Source of the DNA: Agrobacterium sp. 719_389
Lineage (GTDB): Bacteria; Bacteroidota; Bacteroidia; UBA8524
Assembly: GCA_943370295.1 (NCBI GenBank)
Contig: CALRQL020000008.1
Location: forward strand, 46,865 to 110,864
Direction: 5' to 3'
Length of the DNA: 64,000 nucleotides
A program made the position numbers and the translations under genes. The notes below the pieces were generated by a model, which saw only the letters and a list, made by a program, of their open reading frames with translations, was not told where the DNA came from and made no database searches. The stretch's first letter is position 1. Each line of letters starts with the position of its first letter. Below, in pieces: positions 1 through 64,000 of the stretch.

Positions 1-207
1 AACGTTATGGGGCTTAACCGCCGCTCTACACTGAAAGGTATCACCATGTCGTCTCCCGATATACGCGCCGGGGTTTCGTTATTGATTGCTGCACTGAGTG
101 CAAACGGAACCAGCATTATACACAACATTGAGCAAATAGACCGCGGTTACGAAAACATTGACAGTCGTTTGAAAGCACTTGGTGCCCAGATTGAACGCTT
201 TGAATAA
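1..207 (+). CDS. murA: UDP-N-acetylglucosamine 1-carboxyvinyltransferase, C-terminal fragment (5' end outside window)
   Basis: The ORF is open to the window edge. The translation ...[40 protein letters not shown] matches the conserved MurA C-terminus. Confidence 0.8.
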
Positions 208-260
208 ATAAACACGTACAGCCCGATAAAAACGGAACTGTTTTTGTGTGATGTATAGAA

Positions 261-848
261 ATGGATAAAACCAAAATGAAGAAATACACCCTTTATGCAC
301 TTCCATTAGTAATGGTTTTTGGTATTGGTTTGGCCTTTGCGGTTGATGTTACCAAAAAAACTAAAGAGAGCGAACGCGCTGCAATTACTGAGGCCATCAG
401 GCAAAACCCGCCCGAAGTGGGTGATGCTGCTCCTGAAATTGCGTTGCCTACCCCTAATGGTGATACGCTGCGCTTATCAGCATTAAAAGGAAAAATCGTA
501 TTGATTGATTTCTGGGCTTCTTGGTGCAAGCCTTGCCGTTCAGAAAATGTAAATCTTGTTAAAACTTACAACAAGTATAAAAGCATAGGCTTTAAAAACG
601 CGTCGGAGTTTACCGTATTCAGCGTATCGTTAGATAATAGCAAAAGCAGCTGGCAAGCGGCCATTGATAAAGACCGTTTGAGCTGGGAATACCATGTATC
701 GGATATGTTAAAGTGGGAATCAGGCCCCGTAACTACCTATGGAGTTGAGGCGATACCCGCCAACTTTTTGCTAAACGAAAAGGGAGTGGTGGTAGCTAAA
801 AACCTTCGTGGTGCCGACCTTGATAAAGCCCTTGAAAGCTTACGATAG
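261..848 (+). CDS. TlpA/ResA-like thiol:disulfide oxidoreductase (thioredoxin fold), membrane-anchored
   Basis: An N-terminal hydrophobic helix is followed by FWASWCKPCRSE (WCxxC active site) and a typical AhpC/TSA-redoxin layout. Confidence 0.8.
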   Translation: MDKTKMKKYTLYALPLVMVFGIGLAFAVDVTKKTKESERAAITEAIRQNPPEVGDAAPEIALPTPNGDTLRLSALKGKIVLIDFWASWCKPCRSENVNLVKTYNKYKSIGFKNASEFTVFSVSLDNSKSSWQAAIDKDRLSWEYHVSDMLKWESGPVTTYGVEAIPANFLLNEKGVVVAKNLRGADLDKALESLR

Positions 849-867
849 CTAAAAGCACACACTTAAA

Positions 868-915
868 CCACTAAGGCGCAGAAACACTTTATTTAGTGTC
901 TTTGCGCCTTAGTGG
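868..915. terminator. Long hairpin between convergent genes, likely a bidirectional terminator
   Basis: CCACTAAGGCGCAGAAACACT / AGTGTCTTTGCGCCTTAGTGG form ~21-nt arms with 2 mismatches and a TTATTT loop. It lies between the stops at 848 (+) and 961 (-). Confidence 0.6.
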
Positions 916-960
916 CTTTATATAAATCAGGGTTCAGTTTTCTTCTACTACACGAGGTGG

Positions 961-1962
961 TTACACCATTACCAATTTGCGGTGTTTTGCCACCAGTTCG
1001 CCGATAAAGTCTGCGGTTTCATCTGGGTAATCAATATGTATGTGCTTGCCGTATTCAATCCAGCTGTTCAGCTGGTTCAAAAAGTTTCCGTTTATTTCAG
1101 TAATCACCGTACAGCCCGCCTTTTTAGCACCCAAAGCATTGCAATGCTGCTCGTACTGGCCAATCATGGGTACTACCATCACTTTTTTGTTTAAGAAAAT
1201 AGCCTCGGTAGGTGCTTCAAATCCGCCGGCGGTAATTAAGCCCATACAGCCCTCCAGGCTCTTTGTATAGGCATCGCTGTTAATTGGGTACACAAATGTG
1301 TTTTCGACTCTGTAAGGCGTTTTTGTGTGCTTGCTGAATACCTCAAACTTTACCCCGTTTACTTTGGTAAATTTTGTCACCAAAAACTTATCATCGTGGG
1401 CGGGTAAATACACCGTAACATGGCCAAGGTTTTCAGGCTCCAGCTTGCGTATATCCTCGCGTATAACGGGGGTACGTATAAAATCATCGTACCGCTCAAA
1501 GTGAAAACCGATATGTTCTTGCGAGGGGGAGTAATTGCGAAAAACCCACTCTACAAAAGGGTTCTTTTTATCAGGCCGCGGCGTGTTCGGAGATAAAAAC
1601 GCCGCTTGGTGACTCATGGCTACGCAGGTTTTACCGCGCAGTTTGCAAGCCCATGCCGTAACGGGTTCAAAATCGTTAATTATCAAATCGTAGTTGTGCA
1701 CCGGAAAATCCCACACATCCTTCATTAGTTTAAAGGTGCGCATGTTTTTCCAACTGTCCCAAAAATCTACACCGCCTTTTTTACCAAACGTAAAACTCCA
1801 ACCGTGCAGTTTGTGTTTCACGGGGTGGTTCACGTTTACCTCACTTTGGGTTCCGCTGATAAGCACATCCAACTCACCGTTATTTGCCAAATGGGGGATA
1901 ATTTCCCTTGCACGGCTCACGTGGCCGTTACCTGTCCCCTGTATGGCGTATAATATCTTCAT
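961..1962 (-). CDS. Glycosyltransferase (MJ1255/GT28-C-terminal-like family)
   Basis: The N-terminus MKILYAIQGTGNGHVSRAREIIP is a GT-B nucleotide-sugar transferase signature. I prefer the ATG at 1962 over the track's TTG at 1986. The gene overlaps the upstream gene's end by ~35 nt. Confidence 0.6.
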   Translation of the reverse strand: MKILYAIQGTGNGHVSRAREIIPHLANNGELDVLISGTQSEVNVNHPVKHKLHGWSFTFGKKGGVDFWDSWKNMRTFKLMKDVWDFPVHNYDLIINDFEPVTAWACKLRGKTCVAMSHQAAFLSPNTPRPDKKNPFVEWVFRNYSPSQEHIGFHFERYDDFIRTPVIREDIRKLEPENLGHVTVYLPAHDDKFLVTKFTKVNGVKFEVFSKHTKTPYRVENTFVYPINSDAYTKSLEGCMGLITAGGFEAPTEAIFLNKKVMVVPMIGQYEQHCNALGAKKAGCTVITEINGNFLNQLNSWIEYGKHIHIDYPDETADFIGELVAKHRKLVMV

Positions 1963-2785
1963 AAACGTGCTGTATTTTGGGGGCAATCAACGCGTCAATC
2001 TCATCCTTATCCAAAGCATCCTCCGCCTTATCATAGCCCATATCTTTATAAAAATTAAACACCTTCCACTCACCGTTCACATATTCCAACGAGGTTAGGT
2101 TCTCTACCCAGTCGCCGCTGTTAAGGTACACCACTTTGCCCTTTTCGGTCACCACTTCTTTCATCATGGGTTGGTGTATGTGCCCGCAAGCCACGTAATC
2201 GTAACCGCTTTCAATGGCAATCTCCACCGCAGTGTGCTCAAAATCATCAATAAACTTTATGGCTTGCTTCACCCCGCTTTTTATCTTTTTTGATAACGAT
2301 ACCTTACCGCGACGCAATATATTTTCAGAAATAAAGTTTACAAAGCGGTTTAGCAATATCAGCAAATCATAACCCCAACCGCCCAGTTTGGCCAGCCACT
2401 TACTGTGCTTCATGGTGATATCAAACACATCACCGTGAAAAAACCACATCTTTTTACCATCCATTTCAAGCACCAACTTGTTGTCAATCTTAAAGTTGTT
2501 CAACTCAAAATCGGCAAAGCGGCGCAGCATTTCATCGTGGTTTCCGGTAAGGTAGTGCACCTGTGTGCCGTTGTTTATCATTTTCACAATGCGTTGCACC
2601 ACCTTCATGTGGCTTTCGGGCCAAAAGCGTTTGTTAAACTGCCATATATCAATGATGTCCCCGTTGAGTATCAATATCTTGGGGTTAATTTTTTTAAGGT
2701 ACTTGTTCAGTTCCTTAGCGTGGCAGCCATACGTACCAAGGTGTACATCAGATACTACGCAAATATCAAGCGGTCGTTTAGCCAT
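1928..2785 (-). CDS. LpxH-family metallophosphoesterase (UDP-2,3-diacylglucosamine diphosphatase-like)
   Basis: Calcineurin-like motifs are present: VVSDVHLG, LNGDIIDIW, GNHD, GHIH. Confidence 0.65.
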   Translation of the reverse strand: MAKRPLDICVVSDVHLGTYGCHAKELNKYLKKINPKILILNGDIIDIWQFNKRFWPESHMKVVQRIVKMINNGTQVHYLTGNHDEMLRRFADFELNNFKIDNKLVLEMDGKKMWFFHGDVFDITMKHSKWLAKLGGWGYDLLILLNRFVNFISENILRRGKVSLSKKIKSGVKQAIKFIDDFEHTAVEIAIESGYDYVACGHIHQPMMKEVVTEKGKVVYLNSGDWVENLTSLEYVNGEWKVFNFYKDMGYDKAEDALDKDEIDALIAPKIQHVYEDIIRHTGDR

Positions 2786-2882
2786 AAAAATTAATGGGCG
2801 AATGTGGTACGAAGTTTTAAAGTAATTCTTACCATTGTGTTACGCTTCGTTTAATAAAACTAACAGAAAAGCAGGGTTTTAA

Positions 2883-3782
2883 GTGGATAAACAACCAACC
2901 GTATATTATTACCTTCAGTATGTTATTAAAACATTAATATATAGCCGCTTATGGGTGGCTTTTTGTGTTTTTGCGTTTACACAAACGGCGTTTGTACTTT
3001 TTACAGAGGTAAAAGGTGTTTCTGTTTACTCGGTAATTCTTGCGTTGGGTAGTTACTTGTTGTATGTGCTGCCGTTTTTGTATTACGGTGCCAAGGGAGT
3101 GATACGGGCATCAAACCCTCGCCAGTTATGGGTTGAGAAACGACTGAGCCGTTTATACATCACAACGGGTTTGGTGGCAATGGCTACGCTCGCCATGGCT
3201 TTTTTTTACTTTGATGTGTTTTTAAGCGTATTGTATTACAGCGCACCTGTTGGCCTGCTTACGGTTTTGTATGAGTTGCCTTTGATACGTTTTAGGGGAC
3301 GTTTTATGGCTTTGCGACAAATAGGCTGGCTAAAACCTTTTTTACTGGCGTTTGTGTGGTGGTACATGGGTGCTTATGTAGTAGCAATAGACAAGGCAGA
3401 TGATATTAGTTGTTTTGTCACTTATTTAACCATTACGGATAAATGGCTGCTTTTTCTGCAATATGTTTTGATGTTGGTGCTGAGTGTGCTGTTTGATGTA
3501 CGCGATACCGAAGCCGACCGTTTGGCGGGCATACGCACATGGCCGGTGGGGTTGGGCATTGTGCAAACCAAAAAAGTGTTGCTGTTGCTTTGCTTGCTAA
3601 GCATTTCAGTAGCTACTACGGTGCTTCCTTCAGGGGACGTGATGCTATGTTATGCTTGCGTATTCGGCCTTTTAGCCGTTTATACGTTTTTGCCCTTGTA
3701 CAAATTACCTTGGTGGTTTTATGATATAGCCGTTGACGGTATAATGCTGTTGCAATGGCTGTTGGTGCTGGTATTGCTTTAA
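2883..3782 (+). CDS. Polytopic membrane protein, possibly a divergent UbiA-type prenyltransferase
   Basis: About 8 hydrophobic segments. FDVRDTEADRLAGIRTWPV resembles the second Asp-rich UbiA motif, but the first motif is not evident. GTG start. Confidence 0.4.
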   Translation: MDKQPTVYYYLQYVIKTLIYSRLWVAFCVFAFTQTAFVLFTEVKGVSVYSVILALGSYLLYVLPFLYYGAKGVIRASNPRQLWVEKRLSRLYITTGLVAMATLAMAFFYFDVFLSVLYYSAPVGLLTVLYELPLIRFRGRFMALRQIGWLKPFLLAFVWWYMGAYVVAIDKADDISCFVTYLTITDKWLLFLQYVLMLVLSVLFDVRDTEADRLAGIRTWPVGLGIVQTKKVLLLLCLLSISVATTVLPSGDVMLCYACVFGLLAVYTFLPLYKLPWWFYDIAVDGIMLLQWLLVLVLL

Positions 3783-3793
3783 GGAGATTACCA

Positions 3794-4930
3794 TTACTCA
3801 ACAACATGGGGTATAAACCTACTGTGGTTATTGGTAATTAATCCCTCGCTTTCGCGGATGCCTATCCCCGCCGATTCTCCGTCTATCATCCAACTGCCTA
3901 TTACAGGCAATGGTCCAAAATGGTTTTGCAGTTTATAATACTGCTGAAATACATAACCTTCTTCGCCGTAATCCCCATCACTAAACTCTTTCATCGTATT
4001 GTTTTCTACAATGGTAATATTGGCTCCCTCTCTTGAAAAGAATGGCTTTTTAACAAAATTACCGTTTAGCTTTTCCGCAGAAAAATAAGAAGGCAATAGG
4101 TTAGGGTGGTTAGGGAAAAGCCGCCACAGTAAAGCCAAAATAGCCTTGTTTGATAGTAAAACCTTCCAAGCAGGCTCCATCCAATATACTTGGGCATGGG
4201 TGTTTACCAAAGGCTCTGCAAACTCTTCGTGTGCCATCCACTCCCAAGGGTATAGTTTGAAGCAGTTTTTTATGCCGTTCATTTCCATATCAACAAACTG
4301 TTGGGTAAACTCTTCCCACCCAATATCCCCAATAGGTATAAAGGCCGTTTTTATTCCTGCTTGTTCGGCACAGTCGCGTAAATATTCTACCGTAACAAGG
4401 TCTTCTTGCGAGTCTTCAACCGCAGCAAAATATAAAGTGCCATTATGCAAATACTGTTTAAGGTCCTTCCATTTTGCAAGTAAACGGTCGTGGATGGAAT
4501 TAAATTGGTCGGCATTAGGGAATGTTTCTTCCAGCCAAAACCATTGCACTACAGCCGACTCGAACAGGCTTGTGGGAGTATCTGCATTATATTCCAACAG
4601 TTTCGGCGGGTTATGCCCGTCGTACAACAAATCGAAACGACCGTAAATAGAGGGGTAATCATTGTCCCAACTGCTGCGGATAATCCCCCGCATGTTTTCA
4701 GGTATTTTAAACTCGTCAAAAAGTTCGTTGTCAATAATATGCTGTACGGCTTGCAAGCACATTTCATGCAGCTCGTTAGATGCCGTCTCTAGTACTTCAA
4801 TCTCTTTTAATGTAAAGTGATAATAGGCGTTTTCTTGCCAGTATTGTGAGCCTGTAGAGTGGTAGCTGAAGCCGATTTCTTCAACTTTATGTTGCCAGTT
4901 TTTTCTTGGCGATATAGGTACTCGCTTCAT
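3794..4930 (-). CDS. Glutathionylspermidine-synthase-like ATP-grasp ligase (YgiC/YjfC family)
   Basis: RFDLLYDG...PKLLEYNADTPTSL and the C-terminal IGIRES motifs are typical of GspS pre-ATP-grasp proteins. At 378 aa it is the same size as E. coli YgiC. Confidence 0.75.
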   Translation of the reverse strand: MKRVPISPRKNWQHKVEEIGFSYHSTGSQYWQENAYYHFTLKEIEVLETASNELHEMCLQAVQHIIDNELFDEFKIPENMRGIIRSSWDNDYPSIYGRFDLLYDGHNPPKLLEYNADTPTSLFESAVVQWFWLEETFPNADQFNSIHDRLLAKWKDLKQYLHNGTLYFAAVEDSQEDLVTVEYLRDCAEQAGIKTAFIPIGDIGWEEFTQQFVDMEMNGIKNCFKLYPWEWMAHEEFAEPLVNTHAQVYWMEPAWKVLLSNKAILALLWRLFPNHPNLLPSYFSAEKLNGNFVKKPFFSREGANITIVENNTMKEFSDGDYGEEGYVFQQYYKLQNHFGPLPVIGSWMIDGESAGIGIRESEGLITNNHSRFIPHVVE

Positions 4931-4932
4931 GG

Positions 4933-5244
4933 TTATCCCCCAACATAATGATTGCCTCGGCCGGTTTTTCCAAAGCCGCTTCTTGAGACAGTTCTTGCGT
5001 ATAAGGAAGATTTTTTGGAGATATTATTTGATTCCATTCCTATGCGAGAATAGCGCCCGTTTTGGAATAAACCGAAAGACCTGAAATGGTAATAACCGCC
5101 GCCGTGATAATAGGGGCGAGAATAGGATGCTGATGTATCGGTACGCAGATACATTTTGTTTTTGGGCATATCTCCTTCTTTATTGCTGCAAGCCGAGAGC
5201 GATGTGCCTACAATAATGAGTTTGATTATTTTAGACTTTTTCAC
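4933..5244 (-). CDS. Small lipoprotein, DUF1190/YgiB-like
   Basis: Lipobox LSAC is present. The Gly/Tyr-rich body and the C-terminal ...VSRSGFGKTGRG..VGG resemble the YgiB C-terminus (..RGGFGES......MGG). It sits 2 nt upstream of the YgiC-like gene. Confidence 0.5.
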   Translation of the reverse strand: MKKSKIIKLIIVGTSLSACSNKEGDMPKNKMYLRTDTSASYSRPYYHGGGYYHFRSFGLFQNGRYSRIGMESNNISKKSSLYARTVSRSGFGKTGRGNHYVGG

Positions 5245-5246
5245 CG

Positions 5247-5618
5247 CTATTTTACTGTAATAAAGAACTCGTATTCGTTTGGCACCTTTATCTTTCTTTC
5301 TCCCCCTTCCTCCTCAACAAGTTCTGTTTTAGAGCCTGTGTACGGAACAGTGTCGTATATAACCTGTTCTTTTATGAGTGCGTTTTTGTAGAATATTTTT
5401 TTGGTGGTTGAAATTACGTAAGCCGTATCGTTTAGGGGGGTTGAGTCAAACACTACCTCAACCGAATTTTCAGTCTGTAATTTAGCCAACTCCATGGCGG
5501 GTTTTTTGGTATAATACAGCACTAAAAAAACAATAATGAGAACCAAAGGAACGACGATAATCAGCGTTTTAAGTTTTCTGTTTTGATCTTTTACAAGTTG
5601 TACGCTTCTTCTTACCAT
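5247..5618 (-). CDS. Hypothetical single-pass membrane protein
   Basis: An N-terminal TM helix (LIIVVPLVLIIVFLVLYY) is present. It has a 2-nt gap to the downstream gene. No family was recognised. Confidence 0.5.
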   Translation of the reverse strand: MVRRSVQLVKDQNRKLKTLIIVVPLVLIIVFLVLYYTKKPAMELAKLQTENSVEVVFDSTPLNDTAYVISTTKKIFYKNALIKEQVIYDTVPYTGSKTELVEEEGGERKIKVPNEYEFFITVK

Positions 5619-5633
5619 TAAAAGCAGTTTTTA

Positions 5634-6581
5634 TCAAATATTCACCTTCTTTTTCACAATGTACTCAGGGCGGTCTTTCACTTCGTCGAAAATGTTGCCG
5701 ATGTATTCGCCCAATACGCCTACGGTAATTAGCTGTACCCCGCCAAAAAAGATGATAGTGATAATGAGCGAAGCCCAACCGGGTACTTCTTCCAAATCGC
5801 CGTTTATCTTTTCAACTATAACAATAGTGGTCAAAATCAACCCGATGAGTATGCTTACCAACCCAAGATTAAGGGCAAGTTTCAGTGGTTTTTTGCTGAA
5901 ATAAAACATCCCGATGCTGGCCAAGTGCAGCAGCTTGCGCAGCGAGTATTTGGTTTCGCCGCCCGCACGACCCGGGCGGTTGTAATAGAAAGGCGTTTGC
6001 GAAAAGCCCATCCAACTGATAATCCCACGAACGTATTTGTTCTTCTCGCGGAATTGCTTGAAGGCATCTATCACGTGGCGGTCAATCAAACGGAAGTCGC
6101 CCGAATCTAAGGGCAAATCCACTTCTGAAAGGTAATTCACCGTGCGGTAAAAGCCTTTATAGGCCAGTTTTTTCAAGAAACCAACGCCCTCTCTGTTTTG
6201 GCGTACGCAATACACCACGTTGGCCTGTGTTTCTTTATACTTGGCAATAATATCGGGGAAAAGCTCCGGAGGGTCTTGCAAATCGGCATCAATAATAATA
6301 GCAACGTCGCCCGTAGCTTCGCAAATGCCTGCGCACACGGCAGGCTGGTGACCGAAATTGCGCGAAAACGAAAGCAGTTTAATGTTGGGGTTGGTGGCCG
6401 CGCGTTCTTCTAAAATAGAAAGCGTGCCATCACGACTGCCGTCGTCAATAAAAATAACCTCGTAGTTGGTGTGGTAGCCGTTGGTATTTATCACCCCCAT
6501 CAATCGGTCAAAAGTGGTGGATATAACGTCTTCTTCGTTATAGCAGGGGATAATTACCGATAGCCTAAGTTGTTCGCTCAT
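5634..6581 (-). CDS. GT2 polyprenol-phosphate glycosyltransferase (ArnC/DPM1-like) with C-terminal TM helices
   Basis: LSVIIPCYNEE, FIDDGSRDGT, IIIDADLQDPP and two C-terminal TM segments are present. Confidence 0.8.
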   Translation of the reverse strand: MSEQLRLSVIIPCYNEEDVISTTFDRLMGVINTNGYHTNYEVIFIDDGSRDGTLSILEERAATNPNIKLLSFSRNFGHQPAVCAGICEATGDVAIIIDADLQDPPELFPDIIAKYKETQANVVYCVRQNREGVGFLKKLAYKGFYRTVNYLSEVDLPLDSGDFRLIDRHVIDAFKQFREKNKYVRGIISWMGFSQTPFYYNRPGRAGGETKYSLRKLLHLASIGMFYFSKKPLKLALNLGLVSILIGLILTTIVIVEKINGDLEEVPGWASLIITIIFFGGVQLITVGVLGEYIGNIFDEVKDRPEYIVKKKVNI

Positions 6582-8219
6582 TTATTTAACTTTCTCAAAA
6601 ACTGCTATCTGGAAACTTCTGTCTTTGGCAGTAACCATCAGCGGTTCCAAAAATTTATATCCGTTTTGTTCAAAATATTCAGGCATTACACTGCCTGGTG
6701 TACGGTTGGGGCGGTAGCCGTAGTGGCTGTCCCAAACCATTAAACTACCCACCGGGGCCGCCATAATGCTGGCACTATCAAGCGTGCCTGTTTTTTCTTT
6801 GCGGCTGTTGGTTTCAGTAAGCCAATAGTACCAAATGTTTGAGTGGTTGCAATACAAGGGGCGGTCTTTCAAATCGCCTTGCTTGTTAAGGCGCTGCACC
6901 AATTGACGCACTGATACATTTTCTTCCGATAGTTTGTATGGGTGTACTTCTTTGCTGGCGTACAGTAAACCCAATCCCGTAACCACACCCGTTAGTGCCA
7001 ATCCTTTCAGCGGCACAAAATAGAGCGCAGCCCCTGCCAACACAAACACAAAGGGGAAAAAGTCTTTTATTTTATCTTCTGTTTTTGGGTCGATGGTAAA
7101 TTTCAGGTAGCTATGTTCGTAAGTCATAAAAATCAATACGAATACAGCAAGAGCGCCCAAAACAATTCCTAATTCTGATAAACTAGGGCGTTTAAGCCAC
7201 AACAAACTTAGTGCTCCTAAGGTTGCTACCAGTGGCGAAATGGCCGTCATATAGCGCAGGTTACCGCCGGTTGCAGGGCCAATTTCAGGGCTTTTAAGGT
7301 TAAATATACAGTGAATGGCAAAGAAGAATACAAAGGGCACAAACACAAACAATACTTCAGCGTCTTTGCTTTTCAACCATCCTTTTGATACTGCGGCTTT
7401 AAGTATTTGATAGGTGGCAACGGCCAGCAATGCTATTTGGATAGCTCCAAAAACCACTGCCGACATTAGTATATAATGTTCCAATCCTTGTTTGGGATAT
7501 TCTTTAGCATACGCGGCTGATGTGGCAGCAGCTTCGGTAATCATGTACCAAAAATCACCTTTGGCACCAAGTGTCCACAAAGCATATAGAAGCGGGAAAA
7601 CTCCCAGGGCTATCATAGGCGCCCACTTGCGCTTAATTAACAGATACAAGCCCATTAAAAGGGCTAAGGGAATAAGTTCTTGGCGAATTAACACATCATA
7701 CGAAAGCAACAGTGAGCTAAACAGCCATTTTTCTTTTAAAGCCAGATAAACGGAGCCTATGAGCAATACGCCTGAAAGTATATCGGCGTAGTTGCGGAAA
7801 GAAATTTCAATCCAAACTGGTTGTAGGGCAGCTAATACAAAGGCAAGCACAGCCGCTTGTTTGTTAAAATGCTGGGCAGTTTTAGCAGCCAGCCAGCATC
7901 CCAAGGCACTAATGGCGCAATTAAACAACACTACAAATTTATAACCCAATAAGGCGGGCAAGGCGTATAGCAGCTTGTAGCCGGGTTTTGCCCAGTTACC
8001 CATTACGCTGGTAGGGTCGTCCCAAAAGCCCAGCATACTCATAAAGTGGGCAATTTCATCGTCCTGATAAAACCCTACAGATTTGGTGGAGTAAAAGTAA
8101 AAGCCCACCAATGCGGCGGCAGTCAGTATCCACAAGTGCGACTCTTTACTGCCAAAGCCCTCTTGTTGGCCAACAGTAGCTGCGGCAGTTTCTTTTTTGG
8201 GAGTTTCTTTTTTTACCAT
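6582..8219 (-). CDS. GT-C fold integral membrane glycosyltransferase (ArnT/PMT-like)
   Basis: 545 aa with more than 10 TM segments. An early-loop YQDDEIAHF acidic motif and a soluble C-terminal domain are present. The start abuts the stop of the GT2 gene. Confidence 0.6.
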   Translation of the reverse strand: MVKKETPKKETAAATVGQQEGFGSKESHLWILTAAALVGFYFYSTKSVGFYQDDEIAHFMSMLGFWDDPTSVMGNWAKPGYKLLYALPALLGYKFVVLFNCAISALGCWLAAKTAQHFNKQAAVLAFVLAALQPVWIEISFRNYADILSGVLLIGSVYLALKEKWLFSSLLLSYDVLIRQELIPLALLMGLYLLIKRKWAPMIALGVFPLLYALWTLGAKGDFWYMITEAAATSAAYAKEYPKQGLEHYILMSAVVFGAIQIALLAVATYQILKAAVSKGWLKSKDAEVLFVFVPFVFFFAIHCIFNLKSPEIGPATGGNLRYMTAISPLVATLGALSLLWLKRPSLSELGIVLGALAVFVLIFMTYEHSYLKFTIDPKTEDKIKDFFPFVFVLAGAALYFVPLKGLALTGVVTGLGLLYASKEVHPYKLSEENVSVRQLVQRLNKQGDLKDRPLYCNHSNIWYYWLTETNSRKEKTGTLDSASIMAAPVGSLMVWDSHYGYRPNRTPGSVMPEYFEQNGYKFLEPLMVTAKDRSFQIAVFEKVK

Positions 8220-8237
8220 TCGTCTTAACTAAGATTT

Positions 8238-8645
8238 TTAGGATGAAGGGATTATAGGATTGTTTTTATTATCAGGGTGCTTAGTATTGTATATGCGTTT
8301 AAACTCTAAACTTTTCGCCCCGAAATTAATTAATAAACCAATGGGCAGTTTATACGCCTCAAGATAATTTAATGCTTGGGCTAAATGTAAATCGTCTAAA
8401 GCCGATACTGCTTTTAGCTCCACCATTATAGAGTCTTCCACAAAAAAATCAACCCGTCTAGTTCCAATTTCCGTTTCCCGATAAATTATTGTCATTTCCT
8501 TCTCACGTTCAAACCGGAGGCCTTGACTACTCATTTCGAGCGCAAGAGCTCTCTGGTAAATAACTTCTTGAAAACCACTACCCAAAAAACTATGAACAGC
8601 CATGCTACAGCCAATAATTTTATGAGTGGTTTCTTTATGAATCAT
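8238..8645 (-). CDS. GxxExxY-family PD-(D/E)XK protein
   Basis: GSGFQEVIYQRAL (GxxExxY), VDFFVEDSIMVELK and LINF motifs are present in a 135-aa protein. Confidence 0.7.
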   Translation of the reverse strand: MIHKETTHKIIGCSMAVHSFLGSGFQEVIYQRALALEMSSQGLRFEREKEMTIIYRETEIGTRRVDFFVEDSIMVELKAVSALDDLHLAQALNYLEAYKLPIGLLINFGAKSLEFKRIYNTKHPDNKNNPIIPSS

Positions 8646-8725
8646 AGAATCATTAAATCCGTATTATCCAAGTTCTGACAACCTTTCAAAGAAACAATAA
8701 AATAGCCGTATTTTGCACCCTCAAA

Positions 8726-9475
8726 ATGGATAAACGCTACTACAAAGAGTATTACACTCTAGAACGCGGGCATTGGTGGTTTACCGTGCGTGCCCAAATA
8801 TTGGAGGATTATGTTCGCAGGAATATATACAAGGGCAGCCCGCTTAAAATTTTGAACGTTGGGGTGGCAACGGGTGCTACCAGTGATATGTTGGCAAAGT
8901 TTGGTGAGGTTACCTCGCTGGAGTATGATGCCGATTGTTGTGCCTTTTTGCGTGAAGAGTTGAATATGGACGTGATTAACGGTTCAGTACTTGAGCTGCC
9001 GTTTGGTGCCGGGGAATATGATTTGGTGTGTGCGTTTGATGTGATTGAACACGTAGAGGATGATACGCTTGCCGTACGCGAAATGAAGCGCGTGTGCAAA
9101 CCCGGCGGAGATTTGTTTATTACCGTTCCTGCGCTGATGGTGCTTTGGAGCCAACACGACGAGGTGAACCATCACTTCCGTCGCTATAAGATGAGTGGCA
9201 TAAAAGCCTTGTTTGAAAAAGATACCGACGGCTCGGAGCGATTTTCAAGTTATTTCAACTCGTTGCTGTTTCCCCCCATTTTTGTATTCAGGGTGCTTTC
9301 AAAACTATTGCCCAAGCGTAGCACAAAAAACAACTCAGGATCAGATTTCGGGGTGTTCAACAACGGTTTTACCAATAAACTGTTGGCGGCCTTTTTCAGG
9401 ATTGAATTAAGCTGGCTTCGTTTCTCAAAATTTCCTGTGGGGGTTTCTATACTGTATAGCTGGAAGAAGAAATAA
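8726..9475 (+). CDS. Class I SAM-dependent methyltransferase
   Basis: ILNVGVATG (motif I) and AFDVIEHV are present. Confidence 0.75.
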   Translation: MDKRYYKEYYTLERGHWWFTVRAQILEDYVRRNIYKGSPLKILNVGVATGATSDMLAKFGEVTSLEYDADCCAFLREELNMDVINGSVLELPFGAGEYDLVCAFDVIEHVEDDTLAVREMKRVCKPGGDLFITVPALMVLWSQHDEVNHHFRRYKMSGIKALFEKDTDGSERFSSYFNSLLFPPIFVFRVLSKLLPKRSTKNNSGSDFGVFNNGFTNKLLAAFFRIELSWLRFSKFPVGVSILYSWKKK

Positions 9476-10924
9476 CTATTTCTTGTTGCGGATTAACTCC
9501 AAAACAGAATCCATTTCTGCATCCCTGTTGTTAAGCCAGTCGTCAATAGCAGGCTTAATGACGAAGTCAGGGCGCAATCCTTTTGTGTTTTGCTTGTCTA
9601 TGGGCATCTCATACCTAACCATTGGAATGGTAACGATGGCTTTTGTGTTAGGTAGAATAACTGTTCCCGTTACGCCGCTTGTGTTTCCTTTATAGCTTCC
9701 GCCTGCTTCTTCGCCCACAATAGTTCCCAGTTTGTAAGTACGCACAGCAGAGAGTACCTCTGTGCTGGTAGAAGCGCATTTGCCGTTGGTAATAAAAAAC
9801 ACGTTGCCCTTAAAATAATTGGAGCTGCTTTCCTGCAAGCCCAATACACTGTGGTTTTTCCATTTATAGCCCCCGTCTTCTTTTACAACTCCCTTGGGGA
9901 AGCCCTGAAAAGTTTCGGGAATGTTGTAGTTAATAAAATCAAACAACGTATCCGATGTAAGCCACTGGTTTTTACAATACACAAAAGGTTTAGGCGATAG
10001 GTAAGAGAGAAGATTCGCGCCATACTCACTGAGACCGCCGCCATTGTTGCGTAAGTCTATCACAAGGTTTTTGTATTCATTAACTCCGCTTAGCACAAAA
10101 AAACTATCCAAAAACCTGTTGTAATCAATCCCGGCATTGTCCATCAAATCTTTACGAAAGCTGCGTATGGTTAGCACCACCGTATTTAGCTCCTTGTTAA
10201 CAGAGCATTCAATGGGAGGTAGTTTTTTGTTTAAAGCATTCCGTTTAGTATCTAATTGTGTTTTAGTAATGCCCTTTACGATAGTGATATCGGCTTCCTC
10301 TTTGCCTTTTTGCAAGCAGGTAACTTCATATTGTGCCGAGCTTTCTTTAATGGCAAACGAGTAGTAGTAATAAAACCCTGTTTTGAGGACGTTTTTTATG
10401 CGCGATAAATTACCGCCATCAGAAGGAACGGCAAGGGATATTTGCTCAAAAATCTTGCTTATTGGGACTCCATCGATTTCCAGTATTTCTGTCCCAAAAT
10501 CTAAGATAGCATTATCACTATAATTTTGGTACACATAGTATTTTCCGTAGGCTTCAAATAAGTTAAAAGGCAGTAAAAGAGCGTTCTGTTGCCACCAGTT
10601 TTCATGGGCTTCAGAAAAATCTATCGAAGTATGCGAGCAGCCGATTGGAAAAGTAAGCAACATTGCTTTTCGCAAGAACTCAGTTTCAGTTAATGAGTCA
10701 CCGCGAAGTATGGTTTCTCTAATAGTTTCTTTCCAGTCGTCAAATTTATTTGTGTCAACGTGCCAATATAACCCGGGGTGTGCCTTCTCAAGAGCGGTTG
10801 ACATATAGTCAAAGTCTTGCACAAGTTGCCTTGCAGCAAATTTTTTATCGGGATTAAACGATTGGGATAAACCGGTTATGGTTACTAAGAATATCAGGTA
10901 TGATAAAAGAGCCTTTAACTTCAT
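9476..10924 (-). CDS. Secreted S41-family (tail-specific-like) peptidase
   Basis: LVIDLRNNGGG is present, with a signal peptide after the ATG at 10924. The track start at 10954 adds 10 aa. Confidence 0.7.
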   Translation of the reverse strand: MKLKALLSYLIFLVTITGLSQSFNPDKKFAARQLVQDFDYMSTALEKAHPGLYWHVDTNKFDDWKETIRETILRGDSLTETEFLRKAMLLTFPIGCSHTSIDFSEAHENWWQQNALLLPFNLFEAYGKYYVYQNYSDNAILDFGTEILEIDGVPISKIFEQISLAVPSDGGNLSRIKNVLKTGFYYYYSFAIKESSAQYEVTCLQKGKEEADITIVKGITKTQLDTKRNALNKKLPPIECSVNKELNTVVLTIRSFRKDLMDNAGIDYNRFLDSFFVLSGVNEYKNLVIDLRNNGGGLSEYGANLLSYLSPKPFVYCKNQWLTSDTLFDFINYNIPETFQGFPKGVVKEDGGYKWKNHSVLGLQESSSNYFKGNVFFITNGKCASTSTEVLSAVRTYKLGTIVGEEAGGSYKGNTSGVTGTVILPNTKAIVTIPMVRYEMPIDKQNTKGLRPDFVIKPAIDDWLNNRDAEMDSVLELIRNKK

Positions 10925-10988
10925 AAAACTATAATGCCGCTGTAATTTATACAATTACAACGGCATTCAGGTTCAAATAAGTTTTCTA

Positions 10989-12827
10989 TTATTCTACCGT
11001 AACTGATTTTGCAAGATTACGGGGTTGGTCAACGTTGCGTTCAAGCATTACGGCGATGTTGTAGGCCAACAGCTGTAGGGGAACAATAGCCAGTAATGGA
11101 AGGAAACATTCTTGGCAATCAGGGATGTAAATCACATGGTCGGCCATTGTTTTTATGTGGTCGTCGCCTTCAGTAGCAATAGCAATTACGCGGCCTTTAC
11201 GGGCTTTTACCTCTTGTATATTGCTCACTACTTTTTCGTAGTTGCTATGCTGTGTGGCAATTACTACCACAGGCATCTCTTCGTCAATCAGCGCAATAGG
11301 CCCGTGCTTCATTTCAGCAGCAGGGTAGCCTTCTGCGTGTATGTACGATATTTCTTTTAGTTTTAGCGCGCCTTCAAGAGCCACAGGGAAACCAAATCCA
11401 CGGCCTAAGTACAAGAAGTTTTTAGCGTCTTTAAACTCACCGGCAATGTATTTAATCTGTGCAGCGGTATTGTCAAGTATTTGCTGGATTTTATCGGGGA
11501 TAGTTTCCATCTCAAACGAGATTTTACGGAAATTTTCCTCGCTGATAGTGCCCTTACGTTTGGCAACCGCCAGTGCTATAAGAGTTAGTGCGGTAACCTG
11601 TGCAGTAAATGCTTTGGTAGATGCTACTCCAATTTCCGGGCCCGCGTGTGTATAGGCTCCTGCATCGGTAGTACGGGGAATTGATGAGCCTACTACGTTA
11701 CAGATACCAAAAATGGTTGCTCCGCGAGACTTGGCCAGCTCTATAGCGGCTAAAGTATCGGCTGTTTCACCCGATTGTGATACGGCAATTACAAAATCGC
11801 CTTCGCCTACAATAGGATTACGGTAACGGAATTCTGAAGCATATTCAACCTCAACGGGTATGCGGGCAACTTCTTCAAACAAATATTCGCCTACAATGCC
11901 TGCAATCCACGATGTGCCGCAGCCCACAATTATTATGCGCTTCAAGTTCACCAGCTTATCCATGTACTCGGTAACACCGGCCATGTGTATGCTGTTATCA
12001 GAAACGCTGATACGTCCGCGGAAACTATCGCGAATTGAGCGGGGCTGCTCGTAAATTTCTTTAATCATAAAGTGGTCGTAACCGCCTTTTTCAATTTGCT
12101 CAAGGTTCATCTCAAGCTCCTGTATGTAAGGGGTTTTTACCGCATTATCAATAGTTTTTATAGTTAGCTCATTGTTTTTAATAATGGCTATTTCGCTATC
12201 GTTCAGATAAATTACATTTTTGGTGTATTCAATCAAAGGAGCCGCGTCAGAAGCAATAAAGTGTTCATTATCTCCAATACCCAATACCATCGGGCTGCCT
12301 TTGCGTGCACCAATTAAAAAATTAGGCTCGTCTTTGTTCACAATAACAATAGCGTAGGCCCCAACCACTTCGCTAAGACCAAGACGAACAGCTTCTTCAA
12401 AAGGGCAATCTGTTTTTTGTTGAATTTCTTCGATAAGGTGTATCAATACCTCCGTATCGGTTTCGCTTTTAAACTCATGTCCGCGCGACATCAATTCTTT
12501 TTTCAGCGAAGAATAGTTTTCGATAATGCCATTGTGAATAATGGCCATGTTGCCTCTTTGCGAAACGTGAGGGTGGGCATTAACATCATTAGGCTCGCCG
12601 TGTGTGGCCCAGCGAGTATGACCTATACCAATATTACCTGTAATGTCCTCGTTCCTTACAGCCTCTTCAAGTTCACTTACCTTGCCTTTTTTCTTAAAAA
12701 TCTTAAGGTCGTGATTAAGCAGCGCTACCCCTGAGCTATCGTAGCCCCTGTACTCTAAGCGCTTTAGTCCTTTAATAAGGATAGGATAGGCCTCTCTGGG
12801 GCCTATATAACCAACAATACCACACAT
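10989..12827 (-). CDS. glmS: Glutamine--fructose-6-phosphate aminotransferase
   Basis: N-terminal MCGIVGYIG, two SIS domains, and a C-terminal ...LAKSVTVE in a 612-aa protein. Confidence 0.95.
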   Translation of the reverse strand: MCGIVGYIGPREAYPILIKGLKRLEYRGYDSSGVALLNHDLKIFKKKGKVSELEEAVRNEDITGNIGIGHTRWATHGEPNDVNAHPHVSQRGNMAIIHNGIIENYSSLKKELMSRGHEFKSETDTEVLIHLIEEIQQKTDCPFEEAVRLGLSEVVGAYAIVIVNKDEPNFLIGARKGSPMVLGIGDNEHFIASDAAPLIEYTKNVIYLNDSEIAIIKNNELTIKTIDNAVKTPYIQELEMNLEQIEKGGYDHFMIKEIYEQPRSIRDSFRGRISVSDNSIHMAGVTEYMDKLVNLKRIIIVGCGTSWIAGIVGEYLFEEVARIPVEVEYASEFRYRNPIVGEGDFVIAVSQSGETADTLAAIELAKSRGATIFGICNVVGSSIPRTTDAGAYTHAGPEIGVASTKAFTAQVTALTLIALAVAKRKGTISEENFRKISFEMETIPDKIQQILDNTAAQIKYIAGEFKDAKNFLYLGRGFGFPVALEGALKLKEISYIHAEGYPAAEMKHGPIALIDEEMPVVVIATQHSNYEKVVSNIQEVKARKGRVIAIATEGDDHIKTMADHVIYIPDCQECFLPLLAIVPLQLLAYNIAVMLERNVDQPRNLAKSVTVE

Positions 12828-12879
12828 AAAAATAACGAATTAAAAAACGATTAAAAGGTACTTTATTAACGCCCCTTTT

Positions 12880-13926
12880 TTAACGGGTGCGTAAATTTAC
12901 AGTTTGCATTTCAAAATCAAAAGGGCGGTTATTTAACCGGCTAATATTTCGCAATTGATGAAGTAGTTCTTCAAACTGCGAAAAGTTTACCGATTGATGC
13001 CCGTCTGATAGAGCATTATCTGGGTCGTTATGGGTTTCTACCATCAAACCGTCGCTGCCAACAGCTATTGCTGCAACCGACAACGGTGCAATAAGTTTTG
13101 AAAGCCCCGTTCCCTGGCTGGGGTCAACAATCACCGGCAAGTGCGAAAGCTCTTTTACCAGTGCAACAGCCGATAGGTCTAATGTATTCCTTGTAGCTGT
13201 TTCAAATGTACGAATTCCCCGTTCACACAATATTACTTTTTCGTTACCACCCAACAAAATGTGTTCGGCGGCAAGCAGCCACTCTTCAATAGTGGCGCTT
13301 AACCCGCGTTTTAATAAAACGGGTTTATCAACTTTTCCCAGCCCTTTCAAAAACTGGTAATTGTGCATATTACGTGTGCCTACCTGCAAAATATCGGCAT
13401 ATTCTAATACTTCATCCAGTAGTGAGTAGTCCAAAACCTCGGTCACCACCTTCATATCAAACTCATTAGCAACTTTGCGCAGCAATTCCAGCCCTTGTTT
13501 TTTCATTCCCTGAAAAGAGTAGGGAGAGGTGCGGGGCTTGTAAGCACCGCCGCGCAAAAACTTGATGCCGTTTTTTGAAAGAAACGAAGCAATATCATAC
13601 AATTGCTGCTCGCTTTCAACGGCGCAGGGTCCCGCTATCAATACCGGATATTCTCCGCCAATTTCAAGCGAACCTGTTTTAATCACAGTAGGATTCTTTT
13701 TCCATTTGCGGCTGGCAAGCTGGTAAGAAGTTCCAATCTGGGTGATTTTTGAAACCGTTTTAAGGCTTTGCAAATATTGTATTTGTGTATCGTTAATGTA
13801 TGAAACAATAACGTATACTGGGTTTGAAGGAATGGGGGCAAAATGGTATGTAAGCCCTTCTGCCTTCAAAAAGTCTTCAACGGTTGGGCAGCCTTCTGCC
13901 AAATGATTACTTAATTCTACTAACAC
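12880..13926 (-). CDS. 3-deoxy-7-phosphoheptulonate (DAHP) synthase, type I-beta with N-terminal regulatory domain
   Basis: LIAGPCAVESEQQ, GAYKPRTSPYSFQG and VIVDPSQ motifs are present. Confidence 0.75.
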   Translation of the reverse strand: MLVELSNHLAEGCPTVEDFLKAEGLTYHFAPIPSNPVYVIVSYINDTQIQYLQSLKTVSKITQIGTSYQLASRKWKKNPTVIKTGSLEIGGEYPVLIAGPCAVESEQQLYDIASFLSKNGIKFLRGGAYKPRTSPYSFQGMKKQGLELLRKVANEFDMKVVTEVLDYSLLDEVLEYADILQVGTRNMHNYQFLKGLGKVDKPVLLKRGLSATIEEWLLAAEHILLGGNEKVILCERGIRTFETATRNTLDLSAVALVKELSHLPVIVDPSQGTGLSKLIAPLSVAAIAVGSDGLMVETHNDPDNALSDGHQSVNFSQFEELLHQLRNISRLNNRPFDFEMQTVNLRTR

Positions 13927-15255
13927 TTATCGTACTTTTATAACGTGCAGCCTTAGCTTTATGCCCCTTTCAATACCTTTACGGGTATCCAACGTTAGGT
14001 GGCCTGCGCTAATAGGATTGTCAGAGGGTATCCTCAAATAAAAACCCTTGTTATAGTTTATACCGTAGTTGCGGTTTTCGTTCACTACGTATTGCAGGTG
14101 TCTTGGAATATTAAAGGTGTACTGCTGCCTGTCGCTATTGTATTTCCCGTCAAACAAATCCGCTTCGCTGATTGCATCAGCTACTAACGAAACCGCATCA
14201 GTCGAATCGCGAAATAGCAACAACAGTCGTTTTGGTGCATCAAATCCCGCGCCAATTCCTAACGCATTTGAAGAAACAGTTAAATTTGCCCCAACAATCG
14301 CATACCGGCTGTCTTTTGCAAAATTGTCAAGTCCCGGAATTTGAATCAAAACACGGGTTCCGGCCATCGATTGCAAATAACATTCATCGTAGTTAGCACC
14401 TACGGTAAATTGTGTTTGTGCGTTGGTGCCTGCAAAGTTGTGGTTAAATAAATTGGCAAAAGCCGAGTTGTCTTTACTTATCGGAAACAGCACTTGCTGT
14501 GTATCATTATAGTAAACACGTATACCCGAAATGCCCGAAGTAAGGTTCATGTAAGCAACAGCACCGTCGTTTTGCGGCAATGTGCTGTTATCAGCCTCTA
14601 CACGAATACCCCTTATAAAATCCTGAAAAGCGGTATTGGTAGCAAAGTTGCTGGCCGTTCCGTTTATAATTTTTGTGCCAAAGGTTGCATTATCCAACTT
14701 TAAACGCAGTTGGGGAGCCTCTTTGGTAGTAGTTCCGTTAAAAGTAATACTCACACTATCTTTAACATTTAAGTTGGTAGAAAGTGTGGCAATGGGGGCA
14801 GGATTGTAAAGAATATTTCTTCGCGAATAGTATTGTGAGTCGGGACTTAAAACCTCGCTCACTTCATATGCTTTTAAAGTGATGGGAGTATTGGGGTTTC
14901 CCTGAAAGTTGTCTTCGCCAGAATACGACATAACTAAGAACACCGAATCAATAGTGCTGCCTGCCGGAAACGTAAAGTTGCTGGATGATGGGAGCGTGAA
15001 GTTAACAGCAATGCCTGCGGTTGATTTTCCGTAAACTGTGCTGTTAAGTGCACCCAAAATCTGCAGCGATAGGTTGCTGGTGGCAAACGAATCTTCGGGC
15101 AGGGTACGCGTATAAAGAGTAAAGGTATCAATAACCATTACCTGTGGGCTGGTTCCTGTGTTTAGCCCTAATTTTTCCTCGTCGCTTTTGCACGAAAAAA
15201 GGGTGATGGCGCAGATGAGCGCCGCCACCCCCCAATAAAATCCTGTTTTTTTCAA
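13927..15255 (-). CDS. DUF4270-like lipoprotein
   Basis: Lipobox LFSC is present in a beta-rich 442-aa protein. Its position between a short glycogen-synthase-like gene and downstream genes is as commonly seen in Bacteroidota. Confidence 0.5.
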   Translation of the reverse strand: MKKTGFYWGVAALICAITLFSCKSDEEKLGLNTGTSPQVMVIDTFTLYTRTLPEDSFATSNLSLQILGALNSTVYGKSTAGIAVNFTLPSSSNFTFPAGSTIDSVFLVMSYSGEDNFQGNPNTPITLKAYEVSEVLSPDSQYYSRRNILYNPAPIATLSTNLNVKDSVSITFNGTTTKEAPQLRLKLDNATFGTKIINGTASNFATNTAFQDFIRGIRVEADNSTLPQNDGAVAYMNLTSGISGIRVYYNDTQQVLFPISKDNSAFANLFNHNFAGTNAQTQFTVGANYDECYLQSMAGTRVLIQIPGLDNFAKDSRYAIVGANLTVSSNALGIGAGFDAPKRLLLLFRDSTDAVSLVADAISEADLFDGKYNSDRQQYTFNIPRHLQYVVNENRNYGINYNKGFYLRIPSDNPISAGHLTLDTRKGIERGIKLRLHVIKVR

Positions 15256-15258
15256 GTG

Positions 15259-16077
15259 TTAATTGTTACTTGATAATATTTCGTCGTAAAAACGTAAATA
15301 ATTGTCTGCATATTGTTGGTCATCGTCGTGGGTTAGCACGGGTCTTTCCAACTTGCTAATGGTGTTTTCCACCTCTGGGTCAATATTACCTCCGGCCCTA
15401 ACTACAGCATCAGCATGTGTAATAGCACCAAGGTATAGGCCGTTGCATGAGCCGTTATCATAACAGGCCATTTGCTCAGGTTCAATATTGTTAAGGCTGG
15501 CTTTGCGGGCGAAATCTTCGCCTAGATTTTCCTGAAATTCTTTTTCAAAAATGCTGTAAATAACTTTTGAGTTTTTAAATACAGGCTCGTTTTTGTAAAT
15601 AGTTTTCAGGTAAAGAGGAATAAGACTGGTCATCCAGCCTTGGCAGTGAATAATGTCGGGAGCCCAACCTAATTTTTTAACGGTTTCAAGGGCACCTTTA
15701 CAAAAAAAGATGGTGCGCTCATCGTTATCAGGGAAAAACTGGTTTTCCTCGTTATGATAAAGCGCTTTGCGGTGAAAGTACTCTTCGTTGTCTAGAAAAT
15801 ACACTTGCATTTTGGCATCGGGTAGAGAGGCTACCTTGATAATCAACGGGTTGTCGTTATCGTCGATGGTGATGTTGATGCCCGAGAGGCGTACTACCTC
15901 GTGCAAGCGGTTGCGGCGCTCATTAATCAAGCCAAAACGAGGGACAAGAACCCTAATTTCGTTGTCTTTTTCTTGAATGGCTTGTGGAAGCAGGCGTGCA
16001 ATTTCTGAGACTGATGATGTGCTTGTCAGAAAAGGGCTCATTTCTGATGAAACGAACAGAACTTTTTTTCTTCCCAT
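15259..16077 (-). CDS. Glycogen/starch-synthase-like protein (GT5 N-terminal domain only)
   Basis: KVLFVSSEMSPF and IIHCQGWMTSLIPLY are present. The ATG at 16077 is preferred over the track start at 16101. Confidence 0.65.
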   Translation of the reverse strand: MGRKKVLFVSSEMSPFLTSTSSVSEIARLLPQAIQEKDNEIRVLVPRFGLINERRNRLHEVVRLSGINITIDDNDNPLIIKVASLPDAKMQVYFLDNEEYFHRKALYHNEENQFFPDNDERTIFFCKGALETVKKLGWAPDIIHCQGWMTSLIPLYLKTIYKNEPVFKNSKVIYSIFEKEFQENLGEDFARKASLNNIEPEQMACYDNGSCNGLYLGAITHADAVVRAGGNIDPEVENTISKLERPVLTHDDDQQYADNYLRFYDEILSSNN

Positions 16078-16098
16078 ATTGCAGTAAAAATGTGTTTG

Positions 16099-16106
16099 CA
16101 AAGTTA
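16099..16106 (-). promoter_or_regulatory. Bacteroidota -7 box (TAnnTTTG) for the glycogen-synthase-like operon
   Basis: The minus strand reads TAACTTTG, 21 nt upstream of the ATG at 16077. Confidence 0.35.
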
Positions 16107-16164
16107 CTTAAAATAATCCAATATTGCCAATTTTCCACAAAATGATGTTAATAGCTGTAAGTGC

Positions 16165-17010
16165 GTGATTATCTTTACTAAAATATCTCAAATCAATAAA
16201 TTTTTAACCGGTATCGCGCAAAAAGGCAGCAGTATTGGCTTTGTTCCTACCATGGGTGCTTTGCACGAGGGGCATCTTACTTTAATCAGAAAGGCTAACG
16301 ATGAAAATGATGTTTCAGTATGCAGCATTTTTGTGAACCCTACGCAGTTTAATAACCCCGAAGACCTTAAAAAATATCCCCGCCTGATTGAAAAAGACAT
16401 TTTGCTGCTTGAAAAAAGCGGTTGTGATGTGCTTTTTTATCCCAATGCCGACGAGATGTACGCAAAGGATGAGGGCCTGCTAAACGTAGATTTATTGGGC
16501 ATTGATAAACGGCTGGAAGGCGAACACCGCCCCGGCCATTTTAAAGGGGTAGCCACTATTGTAAAAAAGTTGTTTGATGCAGTAGCTCCCCACAAAGCCT
16601 ATTTTGGTCAAAAGGATTATCAGCAGGTGCTGGTGGTGAAAACTATGGTGAAGCAACTGAACGTGCCGATTGAAATTATTGCGGTGCCAACGGTGAGGGA
16701 GGAAAGCGGACTGGCTATGAGCTCACGGAATTTGAGGTTGACGGATGAGGAAAGAGAGAATGCTGCCGAAATATACAGGGTGTTGGTGTGGGCAAAAGAA
16801 CACCTTACCACGCTGGAAGCCGGTGAGATTGAAAAAGTAGGAGGGGAGATGCTGGCAAAAATTCCCGGTGCTGCGGTTGAATATTTTGAACTGGCGGACG
16901 GTGAAACCCTTGTCCCGCTGGTTGAATATAGTACGGGTAAAAAAGTGGTAGCATTAACCGCCGTTCAGGTGGGTGCTGTGCGGCTTATTGATAATATGGA
17001 GCTTGCTTAA
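16165..17010 (+). CDS. panC: Pantoate--beta-alanine ligase
   Basis: VPTMGALHEGHLTLI (HxGH), GQKDYQQ and SSRN are present. GTG start. Confidence 0.9.
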   Translation: MIIFTKISQINKFLTGIAQKGSSIGFVPTMGALHEGHLTLIRKANDENDVSVCSIFVNPTQFNNPEDLKKYPRLIEKDILLLEKSGCDVLFYPNADEMYAKDEGLLNVDLLGIDKRLEGEHRPGHFKGVATIVKKLFDAVAPHKAYFGQKDYQQVLVVKTMVKQLNVPIEIIAVPTVREESGLAMSSRNLRLTDEERENAAEIYRVLVWAKEHLTTLEAGEIEKVGGEMLAKIPGAAVEYFELADGETLVPLVEYSTGKKVVALTAVQVGAVRLIDNMELA

Positions 17011-17474
17011 AATTCTTTAAAAAGGCCGGAGATTAAAAACTCCATAAAGTACCAACGCCCGTTGTGCCGCAATGCAGCTATTGTAATAGCAGCCGTTTTG
17101 CTGCCGGTGCTTGTATAAAAAGTGATGCCCCATGGGCCTTCGTAGCTTTCCCATGGGTTTTCTGCCTCCAAACTATCATAGTGTAGTTGTTTCAAGTCAA
17201 CTTTTTTCTCCTTAGCGGTTAAAAGTATTTCTTCAAAATCATTTTTCAGTTTCAGGCTACCGCTGGTTTTTTCCAATATTTGCTCATCAGTAAACGTTTT
17301 TGCCTCCGGATAAACCGCCCTGTATACCTCGGGAGAGGCGACCAGCTTTTTCAGGTCTTCAATGTTGCCGCTTTGCAGGGCTTGCAAAACTCCTTTACTC
17401 AACGCTGCAGAATCTTGGGCGTTGGCGGCAATCAAACTAAACAGCGATACAGCGGTTAAAAACAGTTTTTTCAT
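17007..17474 (-). CDS. Hypothetical secreted protein
   Basis: Signal peptide MKKLFLTAVSLFSLIAANA. It overlaps neighbours by 1-4 nt. Confidence 0.5.
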   Translation of the reverse strand: MKKLFLTAVSLFSLIAANAQDSAALSKGVLQALQSGNIEDLKKLVASPEVYRAVYPEAKTFTDEQILEKTSGSLKLKNDFEEILLTAKEKKVDLKQLHYDSLEAENPWESYEGPWGITFYTSTGSKTAAITIAALRHNGRWYFMEFLISGLFKEF

Positions 17475-18877
17475 TAGTTTAACTTGTTTTTAAGAATTTT
17501 ATCAAGGTTTTGAGCATCAATCCGTTTGTATAAGATGGTTTTATTTTCATCAAGCACAATAATGGTGGGTGTAGTTCTTGCGTCAAAATCGTTTTTTACA
17601 TCGGTAAGCACATCACTTATGTGCAGGTTTATCCAAGCTATGCCTTCATCAGCACTGTATTTTTGCCATTTTTCTTTATCGGCGCCCAACTCTACAGAGT
17701 ACACCACAAACCCAAAGTCTTTGTATGCTTCATAAATGTTTTTAATTTCCTTCACTTCTCGTTTGCAATGGCCGCAATCGGCTTCCCAAATTAGTAAGGC
17801 AATGTACTTTGCCTTTACATTGTATAGCGAAGGGGTAGCATAAGTTTCCGTTTTGGCTTTTATGTCTGCTGCTTTTTGGCCGCATAGGCAGGCAGACAGG
17901 CTGTTTGCATTATCAACTATCTTTTTTTGGTTTTCAGCCTCTACCCAATCGGCCAAACCTGTTTCGTAGTATTTTTTCGCCAGTTTCACATAAACAGCAT
18001 CAAAGCAAACGGTTTTGGAAGCTGCGTAGTAGTTTAAAAACCAAGTAACGTTGTATTTAAAAAACTCACGGTTATTTTTTCCAAGTTGTATAATGTAATC
18101 AGCTGATGCAAACGCAGAATCGTAATGAGATACCGTTAGGTTTTCCATGTATTCCGTGATTCGTTGGTGATAGACGGGAGAATACAGCAAACCGGAAAAA
18201 TTAAAATCAAAATCGCCCCAAAAAAGATTGCGGTAATAATAAAACCGGTCGTTGTTATCAGTAATAGTTTCAGGAATGGAAGGCCTGCGCGCGGCCAACA
18301 ACAGTTTTGAAAGCATTTTACCCTTAAAATCAGCAATTATCTTATTTTGAAAAGTTTCTACTTCTGCGTCAAGTGCTGCCAGTTTTTTATCAATATCATC
18401 GGCATCGGCCTTTTTGGCCGGATTTTTAAGATATATTTCCTTCAGTGTGTTTAATGGTTCTGCTTCTTCCTTTTTTTGCTTAATAAATAAGTTATACTCA
18501 AAAAGCCGACTGTTTTGCGGCGATTTTTCAGCCGTTAAAGTCTCTGTGTATTTAGCCGCAGAAAGGGTTTTATCAGCAACATAGTCGGCCTTTATTGTAA
18601 AAAACTGTTCCTCCACTATAATTTCAAAGTAGGTTTCGTTTTCTAAAAAAATGATATAAACACCAGTAGGCAGGGCTGTGTCGCCTTTAAACTCTATTTG
18701 GCCTTTATCGTCGGTAATGCCTTCTTGTTTAATGTATTGCTTATCGCCATAGTAATAGGCAAGCTTTATATTGCCCGACGGAAATCCGTTAAGTTTAACT
18801 TTTATGTTATAGGCCTCTTTTGCCCAAGAAAAGCTAAATAAACTAATGAAAACCCAAAATAGCAGGTGTTTTTTCAT
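17474..18877 (-). CDS. Secreted thioredoxin-fold (TlpA/AhpC-like) protein with N-terminal beta domain
   Basis: A signal peptide and a C-terminal WEADCGHCKRE (CxxC) thioredoxin-like domain are present. Confidence 0.6.
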   Translation of the reverse strand: MKKHLLFWVFISLFSFSWAKEAYNIKVKLNGFPSGNIKLAYYYGDKQYIKQEGITDDKGQIEFKGDTALPTGVYIIFLENETYFEIIVEEQFFTIKADYVADKTLSAAKYTETLTAEKSPQNSRLFEYNLFIKQKKEEAEPLNTLKEIYLKNPAKKADADDIDKKLAALDAEVETFQNKIIADFKGKMLSKLLLAARRPSIPETITDNNDRFYYYRNLFWGDFDFNFSGLLYSPVYHQRITEYMENLTVSHYDSAFASADYIIQLGKNNREFFKYNVTWFLNYYAASKTVCFDAVYVKLAKKYYETGLADWVEAENQKKIVDNANSLSACLCGQKAADIKAKTETYATPSLYNVKAKYIALLIWEADCGHCKREVKEIKNIYEAYKDFGFVVYSVELGADKEKWQKYSADEGIAWINLHISDVLTDVKNDFDARTTPTIIVLDENKTILYKRIDAQNLDKILKNKLN

Positions 18878-18939
18878 ACTGACAAATTACAAAAAAGTTT
18901 AATGCTTCCTATTGCCAAAAAGTAAAAGGTGTTTGGCGT

Positions 18940-19310
18940 TTAACTCGCTCCCCTCTGCAAGGGAAGGAAAACAGGGTTCTTCCCGCATCCTGTCATTAAC
19001 GCCTGCGCGGGAATCTCAGTTTCGACCACTCTAACCCATCGGGAATAAATCCCGAGTTATTTATCATGGCGGCAGGTCTGCGTGCCTGTCGCAGAAGGAC
19101 CCCTACCCGATTATTCATTAGCCCGACGTTCAAATAGTCGGCTTCCCCTGTAGGGGAAGGAAAAGTTGATAGACAGCCAGCAAAACATTAAGTCAGGAAG
19201 GGGTCACGGTCCTGCGCGCGGCTTCCCTCCTACTAAGGAGGGACTGAGGGAGGTGTAATTAGCTCCAACCTATGGGAACAAATCCCGACGCTATTGTCGC
19301 AAAGCAGATA
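18940..19310 (+). repeat. Mosaic hairpin-module intergenic repeat, locus A (degenerate P module, truncated core, T module, extra hairpins)
   Basis: Components: degenerate P at 18990-19020, core at 19037-19092 (lacks the middle hairpin), T module at 19099-19160, CCCTCC-TACTAA-GGAGGG hairpin near 19225-19242, and a second decayed core fragment at 19270-19300. Confidence 0.8.
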
Positions 19311-19368
19311 TTGAGAAAGGGGTTAAAACACAGTAAGCAAATAGTTAGGAAGGGGTAACGCAAATTCA

Positions 19369-19376
19369 TATTTTTG
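19369..19376 (+). promoter_or_regulatory. Bacteroidota -7 box (TAnnTTTG) for the aminopeptidase gene
   Basis: TATTTTTG lies 22 nt upstream of the ATG at 19399. Confidence 0.35.
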
Positions 19377-19398
19377 CTCAATACACAACTCTAACCGC

Positions 19399-21858
19399 AT
19401 GAAGAAAATTATACTACCACTTCTTATTCTTTTCACGATAAATACCGTTAAGGCGCAACAAGATTTTGTATGCCACCCGCACGATGATAAGTTAACCCCC
19501 CGTGAACATCCTGTTGATATTACCCGAATGAAAGTTGAGGTGTCTTTTGTTCCTGAGAAAAAACTGGTAAAAGGCAAAGTTACCCATACTTTTATCCCTC
19601 TACGCAGCGTGGTTGACTCTGTCTTTTTTGATGCCCCCGGAATAAAAATACAATCGGCACAACTGAACGGTAAGGACATAAAGTTTACTACCAATAGCGA
19701 CGGTGTTACCGTTTTCCCAAGCCCCGCTTTAGCATACAGCAAAGACAATAAAGCCTACGACTTGGTGTTTGTGTACGAAGCAACTCCAAAACGCGGTATT
19801 TATTTTATTGGTTGGGACCAACCCGAAGACCCTACTAATACTAACCCGTGGAGAATACGCAGGCAAGTATGGACACAAGGACAGGGCATAGACAACCGCC
19901 ATTGGATACCCATGTACGACGATGCCAACGATAAGTTTATTAGCGAAACTGTTGTGACGTTTGATAAGAAATACAAAGTGCTTTCGAACGGTAACAAGCT
20001 GACTGAAAAAGACAACGGGAATAACACTAAAACGTGGCATTATGCTATGACTAAGCCCCATGCAGGTTACCTGTTGATGCTGGGTATTGGTGAGTATGAA
20101 ATTCGCCAAAGCAAAACATCAAGAGGAACTCCGCTATACTTTTGGTACTATCCTGATTTGAAAGAGTGGGTAGAACCTACCTACCGCTACACCGAAAAGA
20201 TGTTTGACTTGCTGGAAAAAGAAACCGGCATCCCTTACCCTTGGGAAAGCTATGCTGAGATTATGGTGCAGGACTTTTTGTATGGCGCAATGGAAAACAC
20301 TACGGCCACCATCTTTGGCGATTTCTTTTATGTAGATAACCGCGCTTTCTTAGACCGTAACTATGTAGGTGTAAACTGCCACGAGCTTACCCACCAATGG
20401 TTCGGCGATTATATTACCCACCGCAGCCACAGCGAAATGTGGTTGCACGAAAGTTACGCTACTTACTACCCAAAACTGTGGGTGCTTCGTGAAGAAGGCG
20501 TAGCCCCCTACCAATGGGCGTTGAAAAGTGAAATGGACAGGGCCTTGGAGGCCGGCAAAAAAGACAGCTATCCGGTGCGTCACTCAATGGGCGGTTCAGC
20601 AAGAGTGTACCCCAAAGGCTCTGTAATTATCGGGATGTTGAAAGACGAACTGGGCGAAGCTGATTTTAACCGTGCCTTAAACCATTACTTAACTAAAAAC
20701 GCCTATAAAAACGTTGAAACCAACGATTTATACCAAGCAATACAAGACGTTTTAGGACTTTCGCCCTCGTGGTTTTTTGAGCAATGGTTATACAAAGGCG
20801 GAGAGCCTCACTACAGCGTGAAATGGGAAGATTTGAAACTTGAGGGAGGAAACGGACGACGTACTACCCGCGTTCATGTGAAACAAATACACCGTCAAAC
20901 CGATGTGATAGGTTTGTTTAAAATGCACTTTGATATTGAGGTGTATTACCAAAACGGTACCCATACCCGCCAGCGTGTTTGGGTTGAGAAAGAAGACGAA
21001 ACGTTTGATATACCGAATGCCAATAACGACGGGGTGGCTTTTGTGGTGTTTGATGCAGGCAATAAGGTGTTGAAAAACCTTACTTATGCCCGTTCTTATA
21101 ATGAACTGGAACGACAAGCACTGGGGGCTAACGAGCCTATTGACCGCTATTTGGCGTTGCTGGAACTGAAGAATACTGATATTGAAAAGAAACGGGGCTT
21201 GCTGCATAAAGTAATTGATGAGGCTTCATTTTATGGCCTTAGAGCTGAAGCAGCAGCCCAATTGGCCAATGATACCGCCAGCCCCAAACACATTGTAAAG
21301 GCATTAAAAGATGCAAATGTTAATGTGCGCAAGGCAGTAGTTAACGCCATGAATAAGGTGCCTTTTGAATTACTGCTTGATGTGGAGGCATTGCTAAAAG
21401 ACTCATCGTACGTGGTGATTGAAACAGCCTTTGACAAATTGTGCAAAGACTATCCGGATTTACGTGAACGCTTTTTAGAGGCAACCAAAGATGTTTTGGG
21501 GATGAACAATGCCATGCGCATTAAATGGCTTGAAGCTGCGGGCAGCATGGTTGCCACTGCTAAGCCCGAGTACTGGATACAATTAACGGCATTTGCCGGG
21601 CCTGGGTATGAGTTTCGCACAAGGTTGAATGCTTTTGAAGCGTTGAAACGCCTGAACCTGTTTAATCAAAACGTGTTTAACAATCTTTTAGATGCCGCTG
21701 CTGCTCAAAACAGCCGTTTGGCAGGTCCTGCATACAGCACGCTTGAGTTTTTCATCAAGCAGTCGCAAAACAAGGCCAACGCAAAGTTCTTTTTGAGCCT
21801 TACCCCACAAACCGGCAAAAAGGCTGAACTTGTGAAACAATTGGGAATAGTAGATTAG
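19399..21858 (+). CDS. Secreted M1-family zinc aminopeptidase with C-terminal HEAT-like region
   Basis: HELTHQWFGD (HExxH), WLHESYATY (downstream Glu ligand), GAMEN and a signal peptide are present. Confidence 0.85.
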   Translation: MKKIILPLLILFTINTVKAQQDFVCHPHDDKLTPREHPVDITRMKVEVSFVPEKKLVKGKVTHTFIPLRSVVDSVFFDAPGIKIQSAQLNGKDIKFTTNSDGVTVFPSPALAYSKDNKAYDLVFVYEATPKRGIYFIGWDQPEDPTNTNPWRIRRQVWTQGQGIDNRHWIPMYDDANDKFISETVVTFDKKYKVLSNGNKLTEKDNGNNTKTWHYAMTKPHAGYLLMLGIGEYEIRQSKTSRGTPLYFWYYPDLKEWVEPTYRYTEKMFDLLEKETGIPYPWESYAEIMVQDFLYGAMENTTATIFGDFFYVDNRAFLDRNYVGVNCHELTHQWFGDYITHRSHSEMWLHESYATYYPKLWVLREEGVAPYQWALKSEMDRALEAGKKDSYPVRHSMGGSARVYPKGSVIIGMLKDELGEADFNRALNHYLTKNAYKNVETNDLYQAIQDVLGLSPSWFFEQWLYKGGEPHYSVKWEDLKLEGGNGRRTTRVHVKQIHRQTDVIGLFKMHFDIEVYYQNGTHTRQRVWVEKEDETFDIPNANNDGVAFVVFDAGNKVLKNLTYARSYNELERQALGANEPIDRYLALLELKNTDIEKKRGLLHKVIDEASFYGLRAEAAAQLANDTASPKHIVKALKDANVNVRKAVVNAMNKVPFELLLDVEALLKDSSYVVIETAFDKLCKDYPDLRERFLEATKDVLGMNNAMRIKWLEAAGSMVATAKPEYWIQLTAFAGPGYEFRTRLNAFEALKRLNLFNQNVFNNLLDAAAAQNSRLAGPAYSTLEFFIKQSQNKANAKFFLSLTPQTGKKAELVKQLGIVD

Positions 21859-21888
21859 TCTTAGAGTTAGCATTAGCCTTAAATAAAA

Positions 21889-21916
21889 ATCCCCCGAAAG
21901 CATACTTTCGGGGGAT
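21889..21916. terminator. Hairpin terminator between convergent genes
   Basis: ATCCCCCGAAAG-CATA-CTTTCGGGGGAT is flanked by A-run and T-run. Confidence 0.75.
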
Positions 21917-21940
21917 TTTATGTTTTATAGCCGGTACAGC

Positions 21941-22873
21941 TTAGGCAGTTTCAACCAGTTCAATATCAAATTGAGACAGGTTTTTAAATTGCTGTATACG
22001 GTCGTTAATCTCTTTTTGGCTTAGGTTTACCAAACGTTCCGTTCCGAACTTCTCTACGCAGAAAGAAGCCATCGCCGAGCCGTAAATAATAGCACGTTTC
22101 ATGTTTTCAAAGCTCACGTCTTCAGTTTGGCTTAAATAACCGATAAAACCACCCGCAAAGGTATCACCGGCACCTGTTGGGTCAAAAACATCTTCAAGCG
22201 GCAATGCAGGGGCAAAAAACACTTCGTTTTGGTGGAACAATAAGGCACCGTGCTCTCCTTTTTTGATAATCAAAAACTGAGGGCCCATCGCCATTATCTT
22301 TTTTGCAGCTTTCACCAACGAGTATTCGCCTGAAAGTTCGCGGGCTTCTTCGTCGTTAATGGTCAATACGTCCACCATTTTCAACGTTTGACGCAAATCA
22401 TCCATGGCAATCTGCATCCAAAAGTTCATAGTGTCCATAACAATCAATCGAGGACGTTTTGCCAAACGGTTAATTACCGTTTCCTGCACCTTTGGGGTAA
22501 GGTTGCCCAGCATCAAAAACTCACAGTTTTGGTAGCTTTCAGGAATAATAGGGTCAAAATCACCCAATACGTTCAATTCAGTAACTAGCGTATCGCGGCT
22601 GTTCATGTCGTTGTGGTACTTTCCGCTCCAAAAAAACGATTTCTCGCCTTGCTTAATCTGCAAACCGTCGGTATTAATACCGTGTTGTTGCATCATCGCA
22701 ATATCAGTTTTGGGGAAATCTTCGCCCACCACGGCCACTAAGTTCACATCTTTGGTGAAATAGGAAGCACTAAGGCTGATATAGGTAGCTGCACCACCAA
22801 TAATTTTGTCGGTTTTGCCAAATGGCGTTTCGATGGCATCAAATGCTACTGAGCCGATTACAAGTAAACTCAT
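21941..22873 (-). CDS. PfkB-family carbohydrate/nucleoside kinase
   Basis: DPTGAGDTFAGGF is present. The N-terminus MSLLVIGSVAFD starts at the ATG at 22873; the track start at 22900 is TTG. Confidence 0.8.
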   Translation of the reverse strand: MSLLVIGSVAFDAIETPFGKTDKIIGGAATYISLSASYFTKDVNLVAVVGEDFPKTDIAMMQQHGINTDGLQIKQGEKSFFWSGKYHNDMNSRDTLVTELNVLGDFDPIIPESYQNCEFLMLGNLTPKVQETVINRLAKRPRLIVMDTMNFWMQIAMDDLRQTLKMVDVLTINDEEARELSGEYSLVKAAKKIMAMGPQFLIIKKGEHGALLFHQNEVFFAPALPLEDVFDPTGAGDTFAGGFIGYLSQTEDVSFENMKRAIIYGSAMASFCVEKFGTERLVNLSQKEINDRIQQFKNLSQFDIELVETA

Positions 22874-23010
22874 CAGATTTTTAAAAATTTTTTTATGCAA
22901 ATATTGCGTTTTTAAATCTTAAATCCTATCATTGCAGTCCTTTTTTGAAAGGACAACCGGTAACAAACCTTGATAAGCCAAAGGCTGGCAAGGTGAGTTA
23001 AACAAAAAAT

Positions 23011-23084
23011 TCCTCGATAGCTCAGCCGGTTAGAGCACCTGACTGTTAATCAGGGGGTCGCTGGTTCGAGTCCAGCTCGGGGAG
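23011..23084 (+). tRNA. tRNA-Asn (anticodon GTT)
   Basis: A cloverleaf folds by hand: acceptor TCCTCGA/TCGGGGA (one G-U), D-arm AGCTCAGCCGGTTAGAGC, anticodon loop CTGTTAA, T-arm GCTGG-TTCGAGT-CCAGC. No CCA is encoded. Confidence 0.9.
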
Positions 23085-23131
23085 CTAAAATCAAAGCCAT
23101 CTCAGTTCGGGATGGCTTTTTTGTTTATGTT
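23064..23131 (+). repeat. Direct repeat copy 1 (tRNA-Asn 3' portion plus downstream terminator)
   Basis: GGTTCGAGTCCAGCTCGGGGAGCTAAAATCAAAGCCATCTCAGTTCGGGATGGCTTTTTTGTTTATGTT is repeated at 23968-24036. Confidence 0.85.
23093..23123 (+). terminator. Rho-independent terminator of tRNA-Asn
   Basis: AAAGCCATC-TCAGTTCGG-GATGGCTTT is followed by a T-run. Confidence 0.75.
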
Positions 23132-23196
23132 GGTTTAGGTAGCCAAGAAACACCTATTGCTTGTGTATAGTGGCATAAGTTTCGTAAATTTGTAAT

Positions 23197-23358
23197 ATGA
23201 AAATGTCTCTAAAAGTTAGTAAGCGAGTTGATTCTTATCTTAAAAGGATGGAAGAGGCTATGCCCGAAATAAAGAGGCAAATTGAGGTTTACGAGAAAAA
23301 TATCCAATCTGGCAAATTGATTAAGCCAAAAATTGCCCCTCAATTTAATAATGCCTAA
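23197..23358 (+). CDS. 53-aa ORF (not in ORF track), candidate antitoxin/partner of the downstream P-loop kinase
   Basis: Hand translation: MKMSLKVSKRVDSYLKRMEEAMPEIKRQIEVYEKNIQSGKLIKPKIAPQFNNA*. Its stop overlaps the downstream ATG in ATGCCTAA. Confidence 0.45.
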   Translation: MKMSLKVSKRVDSYLKRMEEAMPEIKRQIEVYEKNIQSGKLIKPKIAPQFNNA

Positions 23359-23944
23359 ACCCGTTTTGTTGGTAATTGCCGGATGCAACGGTGCCGGGAA
23401 ATCTTCCTTTTCAAAATTACTTTCTCCCTCCGGTCTTGTTCCCTTTGATTATGACTTGCACTTTCTGAAGTTTTATGAAGGAATTATTGAGTCTGAACTG
23501 CGCGAGACAATGGCTCATAATATGGCTTTTGAAGAATTAGAAAATCAGATAAAGAACGCTATTTTAGCAAATAAGGATTTTTGTTACGAAACTAATTTTA
23601 ACCATACTCCTTTACATTGGCCAAAACTTTTTAAAGACAATGGCTATGAACTTCGGATGGTGTTTTTTTCATTAAACTCAATTGAGGAGGCGAAAAGGAG
23701 GGTTGCTATAAGGGTTCAAAATGGCGGGCACTTTGTGCCTGATTATGAAATTGAAAAAAGGTACTATGAAGGTTTTTACAACTTAAACTTGAACTACAAG
23801 TTTTTTGATTCTATTGATTTGTTTGATACATCCGTTTATGGTTCCGAACCAAGCTATGTTTTTTCAATTGAAAACGGGCAATTAATTCTACCTAAAACGT
23901 TGCCAAAGTATTTAGAAAAATTATTACCCGATATATTAGTTTAA
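23351..23944 (+). CDS. Zeta-toxin-like / AAA P-loop kinase family protein
   Basis: Walker A LLVIAGCNGAGKSSF lies at the extreme N-terminus, and the size (~197 aa) fits the zeta/COG4185 family. The ATG at 23351 is preferred over the track TTG at 23333. Confidence 0.55.
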   Translation: MPKPVLLVIAGCNGAGKSSFSKLLSPSGLVPFDYDLHFLKFYEGIIESELRETMAHNMAFEELENQIKNAILANKDFCYETNFNHTPLHWPKLFKDNGYELRMVFFSLNSIEEAKRRVAIRVQNGGHFVPDYEIEKRYYEGFYNLNLNYKFFDSIDLFDTSVYGSEPSYVFSIENGQLILPKTLPKYLEKLLPDILV

Positions 23945-23967
23945 TCAGTACCGAATTTATTTGGGAC

Positions 23968-24036
23968 GGTTAGAGTCCAGCTCGGGGGGCAAAAATCAAA
24001 GCCATCTCAGTTCGGGATGGCTTTTTTGTTTATGTT
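23968..24036 (+). repeat. Direct repeat copy 2 (pseudo-tRNA 3' end plus terminator copy)
   Basis: GGTTAGAGTCCAGCTCGGGGGGCAAAAATCAAAGCCATCTCAGTTCGGGATGGCTTTTTTGTTTATGTT has about 3 small differences from copy 1 and includes a second terminator hairpin at 23998-24027. Confidence 0.85.
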
Positions 24037-24046
24037 TGAGTTTCAA

Positions 24047-24622
24047 ATGAGCGGGGTACAGGAAGTTTACTTTGGTGACATTAACTCTTTTGCAATTAGA
24101 TATGTTGCGGGACACAAACACATTTACCAAGGAACAACGTGGTATTACGCATTTCTTCATTTGTGCTTAAATGGGCAAATTATAGGAAACCCGAAGGAAT
24201 CTTGTTCAGTGTTGACGTGGTTGCAAAGCATTAGTATGCTTTTAACACGGGTTAAAAACAATGAGCTTAACCACAACGAGTTTTTAAACAAAAAGGATGA
24301 TGAGCTTTTTGAGCTTATTTGGAAAGCCAATCAAGAAAAGAAAGAGTTTAAACCCGAATACACTTACTTACCACAGTTAGATAGTTTGGTTTGGAGTAAC
24401 TGCCACCTAAGTATTGACGAAACTACTGACGCTTACCTAATTACAACAACACAAACAGGAAATACAATTAGGATAATATGGCAAGGGTGGCGGGAGCCTT
24501 GTCCAAGTGGTTTGATCGATATAATGTTTTCACTTACTATTCACAAAGAGGAATTGATTCAAACGCTTAACGAATGTTACGAAACAGTGATGGCCGATTT
24601 GATTAATTACAAGGACAAGTAA
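24047..24622 (+). CDS. Hypothetical protein (orphan, AT-rich gene)
   Basis: ORF starting at the ATG at 24047; the track start at 24017 lies inside the terminator repeat. No motif was recognised. Confidence 0.5.
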   Translation: MSGVQEVYFGDINSFAIRYVAGHKHIYQGTTWYYAFLHLCLNGQIIGNPKESCSVLTWLQSISMLLTRVKNNELNHNEFLNKKDDELFELIWKANQEKKEFKPEYTYLPQLDSLVWSNCHLSIDETTDAYLITTTQTGNTIRIIWQGWREPCPSGLIDIMFSLTIHKEELIQTLNECYETVMADLINYKDK

Positions 24623-24684
24623 GGATAACTTTTTTGTTTACAAAAACATCTTAAAACTTAAACTCGTTTTTATTCACTAGCAAA

Positions 24685-25950
24685 TTATACTAATAGCTTT
24701 CTAGTATCAAAGTAACTATCAAACTGTATTTCTTTTTTCAGCCTTTCTGATAGCACATTATTGGCTATAAGTATTTCCACAACATCCTTTCTGTGAATAC
24801 CGCAGGTTAATTTGTTGTAGGCAGCTTCTAACGGTTCCTTACATTCTTCTGTCTTATTGGTTTGGTAGATGTTTATGTATCCATAAATCAACGCATGCAT
24901 ATCGTGCTCATTTTTGCACCGCCCTATTATTTTGGTAAGCAGTACACTGTCCCCTTTTTTGTAGTTGGCTACTAGTAAATTTAAATATTGATGGGGTATT
25001 CTAACCTTCTCAATTTTTTCAATTGCAAACAGCCTAATATCATTACCCGAAAAATATTTTAATGCTTCTGCCGCAAACTCTACAAGCCTTTCTTCTTTTT
25101 TAATCTTGCTTTTTGCAAGAGCTAAAATAGGAGCATAGTTATATGGATATTTTACTACACTAAATATCTGTAAATACTTTTCAAGTTTAAGCCTGTTGTT
25201 TTCTTTTAAAAAATCGTCCGCTAGTTTTGTAATATCCTTATCAGCAAGCTCTTTAATCCATAACGGCGGTACCACTACTATTGAATTATTATTAATTTTT
25301 TCTTTAACCGTTTTATAAGTTAGTCTTGGCCTTTTTGATTTTTTACTCTCAGCCGTATTGTTTTCAACTGCATTAAGGTATGCCCTAATAAACCTATTGG
25401 TTTTGCCAGCGTTTCTTAATTCTTCGTAGGCATTAATATTGGGGTATATTTCGTGGAAAGAGTCTATAAGACTTTTGTCTTCCCATGCTTCAGAGTCTTT
25501 CTTAATAATCTTCCCTTTGCGTCTAGCTATGTATTTTAAGCCTTTCAGTTCGTCAAGTTTTATAATTGCGGTTTCTCCCAACCACCCCGCCCCTTCAATT
25601 TTCTTTTTACTATATCTGTTGTAAATGGCTTTTTTCGCTTCTTTGTCCCCTTTTTTTGCAAAAAGGGCAGTAAGGTCATAAAGCTGGTCAAGTGCCCACG
25701 TATCTTCTTTTTCAGCCGCTAACCCATCTAAAACAGCTTTTCTGATTTTCTTTTTTTGGTTTGATAATTCAATGAGCTCAAAAACATAATCAGCTCTGCT
25801 ACCCTCACTTTGCGAGTCGTAGGATAAATTTGTTAACGCCGCTTTAATAATATATTTAGAAAAGTCAACCTTTGGATTTTCATACAACAATAAGTGTGCT
25901 TCTCCTGTGCCTCGTTTTATGGCACTTTTAAATTTTTGTTTGCTCGTCAT
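24685..25950 (-). CDS. Hypothetical Lys-rich all-alpha protein (421 aa)
   Basis: A long uninterrupted ORF in AT-rich DNA. Its helical-repeat-like composition matches no catalytic motif I recognise. Confidence 0.5.
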   Translation of the reverse strand: MTSKQKFKSAIKRGTGEAHLLLYENPKVDFSKYIIKAALTNLSYDSQSEGSRADYVFELIELSNQKKKIRKAVLDGLAAEKEDTWALDQLYDLTALFAKKGDKEAKKAIYNRYSKKKIEGAGWLGETAIIKLDELKGLKYIARRKGKIIKKDSEAWEDKSLIDSFHEIYPNINAYEELRNAGKTNRFIRAYLNAVENNTAESKKSKRPRLTYKTVKEKINNNSIVVVPPLWIKELADKDITKLADDFLKENNRLKLEKYLQIFSVVKYPYNYAPILALAKSKIKKEERLVEFAAEALKYFSGNDIRLFAIEKIEKVRIPHQYLNLLVANYKKGDSVLLTKIIGRCKNEHDMHALIYGYINIYQTNKTEECKEPLEAAYNKLTCGIHRKDVVEILIANNVLSERLKKEIQFDSYFDTRKLLV

Positions 25951-25992
25951 TCAATTGTTTATTCCTTCTTTAGTCTAGAGAATAGATCGAGC

Positions 25993-26343
25993 CTATAGCG
26001 GCTGCCCAAAAGTCAATAAATTATTGTCCGGATCAAGTAACGCAAACTCCTTTTGCCCCCAAGGTTTCACTTGTAAAAGGCCGTTGGGGTGTATGCGGAT
26101 TTTTTCATCCAGCAACGTTTGGTAAAAAGCACTAATGTTATCCAATCGTATATAAACCTGTCCGTAGTTTTCAGCAGGGTTAAGGTCTTTAAACTCAAAA
26201 AAGTGAATTTCGACCAAATCTTTCTTAACCATCAGGTAACCGTCGTAATCTCCCAGCTCTTCAAAGCCAAGCCGGTCTACATAGTACGCTCTGGTTGCGT
26301 TTTTATCGCGCATGGGCAGTTTAGGGCAAATAGCTGTTAACAT
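25993..26343 (-). CDS. VOC-superfamily protein, bleomycin-resistance/glyoxalase-like
   Basis: 116 aa. The RAYYVDRLGFE... and ...FALLDPDNNLLTFGQ pattern is typical of bleomycin-binding VOC proteins. Confidence 0.65.
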   Translation of the reverse strand: MLTAICPKLPMRDKNATRAYYVDRLGFEELGDYDGYLMVKKDLVEIHFFEFKDLNPAENYGQVYIRLDNISAFYQTLLDEKIRIHPNGLLQVKPWGQKEFALLDPDNNLLTFGQPL

Positions 26344-26399
26344 AGTTTTTGTTGTAAATAGTTTGAAAATATAAGGGATTTACCGTTGAGGAATATCAA

Positions 26400-26945
26400 T
26401 CAGTATATGTCTTTCTTCAATACCTTCAAAATCTCCTTTGTTTTAATCCCGAACGAAACCTTGGTTTTGTCCGCTTGGTCTTCAATGCAGGTAATTAGCT
26501 CATTCTTTAAGTCGGGAAACTCTTTGGTTAAACCAAACAATACCTCCATAGCGTGCGTTTTTACCGAAACACTCGTCGCTGGGTCGATTAGCCAGTCAAA
26601 TAACAGGTTAATGGCATCCCCCTTGTTCTCTTGAGGCACACCGGCAATTCGCCAATATTTAACAAACGAGTAAGTAAAATCCTTAATGCTGGTTTGTTTC
26701 CTGCGTTCAAACAAATATGGCAAAACAGCAAGCAGATCTGTTGATTTATACATACCGATTTCGCTCAAGAACCAAGAAAAGCGCAACGCGGTGGTTCGGT
26801 CTTCATACAAAAACAGGTCGCAAAGCTCTTTTATGTCTATCTCCTCATCAACAATTTGCGCAATCCACAACGTTCGCTGCTGCAGTGTGCTTGACTTCAG
26901 TGATTGCTTGAGCGTATTTATGAGGAGAGTGTTTGCTTTCACCAA
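26400..26945 (-). CDS. Hypothetical all-alpha (HEAT/AlkD-like?) protein
   Basis: A 181-aa helical-repeat-like sequence. The family assignment is uncertain. Confidence 0.4.
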   Translation of the reverse strand: MVKANTLLINTLKQSLKSSTLQQRTLWIAQIVDEEIDIKELCDLFLYEDRTTALRFSWFLSEIGMYKSTDLLAVLPYLFERRKQTSIKDFTYSFVKYWRIAGVPQENKGDAINLLFDWLIDPATSVSVKTHAMEVLFGLTKEFPDLKNELITCIEDQADKTKVSFGIKTKEILKVLKKDIY

Positions 26946-26965
26946 GGAGATTATTTAGGTAAAAA

Positions 26966-27652
26966 TTAACGTGTTTTTAAATCGGCAACTATACTTTCCA
27001 AATTCACAAGTTCTTCTTCATCTACTGATATACCGATACTTCCAGTCTTAGTCTTTACAGTAAGACTATATCTGTTGCCCCATTCGTATTTTGTTAGTTC
27101 ATAGTCGTTTACTAACCAATACAAACAAAACTCCATTTCACTCTTAGATTTTTCGTCGGTTTCTTTTTCAATTGCAGTCTTTAGCTTTTCTTCAAAGTAC
27201 ACTAAATCATTACGGCCTATTACATCCGCAGTTTTCCGCCTCACCACTGCACTTTTATCTTCCAACCCCTTTTCTAAAACAGCATCCATAACAGGTTTTA
27301 CAGGTTCATACAGCATATTAAGGACTATGTTTTTCCGCACAGTAGCAGAGCGGTGTTCGCTCAGTTTCAAAAACAAATCCCCTGCCCTGTTATCGCAAAA
27401 CGATAGCGAACACATCAGCTTTCCCGAATAATGACACATTACCCTAATGTCTGTTCTTTGCAGGGCCTCCTCAAAAAGGGCAAGGTCGGCATCCGTAAGT
27501 TGCCTGCTGCTTTGGATGTGGTAAGCCGTCTCAATCAGTTTGTCCAGCAACGGTTTTTCGCCAATCGTTTTTTTGGTTAAATAACGGGTTTCTATGCTTT
27601 TTCTCTCCTCAATGCTTTCAGTCAATTCAAAATCGTAGCAATCTACTTTCAT
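26966..27652 (-). CDS. Hypothetical HEAT-repeat-like protein
   Basis: The DKSAVVRRKTADVIG segment resembles a HEAT repeat. 228 aa. Confidence 0.4.
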   Translation of the reverse strand: MKVDCYDFELTESIEERKSIETRYLTKKTIGEKPLLDKLIETAYHIQSSRQLTDADLALFEEALQRTDIRVMCHYSGKLMCSLSFCDNRAGDLFLKLSEHRSATVRKNIVLNMLYEPVKPVMDAVLEKGLEDKSAVVRRKTADVIGRNDLVYFEEKLKTAIEKETDEKSKSEMEFCLYWLVNDYELTKYEWGNRYSLTVKTKTGSIGISVDEEELVNLESIVADLKTR

Positions 27653-27694
27653 TTAATATCAATTTGGTGTTACAAAGTACTAATTTTAGGCACT

Positions 27695-28215
27695 ATGACA
27701 CCCGTTTTTGAAACTGTTAAAGTCACTATTCAAGATATTGCCCAATTGCAAACCATCAGCCGGCAAACGTTTATTCAGGCATTTTGGGAAACGAACGATG
27801 CCGAGTACATGAATCAATATCTGGATAAGAGTTTTAGCTTGGAGGCTCTTAGTAAAGAACTGCAAAACAATAATTCGGAATTTTATTTTGCTAAACTTGA
27901 CGAAAGGGTAGTCGGGTATTTGAAGTTGAATACTGGGCAAGCACAAACCGACATTAAAGACGGTGATGCGCTTGAAATTGAGCGGATATATGTAGTTAAA
28001 GATTTTATGGTAAAGCTGTAGGTCAATTGCTTATTGACTTTGCTGTTAGCAGCGCGCTGAAAATGCAATGTAAGTACATTTGGCTGGGGGTTTGGGAGGA
28101 AAACCCGCGTGCTATTCGCTTTTATGAGAAGAACGGATTTGTAGCGTTTGGCAGCCATCCGTTTTGGTTAGGCGATGATAAACAAACCGATATCTTGATG
28201 AAAAAACCGCTCTGA
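27695..28215 (+). pseudogene. GNAT N-acetyltransferase disrupted by a frameshift in a T-run
   Basis: ORF 27695-28021 ends ...ERIYVVKDFMVKL*. Shifting frame at TTTT (28003-28006) gives ...DFYGKAVGQLLIDFAVSSALKMQCKYIWLGVWEENPRAIRFYEKNGF, which is GNAT motif A and the acetyl-CoA site, continuing into ORF 28027-28215. Confidence 0.75.
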
Positions 28216-28280
28216 CAACGCTAAAACAGGTAAAACAAACGCCTTAACATCTCTTTTAGACTTTTGAAAAATTCTTATTG

Positions 28281-28324
28281 CGCAAGCAAATGCTTGCGTA
28301 TATATTTGCAAGCAGATACTTGCA
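28281..28324 (+). promoter_or_regulatory. Two inverted repeats overlapping a -7 box, candidate ArsR-family operator/promoter
   Basis: IR1 is CGCAAGCA-AA-TGCTTGCG (28281-28298). IR2 is TGCAAG-CAGATA-CTTGCA (28307-28324). TATATTTG (28301-28308) lies 25 nt upstream of the ATG at 28334. Confidence 0.45.
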
Positions 28325-28333
28325 TATTGAGTA

Positions 28334-28660
28334 ATGGAAATCAGAAGAGATGTTTTTCAGGCGATTGCTGACCCTACCCGCAGGCAAATTATTAACATGA
28401 TTGCCGGCGAGCCATTGAACCTAAACACCATTGCCGAAAAGTTTGATGTGAGCCGGCAGGCCATTTCGTTGCACATAAAAATATTGAACGAGTGCGGTTT
28501 AATAAACATTAAGCAGCACGGCAGGGAACGCTATTGTGAGGCAAAGCTGGAAAAGCTGGAGGAGGTAACAGACTGGGTGGAACAATCGACCAAATTATGG
28601 AAACAGAAGTTTACTAAGCTGGATACGTTTTTACAAACCGTACAAAACAAAGACCAATAA
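28334..28660 (+). CDS. ArsR/SmtB-family transcriptional regulator
   Basis: VFQAIADPTRRQIINMI...LNTIAEKFDVSRQAISLHIKIL is a winged-HTH signature. Confidence 0.85.
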   Translation: MEIRRDVFQAIADPTRRQIINMIAGEPLNLNTIAEKFDVSRQAISLHIKILNECGLINIKQHGRERYCEAKLEKLEEVTDWVEQSTKLWKQKFTKLDTFLQTVQNKDQ

Positions 28661-28666
28661 CAAACG

Positions 28667-29140
28667 ATGGAAAAGGAAGTTAGCATAACACAGTTTTTTG
28701 ATGCACCAAGAGAATTGGTTTTTAAAGCGTGGACAGACGCCGAGTGGCTGCCCCAATGGCACGCCCCTGATAATTGTACCATACTTTTTAAACACTTGGA
28801 TGTGCGGGTGGGCGGATATTTCCACTCGTGTGTAAATAACCCTGAATACGGCGAGTGCTGGGCCTTGGGAGTGTATAAAGAAATAATTTACCCTGAAAAA
28901 CTGGTGTACACGTTATCGGTAGCAGATGAAGAGGGCAACTTAACCGACCCGCAAAGTGCCGGCATGAACCCCGATTGGCCTGCCGAAACTCTTGTTACTG
29001 TTACGTTTACTGAACAAAACGGTAAAACAAAAATGGTGCTGACCCAAACGGTAAACGAGGCATTGGCCAAAGAAACAGGGGCATACCCAAGCTGGCTGCA
29101 AATGTTTGAGCGTCTTAACCTACGCATCGTAAATAACTAA
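28667..29140 (+). CDS. SRPBCC-superfamily (Aha1-domain) protein
   Basis: FDAPRELVFKAWTDAEWLPQW is a typical AHSA1/SRPBCC start. It forms the classic pair with an upstream ArsR gene. Confidence 0.65.
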   Translation: MEKEVSITQFFDAPRELVFKAWTDAEWLPQWHAPDNCTILFKHLDVRVGGYFHSCVNNPEYGECWALGVYKEIIYPEKLVYTLSVADEEGNLTDPQSAGMNPDWPAETLVTVTFTEQNGKTKMVLTQTVNEALAKETGAYPSWLQMFERLNLRIVNN

Positions 29141-29146
29141 CACACT

Positions 29147-30046
29147 ATGAAAACAAATTATCTGCAAATAGTGTGGGTGATACTCACGCTGCTGTGTGTC
29201 GCATGCAAATCAACACACACAACAAAACCAATGATTGAAACTATGAAAGCTGAAAATACAGTAGTAAGCGGATATGCGCCGCTAAATGGATTTAAGATGT
29301 ATTACGAAGTAAGGGGCGAAGGAGGTGTACCCCTGGTACTGATACACGGCGGCGGCTCTACCATTGAAAGTACATTTGGGCGAGTGATTGACAGTTTTGC
29401 GAAGACTAGAAAAGTAATAGCCATGGAGCTGCAAAGCCACGGACATACTGAAGACATAGACCGACCGCTAAGTTTTGAGCAAGATGCCGATGATGTGGCA
29501 GCGTTGTTGCAATACCTGAAAATTGATAATGCCGACTTTTTTGGCTTTAGCAACGGGGGAACAACTACGCTTCAAATAGCTATCCGCCACCCCAAGTTGG
29601 TGCGCAAAGCTGTGGTTGCTTCGGCCATATACCGTCGCGACGGCACTTTTCCGCAGTTTTGGGATTTTATGAAACAGGCCAAACAAAGCCCGATGCCTGT
29701 GGAATTACAAGAGGCGTATAAAAAAGCAGCGCCCGATACGGCCAATCTTAAACAACTGCACTATAAATGTGTAGACCGGGTACTTGGTTTTGAAGATATA
29801 CCCGACGAAGCTATAAAAACCATACAAGCCCCAACGATGGTAGTGATTTCTGATGCCGACGTTGCAACACCTGAGCACGCCGTTGCATTATACCGCCTAT
29901 TGCCGCACGGTAGTATTGTAATATTTCCCGGCGGCCACGGAGAGTACATCGGTGAGGTATGCACGCTTAGCAGCGGTGCTAATACTTATATGGGAACCGT
30001 AAAAATTATAGAGGCTTTTTTAGACAAGCCTTTGCCGGCTAAATAA
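29147..30046 (+). CDS. Alpha/beta hydrolase lipoprotein
   Basis: Lipobox LLCVAC, HGGG, and nucleophile elbow GFSNGG are present. Confidence 0.75.
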   Translation: MKTNYLQIVWVILTLLCVACKSTHTTKPMIETMKAENTVVSGYAPLNGFKMYYEVRGEGGVPLVLIHGGGSTIESTFGRVIDSFAKTRKVIAMELQSHGHTEDIDRPLSFEQDADDVAALLQYLKIDNADFFGFSNGGTTTLQIAIRHPKLVRKAVVASAIYRRDGTFPQFWDFMKQAKQSPMPVELQEAYKKAAPDTANLKQLHYKCVDRVLGFEDIPDEAIKTIQAPTMVVISDADVATPEHAVALYRLLPHGSIVIFPGGHGEYIGEVCTLSSGANTYMGTVKIIEAFLDKPLPAK

Positions 30047-30059
30047 AAGCAAGTGCTGC

Positions 30060-30461
30060 TTACTGGCTGTTTTTCTCTAACGCTATGCGCAGGGTAAGAA
30101 CAAACAATACAACAGTAACCGGCACAAACAGCGCGCGCTCAATTGCCGATGTTGATGCAACATTGCCCAGTATGCCAAAGAAATACATAAGCGGCAACAG
30201 CCAAGCAACAATGTCGGCAGTTTTGCCAAGGCGGGGCAACAAACGACGGGCTTTTACCAGCACTATAATCAAACAAAAAAGGTTAATCAGAATAGAAACC
30301 AATTCAAAAACTACCATCTGTTCACGGCTTTCAATTCTGCCGCCCCATACAATAGTGTATGGTGCAACACCAAACAATACAAACAGATTAAACAAGGTAA
30401 CCAGCAATAAAATAATTACGGTTGCAGTAACGGCAGTTTTAAAAGAAAGGAGTCGTTTCAT
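30060..30461 (-). CDS. Hypothetical 4-TM membrane protein
   Basis: Four hydrophobic segments in 133 aa. Confidence 0.5.
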   Translation of the reverse strand: MKRLLSFKTAVTATVIILLLVTLFNLFVLFGVAPYTIVWGGRIESREQMVVFELVSILINLFCLIIVLVKARRLLPRLGKTADIVAWLLPLMYFFGILGNVASTSAIERALFVPVTVVLFVLTLRIALEKNSQ

Positions 30462-30664
30462 TTATACTTCAAAGATAACATACTTGGGTTTTGAATAAAT
30501 TAAACACGCAGCAAGGCCAATAACAATTGTTGTAAACTATTTTCTTTTAATTACATTAGGCATAATGCTCATCCCCTACTTTTTGTGGAAACGACTAATG
30601 CACATTAAACAATTTTTAAGCGCGTAAATAATAGTATATTACTCTATAATAAACATTAACTGCC

Positions 30665-31192
30665 ATGACTATTGTTATAATTATTGTTGCCATAATAGCA
30701 CTGCCTTTTGTGCTGGCCATGTTTACCAAAAAAAGCTACTCGATAGAGAGAAGCATTTTAATTAACCGCCCCGTGAATGTTGTTTTTGATTACCTGAAAC
30801 ACATAAAAAACCAAGACCAGTTTAGCAAATGGGTGCAAATGGACCCCAACATGAAAAAGGAGTACAGGGGTACCGATGGTACTGTGGGTTTTGTGTATGC
30901 TTGGAATGGGAATAAACAAGCGGGCGAAGGTGAGCAAGAGATAAAACGCATTGTAGAAAACAGGAAACTGGATATTGAAGTGACGTTTATTCGCCCTTTT
31001 GCAGTAGTGGCAAAAACCCCATTTACCACTGAGGCAGTTGAGGTGAACGAAACCAGAGTAACGTGGGGAATGTCAAGCGCAATGAATTACCCTATGAATA
31101 TTATGTTGCTGTTTATGAACATGGAGAAATTGCTGGGCAAGGATTTAGAATTCAGCCTGCAACAATTAAAGGATAAACTAGAAAACCAATAA
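30665..31192 (+). CDS. SRPBCC/polyketide-cyclase-like protein with N-terminal TM anchor
   Basis: An N-terminal helix is followed by a ~150-aa START/Bet v1-like pattern. Confidence 0.5.
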   Translation: MTIVIIIVAIIALPFVLAMFTKKSYSIERSILINRPVNVVFDYLKHIKNQDQFSKWVQMDPNMKKEYRGTDGTVGFVYAWNGNKQAGEGEQEIKRIVENRKLDIEVTFIRPFAVVAKTPFTTEAVEVNETRVTWGMSSAMNYPMNIMLLFMNMEKLLGKDLEFSLQQLKDKLENQ

Positions 31193-31197
31193 CCGCT

Positions 31198-31416
31198 ATG
31201 TCGTTTCAAGCATACCTTGATAATATTGAAGCCAAAACAGGTAAAACCCCTGTCGACTTTAAGAAAATAGCCGAAGAAAAAGGCTTTATGAAAGAAGGAG
31301 AATTGAACCCAAGTACCAAAGCAGGCGAAATAGTAGCGTGGCTCAAAGCCGATTTTGGCTTGGGGCACGGACACGCAATGGCAATTTATGCCGCGTTTAA
31401 GGGCAAAACCGAGTAG
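31198..31416 (+). CDS. DUF4287-domain protein
   Basis: MSFQAYLDNIEAKTGKTP...AGEIVAWLKADFGLGHGHAMAIY matches the DUF4287 signature as I remember it. Confidence 0.65.
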   Translation: MSFQAYLDNIEAKTGKTPVDFKKIAEEKGFMKEGELNPSTKAGEIVAWLKADFGLGHGHAMAIYAAFKGKTE

Positions 31417-31462
31417 GCACAGCCTGCACCATCTGCAGTATATAAATCAGTCAAAATAATCG

Positions 31463-31497
31463 TAACTCCTGCCTAAGCCTGCTTTGGGCGGGAGTTA
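31463..31497 (+). terminator. Candidate terminator hairpin
   Basis: TAACTCCTGCC...GGCGGGAGTTA (one G-U) is followed by a T-rich tract. Confidence 0.5.
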
Positions 31498-31556
31498 ACT
31501 TATTTTAATAAACTGTTACCAAGCAAAAACAACCACTGTTTGCATACACATTTGCG

Positions 31557-31564
31557 TAGCTTTG
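31557..31564 (+). promoter_or_regulatory. Bacteroidota -7 box (TAnnTTTG) upstream of the HD-domain gene
   Basis: TAGCTTTG lies 12 nt upstream of the ATG at 31577. Confidence 0.35.
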
Positions 31565-31576
31565 CAGCCAGTTTTA

Positions 31577-32797
31577 ATGACAAATAAAAAGAAGATAATA
31601 AACGACCCCTTGTATGGTTTTCTTACCATACCCTACGGTTGGTTGTTTGATTTAATAGAGCACCCATACTTTCAGCGGTTGCGCCGAATAAAACAATTAG
31701 GCATGAGCCACTTGGTATACCCCGGGGCCTTGCACACCCGTTACCATCATGCCTTAGGCGCCCTTAAGCTTACCCTTGAGGCCATAGAAAATCTTAGGTT
31801 TAAGGACGTAGAAATTACCGATGCCGAAGCGGAGGCCACCTGCGCCGCTATTCTTTTGCACGACATAGGCCATGGGCCTTTTTCGCACGCACTTGAAGAA
31901 GCCATCGTAAAGGGCGTTCACCACGAAGAAATATCGCTGTTGTTTATGCAACGGCTCAACGAAGAGTTTGACGGCAAACTTACCCTTGCCATTGAGGTGT
32001 TTAAAGGCACCTATCACAAAGGATTTTTGCACCAATTGGTAAGCAGCCAGTTAGACATGGACCGCATGGATTATCTGATGCGCGACAGTTTTTATACCGG
32101 AGTTTCAGAAGGGGTGATAGGTGCCGACCGTATTATAAAAATGCTGAACGTGGCCAACGGCAGTTTGGTGGTAGAAGAAAAAGGCATTTACTCTATTGAG
32201 AAGTTTTTGGTAGCCCGCAGGCTTATGTACTGGCAGGTGTATTTGCACAAAACGGTGGTAGCTGCTGAAATTCAATTGCTGCTTTTGCTGAAACGAGCTA
32301 AGGAATTGGTTATGAAAGGAGAACAATTGTTCGCAACTCCTGCTTTCAACCATTTTTTAACCCAAAATATTACCAGCGAAAACTTTTTTGCAGATAAAAA
32401 CAATTTAGAGCAATATGCTTTGCTGGATGATTTTGATATTACTGCCTCTGTAAAGGTTTGGATGCAGCATCCTGACGAAACATTAGCATACCTTTCAAAA
32501 AGTCTTATCAACCGCAGACTGCCTAAAATTATTTTTCAGAACACGGCGTTTAGTGCCGAAGAAATAGATAAAGTAAAAGAAGAAGTTAAAATTCGTAAAA
32601 ATATAAAAGACAGCGAAATAAACTATTACGTTTTTTCAGGTTCTGTGCACAATAATGCCTATAGCGGAACGCAAGTAAGTATTAATATTTTGCAAAAAGA
32701 CGGAAACGTGAACGACGTGGGAAGAGTGAGCGATAACTACAGCATTTCATCAATGAGTCGCGACGTAGAGAAATTTTATTTGTGTTATCCTAAATAG
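31577..32797 (+). CDS. HD-domain phosphohydrolase (dGTPase-like)
   Basis: HTRYHHALGA and LLHDIGHGPFSH are present. The ATG at 31577 is preferred because the track start overlaps the -7 box. Confidence 0.8.
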   Translation: MTNKKKIINDPLYGFLTIPYGWLFDLIEHPYFQRLRRIKQLGMSHLVYPGALHTRYHHALGALKLTLEAIENLRFKDVEITDAEAEATCAAILLHDIGHGPFSHALEEAIVKGVHHEEISLLFMQRLNEEFDGKLTLAIEVFKGTYHKGFLHQLVSSQLDMDRMDYLMRDSFYTGVSEGVIGADRIIKMLNVANGSLVVEEKGIYSIEKFLVARRLMYWQVYLHKTVVAAEIQLLLLLKRAKELVMKGEQLFATPAFNHFLTQNITSENFFADKNNLEQYALLDDFDITASVKVWMQHPDETLAYLSKSLINRRLPKIIFQNTAFSAEEIDKVKEEVKIRKNIKDSEINYYVFSGSVHNNAYSGTQVSINILQKDGNVNDVGRVSDNYSISSMSRDVEKFYLCYPK

Positions 32798-32831
32798 TAT
32801 TAATTTAGCTGATTATTTTCACCCACACACA

Positions 32832-33881
32832 ATGGTTATAACCGTAGAAGAAATCAGGGAGATGTTCGGTGGTGAAATTGAAGGCGACGCAAGCGCCGAG
32901 ATTTTCACAGTGAGCAAGATTGAACAGGGAACAAAGGGGGCATTAACTTTTTTGGCAAATCCTAAGTACGAAGCCTATCTATACGATACAAAGGCTACGG
33001 CCGTTTTAATCAACAAAAATTTTAAGCCTGCAAAGGATGTGGCCGTTACCATGATTAAGGTTGACGACCCCTATATTGCTTTTACGCAGGTATTGAGCAA
33101 ATACTTTAACCCCGACCAACATAAATCGGGTATTGAACAACCTTGCTACATTTCTGAAAATTCAAAAATAGGGGCAAACCCCTACATTGGCGCATTTGCA
33201 TACATTGGCAAAAACGTAACCATTGGCGATAATGTAAAAATATATCCCAATGCCTATGTGGGAGATAATGTGCACATTGGTGATAATACCATCCTGTTTT
33301 CAGGCGTAAAAATATACTCATACTGCGTTATCGGAGCCAATTGCACCCTGCATGCGGGCACTGTTATCGGGTCTGACGGGTTTGGATACGCACCACAAGG
33401 CGACGGTACTTTCATGAAAATACCCCAAACAGGTAATGTAATTATTGAGGACAATGTTGAGATTGGCTCAAATTGCTCAATAGACCGTGCTACTATGGGC
33501 AGTACCATCATTAAAAAAGGCGCAAAGCTTGATAACCTGATACAAATAGCCCACAACGTTGAGATTGGCGAAAATACAGCCATAGCAGCACAAACAGGCA
33601 TTTCGGGCAGTACAAAACTGGGTAAATATTGTGTAGTGGCCGGCCAGGTTGGTTTTGCAGGTCATTTGCAAATAGCCGATGGCTCACAATTTGGCGCACA
33701 AGCAGGTATAGGCAAAAGCATTACCGATAAAAACAAACAATGGCACGGGTCTCCGGCTATTGATTTAAAAGGTTGGCTAAAATCGCAGGTAATGTTTCGT
33801 AACCTGCCCGATTTAGAGAAAAAAATCAACCAGCTTGAGAAGATTATCGCACAGTTAGATGTGCACGAAAGCAAACAATAA
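32832..33881 (+). CDS. lpxD: UDP-3-O-acylglucosamine N-acyltransferase
   Basis: Hexapeptide (LbH) repeats in a 349-aa protein, positioned upstream of lpxC-fabZ and lpxA. Confidence 0.85.
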   Translation: MVITVEEIREMFGGEIEGDASAEIFTVSKIEQGTKGALTFLANPKYEAYLYDTKATAVLINKNFKPAKDVAVTMIKVDDPYIAFTQVLSKYFNPDQHKSGIEQPCYISENSKIGANPYIGAFAYIGKNVTIGDNVKIYPNAYVGDNVHIGDNTILFSGVKIYSYCVIGANCTLHAGTVIGSDGFGYAPQGDGTFMKIPQTGNVIIEDNVEIGSNCSIDRATMGSTIIKKGAKLDNLIQIAHNVEIGENTAIAAQTGISGSTKLGKYCVVAGQVGFAGHLQIADGSQFGAQAGIGKSITDKNKQWHGSPAIDLKGWLKSQVMFRNLPDLEKKINQLEKIIAQLDVHESKQ

Positions 33882-33908
33882 TTTAAAGCGGCTGCATTAA
33901 AAAAGGGC

Positions 33909-33916
33909 TATCTTTG
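33909..33916 (+). promoter_or_regulatory. Bacteroidota -7 box (TAnnTTTG) upstream of lpxC-fabZ
   Basis: TATCTTTG lies 48 nt upstream of the ATG at 33965. Confidence 0.3.
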
Positions 33917-33964
33917 CCCCGCATTTTGACAACCACACGGTTGCCGACTGATTAAATTACAACG

Positions 33965-35371
33965 ATGAACGAAAAACAAACTACTATAAAGGGTCCCGTA
34001 AAGGTGTCTGGCATTGGCCTGCATACAGGCAAGATGGTGAACATGACGTTCTTGCCCGCCCCTGAAAATCATGGTATTAAGTTTCAAAGGGTTGATTTAC
34101 CCGACCAACCTATTATTGATGCTGACGTTGATTTAGTGGTAGATACTTCACGCGGAACCACGCTTGAATACAATGGTGCCCGTGTAGCTACCGTAGAGCA
34201 TGCTATGGCTGCATTGGCAGGCTTAGAAATTGATAATTGTGTAGTTCAGTTAGACGGCCCCGAAGTGCCTATTTTGGATGGTAGTGCCGAGATTTTTGTT
34301 AACGAGATATTAATAGTTGGCATACAGCAACAAGAAGCTGAACGCGAATATTTTACCCTTCCGCAAAATGTATCGTTTTTAGAGCCTGATAAAGGAGTAG
34401 AAATGATAGCAATGCCGGTAGATGATTATCGCCTTACGGTAATGGTGGATTACAACTCACCAATTCTAGGTAGCCAGCACGCATCAGTAACCAGCCTTAA
34501 AGAATTTAAAAAAGAGATTGCCAGCAGCCGTACTTTTTGCTTTTTACACGAGTTGGAAATGCTGCTGAGCCAAAACCTTATTAAAGGTGGCGACCTTAGC
34601 AATGCCATAGTAATAGTTGATAAGCACGTAGGCGAAGAAGAACTTGCCCATCTTGCTCAACTATTTAATAAGCCAAAAGTTGAGGTGAAAAAAGAAGGTA
34701 TTTTGAACAACGTTGACCTTCGCTTTCAAAACGAGCCTGCCCGCCATAAACTGCTTGATTTGATTGGCGACCTTGCCCTAATAGGTATGCCGCTAAAAGC
34801 TCAAATTATGGCAGCACGCCCCGGCCACGCAGCTAACGTTGCTTTTGGTAAAAAAATCAAACAATTGATTAAGAAAAAGAAAAGCCTTGCGGGTGTTCCT
34901 GTTTACGACCCGAATAAAAAACCCGTGTATGATATCAATGATATCACAAGGTTTTTGCCTCATAAATTCCCCTTCTTATTTGTTGATAAGGTAATGGAAA
35001 TTAGTGCCACCCATGTGTTGGCTGTTAAAAACGTTACCGGCGACGAATATTATTTCCAAGGGCATTTCCCCGGCAACCCAATTATGCCCGGCGTATTGCA
35101 AATTGAAGCAATGGCGCAAGCAGGCGGTGTTTTGATTTTGAGCCGTGTACCCGACCCTGAAAACTACAGCACCTATTTTGTGAAGATAGAAAGCGTGAAG
35201 TTTAAAGAGAAAGTAGTGCCCGGTGATACACTGGTAATGCGTCTTGACCTTATTGCTCCTGTTCGCAGGGGGCTTTGTCTGATGAAAGGACAAGCATACG
35301 TTGGCGATAAGTTGGTAACTGAAGCCGAATTGATGGCTCAGATTGTGAAAGACAAAAACCTCAATAATTAA
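33965..35371 (+). CDS. lpxC-fabZ: Bifunctional UDP-3-O-acyl-GlcNAc deacetylase / 3-hydroxyacyl-ACP dehydratase
   Basis: The N-terminal half has LpxC motifs (GIGLHTG, TVEHAMAAL). The C-terminal half has FabZ motifs (LPHKFPFLFVDKV, FQGHFPGNPIMPGVL). Confidence 0.9.
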   Translation: MNEKQTTIKGPVKVSGIGLHTGKMVNMTFLPAPENHGIKFQRVDLPDQPIIDADVDLVVDTSRGTTLEYNGARVATVEHAMAALAGLEIDNCVVQLDGPEVPILDGSAEIFVNEILIVGIQQQEAEREYFTLPQNVSFLEPDKGVEMIAMPVDDYRLTVMVDYNSPILGSQHASVTSLKEFKKEIASSRTFCFLHELEMLLSQNLIKGGDLSNAIVIVDKHVGEEELAHLAQLFNKPKVEVKKEGILNNVDLRFQNEPARHKLLDLIGDLALIGMPLKAQIMAARPGHAANVAFGKKIKQLIKKKKSLAGVPVYDPNKKPVYDINDITRFLPHKFPFLFVDKVMEISATHVLAVKNVTGDEYYFQGHFPGNPIMPGVLQIEAMAQAGGVLILSRVPDPENYSTYFVKIESVKFKEKVVPGDTLVMRLDLIAPVRRGLCLMKGQAYVGDKLVTEAELMAQIVKDKNLNN

Positions 35372-35461
35372 CGTTTCATACGAATAAATGAAGCTTTCGT
35401 GGGTAAGATTTTGATAAAACAATAAATACCCCGTTAATTTGCCCAATAACTATAAGCCCTG

Positions 35462-36247
35462 ATGATACAGCCCCTTTCATACGTGAACCCGCAGGCTAAA
35501 ATTGCCGATAACGTTGTAATAGACCCGTTTGTAACCATTGACAAGAATGTAGAAATTGGTGAGGGAACGTGGATAGGCCCCAACGTTACCATTATGGAGG
35601 GTGCGCGTATCGGAAAAAACTGTAAAATTTTCCCCGGAGCGGTTATCTCAGCAATTCCTCAAGATTTAAAATTTCATGGCGAAGAAAGCCTTGTAATCAT
35701 AGGCGATAATACCACCATACGCGAATGTGCTACTATTAACAGGGGTACTGAAGCTGCCGGAAAAACCGTTATAGGCCAAAACAGCCTGATAATGGCCTAC
35801 GTTCACGTAGCCCACGATTGTAACATTGGTAACAACGTAATTTTGGGTAACTCGGTGCAATTGGCCGGACACATTAATATTGGCGATTACGCCATTATTA
35901 GCGGACTTTCAGCCGTACACCAGTTTGTAAACATCGGTCAGCACGCTATGATTTCCGGTGGTTCATTGGTGCGTAAAGACGTTCCTCCTTACACCAAAGC
36001 TGCTCGCGAGCCTCTTTCGTACGAAGGGATTAACTCTATCGGTTTGCGCCGCCGAGGCTTTACTACCGAAAAGATTAACGAGATACAGGAAATTTACCGC
36101 ATCATCTACCTTCGCGGCTACAACAACTCAAAAGCAATGGCTTTTATTGAGGGTGAAATGCCTGCTACCAAAGAACGCGATGAAATTATCAGCTTTATTC
36201 GCGATTCTGACCGCGGTATCATGAAGGGCTATAACTATAACCGCTAA
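35462..36247 (+). CDS. lpxA: Acyl-ACP--UDP-GlcNAc O-acyltransferase
   Basis: LbH repeats plus a C-terminal helical domain in a 261-aa protein, in lpx cluster context. Confidence 0.85.
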   Translation: MIQPLSYVNPQAKIADNVVIDPFVTIDKNVEIGEGTWIGPNVTIMEGARIGKNCKIFPGAVISAIPQDLKFHGEESLVIIGDNTTIRECATINRGTEAAGKTVIGQNSLIMAYVHVAHDCNIGNNVILGNSVQLAGHINIGDYAIISGLSAVHQFVNIGQHAMISGGSLVRKDVPPYTKAAREPLSYEGINSIGLRRRGFTTEKINEIQEIYRIIYLRGYNNSKAMAFIEGEMPATKERDEIISFIRDSDRGIMKGYNYNR

Positions 36248-36252
36248 ACATC

Positions 36253-36870
36253 TTGTTTGAAATAGTACTTGAAAACTGCGGCAAGAAATTTAACCGTAAC
36301 TGGATTTTCAAGGATTTTAACCACACCTTCACTTCGGGTAATGCCTATGCCATATTAGGACCCAACGGGTCGGGCAAATCAACGCTATTGCAGTGCATAG
36401 CGGGGTATATGGCTATCTCTAAAGGCAAAATAAACTTTAGTCAAGACAGTCGCCTTATTGAAGAGGATGAAAAATACCGACACCTTGTTATTGCCTCCCC
36501 CTTTTTAGAACTAATAGAAGAGTTTACCCTGCAAGAAACCGTAGATTTTCATTTCAAGATGAAAAAGCAGGCGTTTATTAAACATCCTGAAGAGATTATT
36601 GAAATTACCGGGTTGGGTAGCTCTGCCAATAAGCAGTTGAAGTTTTTTTCATCGGGCATGAAACAGCGGGTAAAGATTGCCCTTGCTGTGTTTAGCGATG
36701 TACCGGTGCTGATGCTTGATGAGCCCTGCACCAACTTTGATGCTAAAGGGATTGACTGGTATTTAAACCTTGTAGAACAATACACACAGCAACGCTTGGT
36801 TTTGGTGGCAAGTAACCAGCCGCATGAATACAGCTTTTGTAAAGAGATGATAACCGTAGCGCAGAATTAG
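36253..36870 (+). CDS. ABC transporter ATP-binding protein (no permease gene adjacent)
   Basis: Walker A GPNGSGKST, signature FSSGMKQR, and Walker B LMLDEP are present. TTG start. Confidence 0.8.
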   Translation: MFEIVLENCGKKFNRNWIFKDFNHTFTSGNAYAILGPNGSGKSTLLQCIAGYMAISKGKINFSQDSRLIEEDEKYRHLVIASPFLELIEEFTLQETVDFHFKMKKQAFIKHPEEIIEITGLGSSANKQLKFFSSGMKQRVKIALAVFSDVPVLMLDEPCTNFDAKGIDWYLNLVEQYTQQRLVLVASNQPHEYSFCKEMITVAQN

Positions 36871-37872
36871 CTAAGGCAGTGGTTTTTCTTCAAAATCATC
36901 CAGTTTATTCAAATCCATCACCACCATTCCTTCATCGTTTACATAAAAGGGCTTCACAAATTTAGCACCCCAAAACACATCGCTCCATTTATAAGAGTAG
37001 CGCGAGTATACTGTTTGTCCAAAGGAATCGTCAAACGCTTGTATCAATACTAAAAATTCCACATCGTGGTCTTCGCACCAGTCCTTGTCTTTTTCAAAAA
37101 GAGGGCTTTTTTCGTCAATAGGATGCACAATCGTCCAGTTCATAGGCAAGAACTTAATAGCATCCACTTCAAGCTCTAAACGGTCAAAATTACGGCTGTA
37201 TCCTGCACCCGTTTTATCGGTAGAAACCATCATTACGGTGGCACTTAACTCAATAATTTCGCTGCGGCGTTTATTAGCAATCCTAAACATAAGTCCGCGG
37301 CCATCTTCGTATGGACTGATAAGGGTTTTTTTGCTAAACTGTATTTTGGCCGTAGGTCGTGAGAAACGCCCATAAACCAAACCCGTAATAATGGCAAAAC
37401 TCATTAATCCTACCAATGCCTCGCCCGCGGCAACAAAACTGGTAAGTATGCCTTTGGGCGATATTCCGCCATAGCCTACGGTGGTAAATGTTTGTGCGCT
37501 AAAGAAAAAGGCACTTAAGAAAGAGGTTGCTGTATTGTCGGTATTGGCACCGTTTAAATGCTCTATTCCTATCAAAAAATAAATGGAAGCAAACAGCACA
37601 TTCATGCTTAAATAAAACAGCATGGAAATGAGCATGAAACGTCCCCAGGTAATTTGCAGCAAATAGTGGTATATATCTATGAGCAGTGAGTTTGTGCCTA
37701 TTCGTTTTACATTGAAAGACCCATCAGGGTTGATAGTTTTTTGGGTGGTACGCTGGCTAAAAGATTGCCCGATACCCGGGTCGCTGGCTCTGCCTTGCCT
37801 CGTTTTTTTGCTATTGCGGCCAGCGTTTGGCAAGCCATCAGGGGTGTCGTTGTCTTTACTACTTTGTGCCAT
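36871..37872 (-). CDS. Inward-rectifier-type K+ channel (KirBac-like)
   Basis: Selectivity filter TTVGYGG lies between two TM helices, with a large C-terminal cytoplasmic beta domain. The ATG at 37872 avoids overlap with the upstream gene. Confidence 0.75.
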   Translation of the reverse strand: MAQSSKDNDTPDGLPNAGRNSKKTRQGRASDPGIGQSFSQRTTQKTINPDGSFNVKRIGTNSLLIDIYHYLLQITWGRFMLISMLFYLSMNVLFASIYFLIGIEHLNGANTDNTATSFLSAFFFSAQTFTTVGYGGISPKGILTSFVAAGEALVGLMSFAIITGLVYGRFSRPTAKIQFSKKTLISPYEDGRGLMFRIANKRRSEIIELSATVMMVSTDKTGAGYSRNFDRLELEVDAIKFLPMNWTIVHPIDEKSPLFEKDKDWCEDHDVEFLVLIQAFDDSFGQTVYSRYSYKWSDVFWGAKFVKPFYVNDEGMVVMDLNKLDDFEEKPLP

Positions 37873-37912
37873 TAAAGAGTGGGTTTTCCAAAAATAAAAA
37901 CAGGATGGGGTG

Positions 37913-39163
37913 TTAAAAGTTTGCACCCAACAATAGGTCAATATCTTTACTAGGCAGCTTAAAGCGTTCGCCAAGGCTTGCCTTTACCAATACTCCTTTA
38001 TAAATATACAATCCTTGACGCATGGCCTGGTTTTCCCATTGCAGGTAGTTTTTTAACCCATGCGACTCGCTAATCCCCAACAGTATAGGAGTAAGGATGT
38101 TACTTAGTGCATAGCTGGCCGTGCGAGATACCCGCGAGGTGATGTTGGGAACACAGTAATGTATAACGTCGTATTTACGGAAAATGGGGTTGGTATGGTT
38201 GGTAACCTCGCTGGTTTCAAAACAGCCGCCGTGGTCAATGGTAATGTCTACAATCACGCTGTTGGGCTTCATTTGGCTCACCATTGCTTCAGTAACAATA
38301 GTAGGGCTAGACCCATCGTCGTGGCGCAACGAGCCTATTGCCAAATCGGCACTACGCAAGGCTTTTGCCAATATATTAGGCACAATAATGGATGTGTACA
38401 CCCGCTGATTAAGGTTGTTTTGCAACCTGCGCAAGCGTGCGGTTGAATTATCAAATACTTTTACAATAGCACCCAAACCTATGGCAGCACGCGCAGCATA
38501 TTCACCCACGGTTCCGGCCCCTATAATCACCACTTCTGATGGAGGGATGCCGGCCACGCCGCCCAGTAGTTCGCCTTTACCGCCGCCTGAATTGCTCATG
38601 TACTCAGCTCCTACCAAAATTGAAGTGCTGCCGGCAATTTCGCTCATGGTTTGTATCACCGATAGCGTTCCTTGCGGGTCGCGCAGGTATTCAAACCCTA
38701 TGGCGGTCACCTTTTTTTGTATCAGTTGTTTTAAATATGTTTCAGAAACATTGGTGAGCTGCAATGCCGATATAAGAAGCTGATCTTTCTTCATCATATC
38801 AATTTCTTCTTTGGTAGGAGGGTCAACCTTTACTACCATATCGGCCTTGTAAACCTCTTGTTTGCTGTATACTACCTTGGCACCTGCATCGCTGTAGTCT
38901 TTATCAAAAAAGTTAGCGTTTTTTCCGCAGTTAGATTCAATTACAATATCATGCCCGTTATTTACCAGCAGTTGCACGGCAGCAGGGGTAAGCGGCACTC
39001 GGTTTTCCTGATAAGTAATTTCCTTAGGGATACCTATGTATAACTTTTCGTCGCCTTTTTTCAACTCAAGCAGTTGTTCTTGCGGCTGCATACTGGCTTG
39101 TTTGGCCAGCTCATGAAAGGGAGATTTAATAATATCAGCCATAGGCTTGCTTTGTGCAGGCAA
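37913..39163 (-). CDS. ald: Alanine dehydrogenase / PNT-family NAD(H)-binding enzyme
   Basis: VVIIGAGTVGEYAARAAIGLGAIVKVFD is a Rossmann motif within the AlaDH/PNT N- and C-domain layout. Confidence 0.7.
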   Translation of the reverse strand: MPAQSKPMADIIKSPFHELAKQASMQPQEQLLELKKGDEKLYIGIPKEITYQENRVPLTPAAVQLLVNNGHDIVIESNCGKNANFFDKDYSDAGAKVVYSKQEVYKADMVVKVDPPTKEEIDMMKKDQLLISALQLTNVSETYLKQLIQKKVTAIGFEYLRDPQGTLSVIQTMSEIAGSTSILVGAEYMSNSGGGKGELLGGVAGIPPSEVVIIGAGTVGEYAARAAIGLGAIVKVFDNSTARLRRLQNNLNQRVYTSIIVPNILAKALRSADLAIGSLRHDDGSSPTIVTEAMVSQMKPNSVIVDITIDHGGCFETSEVTNHTNPIFRKYDVIHYCVPNITSRVSRTASYALSNILTPILLGISESHGLKNYLQWENQAMRQGLYIYKGVLVKASLGERFKLPSKDIDLLLGANF

Positions 39164-39186
39164 TAAAGATACTACAATTTTTTTGC

Positions 39187-39915
39187 TTAATATTTACCGT
39201 ATTCGTAGCGGCGGTTACGATAAGGGAATTTCTTTGAAAACCTACGGTTTAGCATTCCAATTACTTCATTAGCGGGAGTTTGCCAATCGGTATCTGTTTC
39301 TATCGCATATTTCCACAAAAGAGAGCCGTCTTCGCTGTTTTTTAGTTGGCAGTCAGCTTTTATATTGTAGGTGCGGGCTACGTTGCCGGGCATCATTGGC
39401 AATGCTTGGTCAATTGTAGGATTATTCAGCCTGATTTTATCCAATACGTCTTGGGCAATAGAAATACCAAACGATTCCAAATCTGATAAAAATCGCTCTT
39501 TTTCTATTTTAGAATATACTACAGCATCTACGCCCAGTTTTTTACATAATATTTCGGGCATAGTGGTACTAAGTGCTAAATAGTTAAGCCCACTGTCTTG
39601 TAATATTTTAGTGGTTTTTTCGATGGGTTGTATTTCAATTTTTACGTCTTTTTTACCTCCTCCAGATTGTCGCAGGATATTGTCGTACAAGCTTTTCTGA
39701 AACGCCATCGCCTCTGCATACCTTATTTTTTCTATATCAGCAGCGGTCATGTTGTCGGGCATTTTTCCGGTGTACACCATTTCAAACGGCAATACTGCAA
39801 TTACCCGGTGTTTAACTGTTTTTACGTCAAAATTAGGAGAGGTAAATTTTGTGCCCACACAGCTTGATATAACAAGCAAGATAAGCAGCGAAAAGAGAGT
39901 AGTTTTTATACGCAT
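39187..39915 (-). CDS. Hypothetical lipoprotein
   Basis: Lipobox VISSC in a 242-aa protein. Confidence 0.55.
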   Translation of the reverse strand: MRIKTTLFSLLILLVISSCVGTKFTSPNFDVKTVKHRVIAVLPFEMVYTGKMPDNMTAADIEKIRYAEAMAFQKSLYDNILRQSGGGKKDVKIEIQPIEKTTKILQDSGLNYLALSTTMPEILCKKLGVDAVVYSKIEKERFLSDLESFGISIAQDVLDKIRLNNPTIDQALPMMPGNVARTYNIKADCQLKNSEDGSLLWKYAIETDTDWQTPANEVIGMLNRRFSKKFPYRNRRYEYGKY

Positions 39916-39929
39916 ACACTATAGTTTGG

Positions 39930-40361
39930 TTACAAATTTAAGGTGCGGGCCTCATTAATTTCAAATTCTCGTTCGCCCAAAGCTGAAACTGTAATTTTTA
40001 TCAGTACAAAAGTTGAGGGAAGTAAGCCGTCAATCATTTCCGGCCACTCAATCAAACAAACGTTATTGCTATACAAGTATTCTTCAAAACCGATGCCATA
40101 AGCCTCGTCAGGGTTATTCAGCCGGTAAAAATCAAAATGGTAAATGGTTTCGTTGCTTCCTGCATATTCATTTACCAAGCTGAATGTGGGGCTTGATACC
40201 ATGCTGTTTACTCCTAATGCTTTGCAAAACTGTTTTATTAATGTGGTTTTGCCTGCCCCCAAATGGCCGGTAAAGGCAAACACCTTGTGTTTTTTGCTAA
40301 GCGAAATCAAGTAGTTAACCACGGGCGTCAACTCGGTTTCTGTTTGGGCAGTAAACTTCAT
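39930..40361 (-). CDS. tsaE: tRNA t6A biosynthesis ATPase TsaE
   Basis: FTGHLGAGKTTLIK and IEWPE motifs are present. Confidence 0.85.
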   Translation of the reverse strand: MKFTAQTETELTPVVNYLISLSKKHKVFAFTGHLGAGKTTLIKQFCKALGVNSMVSSPTFSLVNEYAGSNETIYHFDFYRLNNPDEAYGIGFEEYLYSNNVCLIEWPEMIDGLLPSTFVLIKITVSALGEREFEINEARTLNL

Positions 40362-40366
40362 TTAGA

Positions 40367-40374
40367 CAAAGGTA
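40367..40374 (-). promoter_or_regulatory. Bacteroidota -7 box for tsaE
   Basis: The minus strand reads TACCTTTG, 5 nt upstream of the tsaE ATG. Confidence 0.35.
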
Positions 40375-40414
40375 AGGCTTGGCGGCTTTTTTGGAAAATT
40401 TTGCTTCGTTTGTC

Positions 40415-40750
40415 GGTCGCTGGACAGACCTGCCGCTATGGATAGAGAGCCCAACCTGCTATCCATAGCGTTGGGATTTATTCCCGATGGGTTATGGGTG
40501 ATTAAAACATGAGATTCCCAATCAAGTTGGGAATGATGGGCTAGCGACAGGTACGTAGACCTGCCGCTATGGATAGAGTGCCCAACCTGCTATCAATAGC
40601 ATCGGGATTTATTCCCGATGGTTGGGGAGTGTTCAGAAAGTGAAATTCCCAATCAAATTGGGAATGACGGGCTAGCGACAGGTACGCAGACCTGCCGCTA
40701 TGGATAGAGCACCCTCCTGCTATCAATGGCGTTGGGATTAATACCCGTGC
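40415..40750 (-). repeat. Mosaic repeat locus B: three tandem core(+P) units, period ~130 bp, inverted orientation
   Basis: Cores lie at 40417-40490, 40544-40621 and 40675-40750. P hairpins lie at 40508-40540 and 40640-40671. Confidence 0.9.
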
Positions 40751-40759
40751 ATAAATTCA

Positions 40760-40767
40760 TACCTTTG
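40760..40767 (+). promoter_or_regulatory. Bacteroidota -7 box for the MazG-like gene
   Basis: TACCTTTG lies 4 nt upstream of the ATG at 40772, implying a very short or absent leader. Confidence 0.3.
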
Positions 40768-40771
40768 TTAT

Positions 40772-41098
40772 ATGACAATTGAAGAAGCCCAGCAACAGGT
40801 GCACCAATGGATTACTACTACAGGGGTGCGATATTTTAATGAGCTTACCAATACCGCCATTTTAATGGAAGAAGTGGGTGAATTGGCCCGTATTATGGCC
40901 CGCAAATACGGAGAACAAAGTTTTAAGGAAAACGAGAATGATAAAGACCTTGCCGATGAAATGGCCGATGTGATGTGGGTACTTATTTGTCTTGCCAACC
41001 AAACAGGAGTGAACCTAACCGAGGCATTTGCAAAAAACATGGAAAAGAAAACCCGCCGCGACAGCGACCGACATAAGAATAATGAGAAACTGAGTTAA
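40772..41098 (+). CDS. MazG-type nucleotide pyrophosphohydrolase (single domain)
   Basis: EEVGELARI...LADEMADVMWVLICLAN shows the EExxE/DxxD metal motifs. Confidence 0.8.
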   Translation: MTIEEAQQQVHQWITTTGVRYFNELTNTAILMEEVGELARIMARKYGEQSFKENENDKDLADEMADVMWVLICLANQTGVNLTEAFAKNMEKKTRRDSDRHKNNEKLS

Positions 41099-41184
41099 GT
41101 GGGTTCATTCTAATAAGCTTGTTTGAGCAGCTCATGCCCAAAACGTACACACCCTCGAAACAAGCGCGACTTGATACAACAAAA

Positions 41185-41215
41185 AAGCCGATCCATAATT
41201 AAATGGAGTCGGCTT
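41185..41215. terminator. Hairpin terminator between convergent genes
   Basis: AAGCCGATCCAT...ATGGAGTCGGCTT is flanked by an A-run and T-rich sequence. Confidence 0.6.
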
Positions 41216-41234
41216 ATATCATTTGTCCAACGGC

Positions 41235-42443
41235 TTATGCGCCGGCAGCACTGTCGCCATTAATAGCAGCAATACCTGGCAGCTGTTTGCCTTCAAAATA
41301 TTCAAGCAAAGCACCCCCGCCGGTTGATACGTAGCTTACGTTATCAGCAAGGTTAAACTTGTTAATAGCCGCTGCACTGTCGCCGCCGCCAATAAGGGTA
41401 AACGCACCGTTATCAGTAGCTTTTGCTACCGCATTAGCTACGGTTTTAGTTCCTTTTTCAAAACTGCTCATTTCAAAAACCCCCATCGGGCCGTTCCACA
41501 ATACGGTTTTGCTGTTAGCAATCACCTCGGCAAATTTTGCAGCAGCATCTGGGCCGATATCTAACCCCATCCAGCCTGACGGAATACTCTCGTTGGCAGC
41601 AGTTTGGGTAGCGGCATCGTTGGCAAATTTATCGGCAATAATGCTATCAGCAGGCAGGTACAAATTCACCCCTTTTTCTTTGGCTTTTGCCAAAATATCC
41701 AAGCAGGTTTGCAAACGGTCGGCTTCGCAAAGCGAGTTGCCTATACCCATTCCTTGCGCTTTGAAAAAGGTATAGGCCATACCACCGCCAATAATCATAT
41801 TATCAACCTTGTCCATCAGGTTTTCAATAATCAGCAACTTGTCTGATACTTTTGCGCCGCCCATAATGGCCGTAAATGGCTTTTGAGCGTTGTGCATCAC
41901 CTTTTCGGCATTGGCTACTTCGTTGGCCATTACATACCCAAAGTATTTTGCCGATGGGAAAAACTCAGCAATAATGGCGGTGCTGGCGTGTGCACGGTGT
42001 GCAGTACCAAACGCATCGTTTACGTATACATCACCCAGTTGTGCCAATTTCTCAGCAAACTCGCGGTTTCCTTTTTCTTCTTCTTTGTAAAAACGCAGGT
42101 TTTCAAGCAATAACACCTCTCCGCTTTGCAACCCTGTACTTAGGGTTTTAGCATCTTCGCCAATACAATCAGCCGCAAACTTTACGGTGGTATTTAGCAA
42201 GCTGCTTAAGTGGTTTACCAAGTGTTTTAGCGAGTACTTTTCAGTTGGCCCTTCTTTTGGCCGACCCAAGTGCGACATCAATATCACGCTTCCGCCATCG
42301 TTCAAAATCTTTTTAAGCGTTGGCAAAGCGGCAGTAATGCGCGAGTCGTCGGTGATGTTATAATTCTCATCAAGAGGCACGTTAAAATCTACGCGCACAA
42401 GGGCACGTTTACCCGAAAAGTTCAGAAGGTCAATGGTTTTCAT
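41235..42443 (-). CDS. pgk: Phosphoglycerate kinase
   Basis: [17 protein letters not shown] and [10 protein letters not shown] are present in a 402-aa protein. Confidence 0.95.
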
Positions 42444-42459
42444 CAGCTAAAATTTGCCG

Positions 42460-42467
42460 CAAAGGTA
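42460..42467 (-). promoter_or_regulatory. Bacteroidota -7 box for pgk
   Basis: The minus strand reads TACCTTTG, 16 nt upstream of the pgk ATG. Confidence 0.35.
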
Positions 42468-42502
42468 GGGTTTCATTCGGGTATTTTAAACATACCGTTT
42501 TG

Positions 42503-43990
42503 TTATTGTGCATCCTGTTTGGGCATAATCTTCCATAAAAAACCTTTGTTGGTGCGCTCTTGCCAATGCCCTATATTCATTGGCTGCGGCACAATGGGCG
42601 CAACGCAATACTCAAGCGAGGCAATGCTGTTTTTTTGTAGCACAACCCCTCCTATTTTATCTGTGTAAAGAAAAAAGATCCCGTCGACGGCTGTATTCAT
42701 TTCGTTTTGCTTCACAAAGCAACTGTTGCAATACCTGAAAAAGTTCATTTTTAACCCGCAATCAAACGGGTCTTTCTCAGCAAAAACAATTTTAGTGTTT
42801 TTATGAGTGTTATGAACGATGTAAAACGCTTTGAACAACGCCTCACGCTCACTGGCAGGCTTTATTAGCGAAATAGCCATTAATGCTATATTGAATGCAA
42901 CAAGCCCTTTAACAGAGTACTTAATCACTGAAAGACTGATGTTAGAAAGTCTTGATTTAATTGCAAGCAATCCCTGCACACACAAGTAGGGCATAAGAGC
43001 TACCATAGGAAACATAAACCTGAACTCTTTGTGTGCTACTGCACTGTGTGCCACCACAAAGGCAACCAACACCCATGTATAGGGGCTCCTGCGACTTGTC
43101 CAAAGCCCGAAACACATCAGCACCAACAAAAGAAGGCTAAGAGGTGGTCCGGCTATCTCAATAAACATGGTTATATAGCTATAAAACGGGCTGGTGCCAA
43201 AGCTTGACGCTTTATCGGCCACTATATTTTGAAAGAAATAATTATACGGTGTGCAAACCCATTGATTGTATAACCAATAATCGGTTAGTGTGCCTATTGC
43301 TGCTGCGACAATCCCGCCCGACACCAGTAACGAAAAGGACGCAGGGGTAAATTTTTTATACCGAAATGCCCATGCTACAAACCCTACAATGGCAAACGCC
43401 ATTTGGAAGCGGAAATAAAATGACAGCCCCATAAGCAAGCCGCCCAACAACCAAGAAAGGTTTACTTTGAGGATTTTCGGTGGGTATAAAACCACATAAA
43501 GCCCCGCAAAAAACAACAAGCCGCCCCAACTTTCACTTGAATAACGAACGTGTAAATAGGGTAAAAACCATAAGCAGGCACTAAACAGTAACAATGCTTT
43601 TTGCATAACCGTGTCTTTGTGTTCCTGCTTCCATTTGTTGTAAAAAGCCCACGTTAATACCCACCACAGTAAACCTGTTAACTGGCGCAAAATTGCCGTA
43701 AGCATAAACGGTGAATACGCATCAGCGGCAATCATGGTTTTGCCTACAATCCATCCCAGCATAATTTGCAACCCGGGTCGTATCTTATCCGTAAACTCCC
43801 ATGCAAGGTCGTTTGGCGCATAAAAGCCCAGTTTCCAACCCAACGGCTCTAATAACTGGAAATGTTCATCTGCATGGTGAAACCCTGTACTGGTAATAGC
43901 TGCAAGTATGTGCGTAAGCAAACTAAACAGCATAAAAGAGTTTGCATAGCCGTTTTGGGTAAAAAAACCCTTCGGTAATATTGTTTTCAT
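42503..43990 (-). CDS. GT-C membrane glycosyltransferase, GT22-like (Alg9/PIG-B-type mannosyltransferase homolog)
   Basis: About 10 TM segments. The first-loop HHADEHFQLLE resembles the GT22 HPDExFQ motif. Confidence 0.5.
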   Translation of the reverse strand: MKTILPKGFFTQNGYANSFMLFSLLTHILAAITSTGFHHADEHFQLLEPLGWKLGFYAPNDLAWEFTDKIRPGLQIMLGWIVGKTMIAADAYSPFMLTAILRQLTGLLWWVLTWAFYNKWKQEHKDTVMQKALLLFSACLWFLPYLHVRYSSESWGGLLFFAGLYVVLYPPKILKVNLSWLLGGLLMGLSFYFRFQMAFAIVGFVAWAFRYKKFTPASFSLLVSGGIVAAAIGTLTDYWLYNQWVCTPYNYFFQNIVADKASSFGTSPFYSYITMFIEIAGPPLSLLLLVLMCFGLWTSRRSPYTWVLVAFVVAHSAVAHKEFRFMFPMVALMPYLCVQGLLAIKSRLSNISLSVIKYSVKGLVAFNIALMAISLIKPASEREALFKAFYIVHNTHKNTKIVFAEKDPFDCGLKMNFFRYCNSCFVKQNEMNTAVDGIFFLYTDKIGGVVLQKNSIASLEYCVAPIVPQPMNIGHWQERTNKGFLWKIMPKQDAQ

Positions 43991-44095
43991 AGTTTAGGCA
44001 TCAAAACTATTTCACTACAAAGGATAGGCGTAATTGATTTTTGCAAGAACCTAAGATTGTTTTTGCAGATTTTGCAATACGTTTAACGGGATACC

Positions 44096-44103
44096 TATAT
44101 TTG
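44096..44103 (+). promoter_or_regulatory. Bacteroidota -7 box for the Rieske gene
   Basis: TATATTTG lies 5 nt upstream of the ATG at 44109. Confidence 0.35.
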
Positions 44104-44108
44104 AAACA

Positions 44109-44456
44109 ATGGCCGAAAAGTACACTTGGTATAAGATATACGATTTCAAAACCCATGGTTCCGAGCCGCAGGAACTATTCTCATTGAGAGCCATTGAGGC
44201 CGACGGAAAACGATTGGTGCTGGTGCGCAACCAAAAAGGATATTATGCCGTAGATGATAAATGCCCGCACGCAGGTTATCCGCTTAGTCATGGCAAGTGC
44301 ATGGAAGACGGCACATTAATGTGCATTTATCACCGCTACCGGTTTGATTTGGAGACGGGTCAAAGTGGCTCGGACTTTGTACAAACTCATCCTGTACGGG
44401 TGGATGATGTAGGTGTATTTATTGGATTAAAAAAGAAAAAATGGTGGTTGTGGTAA
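44109..44456 (+). CDS. Rieske [2Fe-2S] domain protein
   Basis: CPHAGYPL...CIYHRYRF shows the CxH...CxxH ligands. Confidence 0.8.
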   Translation: MAEKYTWYKIYDFKTHGSEPQELFSLRAIEADGKRLVLVRNQKGYYAVDDKCPHAGYPLSHGKCMEDGTLMCIYHRYRFDLETGQSGSDFVQTHPVRVDDVGVFIGLKKKKWWLW

Positions 44457-44482
44457 TACCTGCCTAACCGCTCATAAAACAA

Positions 44483-44761
44483 ATGCAGGCTGCTGAAACG
44501 ATAAAATACCGACTGTTGGCCATGAGTATTGTGGTGGATGTATTGGGTATGCTTAGTTACTTGATCCCTGCCCTTGGCGAATGGACGGATATTGCAATGG
44601 CAGTGCTTACTGCTTTGGCAATTTTTAAAGGTTACCACAGTTACGGATGGGCGGCATTTGGATTTTTGGAAGAGATTTTGCCGTTTACGGATATTATTCC
44701 CTCGGCCACACTGGTGTGGATTTATAGATTTGTTATTAGGAAGCAGACATACAAAGCATAA
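44483..44761 (+). CDS. Small membrane protein
   Basis: Two to three hydrophobic helices in 92 aa. Confidence 0.5.
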   Translation: MQAAETIKYRLLAMSIVVDVLGMLSYLIPALGEWTDIAMAVLTALAIFKGYHSYGWAAFGFLEEILPFTDIIPSATLVWIYRFVIRKQTYKA

Positions 44762-44766
44762 TCGTT

Positions 44767-45048
44767 ATGGAAATTAAACATCATTTTGAAGGCCGCAAAG
44801 GCGAATTCTATATTGAAGAAAACGGGAACATAATTGCTCAATATGACTATACCATGACCGACGAAACCACTATGCTGGCTACCCATACAGGAGTTTCACC
44901 GCGCCTGCGGGGACAAGGTATTGCCATGAAGTTGGTAGAGGCTGCCGTTGAGTACGCCCGCACTCACAATTATAAAATTGCTCCTTCTTGCTCCTACGTG
45001 CGTTGGGCGCACGAAACTCGCCCTGATTTGGCCGATGTGGTACGGTAA
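44767..45048 (+). CDS. Small GNAT-like acetyltransferase (YjdJ-type)
   Basis: RLRGQGIAMKLVEAAVEYAR...KIAPSCSYV in a 93-aa protein. Confidence 0.6.
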   Translation: MEIKHHFEGRKGEFYIEENGNIIAQYDYTMTDETTMLATHTGVSPRLRGQGIAMKLVEAAVEYARTHNYKIAPSCSYVRWAHETRPDLADVVR

Positions 45049-45072
45049 TTACCGATACAATATTCAAACCCT

Positions 45073-45080
45073 TACTTTTG
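45073..45080 (+). promoter_or_regulatory. Bacteroidota -7 box for the cytochrome c peroxidase gene
   Basis: TACTTTTG lies 10 nt upstream of the ATG at 45091. Confidence 0.35.
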
Positions 45081-45090
45081 CAGGATACTT

Positions 45091-46038
45091 ATGCCAAAAA
45101 AAGCCGTTATAGCTGCGCTAACTGCTTCAGTTATTTTATTTGCCGCCTTTTTACCGCAGGCTGAACCAACAGTTCCGCAAACGCCAGAACAATTGGGCGA
45201 AATGCTGTTTAACGATAAAATACTTTCAGGCGATTATACCCTAAGCTGTGCAAGTTGTCATATTCCCCAATTTGCCTTTGCCGATACCGTAAAATTTAGC
45301 AAAGGGGTTGGCGGTAAACTTACTGGACGCAATACGCCAACGGTAATGAATGTACTATCACGGGAATCGTTTTTTTGGGACGGCAGGGTAGCAACGCTGG
45401 AAGAACAAGCTTTGCACCCCATAAGCAATCCCGATGAAATGAACCTGCCTGTTGAAGAAGCTGTGAAGCGGCTGAACAACGACGAGAATTACCGCAATTA
45501 TTTTACGACGATATACGGCCAACTGCCCGACAAGACTACTTTGGGAAAGGCCATTGCTGCTTTTGAAAAAACACTGGAAACTGCTTCGACCCGTTTTGAT
45601 CGCTACATGAACGATGAAGTAATGTTTACCGAAAGCGAAACACGCGGGCAAACGCTGTTTAACAACAAGGCCAAATGTTTTGATTGTCACTTCTCGCCTG
45701 ATTTTACGGGCGATGAGTTCAGAAACATTGGCTTGTTTGATGGTAAACAACTAAACGATTCGGGCAGGTATAAAATCACCCAAAACCCTAAAGATTTAGG
45801 TAAGTTTAAGGTGCCCGGCTTGCGTAATGTGGCAATTACAGCCCCCTATATGCATAACGGGATGTTTAGCACACTTCGAGAGGTGATTGATTATTACGAC
45901 AATCCCGCTGCAACAGTGAAGCATGCCCAAAACCGCGATGAGCTGTTAAGTAAGCCTTTGAACCTTACCGAAGAAGAGAAAAAGGATTTGGAAGCATTTT
46001 TGCTTACCCTTACTGACGATGATTTTATAAAAAAGTAA
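45091..46038 (+). CDS. Di-haem cytochrome c peroxidase (CCP/MauG family)
   Basis: Two CxxCH sites (CASCH, CFDCH), PTVMN, and a signal sequence are present. Confidence 0.85.
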   Translation: MPKKAVIAALTASVILFAAFLPQAEPTVPQTPEQLGEMLFNDKILSGDYTLSCASCHIPQFAFADTVKFSKGVGGKLTGRNTPTVMNVLSRESFFWDGRVATLEEQALHPISNPDEMNLPVEEAVKRLNNDENYRNYFTTIYGQLPDKTTLGKAIAAFEKTLETASTRFDRYMNDEVMFTESETRGQTLFNNKAKCFDCHFSPDFTGDEFRNIGLFDGKQLNDSGRYKITQNPKDLGKFKVPGLRNVAITAPYMHNGMFSTLREVIDYYDNPAATVKHAQNRDELLSKPLNLTEEEKKDLEAFLLTLTDDDFIKK

Positions 46039-46098
46039 GCTTACATAGCAAAACACACCAATGGTATAAGTGTTGTAACTTACTGTAAACGATTGCAT

Positions 46099-46106
46099 TA
46101 TTTTTG
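46099..46106 (+). promoter_or_regulatory. Bacteroidota -7 box for rluD
   Basis: TATTTTTG lies 29 nt upstream of the TTG at 46136. Confidence 0.3.
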
Positions 46107-46135
46107 TAGCACCCTGTGCTAAGTTTTATGGATTT

Positions 46136-47209
46136 TTGAACACACGAATGATAGAGGAAGAAGAGTTTAATTTAGAAGGTTTTATTGAAGACCAGCAAGA
46201 CAGTGAGTTGTACGAACACCACCGTATTGTGGTTGATCCGGGACAATCGTTGCTACGCATTGATAAGTTTTTGATGCATCGGTTGCAGAATGTAAGTCGT
46301 AACAAAATACAATTGGCGGCAATTGCCAACAGTATTTTGGTGAACGACGACCCTGTGAAATCAAACTACAGGGTGAAGCCCTTGGATGTAATTACCGTTG
46401 TGCTGCCCACTCCGCCGAGGGACACGGCCATTTACCCTGAAAATATCCCCTTAACGGTTGTTTATGAGGACGATGATTTGATTATCATCAATAAAAAACC
46501 CGGCATGGTGGTGCACCCCGGCTTTAATAACTACACGGGTACGTTGGTAAATGCTCTGGCCTGGCATTTTGAGGGGCAGAACATCGACCGTAAAGAACCT
46601 ACCCCCTGTTTGGTGCATCGCATTGATAAAAACACCAGCGGGCTTATGGTGGTGGCTAAAAATGAAACCGCAATGGCCGGCCTTGCCCAACAGTTTTTCG
46701 ACCACAGTATAGAACGCACCTACAATGCCCTTGTGTGGGGCGATTTTGAAGAAGACAGCGGCACCATACGCGGCAACTTGGCACGGCACCCCAAAAACCG
46801 TTTAGAAATGACGGTGTTTGAAGACGGCAGCCACGGTAAAGAAGCCGTTACCCACTACCGCGTTTTAGAGCGTTTTCACTACGTTACCCTTGTTGAGTGT
46901 AAGCTTGAAACAGGCCGCACCCACCAAATACGTGCCCATATGCGCTACATAGGTCACCCCATTTTTAACGACGATACCTACGGAGGCGATAAAATTATAA
47001 AAGGCACTACGTTTAGCAAATACAAACAGTTTATTGATAACTGCTTTGAGCTGATACCCCGCCAAGCACTGCACGCAAAAACACTGGGTTTTATACATCC
47101 CGGCACTCAAGAAAAAGTGTTTTTCGACAGCAACCTGCCCGATGATTTTATGAACGTGCTTGATAAATGGCGCAGGTACATTGCCCACAAAAAAGACTTT
47201 GAAGAATAG
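46136..47209 (+). CDS. rluD: 23S rRNA pseudouridine synthase, RluD/RluA family with S4 domain
   Basis: HRIDKNTSGLMVVAK contains the catalytic Asp, and GRTHQIRAH is present. The start is uncertain: TTG at 46136 or ATG at 46148. Confidence 0.8.
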   Translation: MNTRMIEEEEFNLEGFIEDQQDSELYEHHRIVVDPGQSLLRIDKFLMHRLQNVSRNKIQLAAIANSILVNDDPVKSNYRVKPLDVITVVLPTPPRDTAIYPENIPLTVVYEDDDLIIINKKPGMVVHPGFNNYTGTLVNALAWHFEGQNIDRKEPTPCLVHRIDKNTSGLMVVAKNETAMAGLAQQFFDHSIERTYNALVWGDFEEDSGTIRGNLARHPKNRLEMTVFEDGSHGKEAVTHYRVLERFHYVTLVECKLETGRTHQIRAHMRYIGHPIFNDDTYGGDKIIKGTTFSKYKQFIDNCFELIPRQALHAKTLGFIHPGTQEKVFFDSNLPDDFMNVLDKWRRYIAHKKDFEE

Positions 47210-47214
47210 GCCGT

Positions 47215-47830
47215 CCTCAGCTGGACAGCTTTAGTCTTTAATGGCCTCGCGTGGCTTCCCTCGCACTAAGTAGTGTGATGGAGGTGTTTTTGCCTCAAGC
47301 CATCGGGAATAAATCCCGATGCTATTGATAGAGAACTGGCAATCTATCCATAGCGGCAGGTCTGCGTACCTGCTGTTGATTATTCGACCACCCCTAACCC
47401 CTCCTTGCCCTACGCACATACTTCGACAGGCTCAGTATTGATGCCTTGCTAAGGAGGGGAACAGCCGCACAGGCTCACCTGCCCAATAGCAGTGGCAGTT
47501 ACTAAAACTGATTCGGCGTTCAATGGGCAGCGTGTGGTATCCCTCCTAGCTAAGGAGAGACAGAGGGAGCTATGCCAGCACCCCGTCATTCCCAACTTGA
47601 TTGGGAATCTCATGTTTCAATCACCCCAAACTATCGGGAATAAATCCCGATGCTATTGATAGCAGGTTGGGCTCTCTATCCATAGCGGCAAGTCTGCGTA
47701 CCTGCCGCCGAAAATCCCTACCAGATTAATCATTAGCCATTCACCCCTCTCAAAATTTAAAGAGGGGAAACGTTCGTCAGTCGCACAACTATCAATTAGT
47801 CAGGGGTGAGTTAAATAGCGTCAATACCCC
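47215..47830 (+). repeat. Mosaic repeat locus C (~0.6 kb): two cores, one P hairpin and several accessory hairpin modules
   Basis: Cores lie at 47301-47374 and 47632-47708, with P at 47582-47614. CCCTCC...GGAGGG-type hairpins lie near 47255-47290 and 47545-47570. The CCCCTCTC-AAAATTTAA-AGAGGGG hairpin lies near 47745-47770. Confidence 0.9.
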
Positions 47831-47871
47831 CCTAAACCCTACAAAAAACAGACAGGGAATTAACTTACGTA

Positions 47872-48258
47872 TTACGCCTTAGCGGGTTCCCAAAGCTCAA
47901 TTTTATTGCCTTCGGGGTCTATAATCCAGCCGAATTTGCCCACACCGTCCATATTTTCGGTTTGTTCCATTACTTGTACCCCTTCGTCGCGCAAGGTTTG
48001 CAATAGCCAATCAAGGTTTTCAACTCGCAGGTTAAACATAAATGCGTTGGTAGAGGGCTCAAAGTACTTGGTTTCCTGCTTAAACATCGAAAAAACCGTT
48101 GTACCCCTTGTATCAGGCTTGGGGTCTTCGTCCCAAAAAAACACATGGTACCCATTTTCGCCAAACGATAAGCCAAGATGCTTATCATACCAAGCCGCTA
48201 ATGCTTTTGTGTCGCGGGCCTTGAAAAAGGCGCCGCCAATGCCGGTTACTCGTTTCAT
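47872..48258 (-). CDS. VOC-family (glyoxalase/bleomycin-resistance fold) protein
   Basis: 128 aa with the paired beta-alpha-beta-beta-beta pattern and ...DPEGNKIELWEP. Confidence 0.7.
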   Translation of the reverse strand: MKRVTGIGGAFFKARDTKALAAWYDKHLGLSFGENGYHVFFWDEDPKPDTRGTTVFSMFKQETKYFEPSTNAFMFNLRVENLDWLLQTLRDEGVQVMEQTENMDGVGKFGWIIDPEGNKIELWEPAKA

Positions 48259-48369
48259 AGTAAATTAAAATTATGGGGCAATAAAAACCAAATATAGCCG
48301 CACGGCGCATCACCCGAAAGGATGATTTTGATAAAATGAGCAGGATAAACCGATTTTAATAGTAGAGAA

Positions 48370-49599
48370 TTACTCAATATCCGTACTCAGCTTGTAGCGG
48401 CAAATGCGGCCGTTGCCTTTATCGGCCACGTACACAATTTCTTTAAAATAGCTGATGCCGCTGGGCTGGTTAAACTGGAACGGGCCTGCGCCCTTGCCTC
48501 CGAACGAAGCAATAATTTGCTTGCGGGTAGGGAAGTTGGCAGGAGGGTTTACCCCTTCAATTCCTGCGCGGGTAAATTGGTATATCGAGTCTTTTTTGCT
48601 ATCGGCCACAAAAATGTAGCCCGTAGCATCCGTAGCAATGTAAACGTCGGCAGGATTGCCAAAACGGAACGACTGGTATAAGAAACGGTTGCTTTTTGAG
48701 GTGTCAAAGTTTAGCAATGCCGTATTTTCTCCGTAACTGCGCGAACCTAAATCAGGATCGAAAGTTTCCTTAATCCATAGCACCCTAAACTCTACCGAAG
48801 GATTGGTATCGGCTTGGCAAAGTATAAAATCACGGCTTTTATCCATGCCGAACAAGCGTTGTGGCGGAGCTGCAAATCCTGCAATGGCCGATACACCCAA
48901 GCAAGAGCGTAAGCTGGATGTTTGGGGGTTAAGTCCGTTAGTATAACCAATGTTTGCACCGTTGGCGTTAAAAATCAGGATGGTATTATCCGGCCTTGCG
49001 GCTGTATTAAAATCGTTTTTAGGCCCTGTGCGAGAAACGTACAAGGTGTTGTCTTCCAACACCGTTAATCCGGTAAACTTTACGGCCACATCATCTGCCC
49101 CGCGAAATGCTACTTGCTGGCGCGATAAATCAGCAGCGGGATGTATCAAAGTGTCGGTAAAAACAGGATTACCTGCCCCTGAAGGGTTAATAATGTGATA
49201 CACCGCGGCCAAGTCATAATCCTGCCCGCCTATGTTTTGGGTTATCCTGCCGGCCACGTACAAATGCAAGCGGCGATCCATTACCACATCCGTTGCGCCG
49301 GGTATGGCAATTGTGCGGTAACGTGTACCTTTTTGGTCGAGAACGTGTACGCCCATATCGTCCACCACATACACCATTTCATCGTACCCCACATACACAT
49401 CCACAGGATTTACAAAGCCGTTGAAAAATGGCAGCACGGGTACATACCCAACGTTTTGGGGTACTAATTCGGGGTCTATCTTACCTTGCTCAAAAATCTC
49501 ATTGGTGGTATCGTTCTCTTTCTTACCGAAAAAGAAATTACACGACGAGCTTATTACCACGCCGCACAAAAGGGCAATATATAAAGGCTTTTTCACCAT
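48370..49599 (-). CDS. NHL/beta-propeller-repeat lipoprotein
   Basis: Lipobox ISSSC is present with repeated ...VYV.D..N.RI-like blades (IFVADSKKDSIYQF, VYVADKGNGRICRY). Confidence 0.55.
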   Translation of the reverse strand: MVKKPLYIALLCGVVISSSCNFFFGKKENDTTNEIFEQGKIDPELVPQNVGYVPVLPFFNGFVNPVDVYVGYDEMVYVVDDMGVHVLDQKGTRYRTIAIPGATDVVMDRRLHLYVAGRITQNIGGQDYDLAAVYHIINPSGAGNPVFTDTLIHPAADLSRQQVAFRGADDVAVKFTGLTVLEDNTLYVSRTGPKNDFNTAARPDNTILIFNANGANIGYTNGLNPQTSSLRSCLGVSAIAGFAAPPQRLFGMDKSRDFILCQADTNPSVEFRVLWIKETFDPDLGSRSYGENTALLNFDTSKSNRFLYQSFRFGNPADVYIATDATGYIFVADSKKDSIYQFTRAGIEGVNPPANFPTRKQIIASFGGKGAGPFQFNQPSGISYFKEIVYVADKGNGRICRYKLSTDIE

Positions 49600-50598
49600 T
49601 TATTTCAATCGTATTCCCAACGTCAGGCGGTGTACATTGCCCAAGCGGGTTTTATTGTTTAAGCTATAATCAATGCTAAATTTACCAAAGCGGCGGGGCA
49701 GCATATAGCCCACACCAATTGGGGGGAAACCGTCTTCGTCCTGCCCTATTTCATATCCTGTGCGGATAAACAGCATATTCTTAATGCCGTATTCTAGCCC
49801 TAAGGCAAGGGTTTCGTTATTATCAGAAGGATGGTTGAGCTGCAACGAGGTACGCAATACTTGGTTTTTTGCTTTAACAGCATCTATCGAAGCACCTAAT
49901 CGAAACGTTGTAGGTACTGAAAGAGTCTCAAAATTGGTGATTTCCTGCTCACCCGTATTTTTCAATACACTCACTTTTCCGCTGGGTTGCACGTTAATAC
50001 CAAAGTTGGTAAGGGTAACAGCAAAACGCAGGTTGCGTACTTCGCGTATCAGATAATCAAGCCCTAAGTCAAACATTACGTTATTTACCGCAACACCTGC
50101 CATTCCTTCGCGGGCGTATTTACCCGTCATACCAAACGTAAAGTTGCTGGTAAGGATACGGGCATACGAAGCACTAATTACAAAACTTGAGGGTGAAAAC
50201 TTACGCCCCGTCCCAAGCGGCTGATATTCGGTAGTTTCATCCATCTCGCCCGTATTCAGCGACATTACATTAATACCCCAAAAAGCTTGCTGACCGCTGC
50301 GCATGGCAAATGCCCCCCAAGCCATATTAATTCCTGCATAGTAAAGGGTATTTCCTGCTTGTACATGATACTTTGCAGTGTCGATCCGTGAAAGCGCTGC
50401 AGGATTCCAATACAGGGCGCTTAGGTCATCAGATACAGAAACAAAGCTTCCGGCCATGCCTGTGCTGCGGGCATCGGGGGCAATTTTTAAAAATTGCATA
50501 CCGGTGGTGCCGGTGCGCGAATTACCGAACGAGGGCAGCACCTGAGCTTTTAACGAACTGGCTGCTAATGTTGCGAGTATGAGCAATGAAAACCTCAT
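49600..50598 (-). CDS. PorV/PorQ-family T9SS outer-membrane beta-barrel
   Basis: FLKIAPDARSTGMAGSFVSVSDDLSALYWNPAAL is the PorV/PorQ/UPF0164 N-terminal signature. A signal peptide is present. Confidence 0.6.
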   Translation of the reverse strand: MRFSLLILATLAASSLKAQVLPSFGNSRTGTTGMQFLKIAPDARSTGMAGSFVSVSDDLSALYWNPAALSRIDTAKYHVQAGNTLYYAGINMAWGAFAMRSGQQAFWGINVMSLNTGEMDETTEYQPLGTGRKFSPSSFVISASYARILTSNFTFGMTGKYAREGMAGVAVNNVMFDLGLDYLIREVRNLRFAVTLTNFGINVQPSGKVSVLKNTGEQEITNFETLSVPTTFRLGASIDAVKAKNQVLRTSLQLNHPSDNNETLALGLEYGIKNMLFIRTGYEIGQDEDGFPPIGVGYMLPRRFGKFSIDYSLNNKTRLGNVHRLTLGIRLK

Positions 50599-50763
50599 AT
50601 AAAAAGTGTTGCAAATTACTACCTTTTACCTTGTTTGTGATTATGTAGGAGTTAAATTTGATAACAGGAGATTGATAAGTACCAAAAGGGGTCCATATAA
50701 TATGGCTGGGCTTGATTACCCAATACCTGACCCATATCATTTCAAATAAACTAACGCTTGTTG

Positions 50764-50771
50764 TACCTTTG
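50764..50771 (+). promoter_or_regulatory. Bacteroidota -7 box for the FNR gene
   Basis: TACCTTTG lies 24 nt upstream of the ATG at 50796. Confidence 0.35.
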
Positions 50772-50795
50772 CGGCGTTATTTAGAACGATTACAA

Positions 50796-51800
50796 ATGAT
50801 AACGACCGATATATGTATAATAGGCGCGGGTCCTGTGGGCTTGTTCGCTGTTTTTGAAGCCGGCTTGCTGAAGCTTCGCTGCCATGTGATGGATGTTTTG
50901 CCTCAAGTTGGCGGCCAGTTGAGTGAGATTTATCCCAAAAAACCCATTTATGATATCCCCGGTTATCCAAGTATTTTGGCCCAAGACCTGATTGATAACC
51001 TGATGGAGCAAATTGCTCCTTTCCATCCTACTTTTACATTGGGAGAAAGGGTTGAAGAACTTGACAAACAAGAAGACGGCACTTTTATAGTAACTACCAA
51101 CGAGGGAACAAAAGTACACGCCAAAGCAGTTTGTATTGCCGGTGGATTGGGTTGTTTTGAGCCCCGTAAACCCGCACTTGCCAACATTGAACAATTTGAA
51201 GGCAAGGGCATTACTTACATGATAAAAGACCCCGAAACGTACAGGGGCAAAAAGGTAGTTTTGGCAGGTGGCGGAGACAGTGCCTTGGACTGGGCCATTT
51301 ACCTTGCTGATGTAGCTTCTGAACTATCGTTGGTACACCGTAACGAAAGCTTTAGGGGTGCGCCTGATAGTGCCCAAAAAGTGGTTCAACTTGCTCAGGC
51401 GGGTAAAATTAACCTGTACCTAAGCAGTAATATTACTGAATTGAACGGTAACGGCGTATTAAAGAGCCTCACGATACAGGATAAAGATAAAACCAGCTAC
51501 CCTGTTGATATTGATTATTTTATTCCTTTGTTTGGTCTTAGTCCCAAATTGGGGCCTATTGAGGCTTGGGGACTAAATATTGATAAGCAGGCCATTGAGG
51601 TGGACACTGAAAAATTTGAAACTAATGTGCCCGGTGTGTTTGCCATTGGTGATATTAATACTTATCCCGGTAAATTAAAGCTGATACTAAGCGGTTTCCA
51701 TGAGGCGGCCTTAATGTCGCACGGTGCCTTCCGTTACATGAATCCCGGAAAGGTGTTAAACCTTAAATATACTACCGTAAACGGTATTCAATCTTTTTAA
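50796..51800 (+). CDS. Ferredoxin--NADP+ reductase, thioredoxin-reductase-like (YumC type)
   Basis: CIIGAGPVGLFAVFEAG, GGGDSALDWA and AIGDI are present. The start is moved to the ATG after the -7 box. Confidence 0.8.
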   Translation: MITTDICIIGAGPVGLFAVFEAGLLKLRCHVMDVLPQVGGQLSEIYPKKPIYDIPGYPSILAQDLIDNLMEQIAPFHPTFTLGERVEELDKQEDGTFIVTTNEGTKVHAKAVCIAGGLGCFEPRKPALANIEQFEGKGITYMIKDPETYRGKKVVLAGGGDSALDWAIYLADVASELSLVHRNESFRGAPDSAQKVVQLAQAGKINLYLSSNITELNGNGVLKSLTIQDKDKTSYPVDIDYFIPLFGLSPKLGPIEAWGLNIDKQAIEVDTEKFETNVPGVFAIGDINTYPGKLKLILSGFHEAALMSHGAFRYMNPGKVLNLKYTTVNGIQSF

Positions 51801-51812
51801 ATTTTGATTTGA

Positions 51813-51870
51813 TGATTTATAGATTAATTGATTGAACAAAGTAGTTTTGTTGACATTAATTTATAAATCA
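51813..51870. promoter_or_regulatory. 16-bp AT-rich inverted repeat bracketing a -7 box upstream of the ferredoxin gene
   Basis: TGATTTATAGATTAAT (51813-51828) pairs with ATTAATTTATAAATCA (51855-51870) with one mismatch. TAGTTTTG at 51842-51849 lies between the arms. Confidence 0.35.
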
Positions 51871-51898
51871 ACAAGTCGAAAAATCTGTAATTCAATAA

Positions 51899-52222
51899 AT
51901 GAATAGCGAAATAACAGTTTACGTGCTGAACGATAATGGGGAAAAAGAACCCGTTATTGCTCCCACGGATATGGCCCTTAGTTTAATGGAAGTTTTGAAG
52001 GGTAGCGGTTACCCCGTTGAGGCCCGGTGCGGTGGCATGGCACTTTGCGCTACTTGCCATGTAGAGGTACTGAACGATGTGCCCCTCACTCCTGAAAATG
52101 ATGATGAAATGGCCATGCTTGATACAGTGCCCAATATCACCTCTACCAGCCGACTGGGTTGTCAAATAAAAATCACCGAAGAAATGGACGGTTTGGAAGT
52201 CCGTATTTTAGGCGACCAATGA
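51899..52222 (+). CDS. [2Fe-2S] ferredoxin (adrenodoxin/putidaredoxin type)
   Basis: CGGMALCATCHV and the distal LGCQ cysteine are present. Confidence 0.85.
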   Translation: MNSEITVYVLNDNGEKEPVIAPTDMALSLMEVLKGSGYPVEARCGGMALCATCHVEVLNDVPLTPENDDEMAMLDTVPNITSTSRLGCQIKITEEMDGLEVRILGDQ

Positions 52223-52249
52223 TTGTTTAGTTATCAAACATCTTTCAGG

Positions 52250-52525
52250 CATAAAGAAGGGGTCAGGGATGGTCTTTAAAATTGTTTAACTCACCTCCGA
52301 AATTTTCTTAGTCTGAAGCTCACATAGTAGTCCTTCCCACAGGAGAAGGCGACTATTTGAAAGTCGGGCTAATGATTAATCAGGTAGGGGTATTTGGTCG
52401 GCATGTACACAGACCTGCCGCTATGGATAGAGCACCCAACCTGCTATCAATAGCATCGGGATTTATTCCCGATGGTCTTGGAGTAGAAAAGTGAGATTCC
52501 CAACCAAGTTGGGAATGACGGGATG
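52250..52525 (-). repeat. Mosaic repeat locus D (T module, core, P hairpin; inverted orientation)
   Basis: T lies at 52332-52391, core at 52398-52475, and P at 52491-52522. Confidence 0.9.
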
Positions 52526-52551
52526 GAATCTGTGTAAAACAGAAAATAAAA

Positions 52552-52578
52552 ATGGCTCGACGTTTCACGTCGAGCCAT
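52552..52578 (-). terminator. Rho-independent terminator of the epimerase/TDH-like gene
   Basis: ATGGCTCGACG-TTTCA-CGTCGAGCCAT is followed by TTTTTATTTT on the minus strand. Confidence 0.8.
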
Positions 52579-52608
52579 CGTGTAAGTTCATTAAATCGAA
52601 TGTATTGA

Positions 52609-53577
52609 TTAGCCGTTGGCCATCATACGTTTCAGGTTTTCAAGCATATCCTTGGTCATAGCGTCAAGGTCGTACTTAGGTTGCCAACCCCAATCGGCAC
52701 GGGCAACGCTGTCATCAATACTATCGGGCCAGCTGGCGGCAATAGCTTTGCGCACAGGGTCTATATCATAACTCATGGTAAAGCCGGGCATTACCTTCGC
52801 AATGCTGGCGGCAATTTCCTCAGGGTTAAAACTCATACCGGCCACGTTGTAGCTGCTGCGTATGGTAAGTTTATCCGCAGGTGCTTCCATCAAGCTAATG
52901 GTCGCATTTAGCGCATCGGGCATATACAGCATAGGCAAGGTAGAATCTTGCGGTAAGAAGCACGAGAATTTGTTGTGTTTCAATGCCTCGTGGTAAATAT
53001 CAACGGCATAATCCGTAGTACCGCCGCCCGGAGCTGACTTGTAGCCTATCAAACCGGGATAGCGTATGCTACGCACATCTACACCGTACTTTTTAAAATA
53101 ATATTCGCAATAACGCTCGCCTGCCTGCTTGCTGATACCGTAAATGGTATTAGGGTCCATTACGCAGTGTTGAGGGGTATTTACAGCGGGAGTATTAGGA
53201 CCGAAAACAGCAATACTGCTGGGCCAGTATATTTTGCCTGTTTTGTATTCAATAGCGGCATCCAATACATTAAACAAACCGTCCATGTTAAGTTCCCATG
53301 CAAACTTGGGGTGCTTTTCTGCCGTTGCAGAAAGTAGTGCCGCCAAATGGTACACTTGTTTGGGTTTGTATTTGGTAAACAACTCGGCAAGGCGGGGTTT
53401 ATCCAGCACATCCAGCACCTCGTAGGGGCCTGTTTGGGTAAGTACTGCATTCACATCAGCAGCGGGTTTCACATCACTGGCTACTACATTATTGCCGCCG
53501 TGCAACGCACGCAGGGCTTCTACCAGTTCAGTTCCCAATTGGCCTGCTGAGCCTATTACCAAAATTGTATCGTTCAT
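52609..53577 (-). CDS. NAD-dependent epimerase/dehydratase family (L-threonine 3-dehydrogenase-like)
   Basis: ILVIGSAGQLGTEL (GxxGxxG) and YGISK (YxxxK) are present in a 322-aa protein. Confidence 0.7.
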   Translation of the reverse strand: MNDTILVIGSAGQLGTELVEALRALHGGNNVVASDVKPAADVNAVLTQTGPYEVLDVLDKPRLAELFTKYKPKQVYHLAALLSATAEKHPKFAWELNMDGLFNVLDAAIEYKTGKIYWPSSIAVFGPNTPAVNTPQHCVMDPNTIYGISKQAGERYCEYYFKKYGVDVRSIRYPGLIGYKSAPGGGTTDYAVDIYHEALKHNKFSCFLPQDSTLPMLYMPDALNATISLMEAPADKLTIRSSYNVAGMSFNPEEIAASIAKVMPGFTMSYDIDPVRKAIAASWPDSIDDSVARADWGWQPKYDLDAMTKDMLENLKRMMANG

Positions 53578-53620
53578 TATTGTATTGTGTTTTGAGGATG
53601 CGAATTTAAACGGTAGCAGC

Positions 53621-54394
53621 TTACTTCAAATAATAAAAATGCACATACTTTATAAACTTGCTGTAGGCATTGCCGCAACTGATGATAAAGCCTGTTTTGC
53701 CCTGTAATATGCCCAAACGAATAAAAAACGATTGAAAAAAAGACCATAACGGATTGAATACCAATTTTATAAACGCGACTTTTTTGCCCTTACGTTTAAG
53801 CTCATCGGCACCCAACTTTCCGTAGGTGTTCATTTTTAAAAAGTATTTATCGATGCTTTGAAACGAATAATGGAGTATGTCGCACTTCAATGCAGCAACG
53901 CCGCCGCCTGCCGTTAGCTCCACATCTTCATGCACGGCTGAAGTATTAAAGCGTGCATACTTGCGGTTAAACAATCGTTTCTGTCTGTCGGGGTACCAGC
54001 CGCAGTAGCGTATCCACTCACCCATAAAAAAGGTTTTACGAGGCATGGTATATACCGGTTTTGCAGCCCAGCTATTGTTTAGTTGCTCCCATTTGGTTTC
54101 AACCTCTTTGCGCAGCTCAGTACTAATCTCTTCGTCAGCATCCACCCAAAAAATCACATCGTTTTTGGCTTTCCCCACGCCTAATTGCTTGGTAGCGGCA
54201 TAGCCCTGCCACTCAACTTTAATAAATTTTGTGTTGTGATAGCTTTGGGCTACCTGCGGGGTGCGGTCGGTACTGCCTGAATCTAACACCAATACCTCAT
54301 CGATCCATTGCAGTGATTCAAGGCAACGGGCAATGTTGGTTTCTTCGTTATTGGCCAGTACAACGGCGCTTATCGGCAAAAGGTTTTGTGCCAC
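53621..54394 (-). CDS. GT2 glycosyltransferase (LPS-core type)
   Basis: ISAVVLANNEE, LDSGSTD and WVDADE are present. Confidence 0.75.
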   Translation of the reverse strand: MAQNLLPISAVVLANNEETNIARCLESLQWIDEVLVLDSGSTDRTPQVAQSYHNTKFIKVEWQGYAATKQLGVGKAKNDVIFWVDADEEISTELRKEVETKWEQLNNSWAAKPVYTMPRKTFFMGEWIRYCGWYPDRQKRLFNRKYARFNTSAVHEDVELTAGGGVAALKCDILHYSFQSIDKYFLKMNTYGKLGADELKRKGKKVAFIKLVFNPLWSFFQSFFIRLGILQGKTGFIISCGNAYSKFIKYVHFYYLK

Positions 54395-54525
54395 AGTGCG
54401 GCAAAACTACATATTTTGGCGGGCATTGGCACATCTCCTTAATTTTTACCTTAAACGTATTTTTTAAACTACACCCAAACGTTATTTCTTTGTAAAGTGT
54501 CTATACACAAAACACCTTACGGCCA

Positions 54526-55932
54526 ATGAATAAGATTTTTACATACTTTTTTTGCTTGCTGTTGCTGGCAACTAACCAACTTGCCGCCCAAACCAACGGC
54601 CAGTGCGGAACTCTGCTTACCGATGAGCAAAAAGCATTGCTGCTTGATTATGCACAAAACGGACGTGGGTTTGCCACCAAAAGTGCCGCACAATATTATG
54701 TACCCATCTATTTTCATTTTGTGGGCGATGATGCCGGCAAAGGCTTTTACAACAGCCACCAATTGATGCTTGATTTGTGTGAACTGAACCGCCAATATGC
54801 TGCCGTGGGCTTTTATTACTACCTAGCAGGTATTGAATACATCAGCAACTCTACTTATTTCGACCATGATTATAACGGCGGTTATGACATGATGCGCCAA
54901 AAGAATAAACCCAACGTAGCCAACGTGTACATTGTATTAAACCCTGCGGGCAACTGCGGTTATTTTTCACCCGGACGAAATGGGGTAGCTGTGGGTAAAA
55001 ACTGTATGGGCACAGGCGCTACTACACTTGCGCATGAAATGGGTCATTTTTTCTCTCTTCCCCATCCTTTTGACAATGTTACCGGTGTGCAAGAGTATGT
55101 AAACGGAACTAACTGCGCCGTTGCTGGTGATTTGTTTTGTGATACCCGTGCTGATTTTTTAAATACCCGTTGGAATTGCCCTTATACAGGCAACCAGCTT
55201 GACCCCTTGGGTGATAAATACGATCCTGACGAAACCTTGTTTATGAGTTATGCTTCTGACCATTGTGCTCACCGATTTTCGGACGAGCAGATTGATGCGA
55301 TGAAATACAATATAAACACCAGCCGTATTAATCTTAAAGGTCCTTTGCAGGATACCATGCCTGTGCAACAGACTGCTAAACGTATTTGGCCTCCGGATAA
55401 TGCTGCACAAAAACCCACTGAATCAAAATTTATGTGGAGCAGTGTACCCGGTGCTGATTATTATATTTTGCAGGTGTCTCAAATCTCGGTGTTTCCTAGC
55501 AACCTACCGGTTGATATTATGACAAAAGACACCAGCTATATTGCCACCGGACTTACCAACGGCCGCACATACCGCTGGAGGGTACGCCCTGTATATGCTG
55601 CCCGCACTTGTACTGATTTCACTACTGATGTAGGCGTATTTGTTACCTCACTAACCACGGGCATTGATGCTGCTGAAAATACCGAAATGCTGGTATATCC
55701 AAATCCCGCGGCTAAAAACTCTTTGGTTACTGTAGCATTCCAAACTGAGCAAACAGGAGAAATTAAGGCTTCTATCAGCACTGTGGAAGGTAAAACGATA
55801 AGTTCTTCGTTATTGCAAAAACAAAGTGATTTGCAATACAGCCTTTCGATTGACGGTCTGCCCGCAGGAATTTATTTTGTTGAGCTTACTAATGGCAGTA
55901 ACACTACCCGCCATAAATTGATGGTTGAATAA
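54526..55932 (+). CDS. Secreted M43 (pappalysin/cytophagalysin-like) zinc metalloprotease with T9SS C-terminal sorting domain
   Basis: HEMGHFFSLPH (HExxHxxxxxH), a signal peptide, and a C-terminal ...LVYPNPAAKNSL...GIYFVELTNG...KLMVE CTD are present. Confidence 0.8.
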   Translation: MNKIFTYFFCLLLLATNQLAAQTNGQCGTLLTDEQKALLLDYAQNGRGFATKSAAQYYVPIYFHFVGDDAGKGFYNSHQLMLDLCELNRQYAAVGFYYYLAGIEYISNSTYFDHDYNGGYDMMRQKNKPNVANVYIVLNPAGNCGYFSPGRNGVAVGKNCMGTGATTLAHEMGHFFSLPHPFDNVTGVQEYVNGTNCAVAGDLFCDTRADFLNTRWNCPYTGNQLDPLGDKYDPDETLFMSYASDHCAHRFSDEQIDAMKYNINTSRINLKGPLQDTMPVQQTAKRIWPPDNAAQKPTESKFMWSSVPGADYYILQVSQISVFPSNLPVDIMTKDTSYIATGLTNGRTYRWRVRPVYAARTCTDFTTDVGVFVTSLTTGIDAAENTEMLVYPNPAAKNSLVTVAFQTEQTGEIKASISTVEGKTISSSLLQKQSDLQYSLSIDGLPAGIYFVELTNGSNTTRHKLMVE

Positions 55933-56061
55933 AACGGTACTCTTTAGACGATAAATACACAGAAAAACGCATTTTTATCGTTTACCTTTTGTTGATGACT
56001 TCGTATTAATACCAAAATTGGAACAGATATTGGATTAATCAAGAAACAAACCGACACGACT

Positions 56062-56874
56062 ATGAAAAAGGTAATTGTATTAATGAGTGTTTTTGGGGCT
56101 TTGGCTACTTTGCCGGCCTTTATTGAAAAAGATAAAGTGGAACCGGAATACCGCACCTTTGAGATGCGGAAAATAACCAACAAAGCCTTTACCTACGGAG
56201 AAAAACTAAACTACCGCGTACACTACGGATTTGTGAACGCAGGAGACATTGAGTTGCAGGTGAAACCAACTCCTGTAAATATAAATGGCAGATACGCCTA
56301 CCACATCGACGGCTTCGGCAAGTCTCGCTCAGGTTTCGACTGGATGTTTAAAGTACGCGACCGCTTTGAAACGTATATTGATACCCAAGCCATACTTCCT
56401 CTTCAGTTTGTTAAAAACCAAAAAGAAGGAGGCTATGAGGATACCGACTTTGTAATTTTTGACCATAAACTCAAAAAATACTTTAGCAAAAAAGGAAGCA
56501 AAACCACCCCCATTGATATTCAAGACGTATTATCAGTAGCCTATTATGCCCGTACACTGGATGTAAGAAACTCACCCGTAGGCACTGAGTTTATCTTAAA
56601 CGTGTATTTGGATAATGAAATTTACCCCTTAAAATTCAGGATTGACGGCCGCGAGGTATTAAGTACTGATGTAGGAAAAATAAACTCCATCCGTATTATC
56701 CCCGAGGTAATTAATGGTCGTGTGTTTAAAGATAAAAACGCAATGAAAGTTTGGGTAAGTGATGATGAAAACAAACTACCCTTGCGCATACAGGCCGACA
56801 TTTTAGTAGGCTCTATAAAAGCAGATATTACCGGCCACTCAGGATTGAAAAACGAACTAAACGTTAAGAAATAA
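56062..56874 (+). CDS. DUF3108-like secreted protein
   Basis: A signal peptide is present. The GEKLNYRVHYGFVNAGDIEL pattern resembles DUF3108. Confidence 0.5.
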   Translation: MKKVIVLMSVFGALATLPAFIEKDKVEPEYRTFEMRKITNKAFTYGEKLNYRVHYGFVNAGDIELQVKPTPVNINGRYAYHIDGFGKSRSGFDWMFKVRDRFETYIDTQAILPLQFVKNQKEGGYEDTDFVIFDHKLKKYFSKKGSKTTPIDIQDVLSVAYYARTLDVRNSPVGTEFILNVYLDNEIYPLKFRIDGREVLSTDVGKINSIRIIPEVINGRVFKDKNAMKVWVSDDENKLPLRIQADILVGSIKADITGHSGLKNELNVKK

Positions 56875-56893
56875 CAATTACAATTACCTTTGA

Positions 56894-56928
56894 CCCCGCT
56901 TGCCCTTTTGGTGCAGCGGGGTTTTTTA
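56894..56928 (+). terminator. Rho-independent terminator
   Basis: CCCCGCT...AGCGGGG is followed by TTTTTTATTTT. Confidence 0.8.
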
Positions 56929-56940
56929 TTTTAGTTTGTT

Positions 56941-57597
56941 TTGGATTTTTTTAGCACTCAAAATATCGCATTTACTTGGCTGGGGTATCACATGAGTTAT
57001 GCCGAGCTGATTGCAACTGTATTCGGTATTGCAGCTACCATACTTTCAGCCATGCGGATTACCTATACATGGTTGGTAAATATGGTAGCAGTGGTAATGT
57101 TTGCCTTTATATCCTACCAGCTAAAAATATACAGCGATTTAATTTTGCAGGCCTATTACTTCAGTATGGGGGTATTGGGTTGGCTGTGGTGGAATAAAAA
57201 AGCCAGCAACAATTTTGTACACGTGGCGTATTGGTCGCCGGGTTTAAATGTTTATTTGCTAACCGTTGCCGGGATATTAGTAGCCGCTGCTATAATAGGT
57301 TATTGCACATCTAACTTCCATATTTGGATGCCACAGTGGTTTCCGCAACAGGCTTCCTTACCCTATTTAAGCTCGTTAGTGCTAATAATGAGTTTGGTGG
57401 GCACCTATTTGATGGGACGTCGGTACATCGAAAACTGGTGGCTATGGGCAGTTAGCAATCTTATCTCAGCAGGGATATACCTTTCGCAAGACAGTCTGTT
57501 TATTTTTATCACCTATCTCATTTTTTGGGTTATCGGCTTAAGCGGTTGGTATAACTGGCAAAAAGAATACGACACCGCAAAAAACATCAATTCATAG
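56941..57597 (+). CDS. pnuC: Nicotinamide riboside transporter PnuC
   Basis: The N-terminus MDFFSTQNI parallels E. coli PnuC MDFFSVQNI. About 7 TM segments and the W..WN motifs are present. TTG start. Confidence 0.8.
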   Translation: MDFFSTQNIAFTWLGYHMSYAELIATVFGIAATILSAMRITYTWLVNMVAVVMFAFISYQLKIYSDLILQAYYFSMGVLGWLWWNKKASNNFVHVAYWSPGLNVYLLTVAGILVAAAIIGYCTSNFHIWMPQWFPQQASLPYLSSLVLIMSLVGTYLMGRRYIENWWLWAVSNLISAGIYLSQDSLFIFITYLIFWVIGLSGWYNWQKEYDTAKNINS

Positions 57598-57599
57598 CC

Positions 57600-57895
57600 T
57601 CCCGAAAAAAACCCATCGGGAATAAATCCCGATGCTGTTAACAGAAAATTGAGTCCTCTATCCATAGCAGCAGGACTATGTACCTGTCGCAGACCCCTAC
57701 CCGAAATATCCTTAGCCCGACGTTCCCAAAGTCGGCTCCCCCTTTTAAATGCTGCCTGCAAAGCAAATAGTCGGGATGAGGTGAACAGCCTTGCGCGTAC
57801 CATCCCCCTTTAACTCTCCCCCGAAACTTCCTAAGCCCGACGTTCAAATACTCGCCCCTCTCTAAATTTAGAGAGGGGAAAGTTGGGTAATTGTG
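57600..57895 (+). repeat. Mosaic repeat locus E (core with variant middle hairpin, two T modules)
   Basis: The core lies at 57614-57690, with its middle arm replaced by the palindrome CTGTTAACAG. T modules lie at 57693-57745 and 57817-57880, the latter ending in the CCCCTCTCT-AAATTT-AGAGAGGGG hairpin. Confidence 0.85.
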
Positions 57896-57931
57896 GCTTT
57901 TCAATACTTTAGAGTGAGTTAAAAACACCCA

Positions 57932-58837
57932 TCACATATTAAACCGTATTCCCAAGCCGGTGCCGGTGTATTGTTGGGTAAAATCAAGTCCCCGCCCGTT
58001 AAATGTGCCCCATTTAATAAAAAAGTTAAAGCTGCGGGCATTGTCCTTGGGACGTAACCACAAACCCGCTTCACACATCAGGTATTTAAAGGGTTCTTTG
58101 TTTCTATTACTTTTATACAGGCTGTTTTTACCTACAAAATTGTTATAAATAGCTTCATAAAACCCTTGTGCGTAAACCCAAACCCCGTCCTCTTCAGCAA
58201 CCCTAAAACGTATGCCGCACTCAAGCGCAAAAGCCCATGTTTGCTGACGGACGGCATTGTACAGCAATGGCTCGGTAAAGTAGCGCAACTGCGCACGGTT
58301 ATAAAAAATCAAACCCTCGTTTAGCGTAGTATATTCATCACGAGCCTCCAATCCGTAATATTCAAACGACCGTGCCGAACCGTTATCAAATGCAGTATCG
58401 GGTTGTTTGAGGCAATACGCAGAAAAGGATTCAAAATCAGTAGCATGCTGGCTTTCGTGGTGGGCACTAATACCTAACCGAAGACTATGACGGGTGCTTT
58501 TAAGCATAGGTAGGAAATACACATCGAGGCCGAAATTACCCCGCCACAACTGCCACGACATAAACTGTTGCTGTGCCACATCGTGAAGCTCTATATACCC
58601 CGAAGTGGCTGCACAGGCATCACCCCAGGGCGTTTTATAGCTAACTAAAGGCACGTTGCCGCCCAGCATATTGTACCAGCGACTGTCAAAAAGGCTCATG
58701 CGAAGGGTGGGAAAATCAGGACTGATACTAAAATCAGCCTTTGAGGGTACGGGCAGTAATTGCATGCGCGCAGTGTCTTTTTGTGCAGCAGCAGCTATTG
58801 CCCCCAGCAATGCTGCAGTTAGTAAAATTGGTTTCAT
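57932..58837 (-). CDS. Hypothetical outer-membrane (beta-barrel-like) protein
   Basis: A signal peptide, aromatic-rich alternating segments, and a C-terminal ...GLGIRFNM are present. Confidence 0.5.
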   Translation of the reverse strand: MKPILLTAALLGAIAAAAQKDTARMQLLPVPSKADFSISPDFPTLRMSLFDSRWYNMLGGNVPLVSYKTPWGDACAATSGYIELHDVAQQQFMSWQLWRGNFGLDVYFLPMLKSTRHSLRLGISAHHESQHATDFESFSAYCLKQPDTAFDNGSARSFEYYGLEARDEYTTLNEGLIFYNRAQLRYFTEPLLYNAVRQQTWAFALECGIRFRVAEEDGVWVYAQGFYEAIYNNFVGKNSLYKSNRNKEPFKYLMCEAGLWLRPKDNARSFNFFIKWGTFNGRGLDFTQQYTGTGLGIRFNM

Positions 58838-59039
58838 AGCGTTGGTTTATAACACTATACAAACCAAATAAGTGTAACCCCTAATAATTTTTGTTACAGT
58901 TAAAATTATTCGGATTACTGCTTCCCTTGTTCGTTATTACTTTGGGAGGTTAGTTAACTAAACAAACTCCGACTTTCCATATTGAATAAATACGCTCTTA
59001 CCGACTTAGGAAGAAACACACACACTTTGACAAACTGCT

Positions 59040-59483
59040 TTACGATGCCCTATACGCATCTAACAATATCTCTTTTAGCGGATTACCGCCATCAATAAAC
59101 AAACGTCCTTGGGGAACAAGGGCATTAATGATTTTTTGTAACGCCTGTTTTTCAATTTCGGGGTGTCTCCCGTCCAGCGCGCCTACTCTTACAGCAACGG
59201 CAACATCAAACGGCTTTTCACTGCTGTCAAGTTCAAACGATTCGATGGCCGCTTGTTTGAAATGCAACTTCCCTGTTTTCATTTCTTCTGTTGAGCTTGA
59301 AACAGCCTGCTCAATGGCCTTTGCTGAACGATCAATCCCAAGCACATAACCGTTTTTTATCCGTTTGGATAATTCACGCGCCATTGCTCCGGGGCCGCAG
59401 CCAATTTCCAATATTCTAATTCCTTCTTTCAATGGCAAAGTATCTACAGCTTCTGCAAGTCGTTTCGATAACTTATTGCTCAT
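59040..59483 (-). CDS. Small class I SAM-dependent methyltransferase
   Basis: ILEIGCGPGAMA is motif I. Confidence 0.7.
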   Translation of the reverse strand: MSNKLSKRLAEAVDTLPLKEGIRILEIGCGPGAMARELSKRIKNGYVLGIDRSAKAIEQAVSSSTEEMKTGKLHFKQAAIESFELDSSEKPFDVAVAVRVGALDGRHPEIEKQALQKIINALVPQGRLFIDGGNPLKEILLDAYRAS

Positions 59484-59500
59484 ACTGGTTCTACGTTAAA

Positions 59501-60283
59501 CTATTTTGTTAACGCACAAAAATCAACAAACTGTTTAAGGGTTGCTACACTTTTTAAAGGCTCTTCCAGTTGGCCCATGTGTCCGCTTTTTTCAAACAAG
59601 GTAAACTGGCAACGTTCAATCAAAGAGGCTTGGTAGCTGGATATCTCGGCAGGAATTAAAGCATCTTCGGCACCGGCAATCACCAACACGGGAATATTGG
59701 CATTTTGCAGCACATCCAGCCGTTCGCGGCGCAAGCGCATAGCTAACAAAGCGTTTATTATTCCTTGTGGGCTACACTCTTTAGCAATGGCAAGGCTTTG
59801 CATCAGCAATTCATCGTGTGGTTGACTTTTAGCAAACAACCCCGGAATTAGTACCTCCACAAAAGGCACCACCCCCTGATTAGTAACAAAATCAGCTTGT
59901 TTCAGGCGGTTTTGTTTCTTCTCGTCGGTATCAGCATATGCGGTTGAGTGAAACAAGCCAAAACCGCTTAGTAACTCTGGATGACGTTCGGTCAGTGCAA
60001 GTGTCACATAACCGCCCAATGAGTGGCCGATAACAATACTTTTTTCAAGCCCTTCAGCACGTAATGTATGGGCAAGGCGGTCAGCCATGTCCTCAATGGT
60101 TTCAGGGTTTGCGTTTTCTGCCAAGGGTGTTTGTCCAAAGCCCGGTAAATCCACACAAACCACTTCGCAAAAAGTGGCTAATTGCGGGGCAATGGCTTCC
60201 CAAATACGGGTATCTTCGCAAAAACCGTGAACTAACACCAACGGTTGTCCGCTTCCCCTGCGGGTACTGAAAATTTTTTCCAT
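59501..60283 (-). CDS. Alpha/beta hydrolase
   Basis: LVLVHGF, GHSLGG and the C-terminal GHMGQLE are present. Starts at the ATG at 60283. Confidence 0.8.
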   Translation of the reverse strand: MEKIFSTRRGSGQPLVLVHGFCEDTRIWEAIAPQLATFCEVVCVDLPGFGQTPLAENANPETIEDMADRLAHTLRAEGLEKSIVIGHSLGGYVTLALTERHPELLSGFGLFHSTAYADTDEKKQNRLKQADFVTNQGVVPFVEVLIPGLFAKSQPHDELLMQSLAIAKECSPQGIINALLAMRLRRERLDVLQNANIPVLVIAGAEDALIPAEISSYQASLIERCQFTLFEKSGHMGQLEEPLKSVATLKQFVDFCALTK

Positions 60284-60414
60284 GCACAAGTTTACGGGTT
60301 TTTACGGTTTCAGCTTTTGTAAAACAGTAACTATTGATTCTTATTTAGTAGGCCATGTAAGCTACAGGGCTATTGTTTTTATGATGATTTTTTTGTATAT
60401 TAAAAGAGTAGAAT

Positions 60415-61062
60415 ATGACGATGAATTTAATTACAGAAAACTATCCTGCCTATCAAAACAACATTCCGCAAACCGGGCAGCACATCTTGGCCCAACAAAC
60501 CAACAACATGGTGGTGGTTTATCAGGCATTTAATCCCCTTATTGCAAACTATTCTATACAAAATCAACAGTTTGGCGGAGGGGCATATAGCCTTAACCGT
60601 ATGAGCTGGATTAAACCCAATTTTTTATGGATGATGTATCGTTGCGGCTGGGCGCAAAAAGAAAACCAGCAATACGTTCTGGCTATTTGGATTAAGCAAA
60701 CCGACTTTGACTACATTCTTTCAAAGGCAGCATATTCCTCATACAAACAAGGGATATATACAAGTCATGAAGAATGGAAACAGCACCTTGCAACAACTGA
60801 AGTGCGCTTGCAATGGGATCCTGACCATGACCCTTACGGAAAGTCACTGGAACGCCGAGCTATACAGTTGGGCATGAAGGGAACAATATTAAAGGCTTTT
60901 TGTACCGAGATGATTGTGAAGATTGAAGACATTACCCCTTTTGTGAAAGAACAATATGGGTTTGTTGCTAACCGCGATGCGGAAAAATTAACCGTGGCTT
61001 ACGAAAGAGTGTACGTGTCCAATGATGAAAAGCTGACAAGTTTTTTAGGGTTGGACAGATAG
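60415..61062 (+). CDS. DUF4291-like protein
   Basis: RMSWIKPNFLWMMYRCGWA is a DUF4291-type motif as I recall it. Confidence 0.5.
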   Translation: MTMNLITENYPAYQNNIPQTGQHILAQQTNNMVVVYQAFNPLIANYSIQNQQFGGGAYSLNRMSWIKPNFLWMMYRCGWAQKENQQYVLAIWIKQTDFDYILSKAAYSSYKQGIYTSHEEWKQHLATTEVRLQWDPDHDPYGKSLERRAIQLGMKGTILKAFCTEMIVKIEDITPFVKEQYGFVANRDAEKLTVAYERVYVSNDEKLTSFLGLDR

Positions 61063-61084
61063 TACCCTTCCTTACTATTTGTTT

Positions 61085-61315
61085 TGCAGGCAGCATTTAA
61101 CTTTTCCTTCCCCTTGAGGGGAAGGCGACTTTGGGAACGTCGAACTTAGGATATTTCGGGTAGGGGTTTTTTCTCGGCAGGTATACAGACCTGTCGCTAT
61201 AGATAGAGTGCCCAACTTTCTATCAATAGCATCTGGATTTATTCCCGATGGTTTAATCAAAGCTACCTCAACCGCTCCTTTTCCTATGCGTAATGCATAG
61301 AAAGAAGGGACACTA
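61085..61315 (-). repeat. Mosaic repeat locus F (T module, core; inverted orientation)
   Basis: T lies at 61105-61166 and core at 61175-61251. TTTGCAGGCAGCATTTAA (61083-61100) is the reverse complement of the 57745-57762 segment in locus E. Confidence 0.85.
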
Positions 61316-61472
61316 ACCTAAAGAGTACTTTGAACGTGTGGCTATTTCTAACGAATCAATCCCGTTGAGGTAATGCAAAAAATTTTATCTTTATGCCCAC
61401 CCAATGCGGTTGCGGCGGGCATCATGATCATTGATTTATTTATGATTTTTGACTTGTTGATTTGGAGATTTT

Positions 61473-62303
61473 ATGTTGACTGTAAAAGAGGCTTTTGAAG
61501 ATTATAAAAATGTAGTTTTTGATACAACTACTATTGGCTTAAGTTTTTGGAGCCGCTTTTTAGACTATTCTATTGAATTATATTTTGATAAACACCCTGA
61601 AAAGAAGAATGGTTGGTTAAGAAAAAGTGTTTTTTCTGTATTTGATATTAATCCAAATATTAGGAATGGGTACTCAAAACAACACGATATTATACATGAG
61701 ATTTTAGCTAATGAATTAGGAAATCACAAAGTAGAATTATTCGAATGGATGATGAATTTATCGCTATTAAAAATCTATAATGCATTAGAGATATTGTTGT
61801 TACGGTCAATACAGCTCAAATATTTCCCTGCCTTGAAAGACCCGTTATTGGGCAGGAAAGAAATGAATGAGATTGGAAGAGAGATAAAAAATTATTTAAA
61901 AATTAAGTCAGTTAATGCAGATACGAATAATAATAGGTATCTTATAAAATATATTGAACTTAATTCAAATGATTTTATTAATTTTATCAAGTTTCCTGTA
62001 AGAATCGACAAAAAAACAAACTGGGAAGATTTTTTTGAAATGGTATCGATTCTTAGAAATGTCGTTGCGCACAACAATATGCTTGTTACAAATAATACTT
62101 TAAATGAGATAAAATCTTGCGGTAAAGATATTTTCGAACAATATTTTGATTTGAGAAAGACAGTTTCTGGCTCGATTATTTTGTCACCTAAGCAAGATTT
62201 GGGTACTTTTTCAAACTTTATTAATTTGTTTAATGAGTTTGGGTTAAATGCGGTAAAATTCATTTTTGAAGAAAATGACCTTCAATTTTTGGGTCTTGAT
62301 TAA
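61473..62303 (+). CDS. HEPN-motif (RNxxAH) Abi-like protein in an AT-rich islet
   Basis: LRNVVAHNNML contains the Rx4H HEPN motif, positioned as in the Abi_2/AbiD-AbiF family. The 276-aa protein has visibly AT-rich codon usage compared with its neighbours. Confidence 0.45.
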   Translation: MLTVKEAFEDYKNVVFDTTTIGLSFWSRFLDYSIELYFDKHPEKKNGWLRKSVFSVFDINPNIRNGYSKQHDIIHEILANELGNHKVELFEWMMNLSLLKIYNALEILLLRSIQLKYFPALKDPLLGRKEMNEIGREIKNYLKIKSVNADTNNNRYLIKYIELNSNDFINFIKFPVRIDKKTNWEDFFEMVSILRNVVAHNNMLVTNNTLNEIKSCGKDIFEQYFDLRKTVSGSIILSPKQDLGTFSNFINLFNEFGLNAVKFIFEENDLQFLGLD

Positions 62304-62430
62304 TGTACCAAACGGATTGCTTCGTTGACCTAAGAAGGCCTCCTCTCAATGAACGAACGCCGAGCAGGCTTAACAATAACCTATAAACTCCCCACAATTG
62401 CCGTAAAACCAAGTCTTTAGTAACAAGCAG

Positions 62431-62461
62431 TTGAACATTACCCCATTTTGCGCTATTTTTG
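62431..62461 (+). promoter_or_regulatory. Candidate Bacteroidota promoter of serS (-33 TTG, -7 TAnnTTTG)
   Basis: TTG at 62431-62433 is followed after a 20-nt spacer by TATTTTTG at 62454-62461, which is 17 nt upstream of the ATG at 62479. Confidence 0.35.
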
Positions 62462-62478
62462 AGGGCATATAGATTTTT

Positions 62479-63750
62479 ATGTTACAGCTTAGCTATTTAC
62501 GAGAGAACACAAACGAAGCCATAGAAAGGCTTAGTAAGAAAATTGCCAACGCAAAAGAAGGCGTAGAGGCTGTTTTGTTGGTTGACGACAAACGCCGCGC
62601 AGCACAAAAAGAGCTTGACGATGTTTTGGCAGTCTCCAACAAATTGGCTAAGGAAATTGGCGACCTGTACAAAAGCGGTCAGCGTGAAAAGGCCGACGAG
62701 CTAAAACAACAAACCGTCGTGCAAAAGGAGAAAGAAAAAACCCTTTTGGGGCAGCTTGAGAAATTGGAAGCCGAGTTGAAAGATGCTTTGGTGATATTGC
62801 CCAACGCTCCCAGCCCGATGGTGCCTGTGGGTCGCACGCCCGAAGATAACGAGGTAGTAAAAACATGGGGAACGATGCCCGCTTTGCAAGATGGAGCGAA
62901 ACCCCACTGGGAACTTACCACCCAATACGATTTGATTGATTTTGAAACCGGTGCTAAAATTACCGGTGCAGGCTTCCCTGTATACCGCGGCAAAGGAGCA
63001 AGGTTGCAACGTGCCCTTATTAACTTCTTTTTGGATGAAGGCTTAAAAGCCGGATATTTCGAAATTCAGCCACCGATTTTTATTAACGAGGACAGCGGTT
63101 TCGGTACGGGTCAGTTACCCGATAAAGAAGGACAGATGTACCATATGCAGTTGGATAACTTGTACGCTATTCCAACGGCAGAAGTGCCCATTACCAACTT
63201 GTACCGTGATGTGATTGTGCGCGAGGATGAACTACCCATTAAAAACATGGGCTATACGCCTTGCTTCCGTCGCGAGGCAGGCAGTTATGGCAAAGACGTT
63301 CGCGGCTTGAACCGTTTACACCAGTTTGACAAAGTGGAGATTGTGCAGGTAACCACTCCCGAAAAATCGTACGAAACGTTGGAGCAAATGAGCGAATACG
63401 TTCAAAGCCTGTTGCAAAAGCTTGAGTTGCACTACCGCGTATTGCGCTTGTGCGGTGGTGATATGAGCTTTGCCAGTGCCCTTACGTATGATATGGAGGT
63501 GTACAGTGCAGCCCAGCAACGTTGGTTAGAGGTGAGCTCGGTATCAAACTTTGAGACCTTCCAAGCCAACCGTTTGAAGTTGCGTTATAAAAACAGCGAG
63601 GGTAAAAATATTATCGCTCATACACTAAACGGCAGTGCGCTGGCGTTACCCCGTATTGTAGCTGCATTACTCGAAAACAACCAAACCCCTGACGGAATTG
63701 TGTTGCCCAAAGTATTGCACCCCTACACGGGCTTTGAAATCATAAAATAA
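62479..63750 (+). CDS. serS: Seryl-tRNA synthetase
   Basis: An N-terminal coiled-coil arm and class II motifs (FRREAGS, GSALALPR) are present in a 423-aa protein. Confidence 0.95.
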   Translation: MLQLSYLRENTNEAIERLSKKIANAKEGVEAVLLVDDKRRAAQKELDDVLAVSNKLAKEIGDLYKSGQREKADELKQQTVVQKEKEKTLLGQLEKLEAELKDALVILPNAPSPMVPVGRTPEDNEVVKTWGTMPALQDGAKPHWELTTQYDLIDFETGAKITGAGFPVYRGKGARLQRALINFFLDEGLKAGYFEIQPPIFINEDSGFGTGQLPDKEGQMYHMQLDNLYAIPTAEVPITNLYRDVIVREDELPIKNMGYTPCFRREAGSYGKDVRGLNRLHQFDKVEIVQVTTPEKSYETLEQMSEYVQSLLQKLELHYRVLRLCGGDMSFASALTYDMEVYSAAQQRWLEVSSVSNFETFQANRLKLRYKNSEGKNIIAHTLNGSALALPRIVAALLENNQTPDGIVLPKVLHPYTGFEIIK

Positions 63751-63753
63751 ACG

Positions 63754-64000
63754 TTGTTAAAACACATCATATATACACTGGTAGGCTCTGTGTGGGCTTT
63801 ATCGGCGGCAGCACAAGGAAACGGCTGTTTCGATGATTTTGCTAAAAATCCTACCTACCAGTGTAATACTCCCTTTAACCCTGTTTGCGCTTGCGACGGC
63901 AAAACCTACTTTAACGAGTGTGATGCTATTAACCACGGGGGAATACAGAATTTTAGTTATACCACAGGGGTTTGCGGCGATTGGGAAATGTTTATAGGCC
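63754..64000 (+). CDS. Secreted Kazal-type domain protein, N-terminal fragment (runs off window; not in ORF track)
   Basis: Hand translation from the TTG at 63754: (M)LKHIIYTLVGSVWALSAAAQGNGCFDDFAKNPTYQCNTPFNPVCACDGKTYFNECDAINHGGIQNFSYTTGVCG... The PVCxCDGKTYxNEC...C pattern is the Kazal signature. Confidence 0.55.
   Translation, partial: MLKHIIYTLVGSVWALSAAAQGNGCFDDFAKNPTYQCNTPFNPVCACDGKTYFNECDAINHGGIQNFSYTTGVCGDWEMFIG

Follow-up and report, generated by a model that had tools for sequence, protein, structure and literature searches.

Introduction

The stretch of DNA analysed here (64,000 nucleotides, hereafter the window) belongs to an uncultivated Bacteroidota lineage, and six of its gene-free spacers contain closely similar sequences made of consecutive palindromes. 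What kind of element are they? A sequence-only reading had described a dispersed, modular, strictly intergenic family of hairpin repeats with a mix-and-match architecture, and this description is supported. The family is real and consists of hairpin-forming DNA modules, specific to the lineage, that are stacked between genes in a fixed order. The explanations weighed below are repeats that spread and rearrange as DNA, a non-autonomous transposable element, structured RNAs, and binding sites for host proteins.

A family of intergenic repeats built from modules

The core of the family is about 78 nt long and is composed of three palindromes, H1, H2, and H3. Nine good copies and one decayed fragment lie in six intergenic loci of the window:

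47300-47375, plus strand: core copy (H1-H2-H3) with a U module upstream; the H2 interior is the variant AGAACTGGCAAT
47632-47708, plus strand: core copy with a P module upstream; the copy on which the sequence-only reading was centred
57613-57690, plus strand: core copy with a T-V unit downstream
19036-19091, plus strand: truncated core, most of H2 missing
19273-19297, plus strand: decayed H1 fragment, after a U module
40414-40490, 40545-40621, and 40676-40751, minus strand: core copies of a tandem array
52399-52475, minus strand: core copy within a complete P-core-T composite
61175-61251, minus strand: core copy with a T-V unit downstream

Profile searches (nhmmer) and a repeat search confirmed the earlier list of core, P, and T copies, the positions of the cores agreeing within 1-3 nt. 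The estimate of about five differences between 40544-40621 and 47632-47708 is in line with the 93% complementarity found across 84 nt for the pair 40544-40627/47625-47708. A 33-nt core probe with at most three mismatches finds six copies in the window and none in 100 shuffles. In a BLAST comparison of the window with itself, repeated DNA is confined to the six loci, except for a duplicated tRNA 3' end. In the best-preserved copies, H2 is a perfect palindrome of 16+16 bp, and a motif made of H1 and half of H2 recurs alone as a tandem array of about 145 nt at L091 7830-8170.

As had been noted, three loci lie between convergent genes, two between divergent genes, and one between tandem genes; when the related strain described below is included, 26 of the 26 cores examined are intergenic. 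The genes near the repeats are housekeeping genes.

The earlier inventory of a core, a P hairpin, and a T module was correct as far as it went, but U, W, and V modules and a decayed, second type of P also exist. The P modules of the window are the following:

47580-47630, plus strand: P module with CGTC tag, hairpin ATTCCCAA-CTTGA-TTGGGAAT (47588-47608), C/CTC tail, and spacer of about 22 nt to H1
40514-40534, minus strand: P hairpin inside P module 40492-40542
40645-40665, minus strand: P hairpin inside P module 40623-40674
52496-52516, minus strand: P hairpin inside P module 52480-52524
18991-19017, plus strand: decayed second-type P, dRS3-like, TGTC-ATTAACGC-CTGC-GCGGGAAT-CTC, with N8 spacing

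T is the 5' part of a T-V unit of about 105 nt, bounded by imperfect inverted 9-mers (ACCCCTWCC ... GGWAGGGGT) and showing no target duplication. U is an alternative upstream neighbour of the core, and W is a further repeated unit:

19094-19164, plus strand: T copy, part of T-V unit 19099-19204
52327-52396, minus strand: T copy, part of the P-core-T composite
57691-57750, plus strand: T copy, part of T-V unit 57693-57782
57814-57880, plus strand: solitary T copy with an alternative second hairpin and no core attached
61102-61172, minus strand: T copy, part of T-V unit 61064-61172
47711-47767, plus strand: variant T with a different second hairpin (CCCCTCT...AGAGGGG)
47240-47299, plus strand: U module, hairpins CTTCCCTC...GAGGGAGG
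47526-47572, plus strand: partial second copy of U
19214-19297, plus strand: U module (19214-19282), then the decayed H1 fragment
47385-47484, plus strand: W module, common to L089 5017-5109 (97% identical)

By eye, W also occurs at L090 ~3884-3990 and L086 ~4420-4520. The modules are combined as follows:

40414-40751, minus strand: tandem array core-P-core-P-core with a period of 131 nt, between divergent tsaE and mazG-like genes
52327-52524, minus strand: complete P-core-T composite, past the true terminator (52551-52579) of an epimerase gene
57613-57782, plus strand: core and T-V unit, beginning 16 nt past the pnuC stop codon
61064-61251, minus strand: core and T-V unit; the orthologous copy of the related strain also has P
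18991-19204, plus strand: decayed P variant, truncated core, and T-V unit

Modules follow one another in a constant order and polarity, [P or U]-core-[T or next P], both in the window and at 13 loci of the related strain, and all modules of an array have the same orientation.

Array turnover between two closely related strains

A strain about 97% identical, present in metagenome OFDN01, carries the family on nine contigs. The whole OFDN01 assembly contains only 16 exact 21-mer matches, six of them on two contigs syntenic with the window. Hence the density of six loci in 64 kb is regional and not genome-wide, and the copies seemingly number in the tens and are regionally clustered.

Between the two strains, arrays gain, lose, and swap modules, and orthologous sites differ in module content. 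In the 40.4-kb array (40362-40767), the outer cores are kept and the interior is replaced between flanks that are 100% identical; one P hairpin has its loop flipped. Similarity stops at module edges (52297, 57847, and 61251-61257), synteny at the 61-kb core stops at the edge of H1, and a further synteny break lies at 47.6 kb, these breaks being read from a metagenome assembly that is possibly chimeric at repeats.

The P module and the CGTC-tagged hairpin class

The sequence-only reading had recognised no named family. For P this was mistaken, as the module fits a published class, the CGTC-tagged REPs, which is also that of Neisseria dRS3 and NTS. A CGTC REP has an unpaired CGTC (or TGTC/CCTC) at one end of a palindrome, a stem of 8-9 bp with A and T at its first two positions, a loop of 4-5 nt, and a short unpaired tail; the units are mostly head-to-head dimers, with no associated transposase (PMC3733652). 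Both Neisseria dRS3 and Rickettsia RPE-4/6 belong to this superfamily (Di Nocera et al. 2013, PMC3733652). The class was previously reported in Bacteroidetes, and CGTC repeats are described in Sulfurovum strain NBC37-1 (PMC3733652).

The P hairpin reads CGTC-ATTCCCAA-CTTGA-TTGGGAAT-C. Immediately 5' of the stem, the tag is (C/T/A)GTC in 12 of 13 copies and CATC in one. All 13 have an 8-bp stem starting with AT, a 5-nt loop (the CGTC-2 geometry), and a short tail; in 11 of them the palindrome is followed by C. Variant copies stay paired with different inner stems (AA/TT, AT/AT, and GC/GC). Like CGTC REPs, P occurs between genes and without a transposase in the vicinity. A Sulfurovum megaplasmid carries a hairpin nearly identical to P, with an unchanged loop, and in Spirosoma, another member of the Bacteroidota, TGTC-tagged hairpins designed like P lie on both sides of an ssn-like GIY-YIG gene. 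The resemblance has its limits. P tails are CTC, TTC, or CTG where the CGTC REP consensus has CCA, and P stands singly beside a core in 11 of 13 cases, welded to the ~22-nt spacer and the core; it neither flanks units on both sides nor forms head-to-head dimers, although one inverted P dimer, with its tags outward, occurs at L085 9493-9579. Moreover, the class excludes the core, T, U, and W modules. H1, H3, and T1 were also considered as tagged REPs and were rejected, since neither a CGTC nor a GTAG tag adjoins any of their stems.

A second comparison concerns the NTS, the single-stranded DNA sequence on which the GIY-YIG nuclease SsnA acts (Nat Commun 2025, PMC11893778). P (CGTCATTCCC...GGGAATC) and the NTS (CGTCATTCCCGCGMAVGCGGGAATCYRG) form the same oriented hairpin, and P agrees with 18 of the 28 positions of the NTS, among them GTC and the 3' C. 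Mutagenesis showed that the GTC 5' of the palindrome and the C directly 3' of it matter for cleavage and binding by SsnA (PMC11893778); P has this GTC in 12/13 copies and this C in 11/13. Cleavage by SsnA occurs about 3 nt upstream of the tag (PMC11893778), near the point where independent composites begin: the similarity among independent P-core-T copies starts at the CGTC tag. In contrast, the centre of P is 9 nt long (ATTCCC-N9-GGGAAT) and that of the NTS 8 nt. In systems of ssn and Ssn-related motifs (SRMs), a cd10448 GIY-YIG gene is typically flanked by the motif (PMC11893778). The published SRM pattern, HGTCWYN(0-2)YYVSBRHN(0-5)WNVSBRGN(0-2)RNCYNB, has no match in the 172 kb of the window and loci. 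What keeps P from fitting this degenerate pattern is the A/T composition of its inner stem, together with its tail; an NTS-like control sequence, composed to the published consensus and not taken from a Neisseria genome, passes.

Searches beyond this organism

The exact core 28-mer has no match in 185,579 species genomes, and no genome close to the host was found among the GTDB species representatives searched. The best relatives in a pgk-based scan are 73% identical, and core, P, T, and U are absent from 80 loci (>1 Mb) of other Bacteroidota and related bacteria. Among viral contigs, phage records, and plasmids, neither core nor T was found; only the P hairpin matched, on the Sulfurovum plasmid. 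A search of the literature for the repeat sequences returned unrelated primer matches only. Core and T thus match nothing known in the databases searched (Rfam, genomes, viral contigs, phages, and plasmids) and are new sequences, and P appears to be a relative of a described class of hairpin repeats. A single 21-mer match in a second metagenome (L092), with the outer H1 stem lost, may be due to chance, the expectation being about 0.2 matches by our own estimate at ~2 kb per record.

A probable DNA-level mosaic resembling neisserial arrays

The sequence-only reading had likened the modules to enterobacterial BIMEs. The analogy is fair: E. coli REPs and BIMEs are likewise short extragenic palindromes mixed with spacer motifs in mosaics, often between convergent genes. 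In architecture, however, the modules come closest to the neisserial intergenic mosaic element (NIME), in which dRS3 hairpins (20 bp, ATTCCC-N8-GGGAAT) lie between RS units of about 50-150 bp (PMC1797815). The array at 40414-40751 alternates P hairpins (ATTCCC-N9-GGGAAT) with 77-nt cores, P being one-sided elsewhere. In both cases several unit families are mixed, syntenic arrays differ between strains in content and length, and recombination ends at arrays; this behaviour is known between meningococcal strains (PMC1797815). There are also differences. The present family belongs to another phylum, has few unit families, and keeps a fixed order and polarity; it neighbours housekeeping genes and not surface-antigen genes as NIMEs do. 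REP families and NIMEs typically have hundreds of copies, against seemingly tens here, regionally clustered, which counts against a reading as REPs or NIMEs.

We give a probability of roughly 0.55 to DNA-level repeats of the REP or intergenic-mosaic kind, spread and rearranged mainly by recombination, perhaps with an Ssn-type nuclease as partner. The palindromic P, H1-H2-H3 core, T-V, U, and W modules accumulate together in gene-free spacers with a preferred order and polarity, core and T behaving like the RS spacer units of neisserial arrays. In single-stranded DNA their hairpins would extrude. Most of the spread and reshuffling would result from events between copies (homologous or illegitimate recombination, gene conversion, template switching), and cut-and-paste of a fixed unit would not be the main way in which copies move. 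A nuclease probably recognises the strand of P that carries the tag and nicks it on the 5' side of CGTC, a few nucleotides away; this nuclease may be a small GIY-YIG enzyme of the Ssn family, specific for single strands and encoded at another place in the genome. For the host, the consequence would chiefly be local hot spots of recombination and rearrangement, any effect on termination or mRNA stability being a by-product. New as the core and T sequences are, nothing points to a new kind of mechanism.

A more specific proposal, which we hold only tentatively and consider unlikely, is that P-core(-T) units are non-autonomous partners of an Ssn-type GIY-YIG nuclease and form a NIME/NTS-like system outside Neisseria, marking single-stranded chromosomal DNA for cutting. 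If so, cutting would shape the recombination of incoming or replicating DNA, and H1, H2, and H3 would be extra modules, for recognition or for structure, propagating along with P. If, in addition, the 131-nt P-plus-core unit arises from cuts 5' of successive CGTC tags, this would hint, for the first time, that the repeats targeted by Ssn nucleases are multiplied by these nucleases themselves. The failure of P to fit the SRM pattern and its mostly single occurrence beside a core argue against the NTS/CGTC side of our main reading. Regular expressions and tblastn with two Ssn sequences detected no ssn or GIY-YIG gene in 172 kb of this organism, which argues against a partnership with Ssn; one of these queries was an approximate Ssn sequence, which matched the GIY-YIG domain when checked and picked up the Neisseria homologue with 64-66% identity.

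Possible transposition of a non-autonomous unit

Alternatively, P-core-T or its sub-units could be moved by a transposase encoded elsewhere, as a MITE, a REPIN, or an IS200/IS605-derived element; the candidate movers would be RAYT/Y1 enzymes, IS110-type enzymes that target hairpins, and elements containing ssn. Dispersal over at least nine contigs of the related strain is consistent with this, as is a P-core-T composition and polarity that is constant at at least five independent sites. The T-V unit has imperfect inverted 9-mers at its ends, the inverted P dimer at L085 is REPIN-like, and a comparison with an insertion sequence has been drawn for the NTS-ssnA-NTS arrangement (PMC11893778). The composite, however, lacks what a MITE should have: its ends are unrelated to each other, so that there are no terminal inverted repeats, the right end is ragged, and no target-site duplication is common to the flanks. 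Nor does it resemble REPs linked to a RAYT. Sequence inspection found no GTAG tag adjoining a hairpin, REPs do not alternate in orientation, copies are in the tens and not the hundreds, and CGTC REPs are without a transposase (PMC3733652). Module content varies from site to site, even at orthologous sites, and the mixed orientation of the loci in 64 kb (three plus and three minus, a small sample) is unlike the strand bias of single-strand transposons. Finally, the earlier remark that no transposase is in sight holds: Pfam and NCBIfam models identified no transposase or nuclease gene among 49 window and locus proteins and no RAYT/Y1 gene adjoining the repeats, and neither a RAYT/Y1 nor any other transposase or nuclease was found in 172 kb. 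We therefore regard transposition of a fixed unit as unlikely.

Probable DNA-level repeats rather than RNA genes

A quite improbable alternative is that the hairpins act in the transcript, as 3'-UTR or terminator stabilisers or as small RNAs. At the three convergent loci the unit lies in the sense orientation just downstream of a gene, and a recent preprint reports E. coli REPs as 3'-UTR regulators (bioRxiv 10.64898/2026.03.23.713779). Other copies occupy divergent promoter regions, and one is antisense between tandem genes, which does not suit such a role. Taken with its T-rich tail, P has a weak terminator-like score, a point in favour of the RNA reading; on the other side, the T2 hairpin has no U-tract, and at 52551-52579 a canonical terminator precedes the element, which is therefore dispensable for termination there.

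The predicted three-hairpin core stands in part. Single-strand folding yields H1, H3, and the P hairpin (z from -3.9 to -5.5 for four P-plus-core stretches; -2.3 and -3.2 for two T-module stretches), but the H2 stem is not always in the minimum-energy fold. The modules are palindromic on both strands, and both strands fold about equally well, contrary to what an RNA would suggest. Conservation of structure, claimed earlier, was not borne out. Over 22 copies, pairing reaches 90.9% of cells against 90.7% in column shuffles, with 198 of 500 shuffles attaining the observed value; pairs changed on both sides number 2 for 2.2 expected, pair-breaking mutations are as frequent as expected, and the covariation term of RNAalifold stands at +0.74. 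With a column identity of 89%, the copies are too alike for covariation to say much. The retention of the H2 stem beneath different loops had been taken as a sign of structure; the two loops are discrete subfamily variants, and in some copies the supposed loop merely prolongs the perfect 16+16 palindrome. The G-T pair of H3, present on the tag strand only, is likewise a weak hint of RNA function: it is G-C in half of the copies and would suit single-stranded DNA equally well. The Rfam search that had been proposed gave no match for the repeats at gathering and E-value thresholds; all that came back was a tRNA at another place in the window and two chance matches below threshold. The repeats are thus not supported as an RNA family and are best read as DNA-level repeats. 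A possible helix pairing the H2 loop with the spacer on the 5' side of H1 (CCCAA/TTGGG and TTGCC/GGCAA) was set aside as probable subfamily linkage; the ortholog at L086:14732 lacks it.

Least probable, and by our estimate very much so, are host-selected protein-binding or architectural sites that organise the chromosome, as proposed for BIMEs (IHF, gyrase, Pol I) or for a nucleoid or replication factor: the H2 palindrome has the shape of a dimer site, the H1 and half-H2 motif recurs alone, and modules cluster regionally, but the family is missing from the 80 loci and the exact core 28-mer from the 185,579 species genomes, copy number is low, and orthologous arrays differ between near-identical strains, unlike a conserved functional site.

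Consequences for repeat biology and for assemblies

If the link between P and the dRS3/NTS class holds, hairpins of this type and mosaic arrays would be extended from Neisseria to an uncultivated Bacteroidota lineage, which would offer a compact natural case for how CGTC-type repeats without a known transposase multiply. Between two near-identical strains, arrays have already turned over, one loop has flipped, and synteny breaks off where modules end. The repeats also break short-read assemblies of this organism and may yield chimeric joins in metagenome bins; indeed, a short-read contig 100% identical to window positions 40677-47329 ends inside cores on both sides.

Core Copies and Their Genomic Setting

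The repeat family is real. A 33-nt probe for the core, a ~78-nt unit of three palindromes (H1, H2, and H3), detects six copies at no more than three mismatches, vs. none in 100 shuffles. Repeat finding, self-BLAST of the window, and nhmmer profiles recovered, within a few nucleotides, every core copy listed in the sequence-only reading, and the accompanying P and T modules were re-found at the positions it had assigned.

Core copies in the window (nhmmer and repeat search)
47300-47375, plus strand, core
47632-47707, plus strand, core
57613-57689, plus strand, core
19036-19091, plus strand, truncated core
19273-19297, plus strand, decayed core fragment
40414-40490, minus strand, core
40545-40621, minus strand, core
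40676-40748, minus strand, core
52399-52475, minus strand, core
61175-61251, minus strand, core

Self-BLAST places all repeated DNA of the window in six loci, the one exception being a duplicated tRNA 3' end. As had been proposed, all six loci are intergenic, with convergent genes flanking three of them, divergent genes two, and tandem genes one. The flanking genes are ordinary housekeeping genes (rluD, tsaE, mazG-like, pgk, ferredoxin, pnuC, purL-like, and sugar transferase), and no mobilising gene was found among these neighbors. One contig assembled from the short reads of run ERR9580632 matches 40677-47329 at 100% identity and breaks inside a core at both ends, which is what genuine multi-copy repeats do to assemblers.

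Host and Distribution

Two proteins encoded in the window (GC content 42.6%), one with a T9SS sorting domain and the other an LpxC/FabZ fusion, assign the host to Bacteroidota. None of 185,579 species representatives has a phosphoglycerate kinase more than 73% identical to that of the window, and all of them lack an exact core 28-mer. Core, P, T, and U modules are likewise absent from 80 related loci (>1 Mb). In a metagenome scan, a core 21-mer occurred in 14 stretches, 13 of them on nine contigs of a single metagenome assembly, OFDN01. This assembly contains a strain sharing ~96-97% identity with the window; comparison loci L084, L086, L089, and L093 carry orthologous segments. With nine contigs positive and the other collections negative, the family is genome-dispersed, as had been suggested, but lineage-restricted. 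It is not abundant, and its copies are locally concentrated in the window. Indeed, the high density previously remarked upon (six loci in 64 kb) holds in the window but not assembly-wide, since the whole of OFDN01 has just 16 exact 21-mer matches, six on two window-syntenic contigs (148 kb) vs. ten on 1.29 Mb elsewhere. The intergenic location extends beyond the window: 17 of 17 cores in the OFDN01 loci avoid long ORFs, giving 26/26 intergenic cores overall. This census, like the search for a partner enzyme, is bounded by the 172 kb of the host's DNA read in total.

Module Order and Composite Anatomy

One order emerged everywhere from the core, P, T, and U profiles: P or U, then core, then T or the next P, in constant relative orientation.

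Composites and isolated modules
Window 52327-52524, complete P-core-T composite (profiles)
L083, L089, L093, and L095, complete P-core-T composites (profiles)
L082, solitary core filling a 120-nt convergent spacer
L085 9493-9579, P without core, inverted dimer
Window 57814-57880, T without core
Window 47385-47484, W module (~100 nt), recurring in L089 (97% identical) and, on visual inspection, in L086 and L090

T forms the 5' portion of a T-V unit ~105 nt long whose edges are imperfect inverted 9-mers. Similarity among independent composites starts at the CGTC tag, an unpaired tetranucleotide 5' of the P hairpin, and their right ends are ragged. Neither terminal inverted repeats nor target duplications were found at the composites compared, and a MITE is rejected on that account.

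Two further arrangements were observed. At L091 7830-8170, ~145-nt units are arrayed in tandem, each with one or two copies of GGAATAAATCC...TGCTATT(GATAG). This motif corresponds to H1 plus the 5' half of H2, the remaining core being missing, which suggests that the segment by itself constitutes a module or binding site. In addition, ~300 nt of mutually similar, GGGACA-rich non-coding DNA (L085 110-480 and L094 77-450) lie 3' of two different cores on separate contigs and form another intergenic repeat.

The P Module and CGTC-Tagged REPs

All 13 P copies read, with minor variation, (C/T)GTC - ATTCCCAA - CTTGA - TTGGGAAT - C(TC). CGTC-tagged REPs are defined by an unpaired tag, a stem of 8-9 bp beginning with A-T, a loop of 4-5 nt, and a short tail; they occur in five phyla including Bacteroidetes, include the Neisseria dRS3 repeat, and have no associated transposase (PMC3733652). 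By its sequence, P qualifies as a CGTC-tagged REP under this definition. Thus, the earlier view that no named family could be recognized stands for core, T-V, U, and W, which match nothing described, but not for P.

The Neisseria NTS, CGTCATTCCCGCGMAVGCGGGAATCYRG, is the oriented form of dRS3. SsnA, a 94-aa GIY-YIG nuclease, binds and cuts it as single-stranded DNA only, with the cut placed ~3 nt upstream of the motif; cleavage is governed by the trinucleotide 5' of the palindrome and binding by the C directly 3' of it (PMC11893778). Of the 28 NTS positions, P has 18 in common, among them the bases critical for cleavage and binding. However, it fails the published degenerate pattern of the Ssn-related motif (SRM), which counts against membership in the narrow sense; the pattern had no match in the 172 kb searched. 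Variant P copies retain the ATTCCC/GGGAAT frame and pair via different centers, AT-TTTAA-AT in L085 and GC-CTGC-GC, with dRS3 spacing, in a decayed copy at 18991-19017.

When the composite was compared with plasmids by BLAST, P was the sole part matched, on the Sulfurovum mangrovi megaplasmid (NZ_CP087125.1), whose hairpin CCCGTCATTCCAAACTTGATTGGGAATCTA has a loop identical to that of P. The stretch L096 3960-4150 contains, beside this near-identical hairpin, two further hairpin repeats, TTCCCGATC-GGAA-GATCGGGAA and the CGTC-tagged CGTCATCCC...GGGATGAC. An Ssn-family query, which scores as a GIY-YIG domain, finds the gonococcal homologue at 64-66% identity; it detected no homologue on the Sulfurovum plasmid. 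It also finds one in Bacteroidota, on a Spirosoma oryzicola plasmid (L097 2330-2850), where a 97-aa GIY-YIG (Ssn-like) gene has TGTC-tagged hairpins of P-like design on both sides: an inverted dimer of TGTCATCCC...GGGATC hairpins upstream and an TGTCATCC...GGATGACA palindrome downstream.

DNA Palindromes vs. RNA Structure

Conserved structure of H1-H3 had been proposed, and an alignment of 22 full-length cores (mean column identity 89%) does not bear it out. The three helices pair in 90.9% of cells vs. 90.7% after within-column shuffling of the 3' letters, and 198 of 500 shuffles match or exceed the observed pairing. Pairs changed on both sides number 2 vs. 2.2 expected, disrupting changes are not rarer than compensatory ones, contrary to what the sequence-only reading had required, and the RNAalifold covariation term is slightly unfavorable (+0.74). 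Columns 27/51, which are T-A in seven copies, G-C in two, and mismatched in 13, read better as recombinants of two perfect ancestral palindromes than as covariation. The retention of the H2 stem around divergent loops had been taken as structural conservation; the loops are instead discrete subfamily variants, and in the copy at L086 4750-4826 the "loop" extends the stem to a perfect 16+16 palindrome. Folded as ssDNA, both strands are strong (z -5.5 vs. -4.7 and -4.15 vs. -3.9). Rfam gave no match at either the gathering or the E-value threshold. With pairing not above shuffles, strong folding of both strands, and no Rfam match, the elements do not form a supported RNA family.

A canonical terminator (52551-52579) precedes the composite at that locus, which makes the element dispensable for termination there; P with its T-rich tail gives a weak terminator-like score. 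The H2 interior and the spacer directly 5' of H1 are complementary at 47620-47676 and 47285-47345, through CCCAA/TTGGG in P-type copies but through TTGCC/GGCAA in the U-type copy. In the minimum-energy fold this helix replaces the H2 stem; it reflects either real long-range pairing or linkage within subfamilies.

Array Turnover Between Two Strains

The window and its OFDN01 relative differ at the repeats, although joins at repeats in a metagenome assembly may be chimeric. The array at 40362-40767 has flanks that are 100% identical between the two, and both outer cores are retained, still differing within H2; in place of the window's interior P-core-P, OFDN01 carries modules of the U, W, and T types. 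The 52.3-kb locus keeps P-core-T and the adjoining epimerase gene until similarity ends at 52297, inside a T-like segment, followed by a different gene. Similarity also ends at the H1 edge of the core at 61.2 kb, where the relative has P and then unrelated genes, and at 57847, within the second T copy of the 57.8-kb locus. The P copy at L084 937-957 has a loop that is flipped with respect to the tag and tail beside it and to all other P copies. Compared with the orthologous window copy (52496-52516), this loop reads TCAAG instead of CTTGG/CTTGA in tag orientation, with stem, tag, and tail unchanged, the footprint expected from template switching at an extruded hairpin.

Elsewhere, the relative has a 3.4-kb insertion (L086 9128-12497) in the 42-nt acetyltransferase/CCP_MauG spacer (window 45051-45066). 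It encodes two T9SS-sorted proteins, one BNR/sortilin-like, and no repeat modules were found at its junctions.

Mechanism and Classification

The modules are palindromic on both strands, strictly intergenic, of fixed polarity, and subject to rapid recombinational turnover, with no mobilising gene nearby. We infer that they act as DNA and would be multiplied and reshuffled mainly by recombination, gene conversion, and template switching among copies. P would probably serve as the handle for a putative Ssn-type single-strand nuclease encoded elsewhere; the significance of the family rises only if such a partner is shown. A replication-fork-dependent single-strand transposon is weakly argued against by the mixed orientation of the window loci (three plus, three minus), the GC skew being uninformative. 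The likeness to BIME/REP mosaics noted earlier does not extend to a BIME/RAYT system, which is rejected: the GTAG tag and alternating orientation are absent. In behavior, the closest analogue is the neisserial intergenic mosaic element, whose arrays differ among meningococcal strains in ways parallel to those of the window and OFDN01 (PMC1797815).

A tRNA-Linked Duplication

A tRNA gene at 23011-23084 has its 3' end, together with the hairpin and T-run that follow (23063-23131), present in a second copy 905 nt farther along, at 23968-24036 (96% identical). A Zeta-toxin-like ORF (23333-23944) lies between the copies, followed by an Imm42 immunity gene (24017-24622). No integrase was recognized near 23011-24622, and the region resembles a small insertion targeted to a tRNA, its direct repeats being att-like.
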